In this document: positions 1 through 64,000 of the stretch, one piece after another
Layout: every line of letters starts with the position of its first letter
Numbering within the stretch: position 1 is the first letter of the stretch
Source of the DNA: Utricularia gibba
Lineage: Eukaryota > Plantae > Magnoliophyta
Length of the DNA: 64,000 bases
Assembly (NCBI GenBank): GCA_002189035.1
Contig: CM007990.1
Span: forward strand, 1,054,001-1,118,000
Direction: 5' to 3'
Notes under the pieces: generated by a model
Seen by the model: the letters and a program-made list of their open reading frames with translations, nothing else
The model's database searches: none
What the model was told of the DNA's origin: nothing
Position numbers and translations under genes: made by a program

Positions 1-750
1 CGTGTTTAAGTGTGAGCTTGCGGTTTTTGATGTGGATGAGTTTGCATGCAGTTGAGGTTGTGGGTTTTTCTTTAATGTGATGTGATCAAATCTCTTTCTT
101 GGAGTTTATAGTGTTCTGTCTAGTGCAGGTTCATATTGGACTGTGATTAACCCGGCAACGGCGTTGTTTTTAATCATGTTCCATTTTTTTAAGTTGTCTT
201 CTTCTGCGTTTCTATCAAGTGATGTGAAGCTGTTGTGCAGTCTGTTAAACATGATTATGTTTTTGTTTTAAGGTCTTTTGTATGATGAGAGGGTGCCTAA
301 TGGGAGAAATAATATTGGGATCAACTGTTATTTAACAGGGATTGGTGACCTTTCTGATTACTTGGTATTTTCATATTGATTACACTTATGTTAGATGGTG
401 AATGCCATCAGATACTAGTTTGCAGTAGGGTTTATTTTTCAAAAAACCCAGTCAATTTTCAGCTACGGTGCGTGAGTGTCCTGCATTCCTATTGGACCAA
501 GTAAAAATTTATAAGGAAACTCTTTTTTATTCCATTGTGTTTTTGCAATCCATCACATGATGTCCTGTTTATCATTAAATATTTGGTGATCATATGAATA
601 TCTATTTTTTATTTTGATTTATGGATGTGAATCTCATTATATTACGAGAAACTAATCTTACCTTTCTCTCCCACGTCAGGTGTTGAGATTATGCTCCACT
701 TCAGGTGATCAATGTGAGTGCTTCTTCACAGGGAACACTTAAGAGGTTCA

Positions 751-3700
751 ATGGATTGTGACCTGCATGAAGTTCAGCAAGTCACATCTGGTCGCCTGAG
801 GGGGTTTATTTCAGTATATTATCTGATCAAGATGCTGTAAGTTCTCATAATTCTATCCTATTTCTCTATGGGTTTTCCCAGTTTCAGCAATGAGACTTAA
901 TTAATTCGAAACTGTAACGGAGAATTGCTTGAGTTTGTTTCTGTATTTGTGCATAGGAAAAGATTTCCACGATGGTGGTTAACAGTCCCAATGAAGTGTC
1001 TGATGCTGCATTGGGACTCCCTACTATGAATGCCACAGAATGCATTACATGCGGTGCTACAAACTCAAGGGATTGTGAAGGTAAGCCCTGGGATCTTTAA
1101 CTTCATAGATTCTTTTTATTGACTGATGCTGAGCAATGTTGCAGGGCATTTTGGTAAGATCAACTTCCCACATACAATTCTCAATCCTTACTACATGTCA
1201 GAAATTGCACAAATCCTCAATAAAATATGTCCTGGCTGTAAAACTCTTCGGCGTGGTAGAACGAAGGTTAGCAGAAAATTCATACTATAGCATAGAATAT
1301 TAGCCTGTTTACATTTGAATACCTAAACTAATGCTTAGCTGCTTTGCTTTTAACGAAACCTAATGTTTCATTCAGAAAGCTGATTCTGAATCAACCCAGT
1401 TGCTGCAGAGTTGCAAATATTGTAGGGTGAGTTGATGAGGAGTTTCTGTTCATTTCATGAGATTCACTATAAATGACTTTGTTAGACATGTTTTTCAGGG
1501 GAATTCTTCTGATGGCTATCCCAGAATGAAGTTTAGAGTTTCTTCAAAAGATGTATTTTCAAGGACTGCTATTATTGCACAAGTTGACGACAAGATGTTG
1601 AAAGATGGCCACACCAGAGGTTTGGCTCCTGACTATTGGGATATAATTCCTAACGATTCTGCTCAAGAACAAATCGGCTTGCCATCAATCCGAAGAGTTC
1701 TATTTCCTTACCAAGTAAAATTGCAATGAGACTTTATCTTTCTGTGACTGTTTGACAACAATTCTCCTTACTGTTCGTTCTCTAAATAAATCCAATTTTT
1801 TTTTACTTTTTTTTTTAAATTACACTCAAAGAAGTTTGATGTTTGTCCAATGTTTTCGGCTTTTAAAGTTGGAGTACTGTGGAGGAACATCATACCTATA
1901 GTACTCTAATGTCTCTTGTTTTTAATTGCATATTGTAACACTCATAGTTTTGAATAAAGCATTGCATCATGTGTTATCCTATACCTCTAAAAATAGTGAA
2001 GTCCCAACGGCTATTTCATGCATTTTGATTGTACTATTTATGCAGGTTTATAGCATTCTGAAAGATGTATCTCCAAGTACCTTGGAAGAAGTCAAACGGA
2101 AGAACTCAATATTTTTGAACTCCTTGCTCGTTACTCCAAATAGTCATCGAGTGAGAGAATTGGGTCTTCATATAACTGTTGTAAGTGAAATTCTTTGGCT
2201 TTTGGTCTGATGCAAAATGTAATAGTGAAGCTATAGATGGGTATCTGCCCTGACCATTTTGATATTTTACTTTGTTAGGATGAAAGTACCGCCTTGTACA
2301 AAAGGCTTGTTGATTTCAGAGGTACTCCACATGAACTAAGTGTTCGTGTTATGGAACGATATAAAATTTCAAAGGCAAGTTCAAATATAAAAATGATTTT
2401 ACTTGTCTTGAATTCATCTGTTTGAAAGAGATGTCAATCATAAAGCTCTCCTTATTGCAGCTACGCTCAGAAAAATTGTCTGCTCTAGGAAGGATTTTTG
2501 AAAAACAATCATCAAATGATTCTGTTTCCAGTTCTTCCGGGCTTAGAAATGTAAAAGACCTCCTGCTTGGAAAGCGGGGCGATAACTCTTTTCGTTTGGT
2601 GGTAGTTGGTGATCCAAGGCTTAAAGTTTCTGAGATTGGATTGCCATGTGAAATTGCAGATAGTGTGCTGATTTCTGATTATATCAGTACACTGAACTGG
2701 GATAAATTGGAATCATGCTGTGATTATATGCTTTATCGAAGGGGACTCCTCTCTTCTTTTTCTGTAATCAGAAATGGACGGAAAATTCGTGCATTGTCTA
2801 AGGACATGATTCAAATAGGTGATTGTATAAGCAGGCCACTTGTTGATGGTGATATTGTGTTGATTAATCGACCACCCTCTATCCATCAGCATTCCCTTTT
2901 AGCTTTGTCAGTCAAAGTTCTCCCTGTAAAATCTGCTGTGGCTATCAATCCACTTACATGTGCTCCCCTGCGAGGTGATTTTGATGGAGATTGTCTTCAT
3001 GGATATGTACCTCAATCCTTGAACACAAGAGTTGAGCTCAGTGAACTTGTTTCATTAAAAAGTCAGTTAGTTGATGGCCAAAACCATAGAAATTTGATGT
3101 CCCTTAGTCAAGATAGTTTGACTGGTGCCTACCTTATTCTTAACAATTCTGTCACCCTGAATAAGGCTGAGATGCAGCAGCTGCAAATGTTTTGTTCCTT
3201 TAAGCTTTTATCACCAGCCTTAATCAAGTCTGCTTCCCAGGACTCCCGATGGACAGGAAAACAATTGTTCAGCCTGCTTTTGCCAGATGATTTTGAATTC
3301 ATTTCTTCCAGTGATGTCCATATCAGAAAAGGAGAGCTTGCATTTTCTTCTGCTGCCCCGTTATGGCTGCGTGATAGCAGTGAAAACCTCTATCAGGGCC
3401 TTATCAAACATTGTGGAGACGGAGCCCTTCGTTTCCTTAATACTGCACAGGAAGTTTTTTGTGAATGGTTGACAAAACAAGGTCTCAGTGTTTCACTCTC
3501 TGATCTTTACCTTTCCCCTGATCAACATTCTCGTAAGAATCTTTTGGATGAAGTATATCAAGGCCTGCAGGAAGCAGCAAGGTTATCAGATGTAAGTTTG
3601 CTTATGGTGGACCAGTACAAGGACTTTCTTGTTGAAAATTCTGAAGAGGGGGAGAAGCTGGAAAATATTGTAAAAGAGCAAATATCGATTGCACCATATA

Positions 3701-6700
3701 CAAAGGCAGAGCTTTTCCAGGTTTCAGTTTCTGCGTCAAAGTTGGTGTTCTTAGATATGCAAAAACTTGTCTACAAGCACTCTCGCTATAACAACTCATT
3801 TATCAGTATGCTAAGGGCTGGGAGCAAGGGGAATCTGCAAAAACTTGTACAGCATAGCATGTGTTTGGGATTGCAGCATTCCTTAGCTCCACTGTCATTT
3901 TCAATTCCACGTCAACTCAGTTGTGCCGCATGGAACAATGAAAAGCAGTACTCTGATGTCCAGAAGTCACTTTATACGCATGATGCACCAACATCATTTA
4001 TTGCCTGTTCCATAGTCAAAAATTCTTTCTTGGAGGGCTTAAATCCTCTGCAGGCATTTACACTTTCATTAACATCACGTGACAGCTCGTTTAGTGGTCA
4101 TGCTGATGTTTCTGGGACCCTATGTCGAAAGCTGATGTTTTTCATGCGAGATCTGATAGTTGGATATGATGGAACTGTGAGAAACTGTATTGGGAATCAA
4201 GTTGTACAGTTTAACTACAACACTGCGGGTATCTCTGAAATGCCCCATGATGCTGTTATGGGTGGACATCCTGTGGGCTCGTTGGCTGCATGTGCCATTT
4301 CAGAAGCTGCTTATAGTGCCCTAGATCTTCCAGTCAGTTTTTTGGAACCGTCGCCTTTGCTTGGTCTGAAGGTCCCCATTCCTTTTATATATACATGATA
4401 CAATTCACCATAGCTATTTTCTATCATCCAGCAAATGTTTTATGTTATCTATTCTGATATTTCTATATATGCACACTGACTCTTATTAGTGCGTAAATAT
4501 TATGATGTAGAAAGTTCTGGAGTGTGGAGTAAAGAAAAGTCGAAATAAAACTGCATCATTGTACTTGTCCAAGAGACTGAGAAGATGGTCAAATGGCTTT
4601 GAGTATGGGGCTTTGCAAGTTAAGCATCATTTAGAAATATTGCTCTTCATGGAAATTGTTTCTGAAGTCAGGATATGGTACTGTTTACGTTACTTGTCAT
4701 GGATCTCTTTACCATTACTTATTTAGATAAAAATGCTTACTTGAAGTATTTGATCTTCAAATTTTAGCTTCTCTGAGCTGTTAAATGGCTGCACATACTC
4801 CACTCCATGGGTCTGTAATTTTTATATAAGCAAGGTACCATTCTAAAATGCAACCAACTTTTCCTGTATTTATGTTCTATTGTCGGACTGCTTTTATTAC
4901 TACAGGAACTTGCCAAGAAGGGACGTCTGAGTCTTCATTCCGTTATAAATACTCTTCGTAGGAATACTGAACAAGCCCGGTTGAAGTCAAAAAAAATGTG
5001 TCTTCCAAGACTGCAGATTACCGGCAAGTAAGTCTGCTTTCATTAACGCCAAGTCTGCAAAGTTTACTGAGGAGTGTTACTTCTTCTGACATTATTTCCT
5101 CATCTGCAGATTCTGCTCTGAAGCTGACGATTTCAATAAATCCTACTTATTTTGCATATCAGCCAGATTATCCACCAGCTATGGTGAATCTGATGTGAGC
5201 ATCCTTCGTGATATGGTGGTACCGGTTCTCCTTAAAACTGCAATAAGAGGTTCCTAACTGAGATAATGACTTCTTCTTACACTATTTGCATCTTTCTACA
5301 TACATTGCTCACCTCCTGAAAAGTTGCAAAACAAGAAGCTTGTGAGCATCGTGAATATGTCTTTTTTTAACAGATGCATCGTTTGTGTTCGAAAAATGAA
5401 TGAATTTGATGTCATGGCACTCCTCTCAGTCGTGATGTATTCTTGGCTCTATTATCACCTGATATATGCCGACATAACTGCCACATGGAAAAACCCTTTT
5501 GCAAAAAAATATTTGCTGTCCTATGCAGGGTTTCCAGAGTTCAGAAAGGTTGATATTGTGTGGAAAGATGGACCAAATCGTAAAAAATATTCGTGGCCCC
5601 CTTCAGGAGAACTCTACTTGCGAGTTTCTTCATCTGTTCATTGTGATGGAGATGCATTTTGGAGCATCCTGGTGGAAAATTGCCTAGGGATCAGGGAACT
5701 AATTGATTGGGAGCGTAGTCATCCTGATGATATTCTTGATTATAGCAATGCCTTTGGAGTTGCCACTGCTTGGCAGTTTTTTTGCAATGTGAGTTGCTTC
5801 CGTTGGGTGGAAAGAATGCCCTGCTTTTTCCTCTCTAGTTGTCACAAAAAAAAAATGAACTTTTGTATTTCGATGCAGAACTTGAATTCTTCCATTTTGG
5901 ATGCTGGCAAGACAATCCTTCCTGAGCATGTTACCATCACGGCGAGTTGCCTAACTGCAACTGGACAGTTTACTCCACTAAATGCGAGGGGACTGGTAAA
6001 CCAAAGAAAGGAAATCGGTGTTCATTCTCCATTCAGCCATGCCTTCTTCCTGGTACGTAGCCACTCAATTTAAAAGAGATTCTACCTTTTTTTCCTCACT
6101 GTATCTGGTTGCCTTCAGAACCCTAGTGATTGTTTTGTGAAAGCTGCAAAGAGTGGACAACATGATGAACTCAAGGGAAGTGTTGAGGCGCTGTCATGGG
6201 GTCAATATCCTCCCATTGGAACTGGCTCTCAGTTTGATATCATCTATAGTGGGAAGGTAGTGGTTCTAGATACTGCAGCCTCTTTATCAAAACTAAAATA
6301 TTTCATGTGCTTGCAATCCTGTGAATTGGATAACTTGCAAGTATAGATTGCCTGCTCAAGCTGACTGCCTCAAAGTCACTGCAGTTTTTCTGATTTTTCA
6401 TGTTTCTTGATTCCACAGCTTGCTTAGAACGTCCTTTCATCATTTGAGTTTGCACTAATGCAACCTTCCTTTTCCCTTGTCATCAGGCACATGAGCCATC
6501 AAAGCCTGCAGATGTATACGACTTGTTGCGATCCCACATCGGGCGAGCGAAATCAAATTTTACAGACAGGAACCTACCCATCAAACCTGTCAACCTGTGT
6601 CGCTTTAATAGAAAGCCATATCACCACCTGCTGGAGAGAATGCCTTCCCAGAACTTCTCAGTTCTTGGGATCAAGAAAATCTCCCAGAAACTAAGTCGCA

Positions 6701-7173
6701 TTCTGAAAGAGTATGCCACAGGAAAAAAAAAAAAAAAAACTCTTCTTTTGTTCATGATTCTATCTTCACTTTGTTGTTCTTAATGATGCAGGTACCCCAA
6801 GGATCGTCAGCTGAGTGAAGAAGACAAATCTGCGGCCTTGACAGTTCTTCAGTTCCACCCACGACGGCCGGAGAAGATCGGATCCGGCATTCTCGAGATA
6901 AAGGTACACTCAGAACCCTTGCTGAGATAAAAGTACACACACTCATGCCTCCATCTCCTCATCTTCTCCCAGGTTGGCCTTCACCCGGACTACAAAGAAA
7001 CATGCTTCATTCTGATAAGAACAGATGGTACAGAGGAGGACTTCTCATACCACAAATGTATAATCAATGCTCTAGAGATCATGTCGCCCAAAATGGCGAA
7101 AGCGTATCGATCCAGATGGAATAACTCCACGCGCCGCCCCCGGACTGAAGGGGTTGGCCGGAATATGCTGTAA
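751..7173 (+). CDS. NRPD1: RNA polymerase IV largest subunit, multi-exon (about 18 exons), with one apparent -1 frameshift in exon 1
   Basis: Spliced exons traced by hand from ATG 751 (MDCDLHEVQQ) to TAA 7171-7173. N-terminal Zn motifs CITC...CEGHFG and CPGC; CKYC...YPRMKF motif; NRPPSIHQHS; metal-A site RGDFDGDCLHGY (Pol IV type, not Pol II NADFDGD); C-terminal DeCL-like domain (FHP...KIG...CFILIRTDGTEEDFSYHKC). The G5 run at 800-804 needs one more G to reach the exon-1 donor at 837. Confidence 0.95.
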
Positions 7174-7216
7174 CAAGGCTGAGACCTGTCGTAGAAGAAA
7201 GACTTGATGCTTTTTG

Positions 7217-7328
7217 ATGGATAGCCGGAGCTTCCTTTTGCTGCTTCCCCTATAGTTTCTTGGCCCAGAGGATCGGCCAGGGAGTTCTAGGGGAAGTAGC
7301 AACGGGAAAGCTCTCAAAGGCTATCCAT
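7217..7328 (+). ncRNA. pre-miRNA-like stem-loop in the presumed NRPD1 3' UTR
   Basis: Arms 7217-7265 and 7275-7328 pair by hand at 47 of 49 left-arm positions (40 Watson-Crick, 7 G:U). There are 2 U-C mismatches, 1-nt and 4-nt bulges, and a 9-nt loop (7266-7274). Expression and processing are not shown by the sequence. Confidence 0.65.
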
Positions 7329-9221
7329 ACTTCGTGCTATTGATGCTTTTGCTTTCATGGTCTGATGACGTTCGTTCTTCTGGTTTCATGAACCTTTTCT
7401 TTTTCTTTCCTTTTTTTTTTAAAAAAATTCTCTATTTTATTAATTTTATAAAATATATAAAAATACGACTTTTATTGTATTAAAAGTATTTTTTAAGAAC
7501 TATTAAATGATATTTTGGGAAAAAAAATATTTTATTTATTTTGAAATGAAAATTTGATTTTATTAATAATTTGTGTGAAAAATAAAAAAAATAGAATTAG
7601 GTAGGACATCTCACCCGTCGGGTTGCTGTGTCAAGGATGCCACCCGGATCCCACCCGATCCGACCCGCACTCGGCAAGACGGGTAGGTGCATTTAAGAAG
7701 GCTGCCGAGGTTTCTTTCCTTCCTCTATTTTAATGAATTTTTTTAAATGACAAAATTAATCTAATTTAATGAATTAATAATTCATTATAAAGGGTCTGTT
7801 CTGTATCATGATTTTTTGAATGATTCTATTTAATTTTTGAATATTTTAATCTTTAGTTGTTTTGTAATAAATTCAAAAATTCAGATTATGTGATTAACTT
7901 TAAAATTATTGAATTTCTTGAATTTATGTTTTAAAAATTAAATAAAAAATATACTATTTACTTTTTATTTATTAGAAAAATACATTGTATCATTAAATTA
8001 AATTATATAATAATTTATTATATTCAACTTTATAATATATGGTTTACTTTATTAATTTATAATATAATTATATATTATTCTACGAAACATTTTTACAATT
8101 TTAAACTGATTTTATTCACATAATTTTAAAACTAATTATATTATATATAATCTAAAGTATAGCTTTAAATTGACCCAAATTATAATTGAAATTGATTTTA
8201 GGAATTTTTTAATTTTTTATCAAAAATATGAATATTCTAAAAAAAGAAGCCGCGGCGGAGATTTCGATGTGGTGATGTGGGGGCGAGAATGGCTGGCTGG
8301 CTGTCCGCCCATTCAGAAAATGTTCGCGTCGTGTCACTTTCTATTTTGACCCTCTCATTTTCTTTTTTATTCCATTTCTACCCACATTTTCACCCTGTGA
8401 GATTGAATTCGTTCTAAATATGAAAATACAGAAAGTATGGGGTGCTGTGTGTTATTAAAACGGAGATGAACTTGAACCAATTTGAAATAATTTATACTTC
8501 TACAAAAATATTTCAAAAACTATTAAAAATATTTATAAAAAAGTACATAGAAGCAAATATATACTTTATCCAAAGCTAGAGTTATATTTTAAAATTATAA
8601 ATTCAATTTAAATTTATTGGGTTCAATCCCTTTCAATAATAATTTTTATTATTTTAAATATAATTAAAAATGATTAAAATCATTATAAAAATAATTACTC
8701 TAAATTCATAACAACAAAAAATAATTAATTCTCAATTTATACCATTATCGCATAGTTTCAATAAATCACAGAGATGCCCCTCATGTTCCAGGAAATTAAC
8801 ATTGAGGCCTAATTGGAAAGCCAACGCTATGGAGAATCAAATTAATCTTGAGTGGTAACTGGTAGGGTTCTGGTGGGGGAAGGTTTGTGAGTGGGATTCG
8901 GAGGAGTCGGAGTGGAGGAAGTGGGGGATTTAGGTGAAATTAAGGAAATGGGAAATTGCTGCAATGCCCAATTGTTCCGTGAATTTTCTTTTTGCTGGTT
9001 TCCTATTTATAACGACAGAGTGGAGCCATTAAAGCATCACGTACAGCCCCGCAAATCTTCTTGGCCTGAGTTGTCCGTCCTGCTTGGGTTCTCTTGCTTT
9101 GCTTTGTTTGCTTGCAGGAGTATTCTTCCGTGATACTGCGACAGCGGGTCTGGGGTTTGGGGGGCTATCTTGATCGACTTCCTTATTACGTGCACGGACA
9201 TCTTTCCAACAGCACGAAGCG

Positions 9222-12064
9222 ATGGCGGAAAATGTGGGGATTCTCGCAATGGAGATTTACTTTCCTCCCACTTGTATCCAGCAGGTGAAGGGAATTTCGT
9301 GTACTGTTTCCTTTTGTTTGTACAAAAATGTGCGATGTGGTTATTGCCTTTGGTTTGCGAGATCACCTTTTCAGGGTTCCCGGAAAAATTGTTGCTTGGA
9401 GTGAGAATTGGGCATGGAGGGAATCTAGACTAAGAAAACTGAGTTCCCAGTGTTACTTTATACTTTTCTTTTTCTGGTTATGGAGATTATAGGCGTTGAC
9501 GCAAACGATGATAGGGTGGTACGGTCACCGTTAAAAGGAAGTGACAAAGACCTTGATTTCTCACTGTTTTTCCTTCTATTTTTTACGATCTTTTTCCTCT
9601 TTGAATCTGGCTTCTGAAACATAGATGAATGTGTCATCTGAAAATTCCTGAAATGGGTTATGTGCTGCTTGCAGGAGGTGCTGGAGGCTTATGATGGAGC
9701 AAGCAAGGGGAAGTACACCATTGGGCTCGGTCAAGACTGCATGGGTTTTTGTACTGAAGTAGAAGATGTAATTTCTATGAGGTATTCACCCGATGTCGAT
9801 TTGTCTCTTTTCCTCTTTAGTTTCCGTTATGACGCATCATTTGGTTGCGCGTGATTTGCAATAAATTTCAATGACACCATGATCATGGCGCTGTTCAGCA
9901 TCTGAAGTTAGTTCCCACTTGTATCTTTCAGCTTATGGGAAAAAGAGCTGGTTCTTGATCAATTTGTAGTTGTCCTGGTTGTACTATCTGTAATTCTTCC
10001 TTACACATTATACTTCAGTATGACAGTTGTGACTTCACTTTTGGAAAAGTATGGCATTGATCCCACAAAAATCGGGCGACTTGAAGTTGGAAGCGAGACT
10101 GTACTTGATAAAAGCAAATCCATAAAAACATTTCTGATGCCGATATTTGAGGTACACCAAATCCAATACTTACAATCGTTGTTCTGAAATGCCAACCCAG
10201 TTTTCTTTCCTTTTTATATACTGGTCCTTTATTTCGTGTGATTTAGAAATGTGGAAACACCGATGTAGAAGGCGTTGACTCAACAAATGCATGCTATGGT
10301 GGAACTGCAGCGTTGTTTAACTGTGTCAACTGGGTAGAAAGCAGCTCATGGGATGGGCGATATGGTCTTGTAATCTGCACAGACAGTGCGGTACTAGCTT
10401 CCTCACAATCCTTGTGTTCCTGAATGCAAGCATCTAAAAACAGATAGAGCTGTTGATCTATCTAGTTTCTATTGAGAATTTGTGGGTAAATTTTCTTTTG
10501 ATCTCACTAGTGTGTTTTGCTCATGGCAGGTATATGCCGAAGGCCCAGCTAGGCCAACCGGGGGTGCTGCAGCCCTTGCCATGTTAATTGGTCCAAATGC
10601 TCCCATTACCTTTGAAAGCAAACTTAGGGGGAGCCACATGGCACATGTTTATGATTTCTACAAGCCGGACCTTGCCAGTGAATATCCAGTAATTATTCTT
10701 TCCTTAAATTGGTGCATTCCTGTTAATGCAGCCATAAAATGATCATTGTGTGTTTTTTTGCTCCTTCTCTAGGTCGTAGATGGAAAGCTTTCCCAGACTT
10801 GTTACCTCATGGCGCTAGATTCGTGTTACAAGACATTGTGTCACAAGTAGGCTCCCTCCTGAAAGCTAGCTATTAACACACTGTTTTATCCATCCTCTAA
10901 CTGTTGCTTATGGTAGGCATGAAAAAATGGAGGGGAAGCAGTTATCTGTCGTTGATGTGGACTATTTTGTATTTCATTCCCCTTATAACAAGGTAATTCA
11001 TATAAAATCAGCGATGCATGAGTTTGAGTTGTTAACTTCATCCATCCTCTGAGTTCACATATATTCTTTGGAATGATTGCAGCTTGTGCAGAAGAGCTTT
11101 GCAAGATTGTTTTACAACGATTTCTTGAGAAACTCCAGGTGAAGAATTTTCCCATCCTTAGATCACTTTCTTGTTTTGATGTAGTTGCGTTTGTCTCATC
11201 TGTTTCATCAATATATTTTCAGCTACATTGACGAGAGTACTAAGGAGAAGTTGGCTCCATTTTCTTCATTAAGCAACGAAGAAAGCTACCAAAGTCGTGA
11301 CCTTGAGAAGGTACTCTAGGCTGGCAACAACCCTTCTCCGAGACTCATGCCTTCCATACCTGATCTTGACTGTATTTGCAGGTTTCCCAACAAGTTGCGA
11401 AGCCGTTTTATGATGCTAAGGTGCAGCCTTCGACACTTATCCCCAAACAAGTGGGAAACATGTATACAGCATCACTCTATGCTGCATTTGCATCTCTTCT
11501 CCACAGCAAAGCCGACACTTTGGTAAAGTGCCACTGATCTTCTACCACTCCCTCATGTATCTGAGTGTCACAAGTTTTCACCAAATTCCCCACATGTTCT
11601 TCAGGCTGGGCAGAGGGTGATATTGTTTTCTTACGGCAGTGGTCTAAGTGCCACCATGTTCTCCCTTCGCCTCAATGAGGGCCAGCATCCATTTAGTCTC
11701 TCCAACATCGCAAAAGTGATGAATGTTTCGGAGAAATTGAAGTCAAGGCATGAGGTCTGTTCCATTTCCTTATTGAACCAGGAGCAATTCCAAGCACATC
11801 ATCCTATATGCTGAATCTTCCCACAAGTGTGGAGTATTGTGTAAAGAATGACCGCTTTTTGTGCAGTTCCCACCTGAGAAGTTTGTGGAGACGATGAAGC
11901 TAATGGAGCACATGTATGGAAGCAAGGATTTCGTTACAAGCAAGGATAGCAGTCTCCTTGCACCAGGCACGTTCTATCTCACAGAAGTGGATTCCAAGTA
12001 CCGGAGGTTCTATGCCCAGAAAGCAGCTGAAGTTGAAAATGGCTCCCTTGCTAATGGGCACTGA
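9222..12064 (+). CDS. HMGS: hydroxymethylglutaryl-CoA synthase (mevalonate pathway), multi-exon
   Basis: [15 protein letters not shown] start, catalytic [24 protein letters not shown] and FSYGSG motifs, ends NGH*. GT-AG introns keep the frame. Confidence 0.97.
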
Positions 12065-12530
12065 TGATAGTAGAGCTATGGCTACTGAGCCGAGCCAAAT
12101 ACCAGCAACAAGCGGCCAAGCTAGCAACTTCATTTTCATCTGTGATTGTTATTAGTCTTGTGTTTGGGAAATAAGACAACTCTCTGTGCTTAGCCTTCTG
12201 AAATCCAATCTTCTGGTTCAGTTATTCATCTTTGGGAGCCACAAACGCATTCCTTCTGCTCCTCAACATAATGGGATAAGATCAAAGGAAGTCCACAGAT
12301 TTGAACACTGGACAAAGATAAAAAAGAGCGGCCTTTGGCTTGTGATATTGTCTATTGTGGCGGCTGTCAAGATCGCATTTTTAGGCTCTCGATATAAGTG
12401 GGATTCTGAATTCCTTCATCCTCATTTTTCCGCGGGCGCAGGTATTGAGTTTCTCTGAGTTTCCTATAATTCCCATGCTCGATTCGGTTTCTTGTCTTAC
12501 TGGAATTGGGATGGGCAGTTTTGCGCGACG

Positions 12531-13263
12531 ATGGATCAAATCAACCAAGGAGTTCGTGACCTTGAACATTTGCCACTCGATTCTTTACCCGACGCATCAG
12601 AGCAGATTGCCCGGAGAACCAGGTTGATCGGAGAAGACACCCCAGATGGTAAGCCGATTGTCAATGAGCTACTCTTACCGTGGCCTCGCTGCTGCGATGT
12701 CCATCATCGATCACTATATGGATGGCTTTTGTACAGATTTGCTAGCTTCAGCCGCTGTAGCAGACTTCAAAGGACCTGCGATATTCGGAGTTGTTCGTAT
12801 CGCTCAGGTTGACACGAAATCCACACGAATTGCAGCCATTTTCAGTGGCTTGCTACCCGGAAAGCAGCATGCTTGGTCTATCAACGAGTTTGGCGACTTA
12901 ACCATGGGCGTTATGAGCACCGGAAAAGTCTTCAATCCAACCCAAGTCGAAAGCCAGGTATGGTAAACACTTGTGATCACAACAGCTTCTTGGAAGATTC
13001 TCATAATGCAAATGCCTTGCTATTCAGCCACTTGGTGACCTGGGAACATTAGATGTGGATGAAAAGGGGTGGCCTTTTACATGAATGTGAAGGAGAATAT
13101 CAGAGTGAGTGACATCATTGGAAGAGCTCTGGTTGTGTATGGAAGTGAAGATGGTTCTGATGGTGGCATTGCAGCTGCAGTGGTTGCTAGAAGCGCAGCA
13201 GTTAGTGAGAAACACAAATTCTGGGAACGAACCAATGCTGATATTGTCATCAGTAAGATGTAA
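12531..13263 (+). pseudogene. CCS: degenerate copper chaperone for SOD (CCS)-like gene lacking both Cys copper-binding motifs
   Basis: Exons 12531-12648, 12737-12957, 13028-13263 give ...RLIGEDTPD/DLLASAAVADFKGPAIFGVVR...WSINEFGDL...PLGDLGTLDVDEKG...IIGRALVVYG...AAAVVARSA, which is the CCS domain II pattern. No MxCxxC N-terminus, no KLCxCDG segment, and a -1 shift at G4 13066-13069. Functional versus pseudogene status is unresolved. Confidence 0.8.
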
Positions 13264-13360
13264 ACCTGTGCTTGTTACACAGAACAAAAGCATATTGCAC
13301 CTGTGTCTAAGTTGTACAAGACTTTGCTGAGCTCCAGAAACGAAACTGTTGTTGTTTGGA

Positions 13361-15093
13361 TCATTTCGCCTTTGAAGGGCGAAGAAGCCCGTCTCGCAGG
13401 GCCATTTCATAGAGAGCAATGGCGATGAGAACCTTAGCATCTGGAGTCATCTGCCAAAGGCTTCTATAGGGAACAGCGTGCACACGTATCAGCTCACCAT
13501 GCTCGCGCAAACCTGTTTCTTTTCCCTGTAGCTGTTTGATTATCTCATTCTCAACCCGTCCTCTGTACAGGAACACACCAATGTCTTCATCACATCCGCC
13601 CTGATATTGCAAAACTTGGGTAATATTGTGCAGGAAAGTAACAATTTTCTCAATATGCTTGCAACTATATATACTTCAGTACTAAAACAGGAACGTACCG
13701 GAGAAGGATACACCCGGCATCCCGTCGACGAATCAAGGAAGGCAGTAAGGTTTTCCAAATCATCCATATGTATTTTCAATCCAGTCTCTTCCTCAACCTG
13801 GCAATAACCAGTGGCATAAAACTGAAGATGCAACTGCTTCTAATATTTTCGTTCATGGTGGAACAACTTCTGATAGGAAATTTATAGCAGTAGAGAAAAG
13901 GTCATTATGTCAAGAATGAAACCTCTCGAACAGCGGTGCCAACAATATCACCCTTGTCATCGTCCAACATTCCAGCTGGTAATTCCAGTACAAGCTTTCC
14001 AACAGGAACCCTGACCTTCCAGTTTCAAGTTCATAAGTTTAGGTGTTCTGGGAAAATCATAAACAGAAGAAGAAACAGGAGCAACCTGCTCTGTAAGGAC
14101 AGCATAAGTCTCACCATCATCGGTATCCAAAAGGATCAGCACTGCAACTGCTGGTCCTCTTGCGAAAACAATGCCGGGGACCTGTTGACACATCGCAGAT
14201 GAACTTAGAAAGTCTGATCTATCAGGCACATTCTCCAATAGGATTTCAAGCATCAGATCAAATTCTCAACCCCCAGTAAAATGGAAGTTCTAACTCTTAT
14301 CAGGATAAATAACTATCACCATAGCATCATTGGTGGGATTCGAATGCTGACTGTAAGATAGCTGTAGAAACAACGGAAAAAGGAAGCACCTTACTCCCTC
14401 CTTCATTATCAATAACATCTGCTTCGAACTTCAAAAATCCAACACGAGTACCGAACATGTCTACACCCTGTAACAAAAACCGTTGAGATAATCTCACAAT
14501 AGCAAACAGCCTCATATTCCCAGATGTGATAAAATTAGCTCATTCCAATAACAAAAAAGTAAACTGTACTTCAAAAATCTTTTCACTGACAGACACATTA
14601 CACAGCCCGCATTCATTGCTTATTGATTAGACAAAAACCTGAATGATAACTTGTCTAACAGACATGGATCCATTTGCCAGTAATCCCGTATCCGTCTGAA
14701 TATTTTTCAACCATTGCTTGAACAAAGAGCACTCTATCGCATTCCTACGACAGAACCCAATAGTTAACATAACACATTAACACATTAACACCCACCAATC
14801 ATTCACTTCCACAGTAAATACCAGAAAAAGAAAATCTCTTGCCTGAAATCCGCCTCCGAAACACCGGCTCCAGCCACCACAGACACGGGTTGATCTACTT
14901 GCCCTGGCAAGGTGATTGTGTGACTAAACCCAGAGGTTGACATTTTGGCGGAGAAAAATCGAACACGCTGGAAAAGACTCGGGGAAGATGGCGAGCCAAA
15001 GCCGATGCCACGCTTCCAGAATTTGAAGAACTGAAACCGGCATGAGACTGGAATCGGTAGCAGCTCCCCAGGAACAACAAACAGTGATCTCAT
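13361..15093 (-). CDS. NUDX14: Nudix hydrolase 14 / ADP-sugar pyrophosphatase, plastid-type
   Basis: GVDMFGTRVGFLKF, VPGIVFARGPAVAVL, Nudix box ELPAGMLDDDKGDIVGTAVREVEEETG, GGCDE, QLQGKETGLREHGE. Transit-peptide-like N-terminus. Confidence 0.95.
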
Positions 15094-15945
15094 TTTCGAC
15101 GGTGAGAAACATAATACAATTTCTTAAAATTAAAAAAACATTTCTATATTTATATTTTGTTTTATAATTATATTTAATTGATATGTTTAAAATATATAAA
15201 TAATAAATTAATACTCATTTAATTAATAAATTCACGTAAATAATATTTTTTAAAAAATATAATAAAAAATATTATGAAATATTTAAATTAAAAATTAATT
15301 TAATTAGTTGTAATTACAATATACTCATTTTATCTTATTTTTAATGATATTATCTATTTCAAATATTCAATTTTCATAATTTTAAATTATTCATTTTAAG
15401 ATAAAAAACATCTTACAAAATTAGAAAAATTTTCTTTATATAAATTGTATATTTATCTCATCTATAACTAATATAAGATTCATTTAAAGTCTTTACATCC
15501 TAGGATTATTTCCTTTTGTTTCTCTTTGAAAACTTAAACTTACTCATTGGACAAATACTACATCGATTATGCATGAGATAGAAGTATATTTTATATAAAA
15601 AAAATTTTTAATTTGTATGAAATCTTTTTCTTAAAAATGAAAAATGTAAAATTATGAATATTGAATGTCAAAAATGAATAATATCATATAAATTGATGAT
15701 GAATAGTTACGGTAATCAAACTTAACATTTAATAGAAAAATATAAAAAAAATAGAATTATGATAAAATATTTATTCAAAAATCATACAATATTGCAATTA
15801 TTTGAAATATAACTTATTCTTGAAAATGTGTGGCCCAAATCCGTTTACCCGACTTGGCGATAAGCCTCCGGGCTCCGGCTCCGGCTCCGCATTCATCATC
15901 AGAAGCCTTGCGAGACAAAAGCCTTCCCTATCCATCTATCCATCC

Positions 15946-16741
15946 ATGGCCGCCGCTGCTGCTGCCGCCGCCATTGTCGCTGCTGCACCAGTGCTTTCAA
16001 GCTTTCCGGCGCACACCAATACCAAATCCAAAACCCTAGTACCATTTCCCGGAAAACGGCGTGGCTTAAACGCTACCAAGGGTCCTTCCAGCGTCTGCAA
16101 GCCCCTTCCTCCGGATAGGCCTCTCTGGTTCCCGGGAAGCTCGCCTCCTCCGTGGCTCGACGGCAGCCTACCAGGGGATTTCGGGTTCGACCCACTCGGG
16201 CTAGGATCCGACCCCGATCTCCTAAAATGGTTCGCGCAAGCAGAACTGATTCACTCCAGATGGGCAATGCTCGCCGTGGCGGGGATCCTCATCCCTGAAT
16301 GGCTCCAGAAAATAGGATTCATCGCCGAGTTCTCCTGGTTCGACGCCGGCTCCAAGGACTACTTCGCAGACGCCACGACGTTGTTTTGGGTGCAATTGGT
16401 GCTGATGGGATGGGCGGAAGGGCGGAGGTGGGCGGATCTCGTGAAACCCGGGTGCGTCGACATCGAACCGACGCTCCCTCACAAGACGAAGCCGGTCCCC
16501 GATGTCGGGTACCCGGGAGGTCTCTGGTTCGACCCGATGATGTGGGGAGAGGCTCCCCGGAGCCGGTGATGGTGCTGAGGACGAAGGAGATAAAGAATGG
16601 GAGGCTGGCGATGCTGGCGTTCGTGGGGTTCTGCTTTCAGGCGGTGTACACCGGCGACGGACCCTAGAGAATCTCACGGCGCACGTTGCCGATCCCGGAC
16701 ACTGCAACATTTTCTCAGCCCTCGCATCACATTCACCATAG
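15946..16741 (+). CDS. LHCA6: PSI light-harvesting protein Lhca6, intronless, two apparent -1 frameshifts
   Basis: [63 protein letters not shown](R)[24 protein letters not shown]. One base is missing at G4 16544-16547 and one at C3 16662-16664; restoring them gives ...[24 protein letters not shown]. Confidence 0.9.
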
Positions 16742-17235
16742 CTCAAGAGCTGCATTTTTCCCTATTTTAAATCAAAATAAAATAAAATACATTAAACTGA
16801 TTTTTAAATTAAATTTTACACTTTTAAAAATAAATTACTTACAATCTTACTTGGATTGGATACTTCCGCCCATCCATTCGAAATTCAAGGTTATTCATTA
16901 TCATTTTATACAATATTATTCATTTTAAATATTCGATGTTTATGGTATTATATTTTTTCTTTCAAAAAAAATTATCATATAAAATTAGAAAATATATCTT
17001 TACCTGTACTTCTATTTTGTCTATAATCTAAATAGAATTCAATTAAGTTACTTATATAGGTTATTAAAATATTCCTATTCATGTTTAATTTTTTAAATGA
17101 AAATTATTTAAATGTCTCATTTATGATATTAAGTATGGTTATTTGTAAAAAAATGTAATTAATATGTATTATGCAATATAAAATAATTTTTTAAATGATA
17201 TAGAATTAATATTTAGACCTTTATACATCTCTGAT

Positions 17236-17297
17236 TGGGCTACGCGGGTCATTTACCAAAGGCCCATTATCAGTACAATGGGTTCAATTGAGGCCCA
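17236..17297. promoter_or_regulatory. site II (TGGGCY) element cluster upstream of the YqaJ-like gene
   Basis: TGGGCT at 17236, GGCCCA at 17261 and 17292, at the border between AT-rich spacer and GC-richer leader. Confidence 0.5.
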
Positions 17298-17917
17298 TTT
17301 ATACTGTCGCTGCCTGGCTGGGCTGATGACCCTTTAGCGGCTGCGCAGCTCCGCGGCAGGTTGAATGCGTTTTCCTTGTGAAGGTAAACTTTTGTTGGTA
17401 AATTGTTGTTGGGCGGCAAGTTTTATGCCTGCTTTGCGTCGTTTGGTGCTGAGGAAGAAGCCGGACAAATACATTCAATCTGTTTGACGATTCGCCCTAA
17501 TGAAGTTTGGTTTGAAGTTTAATGGCATGCGGTGAGTTTTCTTGCTGTGCAACCTCAACTGCACCGCTTTTCTCTTCATGCTTCTAATTCGTTGAAATGA
17601 TGTTTGTTGATTTTAGGAGCTTTGTGCAGTTTTTCTTTCGCAGACGAAGTGTGCACCTGTTTTAGTTTACGGGCTAGTGTTTTTAGTTCTCAAGGGTAGA
17701 CGCTGGAGTACAGTGCACAATTATTTGAAAAGTTGAAACAATTGCCAGGCAACAGATAGAGGTGTTTCGAGCGAGTTTTTTTTGATCTAAAGTGATGGTG
17801 GAAACACTAAGTTGCTCTCCATGTCTGCTTGGTAGAATAATGTTATTTGAGGTCTATCTCCCGGAATAAAAAGTTCTGACTGGTGACTTGTTGTGATTAT
17901 TGATCGCTTGAATTTCC

Positions 17918-18865
17918 ATGTTTGCATTGGAAAGGTTTGGTGATTCTTTTCTATTTCATGAAGCTTTGAAATTTCGTCAGCATGTCAATAAGTTTGAGAA
18001 AGACATCGTTTTTTTCTGCACCAGTAAAAGGAGTTATAGTACATCTCCAAGTTTAAGCTCTCTTGAATCCTTTTCTAGTGAACCATATACGAGTAGACTT
18101 CCGCATTGGTTTAAGAATTGGCAACATCTAAGAAGGGATAAACTAACTGCAAGCACTTTTGCATCTGCAGTTGGTTTCTGGCCTCGTGGAAGGACCAGAC
18201 TATGGCTAGAAAAGCTTGGAGCAATTGAACCATTCTCTGGTAACTTTGCTACAGATTATAGCAACATTAAGGAGGAAGAAGCTCTTGAAAGATATAAACT
18301 GTTAACTAGCAACACATTGTCATACCCTTCTTTTCAAGTGTATGGGGAAAAGAACCCTGAAGATAATTGGCTAGCAGCCTCTGCGGATGGAGTTGTAAAC
18401 AGCTATGTATATGAGTTGAGGACTTCCGGAGTTCCTGAAAAATACGAGTTATCCACTCGTGGCATTCTTGAAGTCAAGTGTCCAATCAGTCGCCAGATTG
18501 GCCCTTGGCGACGATTGCCTGTGCATTACATCCCACAAGCCCAGGGTTTGTTGGAAATACTTGATCGAGATTGGATGGACTTGTATGTTTGGACTGAACA
18601 TGGTAGTAGCCTGTTTAGGTTGCAGCGGGATCCAGAATATTGGAAGCTCTTGAAGACAGCCTTGTCCGATTTCTGGTGGAAGCATGTCCAACCTGCAAAA
18701 GCAATATGCAACAGCTCACTAATCACCAATCCACTTATTGAGTTAAGCTCACTGAGACCAGCACCCAAGCATGCTCTACATCGTTCTATCATATGTGAAA
18801 GCAAGCGCATTATTGACAACTCGAAATTGATTATCAGAGAAATTCATGGCAGGCTGGTATACTGA
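17918..18865 (+). CDS. YqaJ-like viral recombinase / lambda-exonuclease-fold (PD-(D/E)XK) nuclease
   Basis: Single 315-aa ORF with LTASTF, KEEEALERY, WLAASADG, LEVKCP, YIPQAQGLLEILDRDWMD motifs, as in the plant restriction-endonuclease-like YqaJ family. Confidence 0.9.
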   Translation: MFALERFGDSFLFHEALKFRQHVNKFEKDIVFFCTSKRSYSTSPSLSSLESFSSEPYTSRLPHWFKNWQHLRRDKLTASTFASAVGFWPRGRTRLWLEKLGAIEPFSGNFATDYSNIKEEEALERYKLLTSNTLSYPSFQVYGEKNPEDNWLAASADGVVNSYVYELRTSGVPEKYELSTRGILEVKCPISRQIGPWRRLPVHYIPQAQGLLEILDRDWMDLYVWTEHGSSLFRLQRDPEYWKLLKTALSDFWWKHVQPAKAICNSSLITNPLIELSSLRPAPKHALHRSIICESKRIIDNSKLIIREIHGRLVY

Positions 18866-19870
18866 TACTGGAGGATACTACCTCTTTATCCCTACTTTCA
18901 TGGAGGTTCACCCATTGACGGGTGAGCTGTTTATGGTTAAAATTACTCAGAGCAAGGCCAATGTCAGCTGCAACTCGTCATTCCGATGCTGCTGATTTCA
19001 GGTTAGAGAATTAACAGCTAATCTTCTCTCCGTTTTGAGCTTTGCTTTGCGCTTCCATATCTATGTGATGAACTTGAGAGTGTTCCTCAGAATGGCTCAA
19101 GGTGCGGGTTGTGTGTATCTCTGGATGTTACTGTAAACTGAAAAAAAAATAGCAATACTTTATGAATCTACAGAACGTGTGTTCTATTCTACAAAATTGT
19201 GGTCATCTTTACTCTTCTAAAGCGTTTGTGTGATACCCTTGCAGGATGACAAGATGAAGGAAACGAAACAGTAGCCAACGGATTGTCGGTGTGCATGATA
19301 AGCTATTCTTCTCGGGGGTCTAACAACCATCCCAAGGTTATGTCACTATAAGTTTCCAAGATCTGGTTTTGATTCACGACAGATATGGGGTGCTGATCGG
19401 ATTCTGAAAAAAGAGCAACCTAGTTGATCCTACTAGAACGTACCAATGAATTCGGAGTAACCCAGATGAAGATGAACTGAACACTGTAATACCATATGCG
19501 TGATGCATGGATGGCTGCCTATTGTCTCTGCATTCCCTTGTTCATGTATTATAGTTGGAACCCCGAATGGCGGAGATTTCTGCCAGCCCATCTGTCTTGC
19601 GTATTCTGTGGAACTCATTGTTTGGATTGTAAGAACGCGCAGTGACTAAACAATGATTGTACAGTACCCTTAGAGCAACCAAAAGAATTCATTGAAGAAC
19701 CAGAGCCAGGTTCAATTTCAACTGTCACAAACATTTCCATTGTTTGATTTTTATGTGGCACCATACAGACGGCGCCAAGCGTGGCAACACGACAAGACAA
19801 GCCGATGAGCAACAAGAACAGGTCAAAAAGCAAGAAAATACCAGGAGATCTATCTTCTAACAAACTTCAT

Positions 19871-21433
19871 TCAACTCAGATTCATTGATTCTATTTCTGT
19901 GGCAGGGATTTGATGTTCACATGGAGATGTAGTAGTTAAAGATTCACTACCACCGCCACCACTGTTGCTGCTGCTGCTGCAGACAGCGCTGTTGTAATAC
20001 CTACAAAGAACTTTGCACTTCACCACGTTGTCGTAGACGTAAAATCCAGGAGTGACCATGATCCTGACCATTGAAGGTACAAGCTTTTTAGCTCTGTCTC
20101 TCCCCATATCCTCCATGTATACAGGATCAAAGCCAGCTCCTTTGTCCACTCTGAAAATGGGTAAAGATGGGTGCACCGAATTGGCCAATAGATGAACGAG
20201 CCAAATCGATTTTGAAGCTCTAAAAAAGGCTTGCAAGAGTGGTTCAGGCCAAGCACGGCTCCACCCAAGCATTGCTACGATATCGTTCATTTTTCTGTCG
20301 CAGAATTTGCTGAACTCTTCGCTGAAGTTCTTCGTTCCTTTGCCCAGGACTTCTTCCCATGTCAATTCATGGAGACGGGTGAACATTGCGAAGCTCGCTT
20401 CGCAGTGATCGAGTGGATTGAGAACTGGGTTTGAGGAGTTCTTCTGAAAACCAGTCGTTTCGAAGTCTTCGTACAATGCTTTGTTCAATAAAGCTTCCAG
20501 GTAGAGGAGGGAGCCTCTGGGGTTCTTCGAAAATGAGATCTTGATGTCGTACGGCTGCAATAACAGTGATATTCTGTCATACACTTTGCCTCCAGCTTGT
20601 CTGAACTGCATAACCAGAGTTCTGCTGAGAATCCGAACTGATGATCTTGCTTCTGAAACCAGAATTAAGAAGTGTTGAATCACTTTCCGTGGATCCCCTA
20701 CTTTGATGTACGCATAATTGACACGCGGGGGAGGTTTATTCTGCTGATTCTGGGACTGGGTCTTGGCTTCGAGCCCAGATTTCAAGCTGTGGCAGTAGAT
20801 TTCGAGCTTGTTCAGCTTCTTCTCCAGCTCAGCCATGGAGTGCTTCAGCTTCGAAGCTTCAAGAATGGCTTCATCTCTTTTTCTTGATGCGTAGACAAGC
20901 TTGTTTGAGAGCTCTGCAACCACTATCTTCCAATGATCCTCTCTGGAAACAACGGACCCGCTGTCAGAAGACCTGGGGCTCTTCTTCATTGCCAGTGAAC
21001 CCAAAATTGACTTGAAAATTCCATTGGGGCTGGCTGATGAAAGGCGGTTATTCTCCAGAGGAACGACAGAGATCTTCTCACGGTTGCTGGGGCGGCATTT
21101 GTCGCACAACACTCCAACAGGATCGCTCCGTTTCTTCAAAGAAACTTCACTTGTGTTGTTCTCGGAGTGCAGAGGTGTTGGCTGATGTTGATAACCGCCT
21201 CCGGATTCTTCTGCTTTCTCCATGAAGACGCTCTGAGGGCTCCCCCTGAAACTGCTCTTCCCCTGTGAGAACTCCTCCTCTTCGTTCCCTTCTTCAATCT
21301 GCAACAACCAGTTCAAACCTTGTTACAGAAGCAGAAATCTCGATCTGGGTACCGGAGAAACCAGAGAAAAACATACTGTAGTGAAGTGGGAGAGCGAGCA
21401 TATCGAGGAGGAAGACAGAGTAGAAGCCGCCAT
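19871..21433 (-). CDS. IRK-interacting protein-like (coiled-coil, GIL1/IRKI-type)
   Basis: Exon 1 21433-21377 (MAASTLSSSSICSLSHFTT), GT-AG intron 21376-21299, exon 2 21298-19871. Motifs CDKCRP..REK.SVVPLE, MAELEKKLNKLEIYC, FCDRKM...AWPEPLLQAFF, PGFYVYDNVVKCKVLC. Confidence 0.88.
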
Positions 21434-24400
21434 CGATTTCATCATCCAAAGCCTCTTCACTCCACGAGAAACGGCATGGGGTTTTCTTCTTCAGCTCAAA
21501 GATTCAAACTTTCAGACGCAGATGAAGGAAGGCGCTCCCCTCAGCTCAGCTCAGCTCACCCCACAGAGCCTCTGCTCTGCCACTATCACCTCCTCTTTGA
21601 ACTTTGCAGAGGTGAAGGCGACATTTAATGCTACGCCCATCCACCACACCACCACCCCCAAGTTGCAGGACATTAAATGCAAAGGGAATCTGAGGTATAC
21701 GCGCCGGTTCCTGATAGGTCTTCGGGTCCTCATTGGGGCTCCAACACCACTGATCTGTATCGAACTTGTGTTGTCTAATGCTGCAGTTAGGCTCCTCGGG
21801 CACACCTTGTATTCTAGTCTGCCCTTCCCTGCTGGAAAAAACACCGCATCCATACGTGCTTTTTGGATGCTGCATCCCAGATCCGGTAACAAGGACAACC
21901 ACTGGTAACTGGTAACTCCTCCTCTTCCCTTTGACTTCACCCTGTTTCTTCCCTCACCCTTTTTAACCTTTGATGCCTTGCAGTTATACTCCATCCAACC
22001 CAAATCAAGATCAGGGCATGCTAGCAACATGCATCAAACAAAGGTTCCACTCCTTGAAAGCCCGAGTCAGACACACTGACACGCGCAGGCTGCGCCCTGA
22101 GGCAGCCCAGCAACAACAGCAGCCTCCCCCCTGCAATTGACACCGTGACCATGTCACCAAAAAGAGGTAGTTCCCGTCAACTCACATTCATGAGCACAGT
22201 CCGGTGGAGGGGTTTCATGAGATACAAATATCAGTTAATGTGCACCAACATGCCACCGAAGTAAATACAAAAAAAAAAGGTATGTTTTGACCTATGCATG
22301 CATAATTAGTGGGTGTACGGATTTGCTCATGAATGATTGGATTTAGACATTAGGGGTATGTTGGATTATTTAAAAAATCCCACTTTCATAGTGTAACATG
22401 TATACATTATGCTTTTTTATTGGTTTGTTGGGTGAGAAGATTGATGATTAGTAGTTAATGAGTCATAAAAGGGGGTAGGGAATTAACAAGTGTAGCGTGG
22501 GAATGTGGATGAATGAGGGGCGATATTCTGTTCCCTCTCCGTATTCACTATTAAATGGGCTGTGGGTGCACCCATTCAATGGCGACCCCCCATCAAACTA
22601 CCCTCATTAACTCCACTCTCCTCTCCCAACACAACCCATCGCTATTTTAAACTGAAAATTACATCAAAAAAACTTTAATATTTTGGCAAAATTAAGTCAT
22701 ACTTTTTCATATAAATTGGATACTTGGATCCCATCAGTTAAATCAATCCCTATATATTCGTATATTAACATTATTAGTCCTTCCCAAATTTGATAGCATA
22801 CGAGTATGATAGAATAACGTAAAATATTAAATTTTTTATATGATCACTTGTGTACTAAACGTTCATAAAACATATGATGTTTTGGGTGAAAATTGGTATC
22901 CGGGATAAGGCCGATTTTCATGGATACAGTTGGATGTGTTGTGCCCGATTAAGGTTTTAGTGTTTTACTTGGTTAAGTTGACAGAATTGAAGATAGATAG
23001 AGATTTTTATATGGAAACCATCAAAGAACGAAAAAATCATAGAACTGTCGGAGTTCATTAGAAAATATCTTCACTAGACGTAGATGGGGGAAAAGGTACA
23101 AGATGGAGGGCTTAGAGTCGAACACTTTTCTCTTCACAATTTCTCCTACTTATAGATGAAGTCGATCTGATCGAATCCTAAATTTTATAAATGTCGGCTA
23201 TTTTCTATGTTTGTACTGTGATCCTACTTTTCAGATAACCGTCGCCTTCTCTATTGTAATTCGACCACTTTTCAGACTATGCAAAACGGCTATCGTTGAC
23301 AGATTCTAACAATTATCGGTCCATCATCCTGTACTATCCTATCAGAACACCTTTTTGACAGTTTTTTAGGGACCAATTAACTACATCTGATTTGTACTCT
23401 CATCATATGATAACTTCATGAAATATTTCTTTTTCATGCAATATCTTTCAAATAGTGATAATTCATATTGTTTATATTACATCATTTTCAATTGGTCGTG
23501 TTGGGCCATAAAAAACTTGTGATATAATTAGTTTCTAAAATTTTATATTTTAGATGTTTTTGATAGTTTTCCAATTAGTTGGGGATTAAATTTATCATAA
23601 CTTTGTATAATTGGAGGATCAATAATGACAATTATTTTAAATAATAAGGATTATTTTATGTCAACTTGATGAATATTAAAATAATAATGATTAACCTTTA
23701 AAAGGATAGTTTTTGAATAAATATAATATCAAATGTATTTTTCCTTTATTAGTTTAAAATTAATTTTAAATTAAACATTTATATCAATAAAGTAACCACC
23801 AAATTTGATCCAAAACTATATACTAAACATTTTAGTAGCATTTGATGTTTTTTGGTAAAGAATATAATTGAATGCTTTTAAATAATGTATTTATTTTATA
23901 TGAAATTAAAATATTTATATTTTGAAAAAAAGGGCGTGTACTTAGTTTCAATAAATGAATATGCGCCTTAATTATAACGGAAAAAATGGAGAGGAGAAGA
24001 ATATCAATTATGGTGGAGAGTGGCGAGGGAGAGGAGAAATCTGCCCGGAGGCATATCGTCCACAGGCTGAGGATCGCCTTATCTCTTTGGGCACCTTGAA
24101 AAATGAGTCCCTCCTCCAGGCTCGGCCCGGAACACCCGGTGTGTCACCGGCCCGCCACGCTCGAAATTGCTTCCGCCAGGGTGATTTCTTTTCTCATAGG
24201 ACGCTTTTACCCCTGCCCATCCAATGAAAAAGGTGCTTTTTTGGGGGGACGTGGAGGATGGTGTGAGCTACCAAGTACGTGGTACTTGGAAGCAACCGGA
24301 AAACTGAAAATGCATGTGTGTGTGTGTGTATGTGTATGTGTGTGCTCTCGCCTCGGACAATCCTGGTTTTCTGGAAGCTTCCTGTCTTCTGGCGGCTTTT

Positions 24401-24917
24401 ACCACGGAAGTCGGTCACGTTTCTTGAGGGGAAGTTCGTTGATGTCTCTGGGGTGTTGATGATTTGGTGCTGTTTCGTCTCCCGACAAGAACTTGTGAAC
24501 AGAAGATGATGACTGCTGGTGGCGTTCTTGGAGCCTGCAGGGGTGATGATGGGGGGAGGAAGAATGAAAGAAGTCTCCTTTTTGTAGGATGAGGGTAAAT
24601 ATGTCATTTGGTGAAACCTGGTTCGAGGATAAACTGGGCATGGGGTTGGAAATTGGAATTAGATCATCTGTGGTTGTGGTTGAGTGGGAGAGAGACGCGC
24701 CAGTGGAAGTGGACCGTGTGTCGTTCGTGTGTTCATCGCTTGGTTGCTGGAGAAGGCGAGTTGATTTTCGTTTTCACTGATTCTGCGTGGTGGTATTTGA
24801 TTTCATTGCGTAGTATTCTGCTCAGTCCGTTTTAGAGAAAGTGATCTATGTCGCGTTGATTTAGAGGTTTTCTTGCTGTAGGGTCATTGAAATTGGTGGC
24901 TGCTCAGCAACTGAACG

Positions 24918-27489
24918 ATGGCCTCTTTTGCGAGTTCTTCATTCCAATCTCGGTATACATATATGAGAAATGTTCACCATGTATACTTTTGTTGTCATTG
25001 TTTCCTACTCATTTGCTTTGGTTTTGTGTAAGTTGCTTGAGATACACATTTCCTGGGGAGGACAATGGAATTCGAGGTGCTCCGGGGACAGTGTTCTCGA
25101 CCATCTTTATGAAAAAGGCTATTGAGTTGAATGGTTCAAGAACAGGCAAACGCCTGAATGTGGCTTCTCCCAAGATGGCGCTTGTAAAGGAATTTCAAGA
25201 CTTTAATGTTGCTGAACCCTCCTGCCTCAGGAAACCATTTACGGCAGCAAGGGTCAATGGCATATTCAGTTCACACAGGTAGCTTTCATACTACATTTAT
25301 ATTTTGCAATGGCGCATGCAAATGTGGTATCCTTTTTTTATCTAAGAGTAAGAAAAATCATCGTTTTTACTGGGAATTTCAAATGTGTAAAGTCATTATA
25401 GAAACTTGAATCTGGCTTTTGTCCTAGTAGGAATCCCGGGTTTTCTTGCAATGCGGCCACCTCTGGGGATCTGTCGAACACTTCTGGGGAGCTTAGCCAA
25501 TACGAGAAAATCATTGAGACCTTGACAACGCTTTTCCCTGTTTGGGTATGACTATACTTTAGCTGCAACGGATATATCTCCTTGCAACATCTATTTTTTT
25601 CTGCTGAGGAGATTCTGTTTTCAAAATATTGCAGGTTATTGTGGGTACAGTCATTGGGATATACAAGCCTGCACTTGTGAGTCATTAGTTCTCATTTGCT
25701 GGAACTTGAACAAATAATGACTTTCATTTGCATGTAGGTAACTTGGTTAGAAACAGATTTATTCACCCTTGGTTTAGGCTTCCTTATGCTTTCAATGGGA
25801 TTGACCTTGACGTTTGAGGACTTCCGAAGATGCTTGCGTAACCCATGGACTGTATGTACATTGATAAAGTTTAGAAAGTGTTTGTATTAGGGAGAGAACA
25901 TGGTTTAACAGTACCGTCTCCTCATTCACCAGGTAGGCGTAGGTTTTTTGGCTCAGTATATCATCAAGCCAGCTCTAGGATTTGCCATTGCAATGGTAAA
26001 TGCCAACAATCAATATCTATTTCTGATGTAATTCTTTCACCTAAGTTAGTAGAATTATACAAAACAACCCCAGGATTTAGTATATACCAATTTCTGGGGC
26101 TCCAAAATATTGTTTTTCTTCAAAAGAAGGATCTATTTGATTTCACATGTACAAGCGCCTAGTTGACATGTACTTGCCTTGAACTCTTGCTTACATCACT
26201 GCTTGCACATGAATTACAAGTTCATCTGTTTTCTGCAGAGCTTGAAATTATCAGCTCCTCTGGCAACTGGTCTTATATTGGTCTCTTGCTGTCCTGGAGG
26301 GCAGGCATCAAATGTGGCAACATATATTTCTAAAGGAAATGTAGCTCTTTCTGTTTTGATGACAACGTGAGTTCAATTTAATATGCTTTTTGTAAAACAA
26401 TTATTGTAGATGCCTTCTGAGAGATGATAATGCAAGTAAATTAATGGCATTTCAGATGCTCAACCATAGGCGCCATTGTGATGACGCCTCTTCTCACAAA
26501 GCTTTTAGCGGGTCAGCTTGTGCCAGTTGATGCTGCAGTAAGTATCTATGTTGTATTGTTAATGTTTTGTTGAATAGTTCTAACTCCATTCATCTGATGA
26601 AGCAACCTCTCATGCTTGAGCTTCTATTGAAAACTCTTTTCTTGAAATACAACTTAGACCTGAAACTTTTGTGTGTCCTGTTCACCTCAGGGCCTTGCTA
26701 TCAGTACTTTCCAGGTGGTTTTAGTTCCTACTATAATTGGAGGTGAGCTACAAAAACTTTTGAACTCATCGCTCTTCCTACCATCTGAAGTGTTTCCCTT
26801 GTTGAACTCTTTTCTCTATGTTTCCAGTTCTATCAAATGAGTACTTTCCGGGGTTCACTTCGAAAATCGTCACCGTGACACCATTAATAGGAGTGATCCT
26901 GACTACCCTTCTGTGTGCAAGCCCAGTGAGTCCCCATACATTCCTAAATGATCACCGATTCTGAACTTCATAGACGTTCTAAGTGACTACCTCTTGCTTT
27001 CGCAGATTGGACAAGTCGCAGATGTCCTCAAAACTCAGGGAACACAACTGCTATTCCCAGTGGCCCTCCTACATGCTGCAGCCTTCTTCATTGGATACTT
27101 GATATCCAAACTATCCTTCGGTGAATCCACTTCACGGACCATCTCCATAGAATGCGGAATGCAGGTACTTCTACATGAGCTATGCCACGCTTCAGGGGAG
27201 GCCTCCATATGATGAGAACACTAAATCTGAACTTTGCTTCATGTGTGGCAGAGCTCTGCACTGGGATTCCTCCTAGCCCAGAAGCACTTCACAAATCCTC
27301 TCGTGGCCGTCCCATCCGCCGTGAGCGTCGTCTGCATGGCGGTAAATCCAAAACCCCTGACCCTTTCTTTCCTCTTCTGATCCATGATTCACATTGCTTC
27401 TTCCCCGGCAGCTCGGAGGAAGCGCCCTGGCAGTCTACTGGAGGAACCAGCCCATTCCCCTTGACGACAAGGACGACTTCAAGGAATGA
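24918..27489 (+). CDS. BASS2: plastid sodium:pyruvate symporter (bile acid:sodium symporter family), multi-exon
   Basis: [60 protein letters not shown], ends [10 protein letters not shown] at 27489. The start at ATG 24918 is less certain than the core. Confidence 0.94.
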
Positions 27490-27741
27490 CAAGGACCCAA
27501 AACCTCCAACCCACTGCAGCTGCTTCTGCTATTCATTTCCATGGTTTGTTTCTTGCTTGATGGATTTGCAGAAACCCCTCCTCGCCCCTTCCCTTCCCTT
27601 CCCTTCACAAGGATTTTGGATCAGTTTTTCCATGTGGGCTACTGATTATATGCTTTCCTGCCTTTGAACCAGACCCCGTAGTACGATCGCCATGAACAGA
27701 CCTTGGGGTTTCCAGGTGCCATCTCTGTGTATTAACAGTTA

Positions 27742-28060
27742 GGGCTCCGTTGGATCGTGTTAAATCATGATATTATTTGAATTGTTTGTATTTAAATAAA
27801 TATTAGTTATATAATTAAAATTTAATATGTATTTAATAATTAAGTTTTATACATGTATATTTAAGATAATATTATTTTTTGGTAAATTTGTTTATTATAG
27901 AAAAAAAAATAGTACATCAAAATTTATTGATTAGAAATGTGCATCATGCAAGAATTTTGAAAATGATGTATGTACTAAAAGTATGTGTTTTTTTTTAGAA
28001 TTTTTTATTTAAAAATATAAAAAAACAAAAAATGTAATTGAAGTTAAATTATTTAGAAAA
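27742..28060 (+). mobile_element. truncated Tourist/PIF-like MITE remnant
   Basis: TTA followed by GGGCTCCGTTGGATCG (Tourist-like terminus). The AT-rich body aligns by eye with the reverse complement of 33880-34007. No right TIR found; right boundary approximate. Confidence 0.5.
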
Positions 28061-28066
28061 AAAAAA

Positions 28067-30214
28067 TTACAAGTTACCGTCTCGGCCTATTCCGGCGGTA
28101 AGGGCATTCAAATCACCTACCACAGCCGCCATGGACGGCCTGTTTTCCGGGAACTGATTGGTGCAGTCGAGACCAATTTTGAGAAGCTGCACTGCTTCAA
28201 TGGGGCGGAATGGCATCTCCTGATTTTTGCCAATGAGGGCGTCCCATTCCCCGGCCTCTGCGGCGGCTCTTGCTGAGGTGGAAATTATCTTCCTGCCGGA
28301 GAGGACCTGAAGAACGATGACGCCGAATGCATAAACATCGGTCTTTTCTGTAAACCTGCCGGTGGTGACGTACTCCGGCGCCATGTAACCTAAGGCGGCG
28401 CTGGCTTTCATCGCGGAGTATACGACGTCGTCTGCTAGAAGATTTAGAAGCCCGGAATCGAGAATCAGGGGGTTCCAGTTCTCGTCTAGCACTACTTTTT
28501 CAGCTGATATGTTCTTGTGGATGATGCGCGGTTTACCTGGTTCATCTCTGTGAAGATACTCGATACCTTTTGCTATTCCCTTGACAATGGAGATTCTTGT
28601 AGTCCAATCAAGGGGTATACTGTTCTTGTGATCGCCGAGATACTCGCACAAGCTGCCCTTTGGAGCAAATTCATAGATCAGGAAGCATTCTCCTCGATCT
28701 TTGGAGCAGCAAAAGCCCTTTAAGCTCACGAGGTTTTCATTGTTGAGTGACTTCAGTAATACCAGACCCTTGATGAACCCATCTTCCTCTGATTTGCAGC
28801 TCGTCTTGTTCACACTCTTGATTGCTACAACAGATCCATCTCTCAGAATCCCCTTGTACACTGCTGTGAACTTGCTCTTGCCCAAGAGATTCCTCTCTGA
28901 GAAATGTCGGGTTGCTGATTCAACCTCGTCCAAGTTGAACTTGTATCCCAGTTGAGAGCCTTCCCATGAGGAATCACTGAATCTTTTGGTGAATTCTTTG
29001 GCTGGTTGTTGGCTGGGTGACACCTCAAATGCATCGGTTCTGTTCCCTTCTCTGGGCTTGGAGTGCCGAAGTATGAACACCGATGTGAAGACGACAGATG
29101 CGGCAGCTATGACAGCACAAACAAGTGATCCTATAACAATGCCCATCTTTGAAAATCTTGATGCTGACTTGAGAGTTGGTTCTTTGCTGAAATTAACTGG
29201 TTTAGGGATAATGGTTGAGAAGGGATCAGCAGGATATGAGGCAACAACTGTGCTGAGAGTCCCACTATCCCACATTGAACAAGCCCTTAGAGAAGGGAAA
29301 CCAGAGCCACATAAACCAGTGTTGTTTCCGATATGTAAGCCTTCTTTCATTCTCAAAAAACCTTCATTTATGGAGAAGTGTGTGAAACATCATCAAGATC
29401 TGTTGAATGTGGGATTCATTAAAGAGAGATCATGAACTCACCAGGAGGAACAACCCCAGAAAGATTGTTGGTCTGAACATCAAAAACTTCCAGCGATGGA
29501 ATACCAGCAAGTTGGGGTGGAATCGGACCAGTGAGCTGATTGAAGCTTAAATAGATCCTGTTGAGTGTCAGTGATTTCCCTAGGCTTACAGGGATATCCC
29601 CTGTTAACTGATTGCGTTCTAATGAAAGAACAGTCAGGTTCTTCATGAATCCTAGTGTTGTGGGTATCGTCTCTGTTAACTTGTTGCAACATAACTGCAG
29701 AACTGCAAAATTTGCTTGATATTTTCAGTCATTGCAAGAAATGCTTTCAACTTTTACTGCTTCATTTGCAGGAAATTCACTGACCTTGAAGACTGGGCAT
29801 GCTCCCAATCTCAGGGGGGATGATTCCGGTAAGATTATTAACATCCAGATAAAGATCTGTCAGTTCAGTAAGGTTAGCGATCTCTTTGGGAATCTCCCCA
29901 CTTATTGCATTGTAGTGCAAGTAAAGACCGGTGAGGGATTTGAGCTCCGCCACCGCGGGAGGCAGTTTTCCGGTGAGCCCTTTTCCTTGGAGGGAAATGT
30001 TGGTCACTTTCAGGAGCTCATTGCAAGCCACTCCTTCGAAAGTACCGGCGCAGGGATCAACGTCCGGCTTCCACGATGACAAGTACTTGTTTTGAGGATC
30101 AAGAGAGGCCTTCATCACCATCAACGCGCTGAGCTCTGAGTTTCCCCATGTGAGCTTCACTGAAGGAAGATAAGCAAGAAAGACAATGAGGAGGTAGCCC
30201 TTCGGACTCTGCAT
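28067..30214 (-). CDS. LRR receptor-like kinase with atypical kinase domain (3 exons)
   Basis: Signal peptide, LRRNT (SSWKPDVDPC...FEGVAC), LxxLxLxxN LRRs, NNTGLCG cap, TM helix, kinase domain with GKSKFTAVYKG, VAIK, IIHKNISAEK (no HRD), DSG (no DFG), GYMAPEY. Confidence 0.92.
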
Positions 30215-31420
30215 TGGTGAAGAAGCAGATGCAATACTGTCTTAGCTTCTCGTGAGTGGCTGCTCTGGATCTTGGAAAAGAATGTGGGAAACAAGACAAG
30301 GGATGTTGTGGGAAAACTCCGTAGAAATTTGGCTTGGAGTGTTAGTAAAAGGACAGATGAATGAACAGGCACTACCCACTTCACTCAGCTGCTCAAAATG
30401 GTAGAAAAATCAGTGACCTTTCGGGAGAAGTGAATCTTCAGGGCAAGAATGCAAGGAAACCAGGACCTCCCGATGATGGATGATATGTATGCAGCAATCA
30501 CTGCAACTTCCCTATTGCATAACTGGTTGTTCTTGGTCTGAATTTTAAACTTATTTACTCCACGCAGGCCCACTGTGATAAATGCAGCCACCTCTGGGCA
30601 CATATCAATGTCGCCTGCTAAGAAGAACATGGAGTATGCATTGGAATTGAGCCCACAAACTCCTCCACCCTTCAGTGATGATGAATTGATCATCACCCAT
30701 CTTTGTTGCCCATCTCTTTCACCATTTTTATGCTCATGACTCTGTTTACTTATTGTTGTAAATTTCTAATGGCTGTATCTTCGAGCAGTCACATTCTCCG
30801 ACAGCATCACCAAAATTTTGACCGTTGGGGGAGAAGAAATTAGGCTCTGAGGAGCTCCTCTCTGCATGCGCAGTTGTGGGCACCTCAGAGCAATAATGGT
30901 TGCTGTCCTCATGCTTCTTACACACCAGATGGCATCCCCAAACAGCGTCCTTTCGATTACCGCCGATGTCCTGCCACCGACACTACCGGTTTCTCTTGTC
31001 CGATTGCTGAAATTTTTCATAGTCCGTTTTACTTCTGTAAAAACTTGTGCTCTCATAGCACCAATCTGATGTAAAAATAGATTCAGGAACAGTCATGATT
31101 TGTGCAGGCTTTTGTAAATTATCCATTAAGTTTCTGCAGGAAAGCAAGTCTGTGATCTTTAATAGACAGTGCAGTTAACCATTGTACAAATGTAGTCATA
31201 CACAAACAAAATGAACAAACTAGAGGAACTTGTATTGTGGTAATGACAATACAATCAACCAAATTTGCTGCAAGGATCTTACAAACGCAATGATCCTTCT
31301 TCATTCATGAGCACAAATGCAGTAGCTAAGAAACAATGGCTACGCACAGAAAGCAAGCTGTCAGCAGATGACCAAGAGTTCGTAAAGAAATACCTAAGAA
31401 TGAAACAATGGCTACGGAGT

Positions 31421-32728
31421 TCACCAGGCACCACTCTTCTTCTTCTTCGACTCATGGTAACTAAGATACCAAGTCACAAACTTCTTCAGCCCTGTCTCTA
31501 AATCAGTAGTTGGTCTATAACCAAGCTCAGATGCAGCCAAACTTATATTGGCATGTGTATACAACACATCTCCATTCCTTGGCATCTGCAGAACCTTCTT
31601 CTTCGCCTTCACCTTCAACAGCTTTTCTAAAATGCTCACAAGTCTCCCAACTGGAACAGGGCTAGTGTTCCCCAAGTTAAATATTCTCAGCTGCGCCTCG
31701 CTTCGCTTCTTCCCTCCACTTCCAGTGCTCTTCTTTGCAGTATCAAGTGCAGCTAAACAACCCTTCACTATATCATCAATGTAAGTGAAGTCTCTAGCAA
31801 CAGTAGCATGATTAGGACCCTCAAAAATCTTGATTTCCTTTCCTCTGAGTATGTCCTTGGTGAAGAAGTAGTATGCCATATCAGGTCTGCCCCAGGGTCC
31901 GTAAACAGTGAAAAATCTCAAACCAGTGATTGAAAGCCCGTAGATATGATTATAAGTGTGAGCTATTTCTTCACCGGCCTTTTTGGTGGCTGCATATAGA
32001 CTAGCAGGCTGATCAGTTCTGTCATGCTCCGAAAAGGGTACCTTAGAATTTAGGCCATAGACAGAGCTCGAAGAAGCCCACACTATACTTGGCTGTGGAT
32101 TTTTATTTTTGCATACTTCAAGTAAGGTAACAAAGCCATTGACATTACTCTGAAGATACGAAGAGGGGTTTTGCATTGCGTACCGAACTCCAGCCTGGGC
32201 TGCCAAATGCATCACATGAGTGAAATGCGCAATCTGGAAGAGCTTGTTCAACAGATCAGCGTTGTTAATATCTCCTTCAACGATGTGAACGCCTCTGCGC
32301 TCGAGGAGATTTTTCCTGGCCTTTTTCAGGCTTGTTTCATAGTAGCTGTTGAAATTATCAAGACCAACGACGCCATCCCCGCGGTTCTTGAGCGCCATGG
32401 AGACATGGGTTCCCACAAAACCAGCAGCCCCAGTGACCAAAACAGTAATCCGAGAATTAGAACTGGGTCGGGCCGATTTCCGGACCTTGACCTCCCAATT
32501 AGCCTTAAAATCACTCGTGTGAAGGCTCCTGCGCTTACTTGCCGAGGAAGAAGCCGGCGGCGAACAAAAGAAGAACAGTAATAAGAAGAACAGTAACAGG
32601 AAGGACCAAAGAGTGAGCCTCGGGCTAAAACGGAGACGGTTGAAGGCGCTCTGCGATGATTTGAATTTCCCCGGCGAGGATGGAATGATGGGGTCCAAAT
32701 GCGACAGCATGGGCTTCATTTGTGTCAT
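31421..32728 (-). CDS. GAE: UDP-glucuronate 4-epimerase (GAE5-like), intronless
   Basis: TM anchor, VLVTGAAGFVG Rossmann motif, HLAAQAGVRYAM, SSSSVYG, YAATK, FFTVYGPWGRPDMAY, ends KKKSGAW*. Confidence 0.97.
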   Translation of the reverse strand: MTQMKPMLSHLDPIIPSSPGKFKSSQSAFNRLRFSPRLTLWSFLLLFFLLLFFFCSPPASSSASKRRSLHTSDFKANWEVKVRKSARPSSNSRITVLVTGAAGFVGTHVSMALKNRGDGVVGLDNFNSYYETSLKKARKNLLERRGVHIVEGDINNADLLNKLFQIAHFTHVMHLAAQAGVRYAMQNPSSYLQSNVNGFVTLLEVCKNKNPQPSIVWASSSSVYGLNSKVPFSEHDRTDQPASLYAATKKAGEEIAHTYNHIYGLSITGLRFFTVYGPWGRPDMAYYFFTKDILRGKEIKIFEGPNHATVARDFTYIDDIVKGCLAALDTAKKSTGSGGKKRSEAQLRIFNLGNTSPVPVGRLVSILEKLLKVKAKKKVLQMPRNGDVLYTHANISLAASELGYRPTTDLETGLKKFVTWYLSYHESKKKKSGAW

Positions 32729-33879
32729 CGCCCCAACAAAAATCAAACCTCAGCAACAAAAAACCAGTCAATCGACAAGACCATCACACAGAACCCAAAT
32801 GGGGCTTCACGGAATCACTCCAAGAAAACCGCGAGACTACCCAAAATTGTCCAGTGAAAAAATGGAAAGGTAAACCGGTATGGAGAAACCCGAGAGAGAA
32901 GAAGACGAAGAAGAAGAAGAAAGGAAAATGGTCCCGGCGCTGGGCTGGCGCTTGCTGGCAAGACCAGTAAAACAGCAAGACACTGAAAGTCAAAATAAGT
33001 ATAAAATTCAATTAATTCGCAATTAGCACAGAATTTCACGGGGTTGAATCGGTAATTTCACACTCCGGATTCGGATACTATCCATGACCCGTTCCCATTT
33101 ATTAATTATATTTCTGAAAATACAATAAAATTCAGTATATTGCTCCTGGAATCGGATTAATGCAATGCATGGTTACGGTAATCACGAGGAGTCAATGCCC
33201 CCTTTTCCATCATACATTTAATATTATTAATCACGTCATTAAAACGTAATTAATCATAATGCAAGGGATTACAATATAATAAGTAATTTAAAAAATAAAC
33301 AATTTGTATCTCATAATCTTTATATTAAAAAATACATGATGCAAGATTTTTAGAACTGAGTTGTGAGATCATTCTATTTTTATAGTAAGCATATTTAAAT
33401 TATTTATATCAAATATATGTTTATAATTAAAAATATATTTATTTGGTATATAAGATGAAAAAATTAAACATGTGTTTTTTTATGTAAGACTAGTATTTAG
33501 TATGTATATTAACATATTTAAATAATGATATAATAATAATAATGTGTGGTTGATAAACTAATTTTTTCAAAATATTTATGTTTTATAACATATTTATATC
33601 AATGCATTTAATTCCAATATGATATTTTTCAAATTATGATAATTCATATTGTTTACAATACAATGTTTGGAAACTCTTTTTATGTTAAATTTCTTTGCAA
33701 ATAAAATTACAAACAAAAAAGTAAACATAGATATAATAAACAATGAATCATAATAATAATTATTCATCTTTAAAGATTTTTTAGGAGAGAGCCACAATTT
33801 ATTTATCAAAATATATGAATTATTAGTAAAAATAATAAAAAAATGATTCATTTTTATTAATAATTACTAAAAATAATAT

Positions 33880-34007
33880 ATTATAAACACACTATATAAA
33901 ACTTGTATATCAAATAAATTTTCAATTTTAATCAAATCATACTTATTTATCTAAATACAGATTAATTAAAAAAAATAATTAATTAAAACATTCGATCAAA
34001 CGAATCC
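33880..34007 (-). mobile_element. Tourist/PIF-like MITE end, same family as the 27742 copy
   Basis: Ends ...GATCAAACGAATCC followed by TAA (34008-34010). The reverse complement shares TGTATTTA.ATAAATA...ATTAAAATT...TATTT.ATA...AAGTTTTATA with 27785-27860. Left boundary unresolved. Confidence 0.5.
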
Positions 34008-35342
34008 TAAGTGTTAGAAATCACGTATATATTAAAAAATACATTTAGTAAACATACATAACTTTCAACATATGAGGGTCATCTTATTTTAATAACACAT
34101 CCTTAATGTCAGCTAGTGAAATAAGGGCCCAAAATGGTGCTAAAAATGAGATTTTTTAAAATAAGGGTACCACAATGAAAATAAATATATCTGCAACTGG
34201 AGATTCTAGAAGCTCACGGAATTTATGATAATGACCACACCACAAAAGAAGTTCACTCAAGTTTTGTGATTAGAAATGCCAAAATGTCATTTTTAATTCA
34301 AAAAAAATTATAAATTTATACTATTTGCTTATATATATATATAATAATTTTTTTATTTTCAATTTCATTAAAAAATATTAATTTAAATATTACATAAAAT
34401 AATAATTGAATTATATTCACAATTAAAAATATTAAAAATATTTGTCGTTATATTGGATGAGAACTTGTGGTGAATATTCTAAGAAATATGTGCTATAAAT
34501 TTTTATATACAATTAATAAAATTTAATTATTTTCCTGATAATGACCAGCATTTATGCGCATAATCACACACAGGTTTGTGGTGTTGGCTTTTTAGAATTC
34601 TTGATGCATATAAAAGGCAAAGCATCCACAGCCTCACAAAAACATATATTTTTTAGAGAGAATTATATTATAAAACAATAATAATTTTGACCTAAATTTA
34701 AAATTTTAATTTCAAAGATATATAAATTGTTGATTTGAAATATTTTGTAATTATAATATAAAATTTAATGGAATTTGATTTAATAAATATCTCTAAACGG
34801 GATACAATTTAATTTTTTAAGTAATATATTTGGTTGAATTTCAAATTATTGAATTTCATTTTCTAGAAATAATACATTTCCATTCATAACCCATAATATA
34901 TTTAATTAACAATTATATTTGATATACGGGTTTCAATACATGTATTTTACAAAATTATTGTTATACATCCGTATTAGATATTTCAAAACTTAACTTCTAA
35001 ATGAGTTTTATTAAATAAATTAAGTTTAGTAAGAATGGAATCTAAATTTATATTTTAATATTAATTATTAATTTAAAATATTTCATATAATATTAAAAGA
35101 TTACATCTATTTGAACGTATATATTTTTTGATCCATAATCAATATGAAATAATGTCACTACACAGATTGGTTTTGCATTATTTTTTTCTCATAAACGCAC
35201 TTTGTTCAAGATTACTAGAATCATTTTATTTAAATGCATCATCTCATTTGTCAATAATCAATTATTGATATCGTCTCTATATTCTTTATCTTATATTCTA
35301 CTTATATTATTTGTTGAATATCCCCTTGTCCCATCATTGATA

Positions 35343-35351
35343 TCTACATAC

Positions 35352-35382
<31 letters not shown>

Positions 35383-35410
35383 CATATATATATATATATT
35401 ATATGTATGT
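35343..35410. repeat. compound (TACA)n/(TA)n microsatellite upstream of the amine oxidase
   Basis: CTATACATACATACATACATATATATACATACATATATATACATATATATATATATATTATATGTATG seen directly. Confidence 0.9.
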
Positions 35411-35585
35411 TATCAAATAAATTTTTAATTTTAACTATTATTCTTCATGCCCTACCAAACATTGCATGTAAATTACCTCTATCAAACACATCCATTTAAG
35501 GTAAGTTGTGTGAGTTTGGAGGTTGAGTCAGCAAGTAACATGGAGGTCTACAAATAGAGAGCAGCATCTTGTCGACACTTATCTC

Positions 35586-38060
35586 ATGCTGGAGACGATG
35601 GAGCGACGGTATGCGATCCGCTACAGTCTGGTCTTCTTCACGGCCCTAGTCATCTTCTTCTCCTTATCCAACTTCACCTCTACTCCGCCGCCGACGGCGG
35701 AGCTTCCGGATTCCAAGCTCTCGCGTACTCGCTTCAACTCTCCCGGCCAACTCCACGCCGCCGACGTCTCACGCCACCCTCTCGACCCCCTCACTCTGTC
35801 GGAGCTCAAAAGGGTGCAGAAGATCATCCAAGACCACGAGTTTTTCAGGGATAAGGCTTACGCCCTTCACTCCGTCTCTCTTGATGAACCCGAAAAGGAG
35901 GTGGTTCTCCGGTGGACTAAAGGAGACCCACTTCCTACCAGAAAAGCCTCCGTCGTGGCGCGCGCCGCCGGCCAATCCCACCTGCTCAGCATCGAATTGG
36001 ACGCCGGTGAAGTCACTTTCCACGACGTGAGTCACCTGTCGGGTTTCCCGACGATGACGGTGGAGGATATGACCTCTGTTTCATCGGCGCCGCTGTCGGA
36101 TCCCCGCTTCAATCGTACGGTCCTCGCCCGCGGCGTCGATCTGAGAGACGTCACCTGCTTGCCCATCTCCAGTGGATGGTTCGGTGAGTCAATCAATCAG
36201 CATGGTGAAGATGTCTGCAGACTAAGAAATCCGGTGGGTGTTTTTCCATTTTGAACAGGGGAGAGTGACGGGAGGAGGCTGATCAAGGTCCAATGCTACT
36301 CCATCAAAGACACAGCAAACTTCTACATGAGACCAATAGAAGGGCTCACCGTTCTCGTAGATCTGGACACCAACCAAGTTGTTAAAATCACAGACATCGG
36401 CAGAAACATCCCCATACCAGATGCATCCAACACAGACTACCGCTTCTCCGCACAGAATTCCCACCAGTATCTCATCAATCCCATCTCCCTCGAGCAACCG
36501 AAGGGCCCAAGTTTCACAGTAGAAGATGACCATCTCGTGAGATGGGCGAACTGGGAATTCCATCTCAAGCCAGACGCCAGAGCTGGGGTGATCATTTCAC
36601 AGGCAAAGGTCCTGGACCCAGAAACAGGGAAGCTGAGAAGAGTGATCTACAAGGGGTTTACCTCTGAACTCTTCGTCCCTTACATGGATCCTACCGACGC
36701 CTGGTACTTCAAAACGTACATGGACGCCGGAGAATACGGGTTCGGGTTGCAGGCGATGCCTCTTGACCCACTCAATGACTGCCCCAGAAATGCTTATTAC
36801 ATGGATGGTGTGTTTGCTGCTGCTGATGGATCACCATACGTGAGACCAAACATGGTTTGTGTCTTCGAGAGCTATTCTGGAGACATTGCCTGGCGACACT
36901 CTGAAAGTCCCATCACTGGAATGGAGGTAATGGAATATCTGTTCCTGTTCCTGTCACCTTTTGTCCTTATTGGGTCCATTTTCAGATTCTGTGGTGCTCA
37001 ATGTTTTGCAGATCCGTGAAGCAAGACCCAAGGTGACTCTTGTGGTCCGAATGGCAGCTTCAGTAGCCAACTATGATTACATAATGGACTGGGAGTTTCA
37101 GACAGATGGCCTCATCAGAGTCAAGGTTAGTGGTTCTTGATATACAATCTTGTCGTTTGCCTCTTGTCTAATGGACCCCCTGCTCGAAGGCTCCATCTTT
37201 ATGTCAACTTCATTATAGTATCAGTAGAAACAAGCTCTGTTAAGTCACTACCAGCAAGCTTTGATCCTTTTGCTGGCTTCCTGTTGATGAGTGATCAGGT
37301 TGGCTTGAGCGGGATCTTGATGGTGAAGGGCACATCTGATACAAACATGGGACAGGTGAATCAGCAGCAGAATCTATATGGAACCCTTTTGTCAGAAAAC
37401 GTAATCGGAGTCATTCATGATCACTACATCACATTCTACCTTGACATGGATGTTGATGGCTCTGAAAACTCCTTTGTTAAAGTGCACCTTGAGAGGCAGC
37501 AGACGTCCCCGGGGGAGTCGCCTCGATTGAGCTACTTGAAGGCTGTGAGAAACATTGCGAAGACAGAGAAGGATGCACAGATCAAGCTCAAACTCTATGA
37601 TCCTTACGAGTTCCATGTGATCAACCCTGCAAAGAAGACTAAAGTTGGTAACCCTGTGGGGTACAAACTGGTACCTGGTGGCACAGCTGCTAATTTGCTT
37701 GACCTCAACGACGCTCCACAGAAACGAGGGGCGTTCACCAACAACCAAATTTGGGTTACACCATATAATGCGACAGAGCAGTGGGCCGGAGGCTTGTTCG
37801 TTTACCAGAACCAGGGAGAGGATACCCTTCAAGTATGGTCCAACAGGGATCGGGGGATCGAGGAGAAGGATATCGTTCTGTGGTACACATTAGGCTTTCA
37901 TCACGTTCCTTGCCAAGAGGACTTCCCCATTATGCCAACTGTGTCATCGAGCTTCGATCTCAAGCCGGTGAACTTCTTCGAGCGGAATCCAGTTTTGAGG
38001 ATTCCTCCTAATGTTGAGAAGGACCTTCCGGTTTGCCAAGCTGCTGCTGCAGCAGCATAA
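35586..38060 (+). CDS. CuAO: copper amine oxidase (primary amine oxidase, delta-type), 4 exons
   Basis: N-terminal TM/signal, HPLDPLT, RWANWEFHLKPDARAG, TPQ consensus VANYDY, Cu ligands IHDHY and GFHHVPCQEDFP. Start is ATG 35586 or 35598. Confidence 0.95.
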
Positions 38061-38362
38061 AAAAGACCGGTTAGTAGAATGTCTACGTTGTATAACGTGT
38101 GCAGTTGATACCTTTGTAAGAAATAAGAAGGGTAGCAAGCCGAATATGCTATTGTACTGTATGTGCATCAGCAGATATGAATCCTTGGATCAACTGTCTC
38201 TTGCCATTATATTAGATTGTAATTCCGCAGATTATCCGTTAAATTTTCCATGTGACTGCCTTTACTCAGCATTCATAACCAGCAGAACTTCCATGAAGTA
38301 TCATCTTTCTTCCTGAAGAAAGTGAAGCTCTTTGTATGCCTTTGTTTGATACTGTCACATTC

Positions 38363-38584
38363 TCAAACCATTTTCAGTTCAGATGCCAACAACTGGAAAG
38401 GAGAACTGAAGGTTATAGGTTCGAAACAACCGGAATCATGATGTTTCTTCAAATCATCGGATGGCGCACCTTGATTTGCACCTTCCATTTTATGTTCTCG
38501 AGCCGTCTTTGGCTTTGTCTTCCAAGTTTTCTTTTTTACCGGCTCAGTTTCACTGAGCAAATGAACCGTGAATGATTCATCCAT
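38363..38584 (-). pseudogene. truncated relic of a plant twin-CX9C (CHCH, putatively Mic19-like) protein gene
   Basis: 73-aa ORF MDESFTVHLLSETEPVKKKTWKTKPKTAREHK...SDD...ASELKMV* resembles, from memory, the N-terminus MDESFTVQISSNL...KKKT.KPKPK..RE...SDD...NAELEAI of the Arabidopsis At4g12340 family. The coiled coil and CX9C motifs are absent. Confidence 0.5.
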
Positions 38585-39194
38585 CACCCCCCAACAGCTT
38601 CTAGGCACTCTCAAACATTTTCACCTTAAACACTACCAATATGAAGAAGAATCATGGTTGCCAATGCAGCTAGTTCAGCGAACTGAACGTAAGAAAGGAA
38701 TGTCTCGATATCAACCAAATCCTTTCAAACAAGCATAGTGATGAAATATTTCTCAATAACCCAAAAAAAAGGACGCAAGAAAATGCTAAACATCGGTATT
38801 AGGCAACTGTAACCCTTTTTTTTAAAACCATGCTATACGCAAATACAGCAGAAACGCAGACAAAGCAGAAACCTAGGAGTTTCACTCTCGAAAAATACCA
38901 AGCAGCAGTTAGATAGACATCTGCCGTATACACACAGGAGTAAAAGTGCATTTCTTAAACACCAAGCAGATTTTCGAATTCACGAAACTGTAACAATAAA
39001 CCATCGTCGCCTCGATTCATGATCCTCGAGAGAAAAGATCAATACCTCTATACATGATCGCGGCATCCCTCCTTCCTGGACTCGGAGCGTCGAAATTTTC
39101 CGAGATCAAACAGAAGGCACCAGCGAGCCTCTGAAATACCGAGCAAACTGAAGCCCAGGTACACTTATCTATCCCACGGGCTACTAGGCCTTTA

Positions 39195-39270
39195 TGGGCC
39201 GGACACGACGGACTCAATTGAAGAAAGCCCAAATACAAATATCAGACACGTTGCCAAATGCCAAGGCCCA
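39195..39270. promoter_or_regulatory. site II cluster in a probable bidirectional promoter
   Basis: TGGGCC at 39195, AGCCCA at 39226, GGCCCA at 39265, between the minus-strand CHCH-like relic leader and TL20.3. Confidence 0.5.
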
Positions 39271-39446
39271 TAGAATTGTTTTTGACCACATTTTGAAAAT
39301 AGAATATGAAAACTGTTTAATTTATATTAATAAATTTCCGGTAATTATGATGAACACGAATCAGCTCATCATCTCTGCGTTGATTTCAGCCAGAAAATCA
39401 TGATATCAAGGGACACGGCGTGGTGACGAGAAATCCATATACAAAA

Positions 39447-40911
39447 ATGAGTCTTGCTCCAGTTTCTACAGTTCACTTGAAATGGGTTTCTCCCTCCTCT
39501 GTTCCTAGAAGGTCACTAAATTCCATCAGCAGTCCTTGCAGAACAATCTCTGTCACTTGCTGTTGCTCAAATCAGCTGAACCCGAACTGCAATCCGGGTA
39601 CATGGATTCCCTTTTGTAGAATCAATGCTTGAATCTGCTTACTGTATGTTGATTGTTGGTTTCTTGTTTTCAAGTTGGATCAAATGGCTTAATTGGCAAC
39701 TGGGTGTTTGTTATTTTTGTATGAACTGAATGTTTGGATTGGGAAAATGCAGAACAAAAGGGGTTGAGGAGGCTGTTATCAAGTGCCATTGCTGCTGCTT
39801 TTGTTGCGTTTAGTACATCAGATTTATCGGCATTTGCTGATTTGAATAAATATGAAGCCGAAACCCGGGGTGAATTCGGGATTGGTTCAGCAGCACAGTT
39901 CGGCTCTGCAGATCTCAAGTGTGTTTTCTATGCGAATTGTGTGAAACAGCATGGTCTCAGAAAACTGATGTGAATTCTGTTTGTTCTTTTGCAGGAAAGC
40001 AGTCCATGTCAATGAAAATTTCAGGTTCATTCTTGTTCCATCACTTTGTCGTAGTGATCTGCCCTGCGTGAAACAAGAAAAGGGTTAACGCTTCATTGAT
40101 CAAAGTACCCATTGTGATGCAGACGAGCAAATTTCACATCTGCTGATATGAGGGAATCAGATTTCAGTGGCTCTACTTTCAATGGTGCTTATCTAGAAAA
40201 AGCAGTAGCATATAAAGCAAACTTTACAGGTACTTATTCAATGGTTTTCCAAAATGGGGTACCTTCATCTTTCTACCTTCATTCATGGCTGGTTTCTTCT
40301 CTCCTAGGTGCTGACCTGAGTGACACACTAATGGATCGCATGGTAAGCAAGACAAGGGAATCCCCCATGGTTTAAGTGCCTTTGCATGATCAAATTTCTG
40401 CCCTGCGTGCAGGTTCTGAATGAAGCTAATCTTACCAATGCTGTGCTTGTTAGATCAGTTCTAACACGCAGTGATCTGGGCGGAGCTATAATCGAGGGAG
40501 CTGATTTCAGCGATGCTGTCATAGACCTTACTCAGAAGCAGGTGCTACTTCATCAACAGTCACCTCTTTCGCATTTCTGTTTTCTCTGCTCACCCCCTTC
40601 ACAAATAGCCATCTTGCTCAGTCTACTGCTAGCATGCATTTTACCTTCAAGTAGCGTGGTTATCTTGCTCTGTTCCTGGTTCAAACTATGAATTCCTTAC
40701 ACTGTGGGAATGTGTTCAGGCTCTCTGCAAGTACGCCAGTGGAACCAATCCCACGACTGGAGTAAGCACTAGGAAAAGCCTTGGCTGTGGGAACAGCAAA
40801 CGCAATGCGTACGGCTCTCCGTCTTCTCCCCTGCTGAGTGCTCCTCCGCAGAAAATCCTGGATCGGGATGGCTTTTGTGACTCAGCTACTGGCCTTTGTG
40901 ATGCTAGCTGA
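39447..40911 (+). CDS. TL20.3: thylakoid lumenal pentapeptide-repeat protein TL20.3, multi-exon
   Basis: Bipartite transit peptide ending AFA/DLNKYEAETRGEFGIGSAAQFGSADL, pentapeptide repeats (ANFTSADMRESDFSGSTFNGAYLEKA...), ends LDRDGFCDSATGLCDAS*. Confidence 0.95.
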
Positions 40912-41166
40912 CCAGCAATGAAGCCCCCCAGTTAAAGACCTGGAGACATTTGATGGCCATGGACACCCTCCAGTCCGGTCTCAAGAACTTCAAACCTCCA
41001 AATTCTCTGGGAGTCAGACGCACCGAGTGTTGAATATATGTTCATATGTAGACAGATGCTTTTTCTGTGAATTCAAAATTCTGATTTTGGTGAATGCAAG
41101 TCGCCGCCAACCACCTCGGAGCTTTTGAAAAACGACACTTGACGATGCATTCGGCACCGGGCTTTG

Positions 41167-42927
41167 ATGCTCTCTAATCGACGCTCATGCTCTCTATTCT
41201 TTTTACACAGAGGTGCTCAGGTACTTCCCCGTCGGAGACAGTTGTCCGGGCAATTCCACACCAATTTCGGGTCTCCGGGGACATCCGAGCAGAGTTGTGT
41301 AATACCACAAGAGGGGTATGGCGGCGGAAGTTCGAAGTTCCTTTCCGGTTGTGAACTAAATTCATATGACATTCGTCACCTAATCAGCGTTTGTGCGTAC
41401 TCCGGCCTGTTCTGTTCCGGAGAGCAGGTTCACTGTCATGTTCTGAAAGCAGGGTTGAACTCCAACGCGTTTGTTTCGACAGCTTTGATAAATTTCTACG
41501 CCAAGTTCGAGCTCCTTCGTCCTGCACATCAGGTGTTTGTTGAAATTCCTGACCCAAATTTGGTTTCTTGGAACTCTCTCCTTTCAGGGTATGTACACTG
41601 TGGGCGGTTTCAAAAGGCTTTGGAATGGTTTCATCACCTAGAAAAATCCTCTCATCGCGCTGATGCCTATTCGATCACTGCAGTTTTGTCTGTTTGTGGG
41701 CAGATGAAGTTGGTTACATTGGGAAGAACTCTGCACTCCAGGAGCCTGAAACTAGGCTATGAGTGCTCCACTTTTGTTGCCAACTGCTTGATTGGCATGT
41801 ATGGGAAGTGTGGCTGTGTTGCAGAAGCATCTGCCGTCTTTGAAGGCATGCTTCTCAGGGACACCATTTCCTGGAACTCCTTCTTGTCAGCAAATGCAAG
41901 AAACGGGGAGCTTGATCTGGCCTTCCACATATTTCATCAGATGCCAAATCTTGACACAATAGCCTACAATGAACTGATCAGCTCCATTGCACAGTTTGGA
42001 GTGATAGATGATGCCATTTCCTTGATGGCCACAATGCCGACCCCAAATTCATCTTCTTGGAACTCCATAGTCTCCGGGTACGTAAACAGAAACAGAGCCA
42101 CAGAAGCTTTAGAATTCTTTACCAGAATGCACTCTGCAGATGTTGCTATGGATGAGTTCACATTCTCAAGCATTTTGAGTGGCATTGCAAGCTTGTCAGC
42201 CCTCACACCAGGAGATTCAACCCATTGCTGTGTGATCAAGATTGGCTTAAACAGACATGTTATCGTGGGAACAGCTCTCCTAGACATGTATTTCAAATGT
42301 GGGAAGATCAAGGAAGCAGAAGCAGTGTTCCAGTCTCTACCGGAGAGAAACCTGATCACATGGAACTCCATGATATCTGGATATGCAAACCATGGCGATT
42401 CAACCAAAGCAATAAAGCTTTTTCATGAACTAAGATCAAGGGAAGACGATGATGGTATACAGCCTGATGAAATCACTTTCCTTAATGTTCTCCTCTCCTG
42501 TTGGAACAACAAGATCATCCCACTCAATACCGCAAGCCTTTACTTCGAAATGATGCTCTCCGAATACAAGATTCGTCCCATGGCAGAGCACTCCTGTCTG
42601 ATCATCAAGCTCATGGGCAGAGAGGGAGACTTGAGCAGCGCAGTGAGGATGATACATGAACTAGGGCACGAGGAGTGCGGAACAGTGTGGGAGACGTTGC
42701 TCGGCGCAGCTGTGACGTGTGGTGACGTGAAGGTAGCAGAAACAGCGGCTAGAAAGTCCATCGAATTGGGGACTGATAACGAGTATACGTACATATCGTT
42801 GTCGAATGTGTACGCCGGGCACGGAAAATGGGAAGACGTCGGTGGCATCAGAAGGCTGATGAAGACGATGAAGTTCAGAAAGGATTGTGGTTGCAGTTGG
42901 ATTCAGGCAGACTCCTCGGGAAACTAA
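41167..42927 (+). CDS. PLS-class, E-subgroup pentatricopeptide repeat protein, intronless
   Basis: Repeated MYGKCG/VSWNS(L/M)I.GY PPR motifs, C-terminal E domain LSNVYAGHGKWEDV...RKDCGCSWI, no DYW domain. Confidence 0.93.
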   Translation: MLSNRRSCSLFFLHRGAQVLPRRRQLSGQFHTNFGSPGTSEQSCVIPQEGYGGGSSKFLSGCELNSYDIRHLISVCAYSGLFCSGEQVHCHVLKAGLNSNAFVSTALINFYAKFELLRPAHQVFVEIPDPNLVSWNSLLSGYVHCGRFQKALEWFHHLEKSSHRADAYSITAVLSVCGQMKLVTLGRTLHSRSLKLGYECSTFVANCLIGMYGKCGCVAEASAVFEGMLLRDTISWNSFLSANARNGELDLAFHIFHQMPNLDTIAYNELISSIAQFGVIDDAISLMATMPTPNSSSWNSIVSGYVNRNRATEALEFFTRMHSADVAMDEFTFSSILSGIASLSALTPGDSTHCCVIKIGLNRHVIVGTALLDMYFKCGKIKEAEAVFQSLPERNLITWNSMISGYANHGDSTKAIKLFHELRSREDDDGIQPDEITFLNVLLSCWNNKIIPLNTASLYFEMMLSEYKIRPMAEHSCLIIKLMGREGDLSSAVRMIHELGHEECGTVWETLLGAAVTCGDVKVAETAARKSIELGTDNEYTYISLSNVYAGHGKWEDVGGIRRLMKTMKFRKDCGCSWIQADSSGN

Positions 42928-43118
42928 ACCCTCCAATTGATTTGTTCCTATAAATTCATTTGCTAGATAAATATATTATTTTATAAAATATTTCAATTTA
43001 ATCTTTTGTCTGAATTTTTTCAATTAACAAGCACAAATAATTTAAATAAATCATTTCGGAAAGATTTCTATAAATTTGTTCTGTTGGAGGACACGCGCGT
43101 CCGTCTGGGTGTCTGCCA

Positions 43119-46100
43119 TTATATGTAAGCATGCGCTTCGCATTCAGCTGCGACCAGCAAAGCTTTACGAACTCCAGGACACGGGTCGCCGAATCGTCTG
43201 TGTGATGCATGAAGCGAGCACACGTTCTGGCCTAAACAAGCCTGCCACATTTAAGAAAGAACAGATCAGCATGCTCCACAGAAGCAATTACATGCAAAAA
43301 CAAGGAGAGGAAGAGGGAAGCTTGCCTTCTCCACTATCAATCTGGAGGTTCCCGAGTGACAGTTACCCTGAGTGTAGTTACTGCAATCTCCTGTGGGGTT
43401 TCCAAAACTCGCAAACACGACTTTGGAGATGAGTTTACCAGGAGGGCATTTGAGGCGAATCCTGCCGCTTTGGTCACAGTGTTTACTCCTTGAAACGGCT
43501 CCATTTCCTGACTCTGTTGCGTGTCCACACACTTGTGTTACTGAGACAGTGTCAACTGTTATGCCAAGAGGATTGCCGGCTTCTTCTTCGAAGATCACTA
43601 GCAGGTTGTCTCTGGGCTTGAGGAAGGATCTTGGGATATGATACCTGGAATGATAAGACATGCTCATGTGCACTTGAGGTTTAATTACGTAGTATGGGAT
43701 CATACCATGTTTGTGAGGTAGAGCCATCGGGTTTATGGAAGGAGATCCAGTAACGGCCAATGTTTTGGCCATTTATCCAGGCTTCACCCTTACCCATGGA
43801 GGCAAGGTTCAGTGCCACCGGATGATAACCAGATGGGGCATCGAAATTCGACTGTCAACAATGGAATCAGATTGTGTTAATGGTTCAGGATGAGAATAAA
43901 TGTGCTGCAAATTTAGCTTACCTTGTACCATGTTAATGGCTGGGAAACCAAACTGTATTTGTTCCAGTTTGCTACAGAAGACCCGTACTCTGAGAAATAC
44001 TCCAATTTTTCTCCTAGTAATCCTACCTGTAGCATAATTTGAGAGTGATTATTAGAGGGAAGTGTAAACTGTGTTTGCACTCAACATACCTGATATCCCC
44101 ATGAATAGTTTGTTAGATCTTTTACAATTTGATTTTCTTGGATGCTGACACTCGACAAACCAGCTGCTCTCTTCTCCATATATGCCCCTGAATCCTGTAG
44201 TTATAAATGTAGCAGAAAAGGATTTGAATGCTAATTTGTTTTCGATGGCAGAATATATGGCATGAGAGAAAATTAAGAAATTACCGGTAATCCAACCATG
44301 GAACTAAGCAGAGAGATGTTCTGAATTCCATTCATGAATTGTGTGCTTGTTTGAAGAACGAATCCTGATCTTCGGTGAGCACCATGAGACGATCCTGAGG
44401 CGAAACAGACAGTTACTAGATATCTCTCGAGAGGTTTTGGTGCCTGCTCGTGTTGTGGTACCTATGAGCTCTCCATTTGCAAACACACTTAAAGCATGTC
44501 CCTTCGAAGTTATTGTTATCACTGTCCGTGAGGAATCTGTTTTCTCGTAGCTGGGAGGGGAGACACCAATAAATCTGTTGGATGGTGGCGCAACGGAGAA
44601 ATATGGAGCTGATTCTTGAAACATTTCAGGTTTACCTGGTGGTGTACCACAAATAATCTGAGAAATCTTTGGTAGTATTCATCTGCTCCAACAACAAATT
44701 GGATCGTGTCAAGGTGTCGTCGTATCCCGGAACTGGTTCACTGATTTGTCTCCACATTTCTGTTGAATCCAACTTCAGAGCTGGCTGTCTTGCTCTTGTG
44801 CTAAACTGGGTGTTTACCTGTACGAAACCAAGAAACTTGCTTTTCATCTTACACTGTTCCACACACTTGTCTGATCAAATCTGATATTTACCTTCGCCGT
44901 GTTAAAGACTTCAGCTTGGCAGTCAGGTAGGATGCTAATCGACTTGGGTGGAAGATGATACGTCGCATTCCGAAATTCTATCGCTGCTTCCTCTCCAGAT
45001 TCATTCACTAGAATGGCTGCACATTCTTCACTCTCTCCAGTGTATACAAAGACCTGTTACGTGGAGAATGAAAGGCCTAGTTAGCAGTCCTCTGCAACGA
45101 ACAACTATACAAGACAGTAAATTTCCTTCTTACTTGCTGATTTTCTCCTATAGAGAAGACGGACTTCGCTCCATGCAGCAACAAATCCGAGCACAGCTTT
45201 ATTGCTGTATGCAGCTCCTTGAGATGGCCCCACATCGGCTGATTGATCAAACCTGTTGCAGGTACAAGGAACATCAATCCCTGATCATGTTCATTGTGCA
45301 CCTCACACGAACTGTACATAAGAGTACTGCTTCTGCAGTATACCATACTCATCCAACGGTGCATGATCATAATAGCTTGTGGTCACGAATTCAGATCCAC
45401 TCCTTCCGAAGTTCGTCCCGCCATGGTACTACAACACAGAAGATAACAGACTTGAGTTGACAGCACCAGATGCTATGACCTTTAGGGAGGAGGCAGGTTT
45501 TAATTCCATCCACCATATAGTAGTTTATGTAGCTTCCATTCTTTCTAACAATGAATAGTGCAGCATGGTATGCAATGTCCTCTGGCTTTCGCGTCCTCGT
45601 CGCATTACCATAAACTTCGAATCTGCAATTTCGTGCATCTTGTTCATGGCTGGGAACATACAGTTACGATCAATGCCACGGGTGTTGAAGAAACAAGAGG
45701 TATTACACTTGTGTCCAGTTTTCCGTCCAGAGTGCTGGTTTGTTTGGTGAATTTGGGCCGGCGAATGTCTCTCCACAGATCAGTCCATTGCATGCATTGA
45801 TCTGCATTATTTTCTTAATATGAGAAACTTTGAATGGCTTATCATCCACTTTCATGAAATTGGAAGGCTCATTAGCACTTGGGCCCAGACGTCGTACCAC
45901 TGGATCGGGCGCATCATCTTGCTTGCACATGACCCAGGGGACGCCCGTTTCAAGCCCCACCGCCATCTCCGCTGCCCATTGGACATACCGCTGGCCTCCC
46001 TCGTGGAACGCCCTCTCCACATTCTGGTATTCATTCTCTATCTGCCCAATCAGGCAAAACATGTGACCACTGCATTTGGCACCTTCCCGAAGCATGCGCA

Positions 46101-46984
46101 ATTCAAAGAAGTACCTGGGTGAGAATGATGGGTCCTCCTTGTGAAGCGAACAAGCCCTCCGACTTCATCAAGCTGACTACCTTGGTCACAAAGCTTTTCA
46201 TATAATCCTAAAACAGAAAAAAACATTATCCTCCTTTCCCCCGACAGAACGGCTTTCCTCATTTCTAAATCACCTTGTACGGCTCGTTGTCTGTTCTAAA
46301 TACAATTCCTGGCACATCATGCAGCCAAAACGGCAACGCTCTGTGCAAAAACGAAAGCCGTGAGCTAGAAAGTTGAAGGGACCATGACATCAACGTTGGC
46401 CTATTTTCTTCGCATGAGATTTCACGTTACCCATACGACCATTCGCCTTCGATGAACGGACCGATTCGAAGACATACGTACAGCCCTTCTGCGTGGACTT
46501 GCTTGATGAACCCCACCAGATCGTTTCTTCCATTGAAATCATACTGAGAAGTGCAATCAACATAAACAAATCTCATATTTCCCATAATTTTAACTGCTCC
46601 AGCTTCAGATATATACAAATTCACCAAAACGTAACAGGTGCTACACGAACCTGGCCAGGCTTGGGTTCGTGAAGATTCCAGAAGACATAGGTATCGATCG
46701 CGCTGAGCCCCCCACGCTTAGCTTGCTTTATCAACAACGGCCACATCTGCTTAAATACGCCACCCTTAGTTTCCCTTCGGGATAATTCACCGATGTGGGA
46801 TACTGTACATTACAAGAAAATGACGTACATCCGGAGTGCTTCGTGGATAATGAATTGACCCGGAAAAGATTAGCCTCCTGCTCCCCTGAATAATCAACGA
46901 TCTCGCATCGTAGTCGACTCCGACGCCCTCGCCGGCGACCGCCGTCAACGCGGCAGCGAGAACAACCCACCACCACGCCGGCAT
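43119..46984 (-). CDS. GH35 beta-galactosidase with C-terminal SUEL-type lectin domain (BGAL16-like), about 19 exons
   Basis: [79 protein letters not shown]...[18 protein letters not shown]. All exons traced in frame. Confidence 0.94.
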
Positions 46985-48888
46985 TGCTATCTCAACTAGC
47001 ACTCCTTTCCCTGATCCACCCTTTAAACCAACGCAAGAAACAGCAACAAGGGAAGAAAGACACACGCAATGGGAACAAAGAAATGGAATCTTTTTGCCCT
47101 GAAAACCGGCAAATGAGAATTCTCCAAATGTGGACTGGGTGGCGGTTGGGAGATCCCTCCGGCGTGACTTATCAGACTACAACACACTGACACGCCTTCT
47201 TGCCCCTGGTTCATCCATCGGAGAAGGCTATTTAAGTGCACATGCACGGAATCTTGAAGCGATCATGAGAGCTACTTTAGGTTACCTTAAAAACTGAAGA
47301 GATGCTCCTCATTTATGGCTTTTTGTACTATGGGATATGCGCGCATCCCCAGCGCACTCAGGGAACCAATTTTGAGGCACTTGTTATGGAATCATGCTAT
47401 AAATACCCATTCCCAGTTGATGAACCAGTGAATGGGAATCAATGAAACATTCCATTTCCACTGTGTACAAAGCAAGGCTAGGATTTTATACCAAAACATC
47501 ATAATGTTTGTAGGATTGCTTAGTAAAATGTTTTAATCTTTTTAAAAATTAATATCAATTTTAATTTTAATAATTACTCAATTCTATTCTATTAGAGTTG
47601 ATTTTTTAAAATTACTCCTATTTTGACAAACGTTTGAGAGAGTACCCGGATTTTTGATAGTTTATTTTGAGATACAAAAATTATAAATATATTCTTATTT
47701 TATATTAATAATTATAATTACTGTCTTTTATTAAATAAGTTGTAATTTTAAAATAAATTTCTTGAAGCTATTTTAATAATATAAAAGGTAATTTATATAT
47801 TACTTCTTAATATAAACGATTTATAAAATATAAATTTTTAATTTATATATTTAAAATGGTATATTAAGAAATATGAATAAATGTGTAATATTTATATAAA
47901 TATCACTTTTTATTTTTCATACTTCAAACATGAATACTTTCAATATAATCATTTTTAAAAATATTATATATTAAATCAAATTCTATCAGAATTTTAAGAA
48001 AGTGATTTTTTCCATAATCTAAACTTGAGTGAGATTAATTTACAAAAAAATTCAATATTTCAAAAAAAACTTGATTATCTTTTATAAAATATGTTATTTG
48101 AAAAATTAATGTTTGATGGAAACATGTTATAATTATCTTTAAATAAAATATTATTAAATATTTAAATTTGAATAATGAATTTATATACTTTATTTTATTT
48201 CTTAATTTTTAGAATTATAATTAATGATTTACACTGCTTTAAATTTTTAATTTTGATTTACTTTTTATTTAAATATAATGCTAAAAATTTCCTATTTTAT
48301 TGAAGAGATCATTATTAACAAAAAGAGGTATAGTTGGGTGAAAAAAAATTTTCAAGTAAAATAATAATAATATATTTCAGATTTTAGAATTAACTAAATC
48401 TATCTTGGTCAAAACTTTATGTTTCATAATAATTCAAAAATTAAATAACAAAATTGTCCAACTATCTAGTCAATGGTACTATTAACTATTATTATCTACC
48501 AGCTATAATTAACACTTATTATCTATTATGAAAGAGGATTTTGAATTCTACCAAATGTGTTGAAATCATTTAATAAACACATTCCATAGTCTGGATAAGG
48601 ATGCATAGAGCTAGTAGTTCATTGTTATTCATGTAAAAGTATTAGTTTTTTAGATAATATTTAATGAATGATATTATCAAGTAGAGTATGTAGTTTTAAA
48701 TAAATCTATGTATATGGAAATAAAAAACTCGTATAATTCTAAGAATTTATTTAAATATACGAAATAAATACCTTATAATTTTTTAAAAATACTATTTAAA
48801 AGTATTATTTTAAATAAATTATGGGAACTAAACACACCATTTTAGCAAATAATAGGGAATTTTGGACTGATTTTGTGAAACGTGATTC

Positions 48889-49325
48889 CACGTGCCAGGC
48901 GCAAGGGCACATCGCAACAAAATGGCGGTCTCTAGAGTTTGGACTAGTGGACTTCCTTCACGCCGAGATTGACCGCCTCCGCCTTAGAATGAGAAACACA
49001 TGGGTCAAATTAGTACACGCGCCCGGTCTAGGAGGTGAGCCCCATCGCCAAAATAGAATATTCTAATTTAGAGATATACGTTGATTTAACACGACACGTG
49101 GCGCTGGTTTTTTAATTCTATTTTCATTTTTTTAAAAAAAAATAGCAGCCGATAACGTCCAAAATGATGACGGAAGCAGTGACCTCTCGCCCACCGCCCC
49201 TTCGGATATCCACGCTCACGCCATGTCCCTCACACACACTCTCTGATCTCTATCTTTCACGTGCTTTACAGTTGCGCTGTTCATGTTGTCACGTGTCCCC
49301 TCTTTGACCCTTTTTATATATATGC
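48889..49325 (+). promoter_or_regulatory. G-box/ABRE cluster plus TATA box of the NAC gene
   Basis: CACGTG at 48889, 49095 (GACACGTGGC), 49258 and 49290; TATATATA around 49315-49322. Confidence 0.65.
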
Positions 49326-49368
49326 GTATCTCTTGAGTGTGTTTTTCTGTCTACTGAAGGAAAGAAAA

Positions 49369-50345
49369 ATGACAACGGCGGCAGTCGATTTGCAGTTACC
49401 GGCGGGTTTCAGGTTCCACCCTACGGACGAAGAGCTCGTGATGCACTACTTGTGTCGAAAATGCGCTTCTCGATCTATTGGTGTACCGATCGTGGCGGAA
49501 ATCAATCTCTACAAGTACGATCCATGGGATCTCCCAGGTAGTATATACTGCGCCATGTCTCTGAGTTTGAGGAGGTATTGGAGGATTTCTGAGATGGATT
49601 TGATGGCGCAGGAATGGCGTTGTACGGGGAAAAGGAATGGTACTTTTTCTCGCCGCGAGATCGCAAGTATCCTAATGGATCTAGGCCGAATCGGTCCGCA
49701 GGATGCGGTTACTGGAAGGCGACCGGCGCGGATAAACCGATCGGAAATCCGAAAACGGTTGGTATAAAGAAGGCGCTGGTGTTTTACTCCGGCAAAGCGC
49801 CGAAAGGCGTGAAAACGAATTGGATTATGCATGAGTATCGCCTCGCCGATGTCGATCGAAAGAAGAGTAACGGCAGCCTTAGGGTAAGTGCACTCTGAAT
49901 TCCACAGAGCATCGGAAACGAAATTGATGGATTCTGATCCCACCTTCCCTGGTGCCTCTTGATTTTCCAGTTGGATGATTGGGTTCTCTGCCGCATATAC
50001 AACAAAAAAGGAAACATCGAGCGGCAGCGGGGCAACAAGAGGCCAACTACCGAAACAACGACAACCACAACAGACAACGACGAGAACGAGCACGTCAGCG
50101 TGACGACAGCAGCAATGGCCTACGACGATTGCCTGTACCTCGACGGATCGGAATCTATCCCGAGTAGCTCAGATCATCCTTCGCCGGAGTCAGCGAGCTT
50201 CCAGAAAGCCGCAGAGTCAGAGTGGGAGAATTTTCTGCTCGAGGGATACCCTGACTTCCAGGGCTATAATCCAGTGGATGACACGCAGGACACTATAGTA
50301 GGGTTTTCGGATTACATCAGCAAGCCATTTGAAATATTGGCATAA
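49369..50345 (+). CDS. ATAF-subgroup NAC transcription factor (ATAF1/ANAC032-like), 3 exons
   Basis: [94 protein letters not shown]. Confidence 0.95.
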
Positions 50346-50607
50346 CCTAGTGACTTCCGCCGCACGCTGCACAGGAGACTCGCGGATGGGGTCGGTGAGT
50401 GTGTATGTATGTTGTGTATGGACATAGTATTGCTCTATGATCAGAAGAACAAATCTATTGTTTAAAAACCCACGAATAATAGAAATTGAATTAATTTTTT
50501 TAATCATTATCTGGATTAAAAAATCATTATAAAGTTCTAAAATCACCTCAACAAAGCAACATCCTTCAATCTGCTAACTCCTACCCTCACAAGGAAAACA
50601 AAACCTT

Positions 50608-50707
50608 GTCACATATGTCACGTCATCATTTTATGCATAAATTGGACAAAAAAGGATACGTCATGTTAAAGCATGATTACATTCATGACGATACGCATGT
50701 GACGTCA
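50608..50707. promoter_or_regulatory. TGACG (TGA/bZIP) motif cluster within an imperfect inverted repeat, downstream of the NAC gene
   Basis: ACGTCA at 50620 and 50658, TGACG at 50686, TGACGTCA at 50700. Arms 50608-50626 and 50685-50703 match at 15 of 19 positions. Confidence 0.45.
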
Positions 50708-50841
50708 TGGGTGTGAACACAAGAATAAAAAGGAGAGATTCCTCGTAATTAAAGGGAAAACTCCAAATGTAAATTTGTCGGGTTGTGGGGATGACAGCAG
50801 CAGCATATGCGAATGAATACATGGGGAAGAGGACAGATTTC

Positions 50842-52906
50842 CTACCTCGCTTGTCTTGCAGCAGCGACGATGGAAGCTCTGGCACGTGCAAAGGCAGCTA
50901 CCAGTGACCCCAGTTGCAGCTTCTCGTTACACGCTACACCTAACCTGTATCTGGTTCCAAACGCGTCTGGAATTGGTTAACTTTGTTTCTGGGACAAGAA
51001 GAAAAAACAGCTGTAATGATGACAAAGTCACATACTCGATGTCAGCCATTTCATTTATGAGATGGACTCGGGCCTTGAGTGGCATCTTGATCCTTAGAAC
51101 AAACCTGTTTTCAAGAAAATGAAACGAGGGTCATCTGATGGTTGGTGTATTTGGTGTGTGGTGTGAAACAAAGAAGGGCAAGGGGTCTCATACATGTTAA
51201 CTTCTCTAACAATGTCGACTAGCGCCAACCCTTTCCTGTTTTTCATTTCGAGGATACCTGTGGAATAGTTGGTGGGGCAGAATTTAGTAGGAGGTGTACG
51301 TAAGGATTGAGAGAGAGTTGACATTCATTAGAAGCTGTACTTTTGCAGCATGAGCTGAAGGGCTCATTCAGAAGCCAATGAGAGATCTGCTCTATGTCTT
51401 TTGGTAAAGGATTACCGGTACATAAATATACAGCTTCCTCGGTGATTTGCTGAGAGGCCATATGCGTTGACTGAAAACAAACGGAAATTCTTGCAATAGA
51501 ATGATCGTCTCAGTGCAAACTATGAGCCGCAGAAGGTGAACAAAATCATGGTAAAAATACAATATTAACCTGTAAAATATTCAAGGCCTTTCTCATGTCA
51601 CCGTTGCTGAGCCGCACAAGAGCTTTCAAACCATTTTCCGGTACAACAAGCCTGAATCGATGAAACACGAAGTAGGGTGACCCTGATCGTGAATGCTACC
51701 CTTATCTATTGGAAACACTAAATGCTTCAAAGTGCAGCACTTACCCCTCCGCATTGATTACATGTTTAAGCCTCTGTGTGACATTAAAAGCATCCAGAGG
51801 AGCAAAGCGGAACCGTGTGCATCTTGATTGTAGTGCTGGTATAATCTTGTTAGCATTATTGCAGATCAAAGCAAATCTTGTACTTTTCGTGTACTTCTCT
51901 ATAACTGCATTACACCAATGCGCGGCATTATTAACTGAACTTAACCAGATATTGAAAAAAATGAACAACATTCTTGCCTCTGCGAAGAGCAAATTGAGCA
52001 TCCTTGGTCATAGCATCTGCCTCATCAAGAAGAACCATCTTTACTTGGGGCTTTGTCCTGCCGAAAAAAAGAGATACTCGTGCATTTAAGTTGAAATAAC
52101 AGCGCACAGCCCGTTGAGGTTAAAAGACAACAGGGAAAAAAAAACATCATAGGAAATTCACCATTTGAAGCCAAAGATATATATACATATTACATATCGA
52201 TAAAACCATGCATATGGAAGACTCGATAACCCTCAGAAAGCTAAGCTGCCCCACAAAAAACATCAAACTTCATTGACTTAAAACGAGGTTTGATCAAGAC
52301 AACCAGCTGTAGCATTTTCACATTCTTCTGAGTCATTCCCAACCCAATTATACTACCAGTTATCTTCATAAACAAGAACATGATGTGCACTCATCAGCTA
52401 TCCAAACACCAGAGTAAGCAGCTACCCAAAAGAGATGCTCTGGGTGCTAGCAAAGTCCTGTATCTGCTGCCTAACAACATCAATACCACGGTCATCAGAT
52501 GCATTCAGCTCTAAAACCATATTATGCAGCTGATTCCCATAAAGTTTCCTGGCCAGCGCCAGCACAGTGGTCGTCTTCCCCGTTCCAGGCGGTCCATACA
52601 GCAGCAAATGCGGCAACCTGTTCCCACTCGCTAATCTATCAACTGAACCAACAGAAAATGTTAAACTTCACGCACGAAGAAATCACCAAATCCAACAAAA
52701 TTCACAAACACGCACACCAAATAAAAATCAAAGAAATCGTGATTACTTGTTTCCACTATATCACGGTGAGCAGCAACGTCGTCGAGAGACTGAGGCCGGT
52801 ACTTCTCAACCCAAGGGATTCCCTTGGACTCCATTGATCGCCTCTCCCTGGCGCCTAAATCACCATAATCATCGTCAATTTCCATGACAGAAATCTCCTC
52901 CGCCAT
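50842..52906 (-). CDS. RFC5: replication factor C small subunit (human RFC5 type; called RFC3 or RFC5 in Arabidopsis)
   Basis: [11 protein letters not shown], Walker [47 protein letters not shown], ends [15 protein letters not shown]...ARQAR*. Confidence 0.94.
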
Positions 52907-53018
52907 TGACCTCACTCACGGCGTTTACTCTACCGTAGGATTTCTCACACTCGCCGCCCGGCCTTCTCCACAGTACCTCTGGCTCCGCTCGCAAACCCGA
53001 AGGGGATTTGAGTACACA

Positions 53019-53045
53019 TTTGGCGCCACTTACCTAAAACCCTAA
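53019..53045. promoter_or_regulatory. E2F site plus telo-box in the RFC promoter
   Basis: TTTGGCGC at 53019-53026 (TTTSSCGS consensus) and AAACCCTAA at 53037-53045, about 115-140 bp upstream of the RFC ATG. Confidence 0.7.
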
Positions 53046-53276
53046 TAAACCTTTCTCCTTTCTGGCAATTGGCTAAATTTTCTCAATTTTTTATTTGAAA
53101 AATAAATTTTCTCTCCAAAATTCACAATTTAAAAATGTAAAAAAAAAAAGAAAAGTAATACTTGTCGTTCCCATTGTACGGACGTCAATCACCATGTACA
53201 TGTGCAAATGCTACATATAATACAGAGCAGGGAACTTCTTCCAATATCTGCGCTTTATTCCTGCATCATCTTCCTC

Positions 53277-55744
53277 TTATGAATCAAAAGCCGCCGGGCA
53301 GAGTTCGTCGGAGACGCCACGTGCACCGGCCGGCAGCCACGAGCCATTTCTGTAACAAAGAGGCGCCCTTCTGCTAATAGAAAACAAAGGAGATGGATGT
53401 CATCAGATTGCTCCCAGCTCAGTGCGGCAGAAAGAAATGCTTCTTAAAAGATGGTGTGATCATCACTTGGGAAGTTTGTTGCAGTTTGCAGCAGCGAAAC
53501 CGATCCGGTATCGCTCGTTGTCGTAGACTACTAACTTGTCAAGCATAGAGATGTCTGCAAATTCAAGAATCCAATACTCATAGTTCAGGAACTGAGAAGT
53601 GGAGATGAAGAAACAGGATGGACTAAACGTCTGTTTAGTGCAGCTCCAACTTCAAAAGATTATTTCTAAAAGTGATTCTCGAGCAAAACATGCGTTGCTT
53701 TTATTCCACAGATAGCTAAAACAGTAAAGTGCTTCTAAAAGCACTTCTTTAGAGCTGTTTTCTGGAGCTGTACCAAACAGATGCTAACTCATACCTCCAA
53801 TCACGTTGGTGCTCCCCAGTCCGACTTCACTGCCATTCAGGATGCCTAAGCAGACATTTCCCCGTTCCTGAACCGGGAATTCGTCGAATCAAATGTTCCA
53901 GAGCAACGAATGTATTACCATACCAAAGATGAAGAGGGTGCTCACTGTGACTACGAGATAAGATTGTGGGGGTAGCTGAAACTGCGCATTTTTGGCATTG
54001 GTGAAGCTCAATCCCAGAGGCTTGAAGAAGATGGACACATCATTGATGGACTTAAAGGGCTTTTGCCCCTTCCAGCAAACAGGAAGGGAGCTGTCTGCTG
54101 CATCTTTTAGCTGCTTTCCGCTTATGCTCTCCTTAATCTGAAACCATACGCAAACATCTGCATCCTCTCGCAGGTAAAACACTACTGAAATACGGTTTAG
54201 TTCTAACCAAAGAGACGAGGGTGCTGTACGCTTTAGAGCTGAGGTAAGTGTATGTGCTTCCACTGTCAAAAACCACTGTAAGGCCTCTCAGTTTCGTTGC
54301 TTTTCCATCTATCAGAACGTCTGCAGGGCCTAAAGAGTAATGCTTCCTGATAGCACAATGGCGTGTAGTTCCATTAGGTTCAGTTGGCTACACTTCGTGC
54401 TTGGAATCAGAATGCAGAATATGAACACTTACGACTGGCTGGATGCAGACAGCCACTTGATCCCAGATGTGGGGAGAAAGCCATCTCCAAAAAACAAGTA
54501 GCCTTGGCCCTGTCCACTCAAGCAGTGGCCGATGATGTTTTTTGTGAGGCCCAAGCTGCTGAGCTGCGACAAAATGCTCGACTTTCCGATCCCAAGACCA
54601 AGAACTCCATCAGTAAATGGGAGATGAGATGAACCATAAACTTCTTGGTCATACCCACATCTGCAAATGCAGAGAGAATACTGCTACCTGAGGTAAAAGA
54701 AAAGGAAGAGAAGGTTGAGGGTAAGGTAAAGGAACTAGAACAGCAAACCCCTTACCCAAATCCCAACTGTGGTGCAGATGTTTTTCCATTGGAAAATTTA
54801 AGAGGGAAGTAGTCTTTGAGCAGCACACCCAATGACATGCCGGAATCAGCATACTCAACTTCATAGTCACACTGCTCTTGGGGTGCTTTGCATTTAACAT
54901 CACCAGAGTTTTGAAGAGAAACACACAGTGGATCTTGACATCTAAGAGGGTTTTTGCTTGGCCTATAAGGAGGGTGAGGAGCCTGAAAACATAAGGAAGG
55001 CATCAAGACCTCCATGAATGAGTAGTCTTTCAACTCAGGGTGAAAGTGAATTTAACTGAATTGCATTTGATGCAAGGCGCATCACACTGGATCCAAGTAA
55101 GGTCACTCCCAGTGTCTATATCAAGAAAGTAAGGCTTTGGAGGTTGGCCAATGTTGATAGTCACATAGTAGTATCTGAACCAAGATTATGCAAAATGATA
55201 ACAATCAGAGAGCAGTAGAGAATAATCCCATCAAGATTGAACTCCATTCAAATTTGTACATTTTAAACAAGGAAGCAAAGCAACAGTAATCTGCAATGGA
55301 AATGAACAAGTCCATTGTGTGTATGTTAAAAAATCCCTGCTGTTACACAGACCCCAAGTGAGAAACACTGAACTATTTTAATCAAGAAACACTAACACAG
55401 TCGTAAGGTCAACATCTGAACGACAGCGCCAAGAAGATATAAAGGATTAAGCTTTGAACCCAACATAGAAATCAACCAATGGAAACCTAGAAAGCTAAAA
55501 GAAAAAAGCAGCAAAAAACGCCAATCAAATTCTCTATAACAACAACAGTACAATCGCAGAAAACAGAGAGAGGGAGGGACCCTGTAGGATAAACATTTCC
55601 AGAAACAGGAAAGATCACCGAGGACGCAGAAACTCCTCCAGATTTGAGGGGTTCATCGGAAATGCCCCGGAAAAGTAAAGAAGCCCCTCCAGGCCAAGCC
55701 ATCAGGAGCAGCACCACCGCTCTGAGGTGCATGTTCCGATGCAT
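53277..55744 (-). CDS. nucellin/Asp1-like A1 aspartic protease, multi-exon
   Basis: Signal peptide, GNVYPTGYYYVTINIGQPPKPYFLDIDTGSDLTWIQCDAPC, CDYEVEYAD, DGVLGLG, second site VFDSGSTYTY, NVCLGILNG, VYDNER. The last exon (53277-53371) is inferred by splicing and is less certain. Confidence 0.92.
53627..53784. mobile_element. 158-bp Tourist (PIF/Harbinger-type) MITE in an intron of the aspartic protease
   Basis: 22-bp TIRs ACGTCTGTTTAGTGCAGCTCCA and TGGAGCTGTACCAAACAGATGC (4 transition differences), TAA target-site duplication at 53624-53626 and 53785-53787, internal palindrome AAGTGCTT-CTAA-AAGCACTT. Confidence 0.85.
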
Positions 55745-56281
55745 CAGAAAGAGATGAAACCGCCCTTTACGGCGAACCGACGACTCGGGAAAAGACCAAA
55801 GTACAGAAAAGTGATTGACAAAGAAGTCAAAATGGAGTAGCAGCAGTAGTTGTTGGCAGCTCCTCCCTGGAAAATTTACTTTCAACGAAGCTTTCCTACC
55901 CCTGGTTGATCCATATAGAGGTAGAAGATTAAGACATCATTATTATTATTATTATTATTAAAAAAACTTTAGAGTCTAGAGTTGATTAATGCCATTATAT
56001 TTATTTATTTTAAAATCCACAATAAAGTTATAAAATAATTACATATTCTTTTTAATCATATTTTTTAAATTCTTATATTGCGTGGGTCTTATTATTTAAT
56101 TCTTTTTTATCCTATATTTCAAAATATGTATCAAATATAATAATATTGTATATTAATTTATAAATAAAAATATAATTAAAACACCATATTAAAATATAAT
56201 AATTCAATACTTTAAAACAAAGATTTATTGATGAAACAAAAGGAATTAAAACTTAATTAGTGTGAGAAATCATACTAAGGG

Positions 56282-56966
56282 AGGGATGGATATTTATAGG
56301 ACACATGAATACTAAAAACAGACAAAAAAAATTCTGATGAGATTAAATGCATTAGCAATAGTTAGGAATGGCAAAAAGATCCTAAACATAGGATAAATGA
56401 AGTTATTTAGAAAAATGATCATTACTACTTTATTCTTATATATTGAGAAAAAAATTTACACATAGGATAATTATTTTTTTCACACATTTTCTAAACACAT
56501 GGTTATTTTTATAATTCATCCTAGATGTATTAGGACTAGATTTTTGGAGGGTTTAGGAAGAATAAGGGTTTAAAAATTTAAAACGAATAGTAGAGCGAAA
56601 AAGGTGTGGATATTTTTATTAAATTCACAATTATATCTATAATACTCGTAAATTTTTAAATAACATATAATATATTATTGATATTTATCATTTAACATCA
56701 AATAAGTTAATTTAAATTTAAATTCATACTATCCAAAGTTCATTCAACTCATTTAATTTATAAAATGAAATAATGAATATCTTTAAATAATTATAGTTTA
56801 AAATATAAGAACAAAAGTTTTGTAGTTTCTATACCACGCTACGTATTTCTATTGTTTAAGTATTGAAGAAGATGCAAGAAATATATGGAAAATTTTGAAA
56901 AAAATATTATATCATTATTAAATTTATTATATATTGTGGAGTACTTGCTAGGGATGGATATTTATA
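56282..56966 (+). repeat. exact 17-bp direct repeat AGGGATGGATATTTATA, possibly hAT-like element ends
   Basis: Copies at 56282-56298 and 56950-56966 in AT-rich DNA. (T)AGGGATG resembles plant hAT-type termini; no TSD found. Confidence 0.45.
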
Positions 56967-57732
56967 AGGGTAGGATATAGATTTGAAAATTCAAATTCAC
57001 AATGAATTTAGATCATGTATGGATTTGGAATTTGAATTTGTGGAACAGATGTAGATGTAGTGAAACTCTATCTAAACTAGATCTGTTAGCATTCTTAATA
57101 ATGGTATGATCACATAAGTGATATTGTATAAATAAATTAGACATATATCGTATCATTCGATTCTAATGTGATATTTTCCAAATCGTTCGAATTTACAAAT
57201 CTCACAATATACAATTTTGAAAAATGAATACTTAATCATTTGAGAACTATTTCACGTTCAAAAAAACGATCATAAGATTGTAGATTGGAGCACACCATCA
57301 GAAAGTTGATCCAAATGTTACAAACAGGTAACTCATGTGCTTATTATATATTTAAAATTATTTATGTTTTAATAAATACTAATTATAAAATTAAATACAT
57401 GTTTGATACATTTACAATAAATTTATATTATATATGCTAAATTTATTTAAAATATACAAAACTTGATTGATAAGAAAAAAAATTTCAAGAAACATAATGG
57501 TGACGACTGACGATGCACGTCTCTGAATTCCCATTGGCTTTGCCAACGAATACTGCACTATATAAGGCCCAGGGGGCCGGGCCTAGAAGTTTCTTGGGAA
57601 ACCGCCATTACGGCCCACCGCTTATAAAAATGCCTGTTGCTTGACCACGACAAGGTTGCAAGTCTTCGGCAATTTTGTTTTTTAGGCGCTTTGATTGTAA
57701 AGAGACTGCAGCTCTTCGTCTCCGCGAGGTCT

Positions 57733-59195
57733 ATGGAGTCTTTCACGTCCTTCTCCGATCTATTCACGTCTCGGAACGGGTGGAGATATGATGCTCTAAA
57801 GAATTTCAATCACATCTCTCCATCCGTTCAATCGCATCTTAAGCAGGTTTGCATTTTTCTCTTGTTATGTTTTTTCCTACAAATTTCGTGTTCCTCGGGG
57901 TTGTATTGTTTGGATCTGTGAGATGTTTTCTCGTTTTTTTGGGATGAGATGGTTTTTTTCGATTTGTGGAAGGCGTGGATGTGGAGTCATCTATGCGTTT
58001 AAGTTTTTGTGTTGATTTTTAGCGAAGGATTTGTAATGAAATTCTATGCTGCAAGCCAGGTATACCTGTGCCTGTGTTATGCGGTGGTGGCATCAGCAGT
58101 AGGTGCATATCTTCACATTATCTGGAATATTGGGGGAACGCTGACGACTTTGGGATGCATTGGCTGCATGTTCTGGCTTGTAGCTACGCCTACTTATGAG
58201 GAGGTTGGTGGAAATTTCATTTTCGGTCATGTACTCCGTTTTATATCCGTATTTCTTTAATCGATGTGTTGTTGTAACCAACAGAAAAAGAGGATGTCAC
58301 TTCTGATGGCAGCAGGGTTGCTTGAAGGGGCATCTCTGGGTACATTGATTCAGTTGGCGATAGAATTCGACTCCAGGTACGTCTATCTTACCGAACTTTA
58401 TCGTCCACTTCATGGTCTCTATCTTATCTTCCCTTACCATCATCGAGTTTGATGGGGCATATGCATGTATCATTACTTTCTTCAAGTACCTAGCAACACA
58501 TGAACATCAGAATCTGCAATCCTTTCTCCCTATTTAGTTTTCCCTTTCATAGACAGAATAGGGGTGGCGGTGTTTTTGGCTTCACTTGTCTCAACTCCAC
58601 AATTCCCACTTTCCTTCTCTTCTCTTCTCAGCATCCTCGTCAGTGCCCTTGTTGGCACCGCTCTGGCATTTGGCTGCTTTTCCATGGCCGCCATGGTGGC
58701 TAGGCGCAGGGAGTACCTCTACCTTGCAGGCGTCCTTTCCTCCGGTTTCTCAATCCTTATCTGGTTGCAGTACGCATCCCTGATCTTCGGTGGCTCCACA
58801 GCTCTCTTCACATTCGAGGTATTCCAACGCGATTAACTCCTCAACATCCTCAAATAGCAGCGAGCCTTCTAATCCTCTCCTTCCCCTTATGCATTGCAGC
58901 TTTACTTTGGACTGCTACTCTTCGTGGGCTACATAGTCGTCGACACCCAAGATATCATCGAGAGAGCCCACGTCGGTGACATGGACCATGTGAAGCACGC
59001 TCTCCTGCTATTCACCGACTTGGCTGCTCTCTTTGTGCGCCTTCTGGTTATCATGGTAAGAAGGATGCTCTTAGGATTTGAACACCGTTCTGGGTTTTTA
59101 GTATTCCTCTCAACATCAAATCACTGAATCTGGAATTGCAGCTGAAGAACGCATCCGCAAGGGAGGAGAAGAAGAGGAACAAGAGAAGAAACTGA
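57733..59195 (+). CDS. BI-1: Bax inhibitor-1, 6 exons
   Basis: DALKNFNHISPSVQSHLKQVYL, RRREYLYLAG, YFGLLLFVGYIVVDTQDIIERAH.GDMDHVKHAL.LFTD, basic tail EEKKRNKRRN*. Confidence 0.96.
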
Positions 59196-60213
59196 TGATC
59201 CGCAGACCCAATGCCAAGTACAATAGTTGCGCATGACAGCTTGTATTTAATTTGGCTCAACAGTTCATAATATTCCGACGTCTGGAACAATCGAATTAGT
59301 TTATAATTCCACTTGTATTTTCAAAATAAATAAATATTTGGAAAATAGGAAGTAGAATAATAGTGATAAGTAAAAAGATTATAAAATTAAAAAAAATGTC
59401 TAATAAATTATTTACAATAATGTATTTGATTCCTAATTCCTCAAATTCTATAAACCAAGTAATAAGTTTGAAAAAAATGAAATGAAATATAAAAGATAAA
59501 ATTTAATTATTCGAAAAATATATTAATAAGAAATATATAAAATATTTTCTTATGGGCACGCTTAAGCAGGGGAGAAAACCAAACAATGATGAGAATGTGG
59601 GACCGCGCCGTGCAGCGTGAGATGCGCACATTTTCTCAAAACCAAACAACCCAAGTGTAGCAAACATCAACCACAGGGGGAGCCGCATCAAACCAAAAGA
59701 AGCAGCACACATTAAGCCCCACCACAGTAATCATCATCATCATCATCAATCACCCCCTGAGCGAGCGTAGTAGACTCCTACCAAGTAAAACAATCATCCG
59801 AGACACATTTGAGAGTAGTAGTAGTAGTCGGTAATTGACACAACACCTCCGAGTGGAGTCGGGGATCATCCATCAGGGCAAGCTGTGCAAGGGGTACTAC
59901 AGCAGTCTTCTTCTTCTACCTGTCCAAACCTCCAGTAGCAGGCACCATTAACAAAATGCTACCGCTGTTTCTCCTTTGAAATACCACCACTTGTCTGTAG
60001 GTGAACAACGCCTCTTCTTGTTGGTCTGTGTCCCTTCATACTGCACCAGTAACGTAGCATTCGGATCAAGCAACAACCTTCATAGAGTTGAGCAACGAGG
60101 ATCTTGCTCAATGGGATCCATTCCTCCGGCTTCACGCCTCCTCAAATATCTATCGGCAAACAATGAGGCGTCACCGAGTAGATCTATGAACGGGGAGATG
60201 ATAGCGAAAAAGG

Positions 60214-63200
60214 CTAACCACTGAAGTGGAGTTTCTGGTTTTGGGGAGCCTGAGGCTGCTGACTCGAAGGCTGCTGCTGCAGAGAAGTTTGAACACTGAC
60301 GGGTGGCTGCGAATTGTAGTGGGCGTAGGGCTGTGAATAGAGGGGATTCATTAAACCCTGTAGAAAAAACCAAGGGGAGTGCTAATCAGAGTTCCAAAAT
60401 CAGGGCAACGTACACAATAATGTGAATCTGTTCATCGGCAATTTCTTTCAGACTTTTCTCTAAACAGACAAACACGCGCAAAAGAACCTGTGAGTGAAGT
60501 GGATTAGCACTCGGCATGCCAAAATGGTTCTGCGAAGCCTCATCTTGAGATTGATCATTGAAGGGAGCCTGAGTGAATAAGCCGTGGGTTCCCATGTAGT
60601 CCTGGATTTAACATGCCCAAATGACATCCAATTTCACATCAGATATGCTTGCATCATTTTGGTCACGAGACAAACAACCAGGGCAACTTCAATCCCCAAA
60701 AAAAATTCATTATTCACACCTGGGACATGTAGTCATTTCCTGCTGCAAATCGAGCATACCCAACACGGGAATTCTGGTTCATAAAACTTCCAGGGAATCC
60801 AGCCTGAGCTCCTTGTGTCATGTAATCCGTAGCATACGCGTTTTGAGAAGCCTGAGTTTCCACGAAGGGTCAGATAACACAAAAACCGGGGTCTATAAAT
60901 TAGACAGTACATAAATATGGATTAGCATTATCAAAAGCATGCCTGGGTAGAGAAATCTGAAACATTGTACGGAACATGTGATCCCTGACTTTTAAAATCA
61001 TCACCCAAAAACTCCTACGAAACAATCAAAATTGTTAAAAACATTTACATTGTCCACGAACACAAAGGCCAAACTCATCAAATACCTGTGACATGCCACC
61101 CATGGAGAAAGCATCCATGTATGCTTGGCTGGATCCTTGGCCAGCTACCTATAATGCGAGAGCTTATGCCAATTCTCATATAACAAAAATTGAGCAAGGT
61201 AACCATCAAAAAACTATAAGCTGAACTAACATGAGGCGATGCCCCTACTCCACCCACCGCTGCTTGACCAGTAGCATGCTCCGCTGGTGGGAAATTGAAG
61301 TTCGGTGCCAGACTTCCAACCACAGATGGTGAGCCTTGCTGCTGTGGAAGGTGACTGCCAATTGGTGCTGTGGAACTCCCGCGACCTTGAACAAATCCTC
61401 GGGTACTTGGTTGTGGAACTTGAGGAACTGTTCCAACAGGACCATATACTGCAGCACGAGTGGGAATGGCATATGGCTGAGATGGAAGGGTCCCAGGGTA
61501 TGGCGGAATTGGCACTCCAGGAACTGGATAACCAGAGGGGTGAACTCCAGGTTTATGAGAACCATTTGGAGTGCCATGTGGCATGTATTGACCTGAACCA
61601 AAAGGATAAATGATCCCATGAAAAAAAACACAATAAAGACAAATAAATAAATACATGGAAGCATCAATCCTATCCGACTTCATAATAAGCAGACGAATTC
61701 ATTCATTTTATTTTCTTTTAAAAGAAAACAGAATTACGAACTGCCTACCCCTAGAGCGAGCACCTCGCCTGTCAAGATTGGTGTTGGAAGATCCAAATGT
61801 ATCATTCGAAACCATTCCAGGTCTGGCACCATAGAACATTCTTCTCTCATTGTATAGCTAGAGGTGTTCAGCATCATAAATATGAAGGGACCAGTCAGCA
61901 TCCAAAAGCATTTGCAAACATGGAAATAAATCGAGTACCCACCTTTTTAGGCTTTTGAAATTGAACCATACTCTGCTTTAGGTTATTCAGGGGCCCTTCA
62001 ACTAAGCATTCATGCTCCTGATACACCAGATAATGTCACACAAATACCAAGCATGAAAGAAAATATATATAAACATGAGTGAACGTCAAGGCAATCTGTG
62101 GAATTTGCTAACTTCAAGTCACTAAATAAATTCAACACAACACGAATAAGAAAAAAAAATGAAAGAGAATGAATCACCTTATAATGTGTGAGTAAACCGT
62201 TCCAAAGAGGTTGTTTACTCAAAACTTTAGGATTTCCCAATATTACGATGCCATATCGGGCCCGTGTGAGAGCAACATTGAGCCGACGTGGGTCATTAAG
62301 GAAGCCAATTCCCTGTATAAAAATAATATGTAATAGACAAGTTAATACGACATAATTTTGAAGCACACCATCACTGCAAAAAATAGTTAAACAAGAGATA
62401 TAGGCCAGAAACCTGATGCTCATTACTCCTCACACAGGACAAGATGATGTAGTCCTTCTCCCTTCCCTGGAAGGAATCAACACTAGCAACCTGAAGGAAA
62501 CATTATGGCATTAGATATCTGGGGACTGCGGAGGTGTCAACGACCCAAATTAAAAGTGTCACCCTACCTCAATTTCCTTGTACAATTGCTGCCGCAAGGC
62601 ACCATTTCTAGACATGTAGTTTACAATGTATGCCCTCTGGCCCTCATATGGCGTTATAACACCAATCTGCATGATGCAATCATGCGAATAAAAAAAATTA
62701 AAATTTAAAATATCTTATTGAGATCATTGAACATGAGTTATCTTCCGCAGAACCTGACTAGGAACAACCCCGCTTTTCAAAAACGTTGTAACAATTTTCT
62801 CAACATTTGCTGCCTCAGTTCTGTTCAAATATGATGTTCCACTAGCACTTATCTCCTCTTGCCCCATCTGCACAGACAAAAATCAAACAAGAAAAGGTAT
62901 AAGCCCAAGTATATAATAGAAAACAAGTTATTACACAAGTCTTTTCATTTGAAAAACAATAATTGTCTTGACAATTGGTTACAAAAAATGCTCCATCTGC
63001 CTTATTCAGCATCTACACATGATCCCACTGAAAGAGTAGTTTTTCCCATATTTTGACATACCTGTACATAGAAAAACTTGGGTCGGCTTGGGACTGGCCA
63101 TGGAAAGTCAATTCCAGGAGACTGTCGTTCGTTCACTGTCACCCCATTCTGTAGAGTGCCTTCATAAAAGCTGTTTGAAGGAAACTCTGAAAGAGCAGGG

Positions 63201-64000
63201 TGCATCCTGTATTGCACCTGAAATGTAAATATATTAGCGCAGTTAACTTGAAAGAGAATGGAGAAAAGAATCCTGGCTAAAAAAATATCAAGAGAGAAAT
63301 TCAGGACTGGATATAAAACTTCAGATCTGAGGATGTGAACTGGATGAAGAAACAAAGATTCAACAAAGAAGCTGGAAATACACAAGAAGACATTCTTGAG
63401 ATTTTCTCGGTTTTTCAATACACAGCCTGGTGATTAAAATTTCCTGAAAAATAAAACAGAAAAAATCACCTGCAGTCTAATGGGTTTTACTCCAAGAAGA
63501 ACAAGTCGCTCAAACAGAGATTGTGCCAGGCCGGCTCGAGCAGCTTTCTTGCACATGATAACAGGACCAAGTTGGCAATGGTCTCCAACGAGAACGACCT
63601 AAAAAAATTCAATTTATTAAGAGTTAAAATGGCACTTCCAACAATAGTGCAGATGCCGTTCTACTGCTTACCTGCTTAGCTCCAAGAACAAGGGGAATAA
63701 GACACTCAGGTTCTGTTGCTTGAGTGGATTCATCAATTAGGACCTACAAATATTATAAAAGTAGCATTTGAAATGAGTGAGCAATGCGAATAAGTACTCC
63801 AAAATACAAGAAAATAAAGTAGCAATCTTTATCAACCAAATAAGGATGAAAATAAAGCACAAAAAATCTCTGAAAAATGAAAATATCCTGAGCAGACACG
63901 GCATCTGTCTTATAGACAATTACCTGGCGAAACCTGAAATTTGATAACCGAGGATCTCCAGCACCGACACAAGTACAGCATATAACATCAGCACTTTGAG
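60214..64000 (-). CDS. UPF1: regulator of nonsense transcripts 1 (SF1 helicase), 3' part; the gene continues beyond the window end
   Basis: [72 protein letters not shown], plant Q/P-rich tail ending QNQKLHFSG*. Confidence 0.97.

What the first reader, a model, noticed from the sequence alone, without database searches (positions are those of the whole stretch)
7217..7328. Strand-asymmetric pre-miRNA-like hairpin in the 3' UTR of the Pol IV largest subunit
Seen: 44 nt after the NRPD1 stop there is a 112-nt fold-back with 47 of 49 paired positions. On the + strand it has 7 G:U pairs and no A:C mismatches. A neutrally decaying DNA inverted repeat should give both types about equally, and the MITE TIR at 53627 in this window shows 2 G:U and 2 A:C. 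The asymmetry points to selection on RNA structure in the same orientation as the NRPD1 mRNA. It is GC-rich, shows no TSD, and I recognise no conserved miRNA in it. Established: small-RNA machinery genes carry feedback hairpins or sites (miR838 in a DCL1 intron, miR162/DCL1, miR168/AGO1, Drosha cleavage of DGCR8 mRNA hairpins). Inference: DCL cleavage here could remove the poly(A) end of NRPD1 mRNA and/or release a new miRNA, linking DCL activity to Pol IV dosage. This would be a possibly undescribed autoregulatory module for RdDM.
Basis: partly seen in the sequence, partly recalled or inferred. Interest (0 to 1): 0.85.

Follow-up and report, generated by a model that had tools for sequence, protein, structure and literature searches.

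The report
Conserved hairpin ending Pol IV mRNA
The mRNA for the largest subunit of plant RNA polymerase IV ends in a 112-base RNA hairpin shaped like a microRNA precursor, kept at the same spot in every order of asterid flowering plants sampled except Cornales, so it probably regulates this gene-silencing enzyme, though its cutting by Dicer is untested.

Summary
The hairpin at 7217-7328 is real: 47 pairs, 7 G:U, no A:C, MFE -71.6 kcal/mol on + versus -58 on -.

Spliced RNA-seq contigs from 4 runs in 3 studies run from the last NRPD1 exon through the whole hairpin. They end 30-45 nt after it, so it lies at the extreme 3' end of the mRNA.

The same hairpin sits just after the NRPD1 stop in Handroanthus, Sesamum, Primulina, a Lamiales-type cDNA contig, Solanum, Ilex, Camellia and Lactuca. 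The flanking UTR does not align and the proteins are only 56-70% identical. Cornus has at most a decayed remnant.

- Eight stem pairs show compensatory changes (0/500 shuffles reach this).
- Two G:U pairs are invariant.
- G:U outnumbers A:C by 40 to 3.
- A 22-bp core is conserved in sequence, flanked by about 14-bp stems conserved mainly in structure. This is the footprint of a plant MIRNA precursor.

It is single-copy, matches no Rfam family at threshold, and I found no paper describing it.

Dicer cleavage, a mature miRNA and Pol IV feedback remain inferences, because no small-RNA data could be examined.

The parts
6973..7173 (+). Coding part of the last NRPD1 exon (C-terminal DeCL/DUF3223 domain). 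Stop is TAA 7171-7173 as the window reads, or TGA 7146-7148 if the extra C seen in all RNA contigs is real.
   Evidence: GT..AG joint 6901/6971 (cut +2) in RNA contigs. Translation. tblastn to the DeCL ends of orthologues. C insertion behind 7136 in 4 of 4 runs (table 4).
7217..7328 (+). The whole conserved stem-loop.
   Evidence: Covariance model R1 scores 118.4 bits on + against 53.9 on -.
7217..7229 (+). 5' side of the lower stem. It is conserved in sequence within Lamiales and only loosely structured in other orders.
   Evidence: Alignments A2 and A5. Per-species folds.
7230..7251 (+). 5' core, 22 nt, consensus GCTTCTTTTTGCTGCTTCCACT. It is at least 8/9 identical at every column. The predicted guide-like strand is about 7232-7252 (5' U, weakly paired 5' end).
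   Evidence: Column conservation. Alignment A5. The guide prediction is inference.
7252..7265 (+). 5' side of the upper stem. Its sequence varies but pairing is kept by compensatory changes.
   Evidence: columns 38-51 with 67-80.
7266..7274 (+). Terminal loop. It is variable in length and sequence among species.
7275..7288 (+). 3' side of the upper stem.
7289..7311 (+). 3' core, consensus AGTGGAAGTAGCAACGGGAAAGC. It pairs with the 5' core and holds the invariant G:U partners.
7312..7328 (+). 3' side of the lower stem, with the 4-nt bulge at 7315-7318.
7358..7373 (+). Zone where the RNA contigs of four runs end. This is the probable poly(A) site region, 30-45 nt after the hairpin.
   Evidence: table 8: contig ends at 7358, 7359, 7370 and 7373.

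Best explanation
The element is a functional RNA stem-loop transcribed as the last structured part of the NRPD1 (Pol IV largest subunit) 3' UTR. It has been inherited at least since the common ancestor of Ericales, lamiids and campanulids.

Its layout matches a plant MIRNA precursor. A roughly 14-bp lower stem and a roughly 14-bp upper stem plus small loop flank a 22-bp core that is conserved in sequence.

The most likely mode of action is as a substrate for a Dicer-like enzyme, of the DCL1 type. A cut in the stem would separate the mRNA body from the last 30-45 nt and the poly(A) tail, and so lower NRPD1 output. It could also release a 21-22-nt duplex whose 5' arm strand (5' U, weakly paired 5' end) would be loaded into an AGO protein.

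Shown: the structure, the strand, its place in the mRNA, and its conservation with covariation. Inferred: Dicer processing, the small RNA, and feedback on Pol IV.
For: - Fold and strand bias. In all nine species the + strand folds 6-15 kcal/mol better than the - strand (for seven; R1 strand scores for Camellia and Lactuca).
- In the mRNA: spliced contigs with four GT..AG introns removed run unbroken from 6971 to 7358-7373 in 4 runs from 3 studies. Five RNA runs hold every sampled word of the hairpin. An intronless cDNA contig of another Lamiales-type species carries the hairpin 105 nt after its stop and ends 50 nt after the hairpin.
- Orthologues just 3' of the NRPD1 stop: 75-125 bits for the six orthologues that also built the model (Handroanthus, Sesamum, Primulina, the cDNA contig, Solanum, Ilex), so those scores are partly by construction. 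Independent hits are 71.6 bits for Camellia and 58.8 for Lactuca. blastn found the first six on its own.
- Conservation starts and stops exactly at the stem base while the flanks do not align.
- Covariation: 95.7% of cells are paired. Eight pairs have double-sided changes against 2.4 in shuffles (0/500), and slid controls give 1-3.
- G:U at 29/89 and U:G at 22/96 are invariant in 9/9. Overall there are 40 G:U cells against 3 A:C.
- Core versus stem conservation matches the 15-17-bp stem footprints described for plant MIRNAs (bioRxiv 10.1101/129684).
- Precedents for such loops are reviewed in PMC12825306: miR838 in a DCL1 intron, a DCL1 5' UTR stem-loop, and Drosha cleavage of DGCR8 mRNA.
Against: - No small-RNA, degradome or DCL-mutant data could be examined, so processing is unproven.
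- The stem is unusually perfect and both arms are about equally conserved. A structure- and sequence-specific protein site would look the same.
- The core sequence appears in no paper's main text and not in the held supplements of a potato small-RNA atlas. That is odd if an abundant conserved miRNA came from it in heavily sequenced crops, although supplements are mostly not searchable.
- No conserved target site was found inside NRPD1 itself.
- Outside Lamiales the lower stem is interrupted by internal loops, so base-to-loop measuring is less clear there.
Confidence: 0.5

Rival explanations
1. It is a cis-regulatory stem-loop that is read by a double-stranded-RNA-binding or sequence-specific protein rather than cut by Dicer. 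It would control NRPD1 mRNA stability, translation, localisation, or cleavage and polyadenylation just downstream.
For: Both arms are near-invariant and the stem is almost perfect. The position 30-50 nt before the transcript end recurs in two species. No reported miRNA with this sequence was found and no Rfam family matches.
Against: The 14 + 22 + 14 bp layout with a sequence-conserved 22-bp core is what MIRNA precursors show. A 46-bp perfect-ish stem in a Pol II transcript is expected to be accessible to plant DCLs (general knowledge). No candidate binding protein is known.
Confidence: 0.33
2. It is an ordinary trans-acting miRNA gene that merely uses the NRPD1 transcript as its host. Its conserved function is to silence some other gene, with no meaningful effect on NRPD1 itself.
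For: Sequence conservation of the core, beyond what pairing needs, is typical of miRNA-target constraint. The predicted 5' arm strand has a 5' U and a weak 5' end (inference).
Against: Every excision necessarily destroys one host mRNA, so a cis effect is hard to avoid. Linkage to NRPD1 has been kept in all eight other species sampled. No target could be sought genome-wide with these tools.
Confidence: 0.12
3. It is a neutral inverted repeat or a transposon (MITE) remnant that happens to lie in the UTR.
For: Inverted repeats are common in plant UTRs and the window holds other repeats.
Against: It is single-copy in the window and in every locus. It sits at the same site relative to the NRPD1 stop in five asterid orders. 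It shows compensatory changes, invariant G:U pairs and sharp conservation borders. There is no target-site duplication.
Confidence: 0.02

Closest known systems
miR838 hairpin in intron 14 of Arabidopsis DCL1, and the DCL1 5' UTR stem-loop (PMC12825306)
   Same: A fold-back inside the transcript of a small-RNA pathway gene. Its excision by DCL1 yields non-productive host fragments and so gives negative feedback.
   Different: Here the host is Pol IV (NRPD1), which does not itself process hairpins. The element is in the 3' UTR of the mature mRNA rather than an intron or 5' UTR. It is conserved in every asterid order sampled except Cornales rather than within Brassicaceae. Processing is not shown.
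Drosha cleavage of hairpins in DGCR8 mRNA (animals; cited in PMC12825306)
   Same: A conserved hairpin in a silencing-factor mRNA whose cleavage destabilises the mRNA.
   Different: That case is a different kingdom and enzyme. The DGCR8 hairpins lie in the 5' UTR and start of the coding region (own knowledge) and form a self-loop of the Microprocessor. This element would couple Dicer activity to a different pathway, RdDM.
Conserved plant MIRNA precursors with 15-17-bp lower or upper stems (bioRxiv 10.1101/129684)
   Same: A sequence-conserved core of about 22 bp, flanking stems conserved in structure, a variable loop, and strand-specific G:U pairs.
   Different: No mature small RNA is documented. 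The pairing is more perfect than in most conserved MIRNAs. It is hosted in a protein-coding 3' UTR. It matches no Rfam miRNA family: the best hit is mir-5408 at 41.6 bits against a threshold of 90.

Membership tests
Plant MIRNA locus (Axtell and Meyers 2018 criteria, own knowledge) | A single-stranded fold-back under 300 nt, with a candidate miRNA/miRNA* duplex having at most 5 mismatched positions, of which at most 3 lie in asymmetric bulges. | tested here: met
   The fold-back is 112 nt. The core duplex 7230-7251 with 7289-7311 has one U:C mismatch, one 1-nt bulge and a few G:U pairs.
Plant MIRNA locus (Axtell and Meyers 2018 criteria, own knowledge) | Precise excision: small-RNA reads of 20-24 nt forming a duplex with 2-nt 3' overhangs, replicated in independent libraries. 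| not testable with these tools
   The run index works on 31-letter words and cannot find small-RNA libraries.
Plant MIRNA locus (Axtell and Meyers 2018 criteria, own knowledge) | A conservation footprint of a miRNA/miRNA* core plus a 15-17-bp processing stem below or above it. | tested here: met
   The 22-nt core is at least 8/9 identical. The upper stem of about 14 bp is kept by covariation. The lower stem of about 14 bp is conserved within Lamiales.
Any described RNA family in Rfam 15 | A score at or above the family's gathering threshold. | tested here: not met
   The best hit is mir-5408 at 41.6 bits against 90. All hits are generic hairpin matches.
MITE or other transposon inverted repeat | Multiple dispersed copies, terminal inverted repeats with a target-site duplication, and no positional orthology across distant taxa. 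| tested here: not met
   There is one copy in 64 kb and one in each orthologous locus. The position is syntenic in nine species and there is no target-site duplication.
Autoregulatory hairpin of a silencing-factor mRNA (DGCR8 or DCL1 type) | A conserved hairpin that lies within the mature or precursor mRNA of a silencing-pathway gene. | tested here: met
   It is present in the spliced NRPD1 mRNA and in a cDNA contig of a second species. It is conserved in nine species.
Autoregulatory hairpin of a silencing-factor mRNA (DGCR8 or DCL1 type) | RNase III cleavage of the hairpin lowers host mRNA or protein. | not testable with these tools
   This needs degradome data, DCL mutants or reporter assays.

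The most novel reading that the evidence does not exclude
In asterids, perhaps for about 100 million years, the amount of Pol IV may be set partly by Dicer-like cleavage of a pre-miRNA-like hairpin at the very end of the NRPD1 mRNA. This would link the cell's hairpin-processing capacity to the polymerase that starts RNA-directed DNA methylation. It may also release a still unannotated conserved small RNA.
Probability: 0.35. Interest if true: 0.85.

Novelty: new variant of a known kind. Interest (0 to 1): 0.75.

Why it matters
Pol IV starts the 24-nt siRNA pathway that methylates transposons, and little is known about how its own dosage is controlled. Feedback hairpins or miRNA sites are known for DCL1, AGO1 and animal DGCR8, but I found none described for Pol IV.

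A structured element kept at the same place in the NRPD1 mRNA from tea to lettuce, tomato and sesame is a concrete handle that can be tested directly. Deleting it, or looking for its small RNAs in existing crop data sets, would show whether Dicer activity and RdDM are coupled. Even if it is a protein-binding element instead, it is one of the more deeply conserved 3' UTR structures in a plant silencing gene.

Tried and rejected
- Rfam scan: only sub-threshold generic miRNA-hairpin hits.
- Copies in the window: none, so the MITE reading was dropped.
- Literature: NRPD1 with miRNA, UTR, hairpin, stem-loop or feedback gave nothing on this element. The core sequence as RNA or DNA words in 8.4 million full texts gave no relevant hit. 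Supplements of three Solanaceae small-RNA papers: only the potato atlas had text held, and it had no hit.
- Self-targeting: a scan of every locus for sites complementary to any 21-mer of the arms found only one site, in lettuce. The orthologous site in five other species is a poor match, with 5.5-7.5 mismatch-equivalents (the script stopped before the remaining loci). I therefore rejected a conserved self-target in the coding region.
- Peptide motifs that a coding target site would encode were absent from all 372 polymerase subunits fetched.
- Two metagenome scans for the core: no hits.
- Olea NRPD1 could not be fetched. Loci L002 and L003 do not reach the 3' end of the gene.
- Coding potential was rejected. 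Hairpin lengths differ among species by numbers that are not multiples of three.
- No small-RNA run could be laid.

Full report
**Observation**

Positions 7217-7328 fold on the + strand into a single stem-loop of -71.6 kcal/mol (z = -8.95; none of 200 dinucleotide shuffles does as well). The reverse complement reaches only -58.0.

Counting the pairs gives 47 pairs, of which 7 are G:U and none are A:C oppositions. There are also two U:C mismatches, a 1-nt bulge, a 4-nt bulge and a 9-nt loop. The sequence occurs once in the 64-kb window.

**Gene context**

- The 658-codon exon at 2422-4395 carries the Rpb1 domains and the DFDGD metal-binding motif, and its best hits are NRPD1 proteins.
- The last exon encodes the DeCL/DUF3223 end of NRPD1.
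- The nearest available NRPD1 is that of Genlisea aurea at 70% identity. The window is from a fast-evolving Lamiales plant, probably Lentibulariaceae.

**The hairpin is part of the mRNA**

I laid Logan contigs of four RNA runs from three studies on 5800-7900. They show removal of GT..AG introns at 6051/6118, 6254/6485 and 6901/6971, and the contig pieces also skip 6711-6791. From 6971 the contigs are unbroken through the stop codon and the whole hairpin, ending at 7358, 7359, 7370 and 7373. No contig covers anything further downstream.

Five RNA runs hold every sampled word of the hairpin. Three runs of a further study hold 63%. That fits the C7248T difference seen in the one of these runs that was laid (X12).

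So the stem-loop sits 30-45 nt before the transcript end. All four contigs also carry one extra C in the C-run at 7137-7141. This would move the stop from TAA 7171-7173 to TGA 7146-7148, and the hairpin is 3' UTR under either reading.

**Conservation**

I fetched NRPD1 loci of other plants by exact protein look-up and searched their 3' flanks. The hairpin was found on the + strand shortly after the NRPD1 stop in eight other loci, as located by blastn and by covariance model R1:

| Species | Locus and coordinates |
|---|---|
| Handroanthus impetiginosus | L001:23519-23631 |
| Sesamum alatum | L006:18353-18465 |
| Primulina tabacum | L004:18457-18568 |
| Intronless cDNA contig (SRR32856091) | L009:4639-4754 |
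| Solanum dulcamara | L005:18121-18240 |
| Ilex paraguariensis | L007:34289-34402 |
| Camellia lanceoleosa | L010:16345-16458 |
| Lactuca sativa | L011:9094-9197 |

- R1 was built from the window plus the first six loci in the table, so their scores of 75-125 bits are partly by construction.
- Camellia (71.6 bits) and Lactuca (58.8 bits) were not in the model and are independent hits.
- The same sites score only 35-57 bits on the - strand.
- In the cDNA contig the stop is at 4534 and the contig ends 50 nt after the hairpin, the same layout as in the window.
- Between the window and Handroanthus, identity is 87.5% over exactly the 112 nt of the stem-loop. The UTR on both sides does not align, and the proteins are only about 69% identical.
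- These taxa span Lamiales, Solanales, Aquifoliales, Asterales and Ericales.
- Cornus florida (Cornales) has only a weak match 440 nt after its stop (13.9 bits, E about 1). It shares two short core strings but does not fold better than shuffles. I read it as a possible decayed remnant.
- Plants outside the asterids could not be tested.

**Evidence that the conserved object is an RNA structure on the sense strand**

On an independent MAFFT alignment of the nine sequences (A5), RNAalifold predicts 31 shared pairs.

- 95.7% of cells are paired.
- 8 pairs have changes on both sides, against 2.4 ± 1.1 in column shuffles (0 of 500 reach 8) and 1-3 when partners are slid by 1-3 columns.
- G:U at columns 29/89 and U:G at 22/96 are present in all nine species.
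- Across all cells there are 40 G:U against 3 A:C.
- An invariant G:U is an A:C mismatch on the other strand, so the selected molecule is the + strand RNA, that is the NRPD1 mRNA. In each of the seven species folded, the + strand is 6-15 kcal/mol more stable than the - strand.
- The within-species variant C7248T turns a C:G pair into U:G, which again keeps the pair.

**Architecture**

Column conservation shows a 22-nt block on the 5' arm (window 7230-7251) and its partner on the 3' arm (7289-7311). These are at least 8/9 identical at nearly every position.

Above the core, about 14 bp of upper stem vary in sequence but keep pairing through compensatory changes, and the loop is free to vary. 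Below the core, about 14 bp of lower stem are conserved within Lamiales and are looser elsewhere.

A sequence-conserved core of miRNA/miRNA* length, flanked by structured segments of about 15 bp, is the footprint reported for plant MIRNA precursors processed from the base or from the loop (bioRxiv 10.1101/129684).

In the consensus, the 5' arm strand starting UUCUUUUUGC has a 5' U. Its 5' end is paired through U:A and the two conserved wobble pairs, whereas the other end of the duplex is G:C-rich. By the usual asymmetry rule (own knowledge) the 5' arm strand would be the one loaded. This is inference.

**Mechanism**

The best-supported reading is that this is a substrate for a Dicer-like enzyme embedded at the end of the NRPD1 mRNA. 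Any cut in the stem would detach the poly(A) tail and the last 30-45 nt from the body. That should destabilise the message, and the excised duplex may also act in trans.

Comparable loops are known (PMC12825306):
- miR838 in a DCL1 intron
- a DCL1 5' UTR stem-loop bound by DCL1
- miR162 targeting DCL1
- Drosha cleavage of DGCR8 mRNA

What differs here is the host. Pol IV does not process hairpins, so the loop would couple Dicer capacity to the siRNA/RdDM polymerase rather than being a self-loop.

I put about 0.5 on Dicer processing. I put about 0.33 on a non-cleaved protein-binding element controlling stability, translation or 3' end formation. The remainder goes to a purely trans-acting hosted miRNA. 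A neutral repeat is effectively excluded.

**Weaknesses**

- No small-RNA or degradome data could be examined. The run index cannot find small-RNA libraries, and only one read-laying run was allowed.
- The core sequence is in no searchable paper text, nor in the held supplements of a potato small-RNA atlas. No Rfam family matches.
- This supports novelty, but it also means that an abundant miRNA from this hairpin has not obviously been noticed in well-studied crops.
- No conserved target was found within NRPD1.

**Verdict**

The interpretation of RNA-level selection within the NRPD1 mRNA is supported. The Dicer and autoregulation part remains a well-motivated hypothesis that can be tested directly.

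Noticed in passing
window 7136-7148: All four RNA contigs have six Cs where the window has five (7137-7141). With six Cs the NRPD1 frame ends at TGA 7146-7148 (...RRPPD*) instead of TAA 7171-7173. This is either a homopolymer error in the assembly or a strain difference.
   Followed up: partly
window 7248: A contig from a 2024 study (run X12) reads T instead of C inside the conserved 5' core, turning a C:G pair into U:G. Three runs of that study hold only 63% of the hairpin's words, which fits a strain variant that keeps the pair.
   Followed up: partly
L011:8125-8146 (Lactuca NRPD1 exon); orthologous site window 6131-6160: In lettuce the hairpin's 5' arm is complementary, with 13 contiguous pairs and about 3.5 mismatch-equivalents, to the NRPD1 exon that encodes the conserved CFVKAAKSG motif. 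In five other species the same site matches poorly (5.5-7.5). It could be chance, an Asteraceae-specific self-target, or a trace of origin by inverted duplication of that exon.
   Followed up: partly
L008:35164-35280 (Cornus florida): About 440 nt after the NRPD1 stop there is a weak match to the hairpin model. It shares TTCTTTTTGCTG and AAGTAGC in the right order but has no stable fold (z = -1.5). It may be a decayed orthologue in Cornales.
   Followed up: partly
window 6753-6821: One short RNA contig (run X6) crosses the intron-exon border at 6792 unspliced. This suggests some retained intron or pre-mRNA for the intron that holds the A-run at 6723-6739.
   Followed up: no
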